Shown: positions 1 through 31,497 of the stretch, in pieces
How the letters are laid out: each line of letters opens with the position of its first letter
Position numbering within the stretch: the stretch's first letter is position 1
Origin: a virus
Lineage: Duplodnaviria > Caudoviricetes
Reading direction: 5' to 3' (one strand)
IMG/VR virus record: IMGVR_UViG_3300023283_000360
Location: 1-31,497 of that record
DNA: 31,497 bases
Translations under genes and position numbers: made by a program
Notes under the pieces: generated by a model
Seen by the model: the letters and a program-made list of their open reading frames with translations, nothing else
The model's database searches: none
Told to the model about the DNA's origin: nothing

Positions 1-1
1 T

Positions 2-3000
2 GTCGAAGATCGTGAGCACGCCGGAGCCGAGCGACTTCGCTCCCTCCATCCAGCGCTGCGCTGTGCGCTGCTGAGCCGCGCGCTGCAGGGCGTTCGCCCC
101 CGGCACCGTGAAGTCGAGCGCCTGAGGGCGGTCGGGATCGAAGCCAAGCACCGTCCTGCCGTCCCAGTTCACCTCCTCCATGAGGCGCGCCACCTTACGG
201 CCGGTCTCGGTCTTAGGCTCGACGGGGTCCTCACCGCGGCGGACCCGGTCGCGGTTGATCAGCGTCTGCATGAAGTCCGCGAAGGTCGGCGTCACCTTGT
301 GGTTCTTGCGCCAGTCGTTCCACGCGCGGCGCAGCGTCCGCCACAGCCCCTGGAACCACGTCTTGAGCGTGTCGTTCAGGCGTTGCGATGCCCTGTCCTG
401 GCCGCGGAAGAAGGCCTGCGGCGCGCTCCAGGCGAGGAACGCGTTGGCGAAGTTCTCCTCGAAGGCGCGGAAGTCGCGCGCCGGGTTGCCAAGCGTCTGG
501 CGCATGGCCGTCCACACCGCCTGCGGCGCGCGCTCCAAGGCATCCCGGGCAACGATATGACCGATCTCGTGGAGCAGTGCCTCGTCCCGGGCGGCCGCAT
601 CCTGGAACCGCTCAGAGAGCAGGATAACAGGGCGGGTGCGGTCGCCTTCGCCCTCGCGCAGAAAGATCACCCGTGCGCTGGGCTGCTCGTTCAACGCGTC
701 GTTGATCAGCCCGAAGTTGTGCGCCTCCACCTCGGTCGGGTCGTTCTGCATACGCGCCGAGAGCTCGGCGTGCATGGCCTCGAGCTCGTCGGGGTGGCGC
801 ACCTCGACACGATCAGCCAGGCGCACGCCGACGCGGGCGAGTGTGGACTCGACCGCGCCCTCAAACTGGCGGTACTGCGGGAATGGCCGGGCCGGGCGAC
901 TGGGGCCGGGCGTCTCACGCGAACGACGGTTCTGCGCGGCCTCGGTCTCGGTGACCGTGGGATTAACAACGCTGCCCTCGTCGCGCTCATCGGCGACGTC
1001 GACCGCCGGCTCGGCGCCCTCCGACCCCGCCTCATTGATCGGGCGATCCGCCACTCGGACCGCGTCAGGATCCCGGGCGTTGAAATCAGCTATATCGAGC
1101 CGGGCGAGCTCGCGGTCAATCAGGTTGACGGTCGCCTCGGCCGCCTGGCGCCCGCGCTGGTTGCGATCGCCCGCCCGTTGGGAGCGCTCGACCTGGCGCT
1201 CACGCTCCTGGCGCAGCCTACCGGCGAGCACCTCGTTCGGGTCCACCGGTCCGACCTCGGCCTCGAGCGGCGGGTTGTTCCGGCCACGGCGCACGGCGTT
1301 CAAACGATCAATGCGCTGGGCGCGGGCGCGATTCTCCTGCGCCTCCACGTCGGCGTCCTCTCGCATGCGCTGTAGACGACGCTCGAAGCCCGGGAACTGC
1401 CTCGCCTGCCCGCGAGGGTCCTCGAAGGGCTGCTCGCCGCGGCGGACCGCTGCGCGCCGGCTCTCGCCGAGGAAGCGAGCCTGGGCCTCCTGCAGGCCAC
1501 TGATGTCGCCGAGCCGGACCCGACCGTCGGGGGTGACGTTGGTCTCAGGACCCGGCAGCTGGATGACGCCACCGGCGTCGCGCTTGAAGTCGACGCGCCG
1601 GTTCTCATCGCCACGCAGCAGGATGAAGCTGATCGCATCCATCACCGCGCCGCGGGCCTCCGCCGCGCTCATCTGGTTGAGCGGGCGTCCCTGAATCTGC
1701 GCGCCCATCAGCGCAAGGCCGGGCACGTCGAGCTCGAGGTTCTGGCGCCGGCCACCCTCCTGGCTCGAGGGCACGGTCAAGGTGAGGCGGTTGGTGCGCT
1801 TGGCCGCGCCGGTCGCCGCCGCACGGACCAGCGCCGAGACGACGCCGGGCGTGACGTCCGGGTCACGAAACACCGGTGCGGGAAGCTCCGGCTCGACGAC
1901 CACCTCGCCTTCCTCGACCCGCGCCGAAGTCCGGCCGATAGCGCTGACGGCATCGGCGTTCATGCCGAGAGCCAGCCCGGCGAGCGCGCGGTTGACGTTC
2001 GTACGCGCGCGGCGCAGAGTCTCGGGCGAAGCCTCACCGATGTCGGCGCGGATCGGGTCCATGACGATGTTGTCGTCGTTCCGCGAGGCGGCGTCGTTCG
2101 CAGCGGGTTCCGCGACGGGCTGGCCGGCGTCGAAGACCCGGCCGGGCGCGCGGATCTCCTCGGGCGCGGGCGCCTCGTCCGGTGCGGGCTGGTTCTCGAG
2201 CTCGGCCGCCTCCTGTGCTGGAGCGGGGGTGTCGGGGTCCTGTGTCTGCGACGGGGTCCGCCGGGGTACGCTCGGGGGCGCGTCTGCGAACGGGTTGCCT
2301 GACGAGATCGGAGGACCACCCGGACCGCCGGGCTCCTCGGTACCGGGGAGCTCGCCCCGCGACGCGCGCTCGGTGACAGCCCCCGCCGGCGTGGTCTGCC
2401 CCGCCGTACCGCCGGTGCGCTCAGCGACCTCCTCAGCACGCCGCGCGGTCTCGGCCTCTTCCGGCGTACCCCGCTCGGCCGCGGCCTCGAAGACCGTCTC
2501 GCCCTCGGCGTCGCGGGCCTGGGCGACCGTGGCACGCTCGGGGTCGATCTCGTCCTTGTCCTGCGGGAAGCCCAACACCTCGTTGCGCCGGCCTTCAGAA
2601 TCAGCCTGACGCACAGCCTCGACGTCGTCCTGATGGACGAAGAAGAACCCGCCCTGGGGGGCGCGGATGATGCGGAACTCCCCGCGCTCGCCGACCACGG
2701 CCTGCGCAGCGGCCCGGAGCGGCTCGACCTCCTCGGAGAAGACCGCGCGACCGGGACGGGCGCCGTTCACCTGGGCACGGATCTGGGCGGTCAGCGTCTC
2801 CTCGGACTCCTGGGCCGTAGCCGGAGCGCGGGATTCCTGCGGCGGTCGGGGCGGAGAATCCGCGAAGGGGTTACCCGACGAGACCGGGGGTCCGCCGGGT
2901 CCGCCTGGCTGCTCCGTGCCGGCGAACTCGCCCTGCGGCGGCCGGGGTTCCTGGGGCGCGGTAGGGGTGGCAGCGTTGGGGGGTGCCTCGGTCTCAGGGG

Positions 3001-4537
3001 TGGTTGCTGAAGAGGCGGGAGCGGCCTCCTCGGCGGCCGATCCCTCCCGAACCCGGTCACGTTCGCCTTGCCGGCGCAGATCGCCGGCCGTCCCCGCGAT
3101 CTCGCCCGCCGTACGGCCCGCGCCACCGAATACACTACCGACGATGCCGCCGGCAAGCGCTGATTCAACCAAGCGATCATTGACTGCCTCGTCCCACACG
3201 AAGTTCGGGTCTTGGTAGTCGCGAGCAACGAGGTTGACGATCTCCTGGAGCGTCTCGGTCGGCGCCTCGACCGCCGCGCCCGATGCCGAGCCGCGAACCG
3301 CGCCGCCGGCGATGCGCTTGAGGACGCCCTTAGCGTCGAGGTCACGCAGGCGATCCCGTACGAGGTCTTTTGCTAGGCCTGGCGTCGCGCCACGGAAGGA
3401 GAACCGCAATATCGCCTCGGCCGGGGCGAGGTCGAGCGCGCTATTGAGCGCGGCGGTCAGCCAGGGCGTCTGGGTGGTCGAGAGATCGACGCCCGCCTCG
3501 CGCAGCTCCGATGCCGACTCACCGAGCTGGATCGGGAACGTCCCCCCGAGCGCGCCGGCGCGCGCACCCCAAACGGACATGGCTCGCTGGGCGGCTACCG
3601 ACAAGCCGCGAAGGGCGAGCGCCTTGCCGACCGCGGCCGCCCCGACACCCCCGGCCAACGCGCCCCCAGCCATAGCCGCGATCTGAGGGATGTTCTCGCC
3701 GACCTTTTCGACCGCAAAAGTGCCAAGCGTGCGAAGCCCGTCGATATCCTCATGGCCCTCGACTTCGGCCGGGTGCAGCGCGGCGTCGACCATTGCCCGG
3801 GCCATCACCCCCTCGCCGAACTCGGAAAGGGCGTTAACACCGAACTGCTGACCGACGAAGTCAGCAGCGCTACCGATGCTGGCCTCGAGGTTCGCCACAC
3901 CGCGGTCGATGGCGCGAGAGAGGACGCCCTCCTCACGGAAGCCCCGCTCCACCAATGCGCGAGCACTCACCTGCGGCGGGTTAGCCGCCACTTCCCGGTC
4001 ACGGGCTTCATCGAGTGTCGTGCGCTGTCCGCCAACGCGCGAAAGCACGCTGGTCGTGAACGCCCGGTCGCCCGCCTCGTCCGTATCACGCGAGGGGGTG
4101 ATGACGCCGGCACGGATACCCTGCGTCATGATGTTCTCGCCGTCGCGGCGGAACTCACGCAGCTCGCGGCCGAACGCCCCGGTGCCCCGGTCCACCGACT
4201 CGTCGGCTTCGGACACCGCGCGCTCCAGGAAGCGCCGGGCGATGCCCGCACCGGCTTCCTCGGGCTGTACAAGACCGCCCCGCCGGCCGGCGTTCTCCGG
4301 GGCGTCGCCGCCGGTCACGCGGACGCGCTGACCGTCCTCGACGAAGGTATCGCCGTCGATGAAGCGCCGGGCGGCGCCGGTATCCAATTGCCGGCGCTGG
4401 GCAGGCGCGCGCGACTGGCGATCACTTTCAACAGGCGCGCGGGGCGCATCATCCCTGACGGGGGTATCGCGACTACCGCCCCCGGGGGCGGCACCGCCGT
4501 CGATGAACCGCCGGGCCGGTCCGCGCTGGTCGGTCAC
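2..4537 (-). CDS. Giant internal virion / DNA-ejection (polyvalent-type) protein, >1512 aa, 3' end outside window; N-terminal SNase-like domain and HExxH zincin-like domain
   Basis: GTG at 4537 overlaps the TGA of the upstream gene (GTGA); read by hand as MTDQRGPARRFIDGG...; no stop seen and the ORF track lists nothing in this frame, consistent with an open frame to the edge; motifs IDGDT..RVTGGDAPE..FGR (aa 60-124) and ALLHEIGH (H1323 at 569-571); last and largest ejection-cluster gene. Confidence 0.85.
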   Translation of the reverse strand, partial: MTDQRGPARRFIDGGAAPGGGSRDTPVRDDAPRAPVESDRQSRAPAQRRQLDTGAARRFIDGDTFVEDGQRVRVTGGDAPENAGRRGGLVQPEEAGAGIARRFLERAVSEADESVDRGTGAFGRELREFRRDGENIMTQGIRAGVITPSRDTDEAGDRAFTTSVLSRVGGQRTTLDEARDREVAANPPQVSARALVERGFREEGVLSRAIDRGVANLEASIGSAADFVGQQFGVNALSEFGEGVMARAMVDAALHPAEVEGHEDIDGLRTLGTFAVEKVGENIPQIAAMAGGALAGGVGAAAVGKALALRGLSVAAQRAMSVWGARAGALGGTFPIQLGESASELREAGVDLSTTQTPWLTAALNSALDLAPAEAILRFSFRGATPGLAKDLVRDRLRDLDAKGVLKRIAGGAVRGSASGAAVEAPTETLQEIVNLVARDYQDPNFVWDEAVNDRLVESALAGGIVGSVFGGAGRTAGEIAGTAGDLRRQGERDRVREGSAAEEAAPASSATTPETEAPPNAATPTAPQEPRPPQGEFAGTEQPGGPGGPPVSSGNPFADSPPRPPQESRAPATAQESEETLTAQIRAQVNGARPGRAVFSEEVEPLRAAAQAVVGERGEFRIIRAPQGGFFFVHQDDVEAVRQADSEGRRNEVLGFPQDKDEIDPERATVAQARDAEGETVFEAAAERGTPEEAETARRAEEVAERTGGTAGQTTPAGAVTERASRGELPGTEEPGGPGGPPISSGNPFADAPPSVPRRTPSQTQDPDTPAPAQEAAELENQPAPDEAPAPEEIRAPGRVFDAGQPVAEPAANDAASRNDDNIVMDPIRADIGEASPETLRRARTNVNRALAGLALGMNADAVSAIGRTSARVEEGEVVVEPELPAPVFRDPDVTPGVVSALVRAAATGAAKRTNRLTLTVPSSQEGGRRQNLELDVPGLALMGAQIQGRPLNQMSAAEARGAVMDAISFILLRGDENRRVDFKRDAGGVIQLPGPETNVTPDGRVRLGDISGLQEAQARFLGESRRAAVRRGEQPFEDPRGQARQFPGFERRLQRMREDADVEAQENRARAQRIDRLNAVRRGRNNPPLEAEVGPVDPNEVLAGRLRQERERQVERSQRAGDRNQRGRQAAEATVNLIDRELARLDIADFNARDPDAVRVADRPINEAGSEGAEPAVDVADERDEGSVVNPTVTETEAAQNRRSRETPGPSRPARPFPQYRQFEGAVESTLARVGVRLADRVEVRHPDELEAMHAELSARMQNDPTEVEAHNFGLINDALNEQPSARVIFLREGEGDRTRPVILLSERFQDAAARDEALLHEIGHIVARDALERAPQAVWTAMRQTLGNPARDFRAFEENFANAFLAWSAPQAFFRGQDRASQRLNDTLKTWFQGLWRTLRRAWNDWRKNHKVTPTFADFMQTLINRDRVRRGEDPVEPKTETGRKVARLMEEVNWDGRTVLGFDPDRPQALDFTVPGANALQRAAQQRTAQRWMEGAKSLGSGVLTIFD
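2273..2932 (-). repeat. Two copies (2849-2932 and 2273-2356) of a 28-codon repeat in the giant protein
   Basis: GEFAGTEQPGGPGGPPVSSGNPFADSPP vs GELPGTEEPGGPGGPPISSGNPFADAPP, 23/28 aa identical. Confidence 0.9.
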
Positions 4538-7017
4538 TGCGTGCCCCCGGCGCGGCGTGCCAGCGTCGCGGCCAGTTCCCGCGGGGTCACGCCGTCCTGG
4601 CCGGCGAACGCGGCGAGGGAATCCGGCTCCTGCGCCGCGGTTCGCTGTATCAGCGTCAACGCCGCCTCACGCGACATCCCGTGCTCGCGCATGAGGAACG
4701 TCGCCGTCGCCCCCGCCCCCTCCGCGGCCTTGCTCGCCGACACCGGTACACCCGCCTCGGTTGCGCGCTGAGCGAACGTCGTGAACGGCGCGGAGATGTT
4801 CTCCTCGTACTCGGAGACCGACTGAAAACCAAGCTGCGCGGCCGAGAACGCCTTCACCACGTCCTCGGGGCGCGCGTCGTCGAGGCTGTCGAATCGAGCT
4901 CCGAAATCCAACAGACCCTGGTCGACGTCCGAGCCGAGAATGCGGAGCACCGTGTTGATGACGAATGGGTTATCGGCTTGCGACTCGGGGATCATCCCGA
5001 GGTTGTCCAGCGCGGTGAAGCCGGCGACCAGAGTCCCCTTCGCCTTCTGGGAAAACTCCTCGCCAGTCTGATCTTCGACCTGATCCACGAGTAGGTTGTA
5101 ACGCCGCGTCTCCTCTAGGGAGTCAGCCTCTTGCTGCTCAGTACCGCCGCCGCCACGACCGAACGACCGCTCGATGCTGTCGAGGTCGAAGACCGTGATT
5201 GCCTGGCCATTCTCATCGATGGGGATGGCGATCGTCTTGTCGTCGTTCTGGATAACCTGCTTGACCTTGCGCCCCTCGGAGAGCTTGGCGAGCTGGTCCG
5301 TGAGGAACTCGGTCGGCACCCGGCCCTCACGGTGGAGCTGGAGTAGGTAGTCCACTGCCTCCTGGCCATCAGGCTGCCGGCGTCGGGCGCGGTTCGTGCC
5401 GATGCGCAGCCGCCGGGTCTCTTGCTCAGTCGCGCCGACGGGCTGCGGTTCGCGGGTGCGCTCGTCGCCGGTCCCGGCGCGCTCGCCCTGGCGCGGTGGT
5501 GCCTCACGGGATGGTGCCGAGGCAGTACCACTGCGATCGGAAACGCCGAGGTCATCAGCCTCCTGCGGGCCGCGTAGAAAGTCCCGCTGCGAATCCCGGC
5601 TACCCAGCGCCGCGCGATCGTCGGGGGTCACGCCAGCGGCGGCCGCGCGCTCGGCGGCAGCAGCAACATCGCCGCCGATAACGCGGGGCTCGACGAGCTG
5701 ATCCGGTGAAGGCTCGAACGCGAGCTCCGCGTCCGAAAGCCCGCGGCGCGGTGGTGCTTCACGACGCGGCGCCGAGGTGCCGCCGCCGGTCGGGGTGGAG
5801 CTAGCGCCGGCGAGGCCCGCGCCGCTACCCGTAAAGCCAGCGGCGAACTCGTCAACCGCCTTCCGGCCACGTTCGATCAGGTTGCCGGTTATCTCGTTGC
5901 CGAGCCGTAGCGTTGCCGCAGGGCCGAAGCGATCCGCTGCGGTGCCGGCGGCGTCGAGACCTCGCCGAGCCGCAGCACCGGCGCGTCGCGTCGCCGACTG
6001 CACCGACGGACCAGGCTCGCCAGTGCGCACGGCCTCGGCGCGCTCGGCCTCCAGCGCCTCGACCCGCTGCTCGGCCTGGCGCAGGCTCTCCCGCTGCTGA
6101 GCCGCCCGGGCGTCCGGCGTCGAGCCGGGCGGGCCGACGTTGGGGGGAGACTCCGTGCGAAGCTGCTCCACCCGGGCCTGCGCCTCGGCGATCAGGCGAT
6201 CATACTGTTGGATCGCCGCCTCGGGCACCCCGCTACCACCAGCGCCGCCGCGCTCCTCGGTCGCGAGCGTCTCCCCAGTCTGGGGGTCACGCACTTCGAT
6301 CGCGCCAAAGCCGACGTCGCCCCGCGGTGCCGCATCCGCCGCACCGGTCGCGCCAGACGTACCAACCGGCTCCGTCGCACCGGCCAAACCACGGCGTGGG
6401 TCACGCGGTGCAGAGGGCGCCTGGGGGGCATCTCGCCCGCCGCCGCCGCCGCCCTGGGTGAACCGGAGGAAGTCGTTGATCCCGCGCTCCTGGCGCTGCG
6501 TCTGGACCGTATCGAGGACCTGCTGATGCAGCTCAGGGAACTCGCGCGCGAGGAGGCTCATGGCGATCCCGCCCGGGCCGATGTCGGGATCATTCGGCAC
6601 CGTTACGAGCTCGCCGTCATCACCGAGGTCGCCGACCGCATCAACGCTGCCATCCGGCATGCGCACGCCGAGGACCGACTGTCCGGGGTCGAAGGGCGGA
6701 GGGATGAAGCCGGCGAACTGCGCGCCGGGGGAGAAGGACTCGGCCGCGCGGTCGAACGCAGGCTTGAGCACCGGGTCGCGCTGGATGATCTCGTTGTAGC
6801 GCTCCACATCGAAGCGGCCGGTCTCAGGATCCCGGGCCGCGCCGGCGGCGCCCAGTAGCGCGCGCTTTACCCGTCGATCCCGATCTTCGCGCTCCTGGAG
6901 CTCGATCTCGCGCTCGCGTTGCTGGCGCAGAAAAGCGCGATCCTCACGATCCGCCTGGATGCCCTCCACGAGCTGGAAGCCGCGGACGGCATCGAGTACC
7001 GGGTTGAAGACTTCCAT
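4534..7017 (-). CDS. Internal virion / DNA-ejection protein (827 aa)
   Basis: Long ORF with GC3-rich codons, helical charged N-terminus, Gly/Ala/Pro-rich middle; position between small ejection proteins and the giant protein as in T7 gp15/P22 gp20 arrangements. Confidence 0.75.
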   Translation of the reverse strand: MEVFNPVLDAVRGFQLVEGIQADREDRAFLRQQREREIELQEREDRDRRVKRALLGAAGAARDPETGRFDVERYNEIIQRDPVLKPAFDRAAESFSPGAQFAGFIPPPFDPGQSVLGVRMPDGSVDAVGDLGDDGELVTVPNDPDIGPGGIAMSLLAREFPELHQQVLDTVQTQRQERGINDFLRFTQGGGGGGRDAPQAPSAPRDPRRGLAGATEPVGTSGATGAADAAPRGDVGFGAIEVRDPQTGETLATEERGGAGGSGVPEAAIQQYDRLIAEAQARVEQLRTESPPNVGPPGSTPDARAAQQRESLRQAEQRVEALEAERAEAVRTGEPGPSVQSATRRAGAAARRGLDAAGTAADRFGPAATLRLGNEITGNLIERGRKAVDEFAAGFTGSGAGLAGASSTPTGGGTSAPRREAPPRRGLSDAELAFEPSPDQLVEPRVIGGDVAAAAERAAAAGVTPDDRAALGSRDSQRDFLRGPQEADDLGVSDRSGTASAPSREAPPRQGERAGTGDERTREPQPVGATEQETRRLRIGTNRARRRQPDGQEAVDYLLQLHREGRVPTEFLTDQLAKLSEGRKVKQVIQNDDKTIAIPIDENGQAITVFDLDSIERSFGRGGGGTEQQEADSLEETRRYNLLVDQVEDQTGEEFSQKAKGTLVAGFTALDNLGMIPESQADNPFVINTVLRILGSDVDQGLLDFGARFDSLDDARPEDVVKAFSAAQLGFQSVSEYEENISAPFTTFAQRATEAGVPVSASKAAEGAGATATFLMREHGMSREAALTLIQRTAAQEPDSLAAFAGQDGVTPRELAATLARRAGGTQ

Positions 7018-7077
7018 GTGCTGCCCTGCATGCTACCGGGTGCTATGCTCCTGCTATCCCCAGCAGGAGTGACGGAT

Positions 7078-7371
7078 ATGAAGCAGGTTGCCGCAATCGC
7101 GCTTGGGGCTGCTACGGTATTAGCGGGGTGCACGACGGCGGGATCATACGACGCATGGCTCGGCGAGCCCTCCGACGAACTGATTGCGAACTGGGGGCCG
7201 CCGGTTCGATCCGCCCAGCTGGATGACGGCCGGGAGACGATGGTCTACTGGGGCGGCGACTGCCGATTCACCGTCTTCGCGAACGCGGCCGGGCGGATCT
7301 CTGAAATCCGTACCGATCTCAATGAGTGCATCGGGGTGACGGATCTGCCGGAGGCGCCGCCGAGCGGCTAG
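7078..7371 (+). CDS. Small lipoprotein (97 aa), antisense moron; candidate superinfection-exclusion protein
   Basis: AGGAG RBS at 7065-7069, MKQVAAIALGAATVLAG|C lipobox, LGEPSDELIANWGPP resembles SmpA/BamE-like lipoproteins; only plus-strand gene in the late operon. Confidence 0.8.
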   Translation: MKQVAAIALGAATVLAGCTTAGSYDAWLGEPSDELIANWGPPVRSAQLDDGRETMVYWGGDCRFTVFANAAGRISEIRTDLNECIGVTDLPEAPPSG

Positions 7372-7994
7372 ATCAGCGCGAGCGCGAGCCCGGCACCGGC
7401 GCCGATACCCGCGCCACCCGCCGCGCCAATGCCCGCCCCGAGCAGCCCGGCCGATCCAGCGGCTGCCCCCAGACCTACGCCGGAGGCGGTGCTGCTGATC
7501 ACGCTCTGACGCTGCTGCGCCTTGAGGCGATCGCCGGTCCGATCGCGCGCGGACTCCAGGCCGGCGGCGCTGCTGAGCGCCTGCGACGCCTGCCCGGAAA
7601 TATCCCGGCCGATGTTGAGCGCGTCGGCCGCCGTCTGTCCCTGGGACTCGCGCACCGCGCGCCGCGTCGTGTTCTCCGCGTCAGCGATACCGACGGCACG
7701 GGCGAGGTCGCGCGTACGCCCGGCGACTCGGCGCTCATCACCGCTGAGGGCGATGCCGCGCCGAGTCGCCCGGCGCTCGCCGGCGCGGGCCTGGGCGTTG
7801 AACGCCTCGGCCACCCGCGTGCCGGCGTTATCGGCGAGCTCGTTCGCCGCATTGAGGTCCTGGATACGAGCGATTGCTTCGTTCTGGAGCGGCTCGAACT
7901 CGCGCTGGAACTGCCGGAACTGCGCGCGGGTGAGTCGCTGCTGCGCATCCCCGGGGTTACGAGCCGCGAACGACGGATCGATGAAGGTGGTCAT
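7368..7994 (-). CDS. Small ejection (pilot-type) protein, 208 aa
   Basis: Ala/Arg/Gln helical body with Gly/Ala hydrophobic C-terminal tail (GVGLGAAAGSAGLLGAGIGAAGG...), coupled to neighbours. Confidence 0.7.
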   Translation of the reverse strand: MTTFIDPSFAARNPGDAQQRLTRAQFRQFQREFEPLQNEAIARIQDLNAANELADNAGTRVAEAFNAQARAGERRATRRGIALSGDERRVAGRTRDLARAVGIADAENTTRRAVRESQGQTAADALNIGRDISGQASQALSSAAGLESARDRTGDRLKAQQRQSVISSTASGVGLGAAAGSAGLLGAGIGAAGGAGIGAGAGLALALI

Positions 7995-8572
7995 CCGCCA
8001 GTACCCCCACTGCGGTTGAAGCGATCGAACAAGTTGGTCGCGGAAGCCGCCGCGCCGAGACCCGTCGCTGCCGACGAGACCAGCGAGCGACGGGTGTCGA
8101 AGCGATTCTGGGCGCGGTCGATACCTTCCTCGGTCGCCCGTCGCCCGATGTCCGCCGTGCCAACCTGCGCCTGGTCATCCAGCCCCCGACCGAGGGACGT
8201 CGCGCGTAGTAGGCCACGGATCTCGCGTTCCTCGATCTCGGACTCGAGATTGGCGCGCCCGCTGCCCACACCACTCGCCTGGGCTGTTGCCGCATCGACG
8301 AAATCGAGCCCCCCACGCCGCCCGCTCTGAATTGAGCGTGCTGCAAGGTCGCGGTCGCCGCTCGCGCTCGACACCCGTTCGGCCACCCCCGCGGCGATAT
8401 CGCCGCCGAGCGCGTCGCGCTCCGTGCCGCTCGTGCGCACTCCGCGGAGGAAGTCCTCCTTCAGCGGCAGGAAGTCGCGCGCGAACGTATTGAACTTGCG
8501 CGCGCCCTCCTCGGCCAGCGCGCGTTCCTGCCCAGTCGGCTTAGGCTTACTGCTGCTGCTTTTGCCGCCCAT
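7991..8572 (-). CDS. Small internal virion protein, 193 aa, starting MGGKSSSSK
   Basis: ATG at 8572 preferred over 8605; MGG/Ser-rich N-terminus typical of ejection proteins that follow a GNAT gene; C-terminal GLGAAA segment. Confidence 0.7.
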   Translation of the reverse strand: MGGKSSSSKPKPTGQERALAEEGARKFNTFARDFLPLKEDFLRGVRTSGTERDALGGDIAAGVAERVSSASGDRDLAARSIQSGRRGGLDFVDAATAQASGVGSGRANLESEIEEREIRGLLRATSLGRGLDDQAQVGTADIGRRATEEGIDRAQNRFDTRRSLVSSAATGLGAAASATNLFDRFNRSGGTGG

Positions 8573-9026
8573 CGCTATCCCTGCGCTGCTGCATGACCCC
8601 GCCACTGCGGGTATAGCCCATCCGCCGGCAGATCCGCTGCCAGCGATCGTCGTCCATGTCCGAGATGTTCGTCGTCGTGATCACATCCGCCCCGCGTGCC
8701 CGCGCCCAGTCGACGTAGCGCCGATGCATCCGGTAGCTGTGCGCGAAGCCCTCAGCCGAAGGCGTGACGTAGGCCATGTAGTCCGAGGCCATACGCGCGG
8801 GGCCGAACCAGCTCTCCTCGATCTGGGCGAGCAAAAAGCCCCGGATTCCCTCGTCCTCCACAACCAGCGCCAGGCCGTCCTCGCGGCGAACGCACATCAC
8901 CACCGTCTCGCCGGCGATCCGCGGGTCGAACGGCAGTCCGGCGTAGGTCGAGCGCCCGACCATCTCCTCGATGAGGATCAAGATCGGGACGAGGTCATCG
9001 ATGCTCGCCTCGCGGATTTCGGCCAT
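8547..9026 (-). CDS. GNAT-fold acetyltransferase-like virion morphogenesis protein
   Basis: IREASIDDL start, LALVVEDEGIRGFLLA beta strands, WARARGA and RRMGY end motifs; position analogous to T7 gp13. Confidence 0.8.
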   Translation of the reverse strand: MAEIREASIDDLVPILILIEEMVGRSTYAGLPFDPRIAGETVVMCVRREDGLALVVEDEGIRGFLLAQIEESWFGPARMASDYMAYVTPSAEGFAHSYRMHRRYVDWARARGADVITTTNISDMDDDRWQRICRRMGYTRSGGVMQQRRDSDGRQKQQQ

Positions 9027-9032
9027 GTGTTG

Positions 9033-9063
9033 ACGCTAGCAGAACCGGGCACGGGGCTGCTCA
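9033..9063 (-). promoter_or_regulatory. Degenerate late-promoter box + -10, leaderless start of GNAT gene
   Basis: TGAGCAGCCCCG-N13-TAGCGT-N6-ATG; 8/12 match to GTAGCAGTCCCA with the same spacing. Confidence 0.55.
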
Positions 9064-9474
9064 CTGAGGTGGCTGGATCGCATCGAGATGGCCGCGGTAC
9101 TCGATAAAGCGCTCGTAGGCCGCGCGGCGCGTCGTGGCGGCCGCGATCTGTGACTTGCCGACCAGTCGGTGCCGGCGCACCGCGCGCAGGGCGTTGTTGT
9201 ACGCATCCCGCGTCGCGAGAATGTCGTCAGCCGCCTGCTGCGCCGTCAAGGCGGCGGCGTCGGCCCAGGACTGGACCGCATCCGGCACAGGGTCGGCGTA
9301 GCCCGCCGCCGCGAACGCCTCGGCCTCCTCCTTCGCGAGCTGGTATTCCTCGTCGATGAAGTCCCCCCAGGCGAAGCGCCGGCGGACCATCCCGGCGAAA
9401 CCGTCCAGCTCGCGGATGTAGTGCACGCGCGCGTCCTCGACGCTCGCGAACTGCGACACGTTCTTCGTCGTCAC
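9061..9474 (-). CDS. Tail fibre assembly/chaperone-like protein (137 aa)
   Basis: EEYQLAKEEAEAFAAAGY..VPDAVQSWA..AADDIL pattern of small helical proteins that follow tail fibres. Confidence 0.6.
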   Translation of the reverse strand: MTTKNVSQFASVEDARVHYIRELDGFAGMVRRRFAWGDFIDEEYQLAKEEAEAFAAAGYADPVPDAVQSWADAAALTAQQAADDILATRDAYNNALRAVRRHRLVGKSQIAAATTRRAAYERFIEYRGHLDAIQPPQ

Positions 9475-9848
9475 TGAATCGAGACCTCCATACGATGATC
9501 GAAGTGACGTGGGGCGCGAAAACGCACATCCAGCACGGCGGGTACATCTGAGACGAGCACAAGCTCGCCGCCTTCAATTTCGATGATCTCGCTGTTGATG
9601 ACCGCGATCGCGCCCGCCGGGAGCCCGCTGATCGTGACCTGCCCGGGCACGTCAATAACGGTGGGCACGATGTCTGTACAGTCCCGTCGCTCCCCGGTGT
9701 CTGGGTCGATCCAGTGCTCGTCGTCACGCGCGTCGCCAGCGTACACCCCCTCGTCCGGGGCGAGATGGGCCTCGATGTCACTGGAGTCGCCAACCAGGGT
9801 GGCCCGAATCTCGCCCGTTGACAGATCGTAGATCGCGACGGACACCAT
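9471..9848 (-). CDS. Tail fibre-associated protein (125 aa)
   Basis: VAIYDLSTGEIR N-terminus common downstream of J-like fibres; TGATG coupling to the fibre gene. Confidence 0.65.
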   Translation of the reverse strand: MVSVAIYDLSTGEIRATLVGDSSDIEAHLAPDEGVYAGDARDDEHWIDPDTGERRDCTDIVPTVIDVPGQVTISGLPAGAIAVINSEIIEIEGGELVLVSDVPAVLDVRFRAPRHFDHRMEVSIQ

Positions 9849-11761
9849 CACCGTTTTAGCTCCATGACTCGCAGATACCGCCGGTTCACCTCAACAGTAG
9901 AGCTGTTGTTCGTAAATCTGAAATGTATCGCCTGGAACGAGAAGGCATGCGACCCAGCCGGGAGGGATATGCGTGCCGTGATGACCGCAGTCCCCGACGC
10001 ATCGACCTCGACCTTGCCCCCGTTTTCCTTGATGCCGGAGTCGCTACCGACGGTACCCCGATTGAATACGATTGCACCATCGACGAGCAAACGTACTTCC
10101 CAGCTTATACTGGCCGTGGTGTTGGAGGACCCCGTGCTTGCCCCCTCGATATCGCCGTAACACACGGCGTGGATCTCCACAGGCGCACCGCTGGTCGTCG
10201 CCGAGAAGTTCTGGATAATCTTGAAACTGCCATTCAAGAGGGTGGTCGACCCGGACGTAAAGCTCGACTTGGCGAACGTCACCGCTTGGCCTTGGATCTT
10301 GAGCGTGCCCACCGCGGCGTTGGCGATGTACGCCTCCTGGATCGCCGCGGAGTTCATGTAGGTGCCAATATTGGCCGCGGAGATCTTGTCCAGCGTCGCG
10401 AAATTACCCTGGTTGGTGATCGCCGCCGCCGTGTTTTCGGCGGTCCGATCGGCCCCGGCCTGCGCCGGCGCGTTCACCGCCTGGAGCACGTCGACGATGC
10501 CCGAGTCGAACTGTCGCCCCGAGGAGAGGATGGTGTTGCCGTCGGTGTCGCGGATGACGATCGAGGCGGCCTCGATGTCCCCGCTCTTGTCGAGTCGCCA
10601 CCCGGTCGTCGAGCTGAACGTCGTCGACTGGATGATGTTAGCGATCATCGCGTCGGTGATCTCGGCGTCACCGATCAGCGCTTCGGCGATGGTGCCGCTC
10701 GAGGCGAACAGCTTGTCCGCGGCGACGCTCTCGATCTGCGCGCTCTTGATCACACCGTCGCGGATGCGCGCCTCGTCGATGAACACCGTCCCGCCGTCCA
10801 CGATGAACGGCGCCACCGCGTCGGTCGCCGGGTCCCCGCCCTGGGGCAGGATGGCGAAGCGGTCGGCGTTGACGAAGAACTCGCTGAACGCCCCATCCGC
10901 CGTGTCGTCGGTGGCGGTGCTCGCGAGCCCGAACCCGGCGATCGCGCCGTTGTTGTCAATCTTGACGGTGAACTGCGCCTGTAGCCCGTCGATACTGGTT
11001 GTGTGGGTCTCGATCGTCGTGGTGTTGCCGTCCACCGTCGTCGAGAGCTGGCTGATGTCGCTCGCGAGCGCACTATCGGCATCCGAGCGCAGCGTGGCCT
11101 CGCTCGCGATGCGCGCATCCACCGACCCCGTCAGCGTATCGGGGCCGTCGATCAGATCGATCCGGCTGGTGAGCGCGCTCGTGAGCTCGCTCTCGGCGAT
11201 CTGCCCGCTGAGCTCAGCGAGCAGGAACTCGACGTCGACCGGCGGCGTCGCCGGGGTGCCGGCGGTGGCGTTGAACGGGCCAGCGGTCTCGGTGGTCGAG
11301 ACATGCCGGGCCCAGTAGTAGTAGGTCACCCCGCCCTGCACCTGGTCGTCGGACCACACGCGACCGACCGCCGCGCCGATGAACACGGCGTTGCCGAGGT
11401 TGTCCTCGGTGTTCCGCCAGACCTCGGTGAGGGCGTGGCCATCGTACCCCGGCGGGCCCCACTGCGCGATGACCGTGCGGAAGGCCGCGGTCGCCAGGAA
11501 GCCCGTCGGCGCGATCGGGGTGATGGGCGCGACGGGGCTGTCGTCATCGCCCGCCCCGAGAAACGGGGTGACCGCGTTGGTACTGAACCGGGCATCGCGC
11601 AGATCGCGCAGCGTGATGACGCGCTCGAGCGGGTCGCGCGACTCCCCGTTCCATGCCTTCAGCGCCTCGACCACGCGGTCCAGGGCCTGGCGCACCTTCG
11701 GGTCATCGGCCGCGATCCGACCGAGGCCTAGGCGCCGAGCGACCGGGAGCTTATCGGCCAT
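9848..11761 (-). CDS. Tail fibre / host-specificity protein with FN3-like and DUF1983-like domains (637 aa)
   Basis: TYYYWARHV (FN3-like), AQFTVKIDNNGAIAGFGL..SEFFVNADRFAI..PFIVDGGTVFID (lambda J C-terminal DUF1983-like), repeated I-x-x-A-x-I beta-helix, beta-sandwich tip. Confidence 0.8.
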   Translation of the reverse strand: MADKLPVARRLGLGRIAADDPKVRQALDRVVEALKAWNGESRDPLERVITLRDLRDARFSTNAVTPFLGAGDDDSPVAPITPIAPTGFLATAAFRTVIAQWGPPGYDGHALTEVWRNTEDNLGNAVFIGAAVGRVWSDDQVQGGVTYYYWARHVSTTETAGPFNATAGTPATPPVDVEFLLAELSGQIAESELTSALTSRIDLIDGPDTLTGSVDARIASEATLRSDADSALASDISQLSTTVDGNTTTIETHTTSIDGLQAQFTVKIDNNGAIAGFGLASTATDDTADGAFSEFFVNADRFAILPQGGDPATDAVAPFIVDGGTVFIDEARIRDGVIKSAQIESVAADKLFASSGTIAEALIGDAEITDAMIANIIQSTTFSSTTGWRLDKSGDIEAASIVIRDTDGNTILSSGRQFDSGIVDVLQAVNAPAQAGADRTAENTAAAITNQGNFATLDKISAANIGTYMNSAAIQEAYIANAAVGTLKIQGQAVTFAKSSFTSGSTTLLNGSFKIIQNFSATTSGAPVEIHAVCYGDIEGASTGSSNTTASISWEVRLLVDGAIVFNRGTVGSDSGIKENGGKVEVDASGTAVITARISLPAGSHAFSFQAIHFRFTNNSSTVEVNRRYLRVMELKR

Positions 11762-13356
11762 CACTCACCCCGACGCAGCGCGCTGATGGATGCGCTGACC
11801 GCGAGCTCGCGCACCGCGCCGGCTCCGAGCTCGACCTCAATCTGCCAGGTCCGCGCGCGCACCGGCGGGAAGCGCCGTGGGGCGTTATCGCGCACGACGC
11901 GCTCCACAACGAGCTCGCCGTCCGCCCAAGCGCGCAGCGTCACCGGGTGGGTATCGGCGAGCGCACGGATGACCCCGAGCACGACCGGCGCGGCCGCGTC
12001 GATCTTGCGCGAGCGCCAGCGCCCGGTCATCGGCGTGCCGGCGTCCCACTCCCGCACCTCGTCGCCCGTGGCGAGGTAGGTCGCATCGCGCTCGAGGTCG
12101 TGCCGCAGACCGCCGACGGCCGGCGCGTCGAAGAACACCACCCCGGAGTCCGGCTGCTCAGGGTTGATCACGAACGCCGCGGTCTCGGTACCTGTGTCGT
12201 AGAAGCACAGGTAAAGCCGCTCCCAGAACACCGCGCGCATGCTGTCGGGCTTGAGCGCCTGCCACTGCTCGCGCTCGAAGATCGCCTCGGTCAGCAGCTG
12301 CGCGCCGGCCCCGGAGACGTAGATCAGGCCATCCGGCGAGGGGTAGACCACTCCGGCGCCGGTCGAGACGATGCCCCGCGCTGACGTGCAGGACTGGCGG
12401 ATCTCGGTCTCGGCCACGCTGAGCGAGGCCGGGTCGGTCCCGGAGAGGATGTAGGGCTTGCCCTTGGTGCAGACCACCACGGTCGAGGCGAACGTCCCAA
12501 GCCCCACCACCTCGGTGTCGATCGGGACGCGGTAGCGCACCGGCCAGGCGTGGGGCAGCCCGATCTCGCTCAGCAACACCTCGTTGCCGCGATGGGCGGC
12601 GAGGAAGGCGCCGGCCACGCTGGTCATCCCCGCGGCGTCGTCCGGCGGCATGTCCCACTCGGTGGTGGCGAGCTCCTCGCCGAGGCTCGCGGTCGCCACC
12701 GAGTCGGTGAACTCGCTCGCCGCAATGCCCGCCTCGCCGACGAACTGGAAGATCCCTCCGTTGGTGCGATAGATCCGCACCGCGGTGATCTCGAAGCTAC
12801 CCGACGGCGCGCCCGGGAAGGTGACCACGACGCTCTCGCCGGTGAACACCTCGATCTCGACCGAACTCAACGACGGCGGGCCCTCCTCAGCGAAGGCGTT
12901 GACGTAGGTCGTGACGTAGAACCGCGTCTCGGGCAACTCGTTCGGGTCATCGGGCGTGCCGGTCTTGGAGAGCGCCGGCGCGGTGCTCGGTGCGGGCACG
13001 CCGAGGCGCAGACTAGCCCCAGGGAAGGGCCCGGCGCCGCTGGTCGCCCGGGTGTTGTCGGCGACACGCGGTGATCCAGTACCGGTGAAGAACACCCGGT
13101 CATGGGGGTCGTTGCCGACCGGCGAGCGCACCACGTCGACCGCCTGCTCCCATTCGAGCCAGAGATCGCCGCTATAGCGGAAGATCGCCTCGGGCGTCTG
13201 GGCAAGCGCGGTGGTACGCTCGAGCGCGGTGTCGCGCAACGGCTCGATCGACCCGCTCCAGAGCTTGACGTTGCGGGCGACCGTCGCGTCTCGGTTTCGG
13301 AGCTTGTGCGCATCGGCTACGGGGCGCTCACCAGCGAACTGATCAAGCCGCGGCAT
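11761..13356 (-). CDS. Tail nozzle / tubular (stabilisation) protein (531 aa)
   Basis: DQFAGERP start, RFYVTTYVNAFAEEGPPS, HAWPVRY, VYPSPDGL motifs typical of podovirus nozzle proteins; position after adaptors. Confidence 0.75.
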   Translation of the reverse strand: MPRLDQFAGERPVADAHKLRNRDATVARNVKLWSGSIEPLRDTALERTTALAQTPEAIFRYSGDLWLEWEQAVDVVRSPVGNDPHDRVFFTGTGSPRVADNTRATSGAGPFPGASLRLGVPAPSTAPALSKTGTPDDPNELPETRFYVTTYVNAFAEEGPPSLSSVEIEVFTGESVVVTFPGAPSGSFEITAVRIYRTNGGIFQFVGEAGIAASEFTDSVATASLGEELATTEWDMPPDDAAGMTSVAGAFLAAHRGNEVLLSEIGLPHAWPVRYRVPIDTEVVGLGTFASTVVVCTKGKPYILSGTDPASLSVAETEIRQSCTSARGIVSTGAGVVYPSPDGLIYVSGAGAQLLTEAIFEREQWQALKPDSMRAVFWERLYLCFYDTGTETAAFVINPEQPDSGVVFFDAPAVGGLRHDLERDATYLATGDEVREWDAGTPMTGRWRSRKIDAAAPVVLGVIRALADTHPVTLRAWADGELVVERVVRDNAPRRFPPVRARTWQIEVELGAGAVRELAVSASISALRRGE

Positions 13357-13955
13357 CACAGCCCCCCGTAGCGCACAGTCCGGCGCACGCCGGTCATCCC
13401 CTCATCAACCCCGCGCGCCGCCCACTCATCGGCGGCGTCGAGAAACAGCCGCCAGTGGTAGGTTGCCGTCGAGGCGTCGGTCCAGGCGCGGCCCGGCAGC
13501 GCGAGCAGCCGGGCGATGGCGCCGTTCTCGAGGTGCTCGCCGAACTCGTCCGCGATCTCGTCGGGGATCTCCGCGGCCTCGCGCGTCGGGCGCAGGTTCG
13601 CGTAGACCGTCAGCCGCCCGGAGACGTCCTCAGTCGGGTCGCCGGCCAGGTGGATCTTGTTCGCGGCGATGCGGAAGTACTCGACGCGGTTCTCGGGAGC
13701 GAGATCCTGCATCTGTACGCGCGTTGCCTTGATCAGGCGTCGGTCGTCGAGCAGCGCACGTCGGGCGTCGAACGCCTCGGCCCCGGCGGGCGTGTTGAGC
13801 GTGAGGTCGGCGGCGACGGGGACCTTCTCGACCCAGGCCAGCGAGCGGCGGAAGAACTCGCGCGCCGCGTCGAGGTACCGCGCCTCGGCAAGCGGCTCCG
13901 GCACGCCCGGGGCGGCGAGGAGCAGGTTACCCGTCAGATCCTGTAGCGCGGCCAC
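13356..13955 (-). CDS. Head-tail adaptor-like protein (199 aa)
   Basis: APGVPEPLA..AAREFFRRSLAW, LRPTREA..IPD, GAIARLLALPGRAWTD; synteny. Confidence 0.7.
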   Translation of the reverse strand: MAALQDLTGNLLLAAPGVPEPLAEARYLDAAREFFRRSLAWVEKVPVAADLTLNTPAGAEAFDARRALLDDRRLIKATRVQMQDLAPENRVEYFRIAANKIHLAGDPTEDVSGRLTVYANLRPTREAAEIPDEIADEFGEHLENGAIARLLALPGRAWTDASTATYHWRLFLDAADEWAARGVDEGMTGVRRTVRYGGL

Positions 13956-14535
13956 CGGCTCCCTCCCTGAAGGCGGTGAAGTGGGCGACGGCTCGGCCGT
14001 CCTGGCCGGCAGCCTCTATGTCCTTGCCGTAGGCGCGGTAGAGCACGTAGTCGAGCAACGCCTGGTGGAACTCGCCCGAGACCGGCAACGCGTCGCTGAA
14101 ACCGAGCGCCTGCGGCGGGCGCTGGCTCTCGACCTCGGCCTTGTCGCCGGCGGCCGCCGGCGGCCTGACCCAGAACTCCTCCTGGAGCAGCCCTGGCGCG
14201 AACTGCCGCACCGCTCCGGCCGCCCCCTGATGCCAGTCAGGGGCGACGGCGTTCAAGGCAGCCGGGTCGAAGGGCGTCGTCGCGCGCCCGGGCGAGCCGT
14301 CGGCGGCGATCGCGCGTACGACCTGCACGAAGCGCTCGCCCGCGGGTAGCGTCTGGCGCGTGCCAGCGACGAGCTCGCGCACCTCGCTCACCCGGAACTG
14401 CTCAGGGCGCAATTCGAACAGCGCACCTAGTGCCTCGTTCAGCGCGTCGAGCAACTCCGGTGCAGTCCAGCTCTCGTTGCCCTCGTCATAGAGCTGGATC
14501 GCGGCACGGTCGACGATCTCCGAGGCCTTAGTCAC
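13927..14535 (-). CDS. Head-tail adaptor protein (202 aa)
   Basis: IVDRAAIQLYD..WTAPELLDALNEA, LVAGTRQTLP, ALLDYVLYRAYGKD; synteny after capsid. Confidence 0.75.
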   Translation of the reverse strand: MTKASEIVDRAAIQLYDEGNESWTAPELLDALNEALGALFELRPEQFRVSEVRELVAGTRQTLPAGERFVQVVRAIAADGSPGRATTPFDPAALNAVAPDWHQGAAGAVRQFAPGLLQEEFWVRPPAAAGDKAEVESQRPPQALGFSDALPVSGEFHQALLDYVLYRAYGKDIEAAGQDGRAVAHFTAFREGAGGRATGSDG

Positions 14536-14881
14536 CGAAGCTCAGCTCGTCGAAGAGGGCGTTGACCTCGCTGGCGCTCGCGCCCTCGATACCGGAGAGC
14601 TCGCGCACGACAGCGACCTTGGGCTTGCCCTGGCCGGTGAAGTACTGCGGGTCACCGGTCTCGACGGCCCGGCGGATCGCCTCGCGCAGCGCCTCGGTGC
14701 GATCGAAATCGCTCGGCGCGTTCGCCTGCTCGGCGTCGTTGACCGTGCATCGGTGCTTCACCGCCTCGACGGCGATGAAGTCCTGCACGGCGCGGGTCTC
14801 CCCCGCGGCCAGGCGCACGGTTACGCCGCCGGTCGTGGAGATGGTCACGGGGCGGTCGTTCGGGGCGGTGATCTTCTTCAT
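14528..14881 (-). CDS. Small virion-associated protein (117 aa) with C-terminal FTxxGKP helical domain
   Basis: CAGGAG RBS; YFTGQGKPKVAVVRELSG motif often seen in genes after capsid. Confidence 0.65.
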   Translation of the reverse strand: MKKITAPNDRPVTISTTGGVTVRLAAGETRAVQDFIAVEAVKHRCTVNDAEQANAPSDFDRTEALREAIRRAVETGDPQYFTGQGKPKVAVVRELSGIEGASASEVNALFDELSFGD

Positions 14882-14898
14882 CGGTCCGGGGGCTCCTG

Positions 14899-14935
14899 TA
14901 AAAAGAGCCCCTCCCCCGGGGGTCGGGGGAGGGGC
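14899..14935 (-). terminator. Rho-independent terminator after major capsid gene
   Basis: 12-bp perfect stem gcccctcccccg/cgggggaggggc followed by TCTTTTT on minus strand. Confidence 0.85.
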
Positions 14936-14941
14936 GGTCGC

Positions 14942-16126
14942 TTACATCGCGACGTCGAGGCAGACCACGCCGAAGTCCTCGTCAGTCCCGTCCATGGGGC
15001 TGTAGAAGACCGGCTTGCGGAACCCGGCGATCTTCGCGATGCTGACACCGGGCTTCGCACCGTAGTCCCAGACGTCCTCGTGCCACTGGGGGATACCGAT
15101 GTCGGCGAAGGCGAGGCCCTGCGCGCCCATCAGCACCACCCGGTTACCCTCCACGTCGGCGTTGGCGCCCCACTTGTAGCCCGGGGTGCCCGCGTTCGTG
15201 GAGTCGCCGGCCGTCGCGCCGAGGGTGTTGAACGAGTGGGTCCACTCATGCAGCACCAGGCCGTCGACGGTCACGATGGCGCCGCTGAACAGCGGGTTGG
15301 TGTTCCCGCGCACGCCGGCGTTGCGGACGTTGGCGAGGAAGTCCTGGTCCAGCTTCAGCTTCGCCATCGCCTGCGGGTGCAGGAACACATGGAAGAGCTC
15401 CTGGCCGCTCGCGCGCAGGCTCTTCACCCGGCGATCCTTGGCATGGGCCTTGAGCTCGACCAGCGCGGCGTAGGACAGCTTGTCGGCCGCCGTGACTGCC
15501 GTGGTGTCCCCACTCTTCAGCGACTTCGAGGCGTCGTCCCAGCGGAAGTGGCGCTTCGCGGTCGGTGCGCTGACATCGGACGCGAACTCCAGATCGAACA
15601 GCGCCTCGCCGTCGGGCGCGGTGCCCGTGTTACGGCTGAAAGTCGAGCCGTCGTGGCTGAAGCCCGGCCGCAGGGCACCGTTGGTGCGCAGGCGGTAGTC
15701 CGTGCCGGCCATGGTCAGAGCCGCGAGCTGGTCGAAGCGGTCCGCCAGCCAGAAGCCAAGCAGGTCCCGGCTGGTCTCACGGAAGCGCACAACGGACTTC
15801 TGGTCCGCCATCCGACCCGCGAGCTTGTTGGCGTTCCGCATCTGGTCGATCTGCACAACCAGATCGCGTGCGCTCGCGGACTCCTCGCGCCCGGCGAGCT
15901 CGGCATCGCCGACGACGCCGTCGCCTTCGAGGTCCGGCACCAGGGTAATCACCGCGCGGGTGCCCTTCTCGGAGCGGGTAAGCTCCCGGATACGCTGGAT
16001 GGCGGAGTTGATCCCCTCGCCCGCCAGGTTCATGACAAACGACTGCTGCCGCGCGGTCTTCCAGACGTCGCGACTCCAGGCGGTCTTCTGGTTATCCGTA
16101 AGCAGCGTAAAATTGGTCTCGGTCAC
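14942..16126 (-). CDS. Major capsid protein, N4-gp56/DUF4043-like (394 aa)
   Basis: AGGAGG RBS + GTG; TNFTLLT..KTAWSRDVW, DLEGDGVVGD..L.GREE, IDQMRNA, DFGVVCLD motifs; followed by terminator. Confidence 0.9.
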   Translation of the reverse strand: MTETNFTLLTDNQKTAWSRDVWKTARQQSFVMNLAGEGINSAIQRIRELTRSEKGTRAVITLVPDLEGDGVVGDAELAGREESASARDLVVQIDQMRNANKLAGRMADQKSVVRFRETSRDLLGFWLADRFDQLAALTMAGTDYRLRTNGALRPGFSHDGSTFSRNTGTAPDGEALFDLEFASDVSAPTAKRHFRWDDASKSLKSGDTTAVTAADKLSYAALVELKAHAKDRRVKSLRASGQELFHVFLHPQAMAKLKLDQDFLANVRNAGVRGNTNPLFSGAIVTVDGLVLHEWTHSFNTLGATAGDSTNAGTPGYKWGANADVEGNRVVLMGAQGLAFADIGIPQWHEDVWDYGAKPGVSIAKIAGFRKPVFYSPMDGTDEDFGVVCLDVAM

Positions 16127-16171
16127 AGCTGCGCCTCCTGCGCTAGAAAGTCCTGGTCGATCTCCTTCTCC

Positions 16172-16249
16172 GTGCTGTGACGCCGCACCCGTGCGTGTTC
16201 ATCGTCAGCCTGTGACGTCGGCTGGAGTCGGCCGCGATACGCACGCGGC
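16172..16249 (-). promoter_or_regulatory. Three tandem hairpins in the capsid 5' leader
   Basis: Stems 16231-16249, 16206-16224, 16172-16188 with sense loops UGCGUAU, GACGUCACA, GGCGUCACA. Confidence 0.55.
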
Positions 16250-16807
16250 GGGCGAGTCGTGGGTCGAACCTACCCGATCTTCAACTGGGACTGCTACTGC
16301 GGCGCGCATATAAGCGAGGATGCGTTCGACTTCACCCACCGTGGCATTGCTTTTTAGCTTGTTTGCGCGCCAGGAGATCACCCGGGTATTTCCCGGCGTG
16401 TACCCCTTCGATGGATCGATTCGATCGAGGCTCGGCGATGTCGGGCCGTTGCCTTTGCCACCGCCGTGAGCAGTACCCAGTGGTATTCCGAGAACAGGGC
16501 ACCGATCGGGGATACGAATATCGCCGGGTCCTATGGTGCATGCAATGCCGAGACGTCGGGCTCGCGAACGAGCGGCGTAAATCAGGCTAGCCTCGGGGTT
16601 ATTCGCCTCCCACACCCGTGATCCTAGCGAGTGTTTCTTCCGATTCTCCGGGTCGGCGCGCCACTCCCGGAACTTATCCGCTAGACAGGTAACGCAGGCC
16701 GAGTTCGAGGTGTACCGCTCCGCGGTATGCCCGTTTTTACAAGGACGCCCCGTGAAATAGCGCTTCAGTTCGCGGGCCCGTGCTTCGGGCTTACTTACAA
16801 TTTCCAT
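16205..16807 (-). CDS. Free-standing HNH (His-Me finger) homing endonuclease
   Basis: YFTGRPCKNGH..RYTSNSACVTC N-terminal module; CPVLG..PSLDRIDPSKGYTPGNTRVISWRANKLK; lower GC than neighbours; ATG at 16807. Confidence 0.9.
   Translation of the reverse strand: MEIVSKPEARARELKRYFTGRPCKNGHTAERYTSNSACVTCLADKFREWRADPENRKKHSLGSRVWEANNPEASLIYAARSRARRLGIACTIGPGDIRIPDRCPVLGIPLGTAHGGGKGNGPTSPSLDRIDPSKGYTPGNTRVISWRANKLKSNATVGEVERILAYMRAAVAVPVEDRVGSTHDSPAACVSRPTPADVTG
16267..16297 (-). promoter_or_regulatory. Putative late promoter for capsid gene
   Basis: GTAGCAGTCCCA-N13-TAGGTT. Confidence 0.7.
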
Positions 16808-16813
16808 ACTGTA

Positions 16814-16844
16814 CAATTAGCAAGGACCGCCCTGGGACTGCTAC
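16814..16844 (-). promoter_or_regulatory. Putative late promoter for HNH gene (leaderless)
   Basis: GTAGCAGTCCCA-N13-TAATTG-N6-ATG, directly after a terminator. Confidence 0.6.
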
Positions 16845-16848
16845 TCAC

Positions 16849-16876
16849 AAAAAGGCCCCGCACCGGGGTGCGGGGC
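16849..16876 (-). terminator. Rho-independent terminator after scaffold gene
   Basis: 9-bp stem gccccgcac/gtgcggggc then CTTTTT on minus strand. Confidence 0.8.
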
Positions 16877-16894
16877 AAGGCCCCAAGGTGGCTG

Positions 16895-17887
16895 TTAGAG
16901 CATGTCGCCGCGGTGCTTGCGCAGCTCCTGCTCGGAGAGCTTCTCGAACTCCTCCTCGTCGATGCTCATGATGTCGATGTCACCGTCGGCCGGCTGACCC
17001 GTAGGCTCCGGCGGCTGCGAGGCGGCGTCCTTCAGCTTCTTCTCGACCTGCTGGGCCGTGGGCTTGTCCTGCGCCGGCGGTGACTCGGGCTTGGCTGGTT
17101 CCGCGGCCGGCTCCGCGCCGGCCTTGCCGACGCCATTGGCCCGGGTGACCAAGTCCACGGCCTTGCGCACGGCGAGCGCCGGGGTGAAGTCCGAACGGCC
17201 CTTGTAGTACTCGAAGAGCTCGAGCGCCTCGTCGGTCAGCTCGTTGTTGAACTGATCGCTCTCGGCGTCGAACACCGGGTATTCCTGCATGAGCTCGTTA
17301 ACGGTGGTCTTGAGCTCGAGCTGGGCCTGGGTCTGCTCGCTGGTACGCCGGGAAGCCTGCTGAACCCGCTGCTCGTAGAGCGACTGCTCCGCAGAGCGGA
17401 TCTCGCGCCGGATCGAGAGCGCCTTGTCATGGTCGCCGTCGGTCACGGCGTCCATGTACTCCTTCTCCTTGGCGTCGAAGTCGAACTGCTCGGCCTCGTC
17501 GGCGGCCTTCTTCTGCGCCTCGATCTCAGCCAGCCGGGCCTCGGCCTGCTTGCGGCGCTGGTTGATCTCATCGAAACGGGACTTGGGGATCCGAGGCTCC
17601 TTGCTCCGATCGCCATCCTTGTCCGCATCACTCTCCGACTCCGGCTCGCCCGCCTCGGGCTCGGCCGGCGGAGACTCCTTCGACTGAGGCTCAGGCTCGG
17701 GTTCAGCGTCTTTGGGGGGCTCGGTAGCCGGATCGGGGTCCTTGGCGGGGGGTTCGGTCGAGGGCGGGGTGAGCTCATCGCCACGATCAGCGGTAGCATC
17801 ACCGTCGTCCAGATCATCGAAGTCCTCCGCTCCGGCCCGTACCAGACCACTCAGGTCTTCGTTGTCATCCTTCCGGTTGTCGGCCAT
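16895..17887 (-). CDS. Capsid scaffolding protein (330 aa)
   Basis: Acidic Pro-rich N-terminus, IPKSRFDEIN motif, coiled coil, C-terminal MSIDEEEFEKLSEQELRKHRGD; between portal and capsid; AAGGAG RBS. Confidence 0.85.
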   Translation of the reverse strand: MADNRKDDNEDLSGLVRAGAEDFDDLDDGDATADRGDELTPPSTEPPAKDPDPATEPPKDAEPEPEPQSKESPPAEPEAGEPESESDADKDGDRSKEPRIPKSRFDEINQRRKQAEARLAEIEAQKKAADEAEQFDFDAKEKEYMDAVTDGDHDKALSIRREIRSAEQSLYEQRVQQASRRTSEQTQAQLELKTTVNELMQEYPVFDAESDQFNNELTDEALELFEYYKGRSDFTPALAVRKAVDLVTRANGVGKAGAEPAAEPAKPESPPAQDKPTAQQVEKKLKDAASQPPEPTGQPADGDIDIMSIDEEEFEKLSEQELRKHRGDML

Positions 17888-17949
17888 CGTTCACTCCTTG
17901 AGCGTGTATCGTCCGACTCACACGAATCGCCGGCGCTCGGCCGGCGGGC

Positions 17950-20136
17950 TTAGCGACGCCGCTGGCGCGGCGCCTCCGGGCGTTGGCGAGCGGCCTGCGC
18001 TTGCATGCCCGAAGCCGTGAGCTGTGTCTGACTCTGCAGCACAGCCTTGTCCAGATCGGCCTCCCGGTCACGCTGGTTCTCGTTACGCTGCATCAGCGTC
18101 TGGAACCGAGTGAGCCCCTCCTTGTTCCCGGCGTGCACCGCCGCGAGCTGGAGCTTGTTCTGCAGATCGGCCATCTTCTTCTGCAGGTCGGCGCGCAGGC
18201 GTTCGGCCTCCATCTGGTACTGCGCCTGGAGGTCGAGCATCTCACGCTGCTCGCCGGCGACCTCGGTCTGGGCCTTGGCCCGCTGGAGCTGGGTCCGCGC
18301 CTGGAGCTCGCCGACCTTGGCCTCGAGCTCGGCAGCCTGGAGCTGGAGCATCTGCATCTGCAGCTCCGCCATCTGCTGCTGCTCGGGCGTGGGGTCACCG
18401 AGGCCCGCAAGCTGCTTGACCTCCTCGGCGATCTTGCGCTTGCCCTGCAGGTGGCTCGCGAGAATGATGTGGTGGTCGGGGATGTTCACCCCCGCCTCAC
18501 GCAGCTGCAGCGCCTCGGCGAACTGGGTCTCCTGGAAGGTCTCGCGCGCCGGCGCGGTGGCGACGACCACCTCGTACTCGCCAACGGTGATGTCGTTGAC
18601 GATCGCGCCGGCCGCCTGCTGGTTAATCGCGACCTCCTGCTGCGGGGCCTCGGGGTCGCGCCAGTCGGTGATGTGGAACACCCGCGGCTCGGTGTAGTGC
18701 TTCTGCACGACGCGCATGACGCGTCGCGCGAGCAGCTTGCGGGTGAAGTTCAGGTTATCGAAGACCACCTGCAGGCCCATCAGCGCGCGCGACTGCGACT
18801 GCTCGAGGGCCACGCCCGAGACCTCGGCCTTGGGCTGCTGGCCGAGCAGGCCGGCCGCCCCCGGGATCCCCTGGATGTAGCCGAGCGCCTTCTGGGAGTA
18901 GTTCTCGAGCCCGGTCGGGATGGTGTTCGGCTCGATCTTGGCTGGTGGCTGACGGTTCTTCGCATAGACCAGCACCAGACCGGTCTCCGCGCCTCGTTCC
19001 TCGAGCTCCTCGGTGGACATGTTGACCAGCGAGCCGGCCTCTACCACCCAGCCTGAGTTGGCCGTGGTGTTGATGATATGCAGGCCTTGGCTCTCGACCT
19101 TGTTCAGCTGGTCCTGTGGGTCGACGATGTGGCGCACCAGCCCCGAGGGCCGGCCCCGCCGGAAGAGCGGGAAGTAGGGGATGATGGTGAAGTCGTCGTA
19201 GGGCGACCAGTCGTCGTGCAGCAGGACGTGGTCGGCGCTGACCGTCCAGCGCACGCGCTTTTGCATGCGCTTGCGCACCCCGAGCTGGTGGGCCCGGGCA
19301 ACGGCCTGGACACGGGCTTCCTCCCAGTCTTCGGGCACCGGACGGGCCTCGCCCGTGATGAGGTGCACGAACTCGCGCACCATGGCGAGCCGGCGGTACT
19401 GGCGCTCGATGACCCGCACGCTCTTCACCCGGCGCTCATCGCGCGCGTCGGTCGGGACCCAGGGCGAGTCCTCGCCGTAGGTCTCGTAGCGCACGCTGCG
19501 CTCGCCGAAGGTCGACTGCGGGTCGGCGGCGACGGCGGTAACGCTGCGGCGCTTGTCCTTGCCGTAGAAGAGCTCGATGTCATCGAGCGAGAGCCAGCGA
19601 TCGCGCCAGACCTCACCCCAAGTACTCGGGTCGTAGTCGCTCGCGCCCGGATCGATGATCACCGTACGAGGATCGACGGCCGTGATGCGCACCTCGCCGA
19701 GCATGTTCTCGGAGAAGTCGAGGCGCACGTCAAAGAAGCCACGATCCTCGATGATGCCGTCGTCGAAGACCTGCGGCTCGACGCGGTCGTGGAAGTCGTT
19801 CTCCTCGAGGATGTGGTCGATCAGGCGAGTGAGCGAGTTCGCGATCGCGTCGTTCGCACCGTTGCGCTTCGGGCGCGTGACGATGTCGGCCCGGGTCGCG
19901 GAGTACTGACCGTGGACCGTGTTGACGATCTGCAGGACCTCGTTGAGCGTCAGCGCCGGGCGGCCCTGCTCGTCGAGCTTGTCGAGGTCTTCCTTCGCCC
20001 ACTGCTCGCCGAGGTAGTAAGCGTTGAACTTACGCGCCTGGCGCAGGTAGCTTTCATGACCGGACGTCAGTGCGCGCTGGAACGCCGTCCAGTTCGCCGC
20101 CGCCGGGTCCAAGGTGGAGACGTCCTTGTCGGTCAT
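17950..20136 (-). CDS. Portal protein, P22/N4-like with C-terminal coiled-coil barrel (728 aa)
   Basis: YYLGEQW..L..QGRPALTLN, FTIIPYF, GLVRHIVDPQDQLNK, SGVALEQ, Gln-rich C-terminal helix; follows TerL. Confidence 0.92.
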   Translation of the reverse strand: MTDKDVSTLDPAAANWTAFQRALTSGHESYLRQARKFNAYYLGEQWAKEDLDKLDEQGRPALTLNEVLQIVNTVHGQYSATRADIVTRPKRNGANDAIANSLTRLIDHILEENDFHDRVEPQVFDDGIIEDRGFFDVRLDFSENMLGEVRITAVDPRTVIIDPGASDYDPSTWGEVWRDRWLSLDDIELFYGKDKRRSVTAVAADPQSTFGERSVRYETYGEDSPWVPTDARDERRVKSVRVIERQYRRLAMVREFVHLITGEARPVPEDWEEARVQAVARAHQLGVRKRMQKRVRWTVSADHVLLHDDWSPYDDFTIIPYFPLFRRGRPSGLVRHIVDPQDQLNKVESQGLHIINTTANSGWVVEAGSLVNMSTEELEERGAETGLVLVYAKNRQPPAKIEPNTIPTGLENYSQKALGYIQGIPGAAGLLGQQPKAEVSGVALEQSQSRALMGLQVVFDNLNFTRKLLARRVMRVVQKHYTEPRVFHITDWRDPEAPQQEVAINQQAAGAIVNDITVGEYEVVVATAPARETFQETQFAEALQLREAGVNIPDHHIILASHLQGKRKIAEEVKQLAGLGDPTPEQQQMAELQMQMLQLQAAELEAKVGELQARTQLQRAKAQTEVAGEQREMLDLQAQYQMEAERLRADLQKKMADLQNKLQLAAVHAGNKEGLTRFQTLMQRNENQRDREADLDKAVLQSQTQLTASGMQAQAARQRPEAPRQRRR

Positions 20137-20219
20137 GCTCCCTGCATCGTCGTGCCGGGCGTTCTACCCGGGGAAGGGGTCCCCCGTCCTTGGGGGTGGG
20201 GCGCGTCCATGTCCCGAGC

Positions 20220-20250
20220 ACCGTAGCGGAAGCGCGCTTGGGACTGCTAC
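20220..20250 (-). promoter_or_regulatory. Putative late promoter for portal gene
   Basis: GTAGCAGTCCCA-N13-TACGGT; box contains the TerL stop codon. Confidence 0.7.
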
Positions 20251-23200
20251 GCCGTGCGCCAGCTCTTGCCGCGTCGTCCGCTGCCGCCGAGGCGATCGCG
20301 CCAGGACTTCTTGCGCTCGCCCCGCGGGCGGGTCGGCACGATCATGTCCTCGAGCAGCGACCCTAACCAGGCGAAGGCGTCGCAGTTGTGGGTGAGGACG
20401 CCATTGGCGAAGTAGACGTGGGCGTCTTCCACCGTCAGGTTATAAACCGGGTGCTTGCCGGGCAGCCGTTCTACGCTTTGCACGCTTTCGACGCCCGTAG
20501 GCCCTACCGCACCCGGCGCCTCCCCACAATGTATTGCTCCCGAGCAAGTAAGCGCATCCATCCTAACGAAGCCCTGGTTAGGACTGCTTATCGGGTGGTT
20601 CGCCGTCGCATCCAGGGACCGCCCGGCGGCGGTTCGCAGACGCAATAGCTCGCTGCAGCCGGTCTGTCCTGCGGCCAGCACCCGCTTGGGGCCGGCGGGC
20701 GTGGTCACATAGTCCCCCACCTGGATCGACTCGATCGGTCGGGGGCCCCGAGGCGTAGAGATCCGCGTACCAGCAGCAACGCACATGTCATCATGTCGCC
20801 CGGCAGGGAACTGCACGAGCTCGCGCCGGAACTCGTCGTACCACGGCGCGTCCTTCGGGATCTTGACCTTGCCCTGGCGCATGCGCGCCTGGATGGGGCG
20901 GGCCCGGGCGACCTTGTCCTTGTTGCCGTGGGCGAGGTCGATCACGTTGGCGCCGTAGACCCGACGCTCCTCGAGGCGCTTCTCGAGGAACGGCCCGATC
21001 GCCATGGACAGGTGGGATTTCTCCACACCGATGGCGTCCTGGTGGAAGCGCAGGTAGCTGTCGATCAGCCGCTCGACGATCTCATAGCCGTCGCACCGGT
21101 CGCGCTCCAGGTCGACGATCCACAGCGTGTCCGCCTCGTCCACCCCGCCGGTGATGCACACGGTGTAGTCGTTGCCATCCTTCAGACCGATGGCGAGGTC
21201 CCACGTCGAGTAGTGCACCAGCTGCTTCGGGATGTCGGCGAGGTAGCACTCCGCGGCGTCGACCATCTCGGGCGGGAACTGCGCGACCTCGCCGGCCGTG
21301 GGGTTCTGCTGGTAGAGCGCCGCCCAGGTCTGCGGGTCGCGCTTATACTTCTCGAGCAGCCGCATGGGGTAGCGCTGCGGGTGCAGGGGTTCTCCTTTCT
21401 TGCGAAGCAACGTCGCCGAAGGGGAGTACTCGGTGACGATGCGCCCGTCTGGCAACCGGTACTCGTCGTGCTCAGCCACCGCCGGGTAGCACACGACCTC
21501 CCAGTCACCGCCGTCCTCAATGCGGCCCTCCTCGTCGAGTACACGGCCGGTGAGATCGGCGAGATGCCAGCGAGTTTGTATGATCAGCGCCCCGCCGCCC
21601 GGCATGAGGCGTGTGATCGCGGAGCTGTTGTACCAGCGCCAGATGGCGTCACGCACAGTCGGTGAGTAGGCTTCGCGGTCTCTGTGGGGGTCGTCTATCG
21701 CGAGGATGTGGGCGCCGTAGCCGGCGATACCCGCACCGACGCCGACCGGCTTATAGTAGCCGCCCTGCTCGGTGCGCCAGCCCATGGCGGCCTTGTTGTC
21801 CTTGTCGAGGGCGAAGTCTGGGAACACGGTCCTGAATGACGGCTCCTTGGTGTAGTTGAGCACATCGCGGGAGTTGTCCATCGCAAGGCGGTCGGAGTGC
21901 GTCGCGCTGATTACCGAGCACGTCGGATTGCGCCCGAGGAACCACGCCACCAGAGCCTTGGAGGCGAGCTCCGAGTTGTGGGTCGGGATGAGCTGGCGGC
22001 CGGCGAGATACAGTCCGTCGGGCGAGTCAACCGTGATGCACCGCCCGACGGCCGGGTGCTCCGCACGTCGCACGTCCCGAATGCCGATGCGCCGCTGGCG
22101 CGCGAGGCGCGTGACGCGTTTGCGCGGAATGCGCGTCGGTATCGGTAGCGTTGGTTGGAAGCCGATGTAGTAGACTGTCCGCCGGCCCTCGATCCCGCTG
22201 GTCGAAAGCCCCGGCGGGACCTCGTCCGCGAGGTAGGGGCGAAAGCCGAGCGTCGTGCATAGATCGAGGATCCCATCACGCAGCGCTTCGGACGTCGTCA
22301 CGACGATCACGCGGGAGGTCCCCGGCTCAACATAACCATCGGTGTCGACCAGCCCGGCCAGCAGTTCGAGGCGTTGATCGACGGATCCGCGCAGGTACGG
22401 CGCGGGCACCGACTTCTCGTGGTAGACCCCGAGCTCGCGTAGCGGTGCGGCCAACGCGCCATCGCCGTAATAGCTACGATAGGTCCCGTAGTCACGGTGG
22501 ATATAGGTCTTCGTACACCGAACCTCGCGTGCGGCGAGTGCAGCTACGAGGACCTCGTAATCTTCCTTCGAATTGGTCAGCACGGGGCTGCCGCAAGTAC
22601 CGTCTCCGAGCCACGCGCCGAGAACGTAGGGATCGAGCGGGAGCTTCTGTTCCGGCATCTCCAGGGGCTGTGCAAGCGGCAGCTGGTACATGGCGCGGCC
22701 GCCGCGCTTACCCTTCGGCCCGGTCCAGAGCGAGCGGGGCTGCCCAGCCTTGATACCCCGCTTCGTCCGCTCCAGAAACCACCGGGTCTCGACGGTCATC
22801 CACCGCTTCGTCGAACGGTGATGCACGGTCCACTCATGCGCCTCGTGACACTGGATGACCTCGCCGTTGGTGAACTCGATCTCCATCGCGTCGATGCCCG
22901 GCGGGTGAACGGCCAGTACCTCGATGGGCTTGCCGGAGGGATGGAATACGTAGTCGCCGGGGCGAAGCTCCCCGTGTGAGGTCCAACCCGAGGTTGTTAG
23001 TATAGGTGTCTGATCCGCCAGCTCTTTCCCGTGACGAGGAGGAACGGTGATAATCATTCGCGGTGAGTCGCCCGCCTCGACACGACGCACGAAGCGCTCG
23101 AGCCGAGCGGCGAGGTCCATGTGGAACCACCCGGCGCGGTAGCCCTTCTTCAGCCGCTTGACGAAGGGCAGCAGGCGCCGGCGCGCGAGCTCCCGAGCGG

Positions 23201-23375
23201 CGAGCTCCTTGCGCGCCTCGGAAGACTGATCGATCGGCTCGACCTCGGCCCCACGCGCGCCGGCCACGCACTTCGGGCAGTAGTGCGCGGGGGCGTCCCT
23301 CGGCAGGTCCCCGCCGCAGCCGGTGCACACACCGGGGCGGTGGACGACGGCATCAAGCTCCTTGTCGACTCGCAT
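20247..23375 (-). CDS. terL: Terminase large subunit precursor with two inteins (1042 aa; 559 aa after splicing)
   Basis: Walker A VPPRHGK|S, Walker B ILAIDDP, IIQTRWH, ALYQQNP, nuclease WDLA..NDYT and FPAGRHDDM|CDA. Confidence 0.95.
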   Translation of the reverse strand: MRVDKELDAVVHRPGVCTGCGGDLPRDAPAHYCPKCVAGARGAEVEPIDQSSEARKELAARELARRRLLPFVKRLKKGYRAGWFHMDLAARLERFVRRVEAGDSPRMIITVPPRHGKELADQTPILTTSGWTSHGELRPGDYVFHPSGKPIEVLAVHPPGIDAMEIEFTNGEVIQCHEAHEWTVHHRSTKRWMTVETRWFLERTKRGIKAGQPRSLWTGPKGKRGGRAMYQLPLAQPLEMPEQKLPLDPYVLGAWLGDGTCGSPVLTNSKEDYEVLVAALAAREVRCTKTYIHRDYGTYRSYYGDGALAAPLRELGVYHEKSVPAPYLRGSVDQRLELLAGLVDTDGYVEPGTSRVIVVTTSEALRDGILDLCTTLGFRPYLADEVPPGLSTSGIEGRRTVYYIGFQPTLPIPTRIPRKRVTRLARQRRIGIRDVRRAEHPAVGRCITVDSPDGLYLAGRQLIPTHNSELASKALVAWFLGRNPTCSVISATHSDRLAMDNSRDVLNYTKEPSFRTVFPDFALDKDNKAAMGWRTEQGGYYKPVGVGAGIAGYGAHILAIDDPHRDREAYSPTVRDAIWRWYNSSAITRLMPGGGALIIQTRWHLADLTGRVLDEEGRIEDGGDWEVVCYPAVAEHDEYRLPDGRIVTEYSPSATLLRKKGEPLHPQRYPMRLLEKYKRDPQTWAALYQQNPTAGEVAQFPPEMVDAAECYLADIPKQLVHYSTWDLAIGLKDGNDYTVCITGGVDEADTLWIVDLERDRCDGYEIVERLIDSYLRFHQDAIGVEKSHLSMAIGPFLEKRLEERRVYGANVIDLAHGNKDKVARARPIQARMRQGKVKIPKDAPWYDEFRRELVQFPAGRHDDMCVAAGTRISTPRGPRPIESIQVGDYVTTPAGPKRVLAAGQTGCSELLRLRTAAGRSLDATANHPISSPNQGFVRMDALTCSGAIHCGEAPGAVGPTGVESVQSVERLPGKHPVYNLTVEDAHVYFANGVLTHNCDAFAWLGSLLEDMIVPTRPRGERKKSWRDRLGGSGRRGKSWRTA
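20385..20783 (-). mobile_element. Class 1 mini-intein (133 aa) in TerL nuclease active site
   Basis: CVAAGTRI start, TANHP block B, VYNLTV block F, VLTHN|C end; no endonuclease motifs. Confidence 0.93.
21975..23024 (-). mobile_element. Class 3 intein with LAGLIDADG endonuclease (350 aa) in TerL P-loop
   Basis: Begins ELADQTPILT; HEW block B, RCITV block F, IPTHN|S end; PYVLGAWLGDG and LLAGLVDTDG endonuclease blocks. Confidence 0.92.
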
Positions 23376-23404
23376 CCGTCCCTGGATGCCCCCTCTTGGT
23401 TACC

Positions 23405-23788
23405 TCACGCGGCCCGGCACTCGTGACTCCGGCTGACCGGAAGCATCTGATGCCGGCGGACGTCCCCCCAGAACACGCCGCTGGTGCGGTCGATGACGTA
23501 AGCGAGCCGGCCGTTGAAGAACACCGCCGCGGCGCTCCCTCGCGTGACGACCGTGGTGTAGGCGTCGGTGATGGATTGCCCGCCCATGCCGCCGAAACCG
23601 AGCGCGGTGTCCGACTAGGTCTGCGGGAAGTGATAGACCTGCACCTCGTCATCACGCGGGCGGCGCTCGCGTACTTCCTCCTCGCTCGAGCGCGGGCTGC
23701 GTGAGCGATAGCGCACGCCGGGCAGCGCGTGGTTGATCGCCTCGAAGTACGAAGCGCAAAGCGCTTTGATCGGATCACCCACCTGCAT
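23405..23788 (-). pseudogene. 127-codon phage hypothetical gene interrupted by in-frame TAG at 23615-23617
   Basis: AGGAGGTGA RBS + ATG 23788; MQVGDPIKAL...YHFPQT*SDTALGFGGMGGQSITDAYT continues in frame to TGA 23405. Confidence 0.75.
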
Positions 23789-24044
23789 CGATCACCTCCT
23801 CCAACCGGGTCATGGCGCGCTCGGCGGCCTCGTGCATCGCACGAAGCTCGTCGTACGCCGTACGTAGTGCGTCGTGCCTCGCGGCGAGGTCCGGCGCCCG
23901 GTCCACGTAGCCGCGGAAGACCACGGCGTCCCGCTCGGCGTCGTAGAGGGTGTCGTAGACGCGGGCATCCTCGGGATGGTCCACCCAGCCGTTCGCGCCG
24001 AGGTACTCGTGCTTCGTGCTTCGGACTACGTGCTTCGTGCTCAA
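23775..24044 (-). CDS. Hypothetical protein (89 aa)
   Basis: GAGGAG RBS, TTG start overlapping upstream TGA; contains two heptamer arrays. Confidence 0.6.
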   Translation of the reverse strand: MSTKHVVRSTKHEYLGANGWVDHPEDARVYDTLYDAERDAVVFRGYVDRAPDLAARHDALRTAYDELRAMHEAAERAMTRLEEVIDAGG

Positions 24045-24280
24045 TTGGGCGGCTCCTCGGCCGCGAGCGTGGCGAGGAGGTGGTGCTCGAGCACGCGGAG
24101 TTCCCCGATCAAATAGACGCTGCTGCAGGGCGCGACGTGCGCCTCGCACGCGTTGCCGGAGAGCTCGGCGACGTAGGCGAGCGAGAGCACCTCTCCGCGC
24201 CGGGCCAGCTCGAGGAGGCGCTCCAGGGCTTCGACCACCTCGGGCACCGGGGGGTGGCTGAAGTCGACCAACTTGACCAT
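24041..24280 (-). CDS. Hypothetical protein (79 aa)
   Basis: MVKLVDF..VVEALERLLELARRGEVLSLAYV; TGATG coupling. Confidence 0.7.
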   Translation of the reverse strand: MVKLVDFSHPPVPEVVEALERLLELARRGEVLSLAYVAELSGNACEAHVAPCSSVYLIGELRVLEHHLLATLAAEEPPN

Positions 24281-24384
24281 CAGGGGGCTCCGGGCATGGT
24301 GAACGTGGTCTGCACCTCCATGGCCCGGGCAGTCAGTACCGCGAGGGCCAGGAGGGCGAGGACGACGAACACGTCCCAGCGCAT
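24280..24384 (-). CDS. Small single-TM/secreted peptide (34 aa)
   Basis: MRWDVFVVLALLALAVLTARAMEVQTTFTMPGAP; exactly fills the gap with TGATG overlaps at both ends. Confidence 0.6.
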   Translation of the reverse strand: MRWDVFVVLALLALAVLTARAMEVQTTFTMPGAP

Positions 24385-24632
24385 CACCTGCCGGCCTCGA
24401 GACGGTGGAGGAGCTCGCGGGCGATGGCCTCCTTGGTCTCCGGCAGACGCCGCTCAAGCGCCGCCTCGACGTCCTGCGTAGCCCGGGTCAGGATCTCCGC
24501 GCCGTCGGCCATGAAGGGGGAGATGCCGGCGACGCGCAGGGCGGTGAGGAGGTGCTCGATAGCCTCGCGCTTGCGCAGCTCGTGTGTATCACGGGCACGC
24601 TCCTCGATGACCTCATCGACGAGACCGCTCAC
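24384..24632 (-). CDS. Hypothetical protein (82 aa)
   Basis: GAGGTG RBS, GTGA overlap, helical sequence MSGLVDEVIEE... Confidence 0.65.
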   Translation of the reverse strand: MSGLVDEVIEERARDTHELRKREAIEHLLTALRVAGISPFMADGAEILTRATQDVEAALERRLPETKEAIARELLHRLEAGR

Positions 24633-25261
24633 TGCGTCACCTCGTTCATCGCGCTGACCACCGCAGCGAAGAGGTAGTCTTTCGCCTTGTGCTCGTCGGG
24701 GAGGTGGTGGAAGGGCACCATACAAGGGTGGGTCCTCGCCTCAGGGTCCTTGGACTTGCCGTAGACCCAGCCCTCGGCCGCCTTGTGCTCGCGCCAGTGC
24801 TCGTGGAGAGCGCTGACGTCGGCGCCCGCCGTGTCGAGGAGATAGCGCACGCCGGCGTAGGTCGCATCGTGCTGCCACTGCGGGGCGTCGTGCCAGGGCG
24901 GGGCGGGCTCCTCACCGATCGCGGTCTGGTAGGCGCGGTTGACCTCGTGGGCGACCCGGGCGATGTCGTACAGGCTCGGGGGCTTCGGGGTAGCGGGGAC
25001 CGTGCCGTTGTGGCGCTGCTCGGCGAGCAGGAAGCCGAACAGCGGCCAGAGCTTCCCAAAAGCGTGGTTGAAGGCGACCTCGCGACCCAGCTCGGCGTCG
25101 AAGGCCGCCGGGTCCACGCAGGCGGACTCGCCGCGCACGCTGTAGCCATTAGTGAGGGTGAGGTGGCAGATGGTGACCGTCGTGTCGGGGAGCACATAGA
25201 ACTCCACCGAGTCGATCCGGTCCTTCATCTGCCGCTCGGTCACGCGCTGGGGCTCAGTCAT
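24629..25261 (-). CDS. Fusion: N4 gp49/Sf6 gp66-family domain + RyR domain (210 aa)
   Basis: TVTICHLTLTNGYSVRGESACVDPAAFDAELGREVA..KLWPLFGFLL, then IARVAHEVNRAY..HEHW..K..EGWVYG..KD..RTHPCMVPF..LP..KAKD. Confidence 0.85.
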   Translation of the reverse strand: MTEPQRVTERQMKDRIDSVEFYVLPDTTVTICHLTLTNGYSVRGESACVDPAAFDAELGREVAFNHAFGKLWPLFGFLLAEQRHNGTVPATPKPPSLYDIARVAHEVNRAYQTAIGEEPAPPWHDAPQWQHDATYAGVRYLLDTAGADVSALHEHWREHKAAEGWVYGKSKDPEARTHPCMVPFHHLPDEHKAKDYLFAAVVSAMNEVTQ

Positions 25262-25760
25262 GATCGTCGTCTCCTTGGGGGGTGGCGTGGTCGGGGAGGT
25301 TCAGGATCTCGTACTCACCCTCGATCGCGGCCATCTCCGCGAGTTGTTCGTCGTCGAGCTGGCGGATCTGGTCACGGCGGACATGGTTGACCTCGATCTT
25401 GGTCGGCTCATAGGCGCCGATGATCTTGCCGATCTCGCGCCAGGCGCTGACCATCTCGGTGGCGGTGGCCGCCATCTGCACCGCCTCCAGCATCCCGGCG
25501 AGCACGTCCTGGCGGGTGATCTGCATCTCGTGGGCGCGGACATGGATCGAGTACTCGATCGCCGCGCGCACGCGCTCGTCCCCCTCGAGCTGGGTCGAGG
25601 CGTCGACGGGGTACTCAAAGCCGGCCACGCGCGCCGCGGCCACGGGCGGCGTGCCCTGTAGCCGGGAGTCGATGTAGAGCTGCTCCTTGGGGCCGAGCAT
25701 CCCGAGCACCGTGTGCAGGCGCTTCGTCGCCGCAAGGACCGGCGTGAGGTGGTGCGTCAT
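25254..25760 (-). CDS. terS: Terminase small subunit (168 aa)
   Basis: HTH-like KEQLYID..G...AAARVAGF, ITRQDVL, MVSAWREIGKIIGAYEP; heads the late operon; ATG 25760 preferred over the 26069 extension. Confidence 0.8.
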   Translation of the reverse strand: MTHHLTPVLAATKRLHTVLGMLGPKEQLYIDSRLQGTPPVAAARVAGFEYPVDASTQLEGDERVRAAIEYSIHVRAHEMQITRQDVLAGMLEAVQMAATATEMVSAWREIGKIIGAYEPTKIEVNHVRRDQIRQLDDEQLAEMAAIEGEYEILNLPDHATPQGDDDHD

Positions 25761-25767
25761 GCCCGTG

Positions 25768-25798
25768 ATGAGACCGGAGATGGGACTGGGACTGCTAC
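25768..25798 (-). promoter_or_regulatory. Putative late promoter for terS (leaderless)
   Basis: GTAGCAGTCCCA-N13-TCTCAT-N7-ATG, no SD. Confidence 0.6.
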
Positions 25799-26067
25799 CC
25801 CCGGCGTTCCCGCCGCAGATATGATCGCGGTCTACCTCCCCCCTCCCACAGCGCGCGGCCTCGGATCGGATCGATCGCCGTGCGGCGTTTCGAACCGCCA
25901 CCCCCTTCGAACTGGGCCCCGCCGGCTTCGACCCCCCGGCCCCCCGTACGCCGCGCCGAGTGCCTCGTGCCTCGCGCTTCGATCGGCGCTCGCGGACTCG
26001 CGCGCTTGACGGGTTTTTCGTGAAGCTCGCGGGGTTGGCCTGCGAGCGTAGCAGTAGGAGATCAGCC

Positions 26068-26262
26068 ATGAGCTACAGCGTCCGCATCGGCAAGAAGTCC
26101 GCCCGCGTCTACATCCGCACGCCGAAGGGCGCCGTGCTGCGCCTGAAGCAGGAGGCGAAGGATCGCGAGGCGGCCAAGCAGCTCGCCCGCAGCGTCCGTC
26201 GTCGCCTCAGCGGCGGTGGGCGTCTCCGCAAGGACTGCTGGGACGTCGTGCGGCGCGCCTAG
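26068..26262 (+). CDS. Small basic hypothetical protein (64 aa)
   Basis: TAGGAG RBS, MSYSVRIGKKSARVYIRTPKG... Confidence 0.75.
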   Translation: MSYSVRIGKKSARVYIRTPKGAVLRLKQEAKDREAAKQLARSVRRRLSGGGRLRKDCWDVVRRA

Positions 26263-26282
26263 CGCGTCGCCCCCCTCCAACG

Positions 26283-26324
26283 CCCGTTAAGCGCTCGCAA
26301 GCTCGCGCGCTTGACGGGTTCTTT
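26283..26324 (+). terminator. Terminator-like hairpin
   Basis: cccgttaagcgc/gcgcttgacggg 12-bp stem (one G-U) followed by TTCTTT. Confidence 0.6.
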
Positions 26325-26370
26325 GTGACCTCGTTGTGGGGTCGCTCATTCCTTGTTGGGAGGATTCACC

Positions 26371-26664
26371 ATGCTGGGTAACACCGTGCTTCGTCCTGAG
26401 CACCTCGAGCGCATCACCGCCGCCCCGCAGCCCCGCGAGATCGACCACGAGGAGCTTCGTTCGGCGCCCGTCGATCCGCGGCTTCGCCACCTCGACCGTG
26501 GCACGCGCGCATACATCTCGCAGTGCTTCGACGGCGACGTTGACGAAGCGGCCTTCGTCGCCACGCAGTTCCTGAACACCCGCCGCTGCATTCCCGACTG
26601 GGCGGCACAGATCGTTGGCCTCGCTCGCCGCGGGTGGAAGTCCTTCGATCGTGAGAGGTGCTGA
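26371..26664 (+). CDS. Hypothetical protein (97 aa)
   Basis: GGAGG RBS, ATG 26371. Confidence 0.7.
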   Translation: MLGNTVLRPEHLERITAAPQPREIDHEELRSAPVDPRLRHLDRGTRAYISQCFDGDVDEAAFVATQFLNTRRCIPDWAAQIVGLARRGWKSFDRERC

Positions 26665-26667
26665 TTG

Positions 26668-26889
26668 ATGACTCACAGTCACAGCATCCGCTACTGGCGG
26701 GCGTCGCTGGCCCACTGGGGCGAACTCGATGCGATCGCTCGTGCCCAGCTGGCACAGGCGAATCGCTCGAAGCGCCCGTCCGCTCGGGACGACGCACTTC
26801 GTACGTTGAACGACGTAGGGCGATCGCGGTACGCCGCAGCCCGTGCGTTGCACCACGAACTCCGGCTCGCCGGACTCACGCGGACCTGA
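26668..26889 (+). CDS. Hypothetical protein (73 aa)
   Basis: GAGAGG RBS; contains a heptamer array. Confidence 0.55.
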   Translation: MTHSHSIRYWRASLAHWGELDAIARAQLAQANRSKRPSARDDALRTLNDVGRSRYAAARALHHELRLAGLTRT

Positions 26890-26961
26890 TCCGCGGCGCC
26901 ACGGACGGCGCACTTGTTCCACAGCATCACAAACGCTACCGACACTCTGGAGTACACCATC

Positions 26962-27702
26962 ATGCCCATGAACAACGTCGACACCTTCATCGACAAGCTT
27001 GACGCCCTCGAGGGCCAGACCCGCGGCGCCGTAATGGCCTCCGTGGCCTGGGCCTACACCGCGGGGCTCGTCAACATCACCACCGGCCTCATCGAGGACG
27101 CCAACCCCGACCCCGAGCGCGTCGAGCGCATGGAACGCCGCCAGGGCGAGCTCGCACAGGCCGTGACCTGGGCCGCCGGGCTCGCCGCCGCCGACTACCG
27201 CCCGGAAGCCCACGACGTGGTCGCGCGGTTCAGCACGCCTCAGACCGTGTCCACCCACGTCGACGATGAGCGCCTGAAGCTCGTCGCCGAGGAAATCGGC
27301 ATGGACGTCGAGACGATGCGCACCGTGCACTCCCAGGACGTCGCCCAGCGTCAGGAGCAGGCCCGGCAGCGGGCGCAGACGGTGCGCGACAACGCCGAGC
27401 GGATCCGGCGGGCCGTGGACCACGCGCTCGGCAGCGACGTGCACGCTGACTTTGAACTCAGCGGCATAGATGAGCTGCGCTTCTGGCAGAAAGCGAGCGA
27501 GAAGCTCGAGGCCCGGCGGCTGCAGCAGGCGACTTATGCCCTCACGGCACGAGTCGGCTCCCGGGCCCTGGAAGCGCTCAGCGAATGCAAGCTGCTGCGC
27601 CCGCTGGTCGAGGAGGCCAACGAGCGCATGAGGCAGGTCGAGCAGGCGTTGGAGGAGGCCCGGGCCGCCGAGGCCGCTCAGGACGCCCGCGTCATCGCCT
27701 AA
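26962..27702 (+). CDS. Hypothetical helical protein (~246 aa)
   Basis: GGAG RBS, GC3-rich codons, coiled-coil character. Confidence 0.8.
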   Translation: MPMNNVDTFIDKLDALEGQTRGAVMASVAWAYTAGLVNITTGLIEDANPDPERVERMERRQGELAQAVTWAAGLAAADYRPEAHDVVARFSTPQTVSTHVDDERLKLVAEEIGMDVETMRTVHSQDVAQRQEQARQRAQTVRDNAERIRRAVDHALGSDVHADFELSGIDELRFWQKASEKLEARRLQQATYALTARVGSRALEALSECKLLRPLVEEANERMRQVEQALEEARAAEAAQDARVIA

Positions 27703-27766
27703 ACCCACCCACCGGGGCACGTTGTACGCCGTACGACGTGCCCCGTTCTTCGTGCGAGGTGCCCCG

Positions 27767-27850
27767 TTGACCGCTCTCGGCCTACTGATCCTGGTCGTCC
27801 TCCTCATCGCCCTGCTCACCCGCCGCCGCACACCCCGCCGATGGCGGTGA
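27767..27850 (+). CDS. 27-aa single-TM peptide with basic tail
   Basis: GAGGT RBS + TTG; MTALGLLILVVLLIALLTRRRTPRRWR. Confidence 0.55.
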   Translation: MTALGLLILVVLLIALLTRRRTPRRWR

Positions 27851-27924
27851 TCAGATGGACAACACCGCCCGTGACGCCCCGGCACAAATGGCGTCGTCAC
27901 CTGTGCCGACGAAGCACAAAGCAC

Positions 27925-28112
27925 GAAGTGCTTGATTTCACTGGGGTATAGACGCGGTAACGCCGTAAATCAGTGCCTTATACGTCGTACTTCGTGCGTC
28001 GTGCGAAGTACGACGCGCTAAGTGCTTGGTACACCGGTAATTGTAATTCACGACACGGTGGTGTGTACGTCGCGCCTCGGGCTTCGAACGTCGTGCGTCG
28101 TTCAGGCACTTA
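27925..28112. promoter_or_regulatory. Cluster of four IHF-like sites in two inverted pairs
   Basis: 27925-27937, 27968-27980, 28019-28031, 28100-28112 match WATCARNNNNTTR or its complement with 0-2 mismatches. Confidence 0.5.
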
Positions 28113-28550
28113 TGGCTACTTGTTCCACGCAGGCACTAATGAGGCCATGATTTGTGACTCACAAGACCGTCAGGGTACCGTCTAAGCGAAGTCCTCAGAT
28201 ACCTCTTGACTCAGGACCTGTCGATTTCTCCTCACGATCCAGCCTTTTACACTCGCTTTTGTGCACTGCATTACATCGACTAAATTCTAGGTCGTCTGGC
28301 CCGTATAGCTTTTTTAGGCCCGATTCACTGTATTTTAGGCATTAGCTACCTACTTAGACACCTCGCTCCCACACAACCAAACCATGCCGAAAATGGACTA
28401 AACACTGACGGTTTACTACTTAAGCCTCCCGCCATACCCCCCGTACACTAGCCTAACTTCTTCTCCTGTCGGCCAATCTAAGCATGCACGCGCTTAATTA
28501 ATACCACACCCCAATTCCTACGTTTGCCCTGACATGCTTCTCGCCCGCCA
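28113..28550. other. AT-rich non-coding core; candidate origin, packaging site or genome-end junction
   Basis: Sharp GC drop, no credible ORF, palindrome ttgtgactcacaa 28152-28164, centre of heptamer polarity switch. Confidence 0.5.
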
Positions 28551-28703
28551 ACCACGACGCACGAAGTTCGAAGCACGACGTACGAAGTACAAGATCCCAC
28601 CGCCATACCGCCTAACCCGCATCCCGATCAAACCCTATACAAAAACAGCCCCACCCCAAGCCATCTTAGACTCCCCCCACGCCCCAACCCCGAGGAGGTG
28701 CCC

Positions 28704-29414
28704 GTGGACGCCGTGACCTGGCTTAAGAACTACCCCCGCCACCAGCTCCCTAAGCCCCGTGACAAACTACGCAAGGAGCTCAACGACCACCTGCGCGCCT
28801 CGGGCCAGCTCGCCCTGCGCAAGCACCGCTTCACCCGTCGCCTCAGCGAAGCTGGCCTGCACCTCCGGCCTACCCGCAACCGCCAATCCAAGCAGGAGAT
28901 GCTGGTCTACCCAGCGCTCGACGACCACCTGCACGAGTTCTTCACGCATCTCGGCGAAGTACGAGATGCGTCGCGCGACGCACTACGTGCGACATTCGAG
29001 GCGCGCTACGGCTACAGCGCACCGCCCCGAATCTTCAGCCACTACGCCAAATTCTACGGCTACATCCTCACCAACCGCGTCCCGAACGAAGGCGGCACGC
29101 CCACACGCTGCCTCAACGGCCCGTGGACGTGGGTTGCGTCGCACCACTATCTCGAGCTCCTCCGCGCACTGCGCGACACCCGCGAGTTCCTCAAGACCGA
29201 TGGCCGTGCCGACGCGCTCGCGTACCTCCGCAGCGTGCCGATCGACATCAAGCGCCAGATGCACGAGTGCATGCGCGGTGCGGATGGACACCCCGACTTC
29301 ACATTCCTGCGCTGCTTCACCGGCCTGAAACAGGCCGACATGGAGTGGCTCCATCTAATGCTCCCGCGGCTCATCGCCGAGGACGAGCGCGCCGCCACGA
29401 TCAACGTGAGGTGA
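28704..29414 (+). CDS. Hypothetical protein (236 aa), possible tandem winged-helix DNA-binding domains
   Basis: GAGGAGG RBS + GTG; two similar segments ending F..L..AG..R and F..YAKFYGY..R. Confidence 0.7.
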   Translation: MDAVTWLKNYPRHQLPKPRDKLRKELNDHLRASGQLALRKHRFTRRLSEAGLHLRPTRNRQSKQEMLVYPALDDHLHEFFTHLGEVRDASRDALRATFEARYGYSAPPRIFSHYAKFYGYILTNRVPNEGGTPTRCLNGPWTWVASHHYLELLRALRDTREFLKTDGRADALAYLRSVPIDIKRQMHECMRGADGHPDFTFLRCFTGLKQADMEWLHLMLPRLIAEDERAATINVR

Positions 29415-29419
29415 TCGCC

Positions 29420-29812
29420 ATGCCCATGACCCGCCAGCAGATCTTCGACCGTGCGGCGACGCACCTGCTCATCGAGCAGCGCAAACCCGCCATGCATCAA
29501 GGCAAATGCGCATACCACACTCCCAACGGGCTCTCGTGCGCCATCGGCTGCCTAATCCCTGACGAGGCCTACCACCCCCACATAGGAGGCGCCAAAGCCG
29601 CCAACAGCCGTGTCTTAGGGCAACTCGTCAACACCGGCGTGCTCCCGCCCTCACCGAGCGAGACCCTCGTTAGCTTCCTCCTCGCCCTCCAGTCCCTAGC
29701 ACACGATCGGGGCGCAACACTGTTCGACAACAACTTCCTCGCTCACTGCCGCGAAGACCTGCACAAAGTCGCCGCTGACTTCGGCCTCAACACGGAGTGC
29801 TTGGAACGATGA
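29420..29812 (+). CDS. Conserved phage hypothetical protein (130 aa), Cys/His motif
   Basis: GAGGTG RBS; CAY..PNGLSCAIGCLIPDEAY and LLALQ..HD pattern seen in phage early proteins. Confidence 0.8.
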   Translation: MPMTRQQIFDRAATHLLIEQRKPAMHQGKCAYHTPNGLSCAIGCLIPDEAYHPHIGGAKAANSRVLGQLVNTGVLPPSPSETLVSFLLALQSLAHDRGATLFDNNFLAHCREDLHKVAADFGLNTECLER

Positions 29813-30021
29813 GCCCAACCAAATGCGCAAGCACATCTCTACACGACGACCGTCGTCGCCGCGCTCGCGCTCTAAACTCACCGCCGGCCGCGGGAGCACC
29901 TAGCCATAATCACACCACTCCAATGGTGGTTGCTGTGGGCCACCCTCCTCACACCACCGCCGCAGATCGAGGTACGAGGCAACGTCGCCTACGTACCCCG
30001 CCACATGTAGAAACAGCACCG

Positions 30022-30240
30022 ATGACCGAAACCGGTAAAGCCATCCTCACATACGCCCTAATCTTCGTGCTTGGCACCCTAGCACCGCCAGCGCTGGTAC
30101 TCGGAACGATATGGCTCGCCGTGCACGCCCCGTGGGTGTTCGCCACGGCATTCAGCGGCGTCGTCGGTTTGTTCATCGTTCTCACGATCCCGCACGCGAG
30201 AACTTTACGTCACAGCACACGCAGGCGCGAACTCCAATGA
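30022..30240 (+). CDS. Small two-TM membrane protein (72 aa)
   Basis: Two hydrophobic segments then basic tail; ATGA coupling to next gene; start uncertain. Confidence 0.55.
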   Translation: MTETGKAILTYALIFVLGTLAPPALVLGTIWLAVHAPWVFATAFSGVVGLFIVLTIPHARTLRHSTRRRELQ

Positions 30241-30530
30241 CTCGACGCTACACCATCCGCATCTACGAGCACGAAGTACGAAGCACGACGCTCGAGGCAC
30301 AAGGCGAGACGTACGAAGACGCCTGCGCCGACGCTGAAGACCAGGCGCTGCACCTCACCAGTAACGAGTTCGAGCTCTGCGACCTCGAGCGTCGTACCGC
30401 GTACGTCGCCGGCCCGCACGCCGACCCCAACTGCTACAGCTGCCTCGGCACCGGCGCCCTCCAAGGCTTCGGCGTCAAACCCGGCATCGAGTGTCCATGC
30501 CTCGACACCCCCGACGACCCCACGGAGTAA
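30237..30530 (+). CDS. Hypothetical protein (97 aa) with C-terminal CxxCxGxG..CPC zinc finger
   Basis: CYSCLGTG...ECPC; ATG 30237. Confidence 0.7.
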   Translation: MTRRYTIRIYEHEVRSTTLEAQGETYEDACADAEDQALHLTSNEFELCDLERRTAYVAGPHADPNCYSCLGTGALQGFGVKPGIECPCLDTPDDPTE

Positions 30531-30533
30531 ACC

Positions 30534-30809
30534 ATGAACAAGCCCGCCCTCACCCTCGCCCTGTTCCTCGCCGCCACGCCAGCGCTCGCCCAGCCCGTTC
30601 CAGACGACTGCTACGACCTCGCCCGCTTCGCTCGCGACGCCGCCAAAGCACGGGACGACGGCGTCAGCATCCTCGAGCTTCGGCCCCTCGTCTCCGATAA
30701 CCCGGCCTACAGTTTCACCCTCGACACCGTCTACAACCAGTACGACGCAAGCCCTCACCGGCTCGAGAGCCACTTCTTCCTCGCCTGCAAGATCGCTCTG
30801 AGCGAGTGA
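30534..30809 (+). CDS. Small secreted/periplasmic protein (91 aa)
   Basis: GGAG RBS; signal peptide MNKPALTLALFLAATPALA|Q; two Cys. Confidence 0.75.
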   Translation: MNKPALTLALFLAATPALAQPVPDDCYDLARFARDAAKARDDGVSILELRPLVSDNPAYSFTLDTVYNQYDASPHRLESHFFLACKIALSE

Positions 30810-30911
30810 TAACAGCCGCGCCAACGCGGGGCCAGTGGCGCGACAAGTAACCCCCGCAGCCGGAGGCCGGCTTTGCCAGCATGGCCCTCCACCGCGCTGA
30901 TCCGGCCGGCT

Positions 30912-30932
30912 GGCCCACGATACGGGCCTTTT
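30912..30932 (+). terminator. Terminator-like hairpin
   Basis: ggccc-acgatac-gggcc-tttt. Confidence 0.5.
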
Positions 30933-30948
30933 CAACTGCTTAGCCTCT

Positions 30949-30979
30949 AAAGCAGTCCCACCCCCGCCTTCGATTCAAT
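30949..30979 (+). promoter_or_regulatory. Plus-strand copy of the promoter box
   Basis: AAAGCAGTCCCA-N13-TTCAAT after a terminator. Confidence 0.55.
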
Positions 30980-31023
30980 AGCTTCGCACGACGTACGACG
31001 TGCGAGGTACGAGGTCCGCCGTC

Positions 31024-31257
31024 ATGAACAACCACCAGCACAGCCCCGGCGACCAGTTCCGCTTCGTCTACTCGGCCTCCGGCAAGGCCGTCTCATTTCC
31101 CGACCACACCGAGCACAGCCACCAGCTCATCACCATCGTCAAGCGCCTCAATGAGCCCAACACCGAGGTCCCGCCAATGTACAGCGTCCGTGCCGACGAC
31201 GACTGGATCGGCGTGGTGTTCGAGGACGAACTCCACCCACCGGAGGCCCAGCCATGA
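31024..31257 (+). CDS. Hypothetical protein (77 aa), possibly SH3-like barrel
   Basis: GAGG RBS; PMYSVRADDDWIGVVFEDEL. Confidence 0.7.
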   Translation: MNNHQHSPGDQFRFVYSASGKAVSFPDHTEHSHQLITIVKRLNEPNTEVPPMYSVRADDDWIGVVFEDELHPPEAQP

Positions 31258-31497
31258 ATCCGTTCCTCTCACCGCTCAACGGCGAGCTCGCTGTCTACCA
31301 ACGCGAGGTCGACCAGGAAGCCGCCGCCGAGCTCGCCCGCGAGCGAGAAGCCGAACACCTCAAAGCCGACATCACCGGTGGCTACGCCCCCGACCTGCTC
31401 GCCGACGCACTCGAGAACGCCGCCAGCGACACCGACTTCATCGCCGCCGTCACCGAGTTCCTGCGCACCGACGACCCGCACCGCCTGCGCTGCGCCC
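31254..31497 (+). CDS. Hypothetical protein, truncated by window end
   Basis: GGAGG RBS, ATGA overlap, MNPFLSPLNGELAVYQRE... open to edge. Confidence 0.7.
   Translation, partial: MNPFLSPLNGELAVYQREVDQEAAAELAREREAEHLKADITGGYAPDLLADALENAASDTDFIAAVTEFLRTDDPHRLRCA

Follow-up and report, generated by a model that had tools for sequence, protein, structure and literature searches.

The DNA analysed here (the window, 31,497 nt, which is the whole of a linear virus record and about 50% complete) encodes a 210-aa protein, P0001, that joins an N-terminal Acb4 domain to a C-terminal RyR domain and is probably a double sponge directed against CBASS and Thoeris, like the Acb4-Tad2 and Acb4-Sequestin fusions. 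We favour this reading, which draws on sequence, a predicted structure and analogy, because both halves match their families in Pfam and in fold, because all six residues of the RyR pocket are retained and because relatives of the Acb4-Tad2 and Acb4-Sequestin type have been tested. It is further suggested by the recurrence of the combination in 76 of the best 120 relatives, by the occurrence of Acb4 genes near RyR genes and by the slot that a related fusion occupies at the locus L031.

Published Acb4 and RyR modules

The family PF13876 has been described as Acb4, which forms tetramers that hold cyclic dinucleotides in four pockets, and 3'3'-cGAMP was reported to be bound by all eight tested homologs (10.1101/2024.12.30.630793). 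Phage RyR domains are the subject of two 2026 preprints, according to which they trap or cleave 2'/3'cADPR (10.64898/2026.06.04.730250; PMC13232231). Two points raised by the sequence-only reading of this DNA, that the gp49/gp66 family includes Acb4 and that phage RyR domains bind or process nucleotide signals, are both in print. The RyR Tad protein gp68 of Pectobacterium phage CB1 is reported as a dimeric gcADPR sponge with a KD of 43 nM that binds several signals, whose binding fell about 100-fold upon mutation of any of six pocket residues and whose N-terminal domain alone showed no activity (10.64898/2026.06.04.730250). RyDEP (gp78 of mycobacteriophage DyoEdafos) is described as a glycosidase converting 2'/3'cADPR to ADPR; it was the one protein that hydrolysed among nine tested RyR-domain proteins, six of the other eight binding signal and two not (PMC13232231).

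Fusions of Acb4 to a second sponge have likewise been published. The Acb4-Tad2 protein of Pasteurella phage Pm86 cancels CBASS and type I Thoeris (10.1101/2025.07.12.664507), and the Acb4-Sequestin protein gp59 of Pseudomonas phage Ab09 blocks CBASS and Thoeris, with only partial inhibition of CBASS by its Acb4 half (10.64898/2026.06.04.730250). Acb4 can also trigger the Panoptes and PanDA systems (10.64898/2026.06.04.730250; PMC13640721). Our literature search, which covered few subscription papers, found no description of an Acb4-RyR fusion, and the RyR motifs and the two accessions searched do not occur in the table of 1,331 homologs that accompanies the Acb4 paper (10.1101/2024.12.30.630793). 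By Pfam, the RyDEP homolog H8 (Erwinia phage phiEa2809), contained in a 2026 supplementary table, is an Acb4-spacer-RyR protein, and the homolog H6 looks like an Acb4-RyR protein by eye. Of H6 and H8 only the RyR parts were cloned, and the accessible text of that report does not contain the terms 'Acb4', 'PF13876' or 'fused' (PMC13232231).

P0001 combines an Acb4 domain and a RyR domain

The gene and its parts are as follows.

24629–25261, minus strand: Acb4-RyR fusion gene P0001, 210 aa (open reading frame, Pfam, structural model, codon composition)
25010–25243, minus strand: Acb4 domain (PF13876), aa 7–84, predicted cyclic-dinucleotide sponge (Pfam, Foldseek, VIA)
24974–25009, minus strand: Pro-rich linker, aa 85–96 (sequence; coil with lower pLDDT)
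24635–24973, minus strand: RyR domain (PF02026, R12-like), aa 97–209, with the pocket residues H153, W156, K171, H178, K194 and D195 (Pfam, PHROG, structure matches, pocket residues)
25271–25276, minus strand: Shine-Dalgarno-like AAGGAG inside the end of the terS gene (sequence)

P0001 is encoded by a single reading frame of 210 open codons whose ATG is preceded at 9 nt by the AAGGAG motif, and the third-position GC content is 0.92 in each half, compared with 0.92 in terS and 0.91 in the portal and capsid genes. The Pfam search that the sequence-only reading had proposed as a check matched PF13876 at aa 7–81 (E 1.1e-20, 74.3 bits) and PF02026 at aa 152–195 (E 1.6e-10, 41.5 bits), both above the curated gathering cut-offs of 27 and 27.4 bits, respectively. 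This bears out the claim that the frame carries a gp49/gp66-family and a RyR domain, and the quoted signatures of both families are present in the translation together with the Pro-rich linker. PHROG 5154 covers aa 97–207, and a search of NCBIfam matched no family. An AlphaFold2 model calculated from 51 aligned fusions has a mean pLDDT of 94 and displays two domains connected by a linker of lower confidence near aa 85–96. By sequence and predicted fold, P0001 is thus a member of the Acb4 and of the RyR family, and its modelled fold and pocket residues fit an inhibitor of two systems.

In the model, the Acb4 half consists of a helix, three antiparallel strands and two helices, the fold of the PF13876 protein SPO1 gp1.3 (Bacillus phage Acb4, 9E4W). 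The comparison with Acb4 likewise came out as the sequence-only reading had anticipated, Foldseek superimposing the predicted half on most 9E4W chains with an rmsd of 1.1–1.5 Å over 65–68 columns and VIA returning 9E4W at the top among 48,161 chains (Z 9.1, rmsd 2.5, 75 aligned). SPO1 Acb4 differs in that it stands alone and shares 18 of 83 residues with P0001, in which its K36, E49, Y57, T70 and K81 are replaced; K36 and E49 are described as the guanine pocket and the other three as backbone contacts (10.1101/2024.12.30.630793). We compared ten SPO1 ligand contacts (K36, F48, E49, V56, Y57, F62, N63, I66, T70 and K81), one of which is identical in P0001 as read from the sequence alignment. 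The Acb4 half is closer, at 37–40% identity, to those of Ab09 gp59 (33/86), N4 gp48, which we take to be the tested N4 Acb4, and Pm86 (36/89 aligned residues), with which it shares five, five and three of the ten contact positions, respectively. K36, E49 and Y57 are replaced in these three proteins as well. Because of these replacements and the single identical contact, the exact dinucleotide bound by the Acb4 half is uncertain. Of the pocket residues, whose absence would have counted against the sequence-only reading, the RyR half retains all six (see below) and the Acb4 half one of the ten SPO1 contacts. This half is otherwise ordinary for its family: it departs from the consensus at one of 16 conserved columns, and its mean identity to other fused Acb4 domains is typical (43% vs 43%).

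The RyR half matches RyR structures by sequence, and its predicted four-helix fold matches the R12-type structures 6UHI, 6UHH and 3NRT (VIA Z 7.1, rmsd 4.5, 74 aligned). Like P0001, gp68 carries its RyR domain at the C-terminus (45/111 identical), and all six of its pocket residues, H129, W132, K147, H154, K170 and D171, are retained as H153, W156, K171, H178, K194 and D195; the same pocket is intact in all 120 relatives listed, the best of 467. The two proteins differ in their N-terminal domains, that of gp68 having no Pfam match and that of P0001 being Acb4, and in the loop between helices 1 and 2. Identity to H8 is similar to that with gp68 (46/110; 41–42% for both), and RyDEP is more distant (31/106; 29%). 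RyDEP also belongs to PF02026, and its H75, W78, H100 and D117 have equivalents in P0001, but it is a stand-alone hydrolase in a NARP1 operon, and an equivalent of its Gln54 is absent from P0001, where T134 is aligned to Q54 in a gapped region. The His/Asp dyad (H153/D195) is found in 124 of 124 sequences and so does not separate enzymes from sponges.

Genomic context of the fusion gene

The window's capsid (52%) and portal (39%) proteins are closest to those of KPP25-like phages of Pseudomonas, Acidovorax and Aeromonas. The fusion gene lies among the following genes.

25254–25760, minus strand: terminase small subunit gene, terS (PHROG 51, E 3.7e-6), overlapping the start of the fusion gene by 8 nt
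23405–24632, minus strand: some six small ORFs separating the fusion gene from terL, the first overlapping the fusion stop by 4 nt
20247–23375, minus strand: terminase large subunit gene, terL, with intein and LAGLIDADG segments (Pfam, PHROG)

The terS assignment is also backed by weak matches to genes preceding terL in relatives. Since the two genes overlap by 8 nt, co-translation of the fusion with terS is plausible. In KPP25, terS (gp22) abuts terL and a stand-alone Acb4 gene lies two genes upstream; judged by this gene order, the DNA inserted between the two terminase genes is particular to the phage studied here. Assigning terS to KPP25 gp25 instead, which would have given a syntenic order, was rejected at an E value of 5. 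An Acb4 match was observed in two of the four cultured relatives, and the other two lack any. Stand-alone Acb4-family matches among cultured relatives include KPP25 gp24 (L094:4961–5320) and one in Acidovorax phage AP1 (L178).

We scanned the genes flanking the fusion at 18 of the 19 loci with a fusion that are described below (124 ORFs; L025 was omitted as a near-copy of L020). Nine of these fusions are situated within head, packaging or lysis modules and nine among replication or nucleotide genes; none lies directly behind terS and two lie directly before it. A conserved coupling to terS was thus rejected. The sequence-only reading had proposed that the coupling serves to produce the fusion with the late proteins. 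Its physical part is present here as the 8-nt overlap, but functional late co-expression is unsupported, given these loci and the failure to find a sigma-70 promoter for the terS-fusion unit within positions 23300–27000.

Five of the small ORFs between the fusion gene and terL were scanned and gave no match in Pfam or PHROG, the ORF next after the fusion had no usable protein-atlas match, and an 80-aa ORF (24041–24283, minus strand) resembles unnamed viral protein clusters only. The whole run (23405–24632), at a place where terS adjoins terL in relatives, is possibly an anti-defence insert. The 1042-aa terL product contains two apparent inteins, one with a LAGLIDADG domain, and an endonuclease VII-like gene (16205–16816, PHROG) precedes the capsid gene. 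Two 38-nt copies on the plus strand (25986–26023 and 26291–26328; 87% alike, TTGACG core) each stand before a small plus-strand gene, with two matches to the element against 0.06 expected; they are possibly early promoters divergent from terS. Many degenerate short repeats of CGTAC-, CGAAG- and CGTGC-like units occupy 23840–24040 and 26780–31020 in both orientations, partly within ORFs. No homologs of NARP1, Tad2, Sequestin or the gp68 N-terminal domain were found in the window, a contig of about half the genome.

The combination of Acb4 and RyR recurs in several architectures

Searches retrieved 467 relatives, of which the best 120, in a ranking that favours fusions, were examined. Both domains are present in 76 of them, the query included; script labels assign 53 to an Acb4-RyR order, 7 to RyR-Acb4 and 16 to an inserted form (P0036, P0041, P0049 and 13 more), in which a whole RyR domain interrupts Acb4 within the variable loop that follows its first strand. 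Three of these 16 were checked by eye, and P0052 may belong there too. The three arrangements suggest that the domains were joined on three or more occasions. Few cultured phages carry the fusion: nine of 821 matching records cover 80% of the query, and Pfam confirmed Acb4-RyR fusions in Vibrio phage FGH and Erwinia phage phiEa2809. Some fusions (P0008, P0032, P0039, P0069, P0074, L014 and L018) possess an extra N-terminal region of 100–180 aa without Pfam match, that of P0032 being weakly like the gp68 N-terminal domain (E 2e-4); these regions are candidates for further anti-defence modules.

We also inspected viral loci, in sets that contain near-duplicates, so that the following counts are not independent. 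Ranked on the full protein, 80 loci comprised 19 fusions, 14 loci in which Acb4 and RyR are encoded separately and 47 with RyR only. Ranked on the RyR half, and hence blind to Acb4, 80 loci comprised 2 fusions, 14 with a separate Acb4 gene at ≤300 nt, 2 with one at 539 nt and 62 with none. Acb4 thus lies within 300 nt in 16 of 80 RyR loci, compared with none of 80 portal-gene loci (823 kb), in which neither domain occurs at all. Because adjacent Acb4 and RyR genes are commoner than fusions and the gap between the domains falls to 23 nt, fusion probably follows easily from gene clustering and need not be cooperative. A locus search with the single protein returned only two stand-alone Acb4 loci. 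Tad2-like, RyR and Acb4 genes are consecutive at L065:5600–6818, placing three sponge families in a row, and at L065, L068 and L033 the RyR gene is directly preceded by a Tad2-like gene.

At L031:1745–8300 the gene order is primase, Sak4, SSB, Acb4-RyR, two small ORFs and homologs of Bes1 (44%) and Bes2 (33% over 66 aa), so that in this N4-like anti-signalling hotspot Acb4-RyR occupies the slot of the Ab09 Acb4-Sequestin fusion. P0001 resembles Ab09 gp59 in pairing an N-terminal Acb4 with a module that is, in P0001 by prediction, a sponge for Thoeris signals. It differs in its second module (RyR, PF02026, instead of Sequestin, PF21825) and in its location, gp59 lying in the N4-like hotspot and P0001 behind terS in a KPP25-like phage. 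With respect to Pm86, RyR stands in the place of Tad2 (PF11195).

The divergent RyR half and alternative readings

Of 44 conserved columns, the RyR half of P0001 deviates from the consensus in 11, the highest number among 252 distinct domains (the next has 8). The changed columns include the helix 1–2 loop that braces the pocket, and residues retained in 247–249 of 251 relatives are replaced. Its mean identity to other fused RyR domains is 48%, against a median of 62%, with one of 75 lower. With an Acb4 half that is typical, this raises the question of whether the RyR half has been weakened or retuned to another ADPR-type signal, leaving mainly an anti-CBASS sponge, the more so as RyR Tad itself binds several signals. 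We consider this rather improbable, since all six residues whose mutation has the ~100-fold effect are intact and the model is confident across the domain. Several of the substitutions are moreover found in RyR proteins of Arthrobacter phages and Streptomyces, and the RyR half groups with these in a 262-sequence FastTree phylogeny (0.88) and a 19-sequence IQ-TREE phylogeny, though not in a 20-sequence tree that includes RyDEP; as the grouping differs between trees, a stable placement was not obtained. Taken together, the sequence comparison suggests a subtype whose pocket loop has changed rather than decay. Quite unlikely, in our view, is a combination of sponge and enzyme, in which cyclic dinucleotides are trapped by the Acb4 half and the divergent RyR half, like RyDEP, is an enzyme that converts 2'/3'cADPR to ADPR by hydrolysis. 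The catalytic dyad (H153, D195) is present, and in a smaller set nine of ten departures of P0001 fall on columns in which RyDEP departs too (hypergeometric p 0.03), including the column that RyDEP Q54 occupies. The dyad, however, is shared by all sponge-type homologs, none of the nine coinciding substitutions is the RyDEP residue, and P0001 never grouped with RyDEP in any tree. Furthermore, the Arthrobacter-phage RyR proteins that share the substitutions look, by eye, like H1, which did not hydrolyse, and tblastn detected no NARP1 genes (Adps, Namat) in the window, from which half of the genome is absent, or in the 80 loci.

A role in packaging or in the virion that is tied to terS, the likeness to sponges being incidental, would accord with the overlap of the two genes, with the fusion loci in head, packaging or lysis modules and with the Acb4 gene near terS in KPP25. 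We regard it as very improbable, because the other half of the fusion loci lies among replication or nucleotide genes, the portal-related loci carry neither domain, two of the four cultured relatives lack any match, and the RyR pocket residues and all but one of the conserved Acb4 columns are retained. Some modest chance attaches to the broader possibility of an Acb4 tetramer bearing RyR heads whose remodelled loop either cleaves cADPR or binds an ADPR-type signal unmatched to the RyR family. If true, P0001 would be the first anti-signal protein that combines sponge and enzyme, and a natural variant showing the switch between trapping and cutting in RyR domains.

Proposed mechanism and significance

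As a double sponge, P0001 would be expected to capture the cyclic dinucleotides of CBASS in its Acb4 half and cyclic ADP-ribose signals of Thoeris in its RyR half, the ligand identity of both halves being inferred. If P0001 behaves like its tested relatives, its Acb4 halves would assemble into a tetramer whose pockets lie at the subunit interfaces. The RyR halves would dimerise via helix 1 and helix 4 and would each bind a single 2'/3'cADPR, the ribose being contacted by H153 and D195, the adenine by W156 and the phosphates by H178. Once the signals are trapped, the effectors of CBASS and Thoeris would remain off. Two neighbouring anti-defence genes probably gave rise to the fusion, and the two halves probably act additively rather than cooperatively. 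A likely cost is that the Acb4 half could set off Panoptes, PanDA or similar guard systems.

Both modules and the strategy of fusing them were known from earlier publications, so that a specialist would be modestly surprised at most; the pairing itself is not described in the papers that we found. Acb4-RyR would be the third pairing among double sponges against CBASS and Thoeris, after Acb4-Tad2 and Acb4-Sequestin, and the fusions of the cultured phages FGH and phiEa2809 offer ready test proteins. With its intact core pocket and changed loop, P0001 could help to explain why a single RyR-domain protein hydrolyses its ligand. The repeated origin of the combination, as tandem fusions in both orders, as a loop insertion and as adjacent genes, argues for steady joint selection by both defences.
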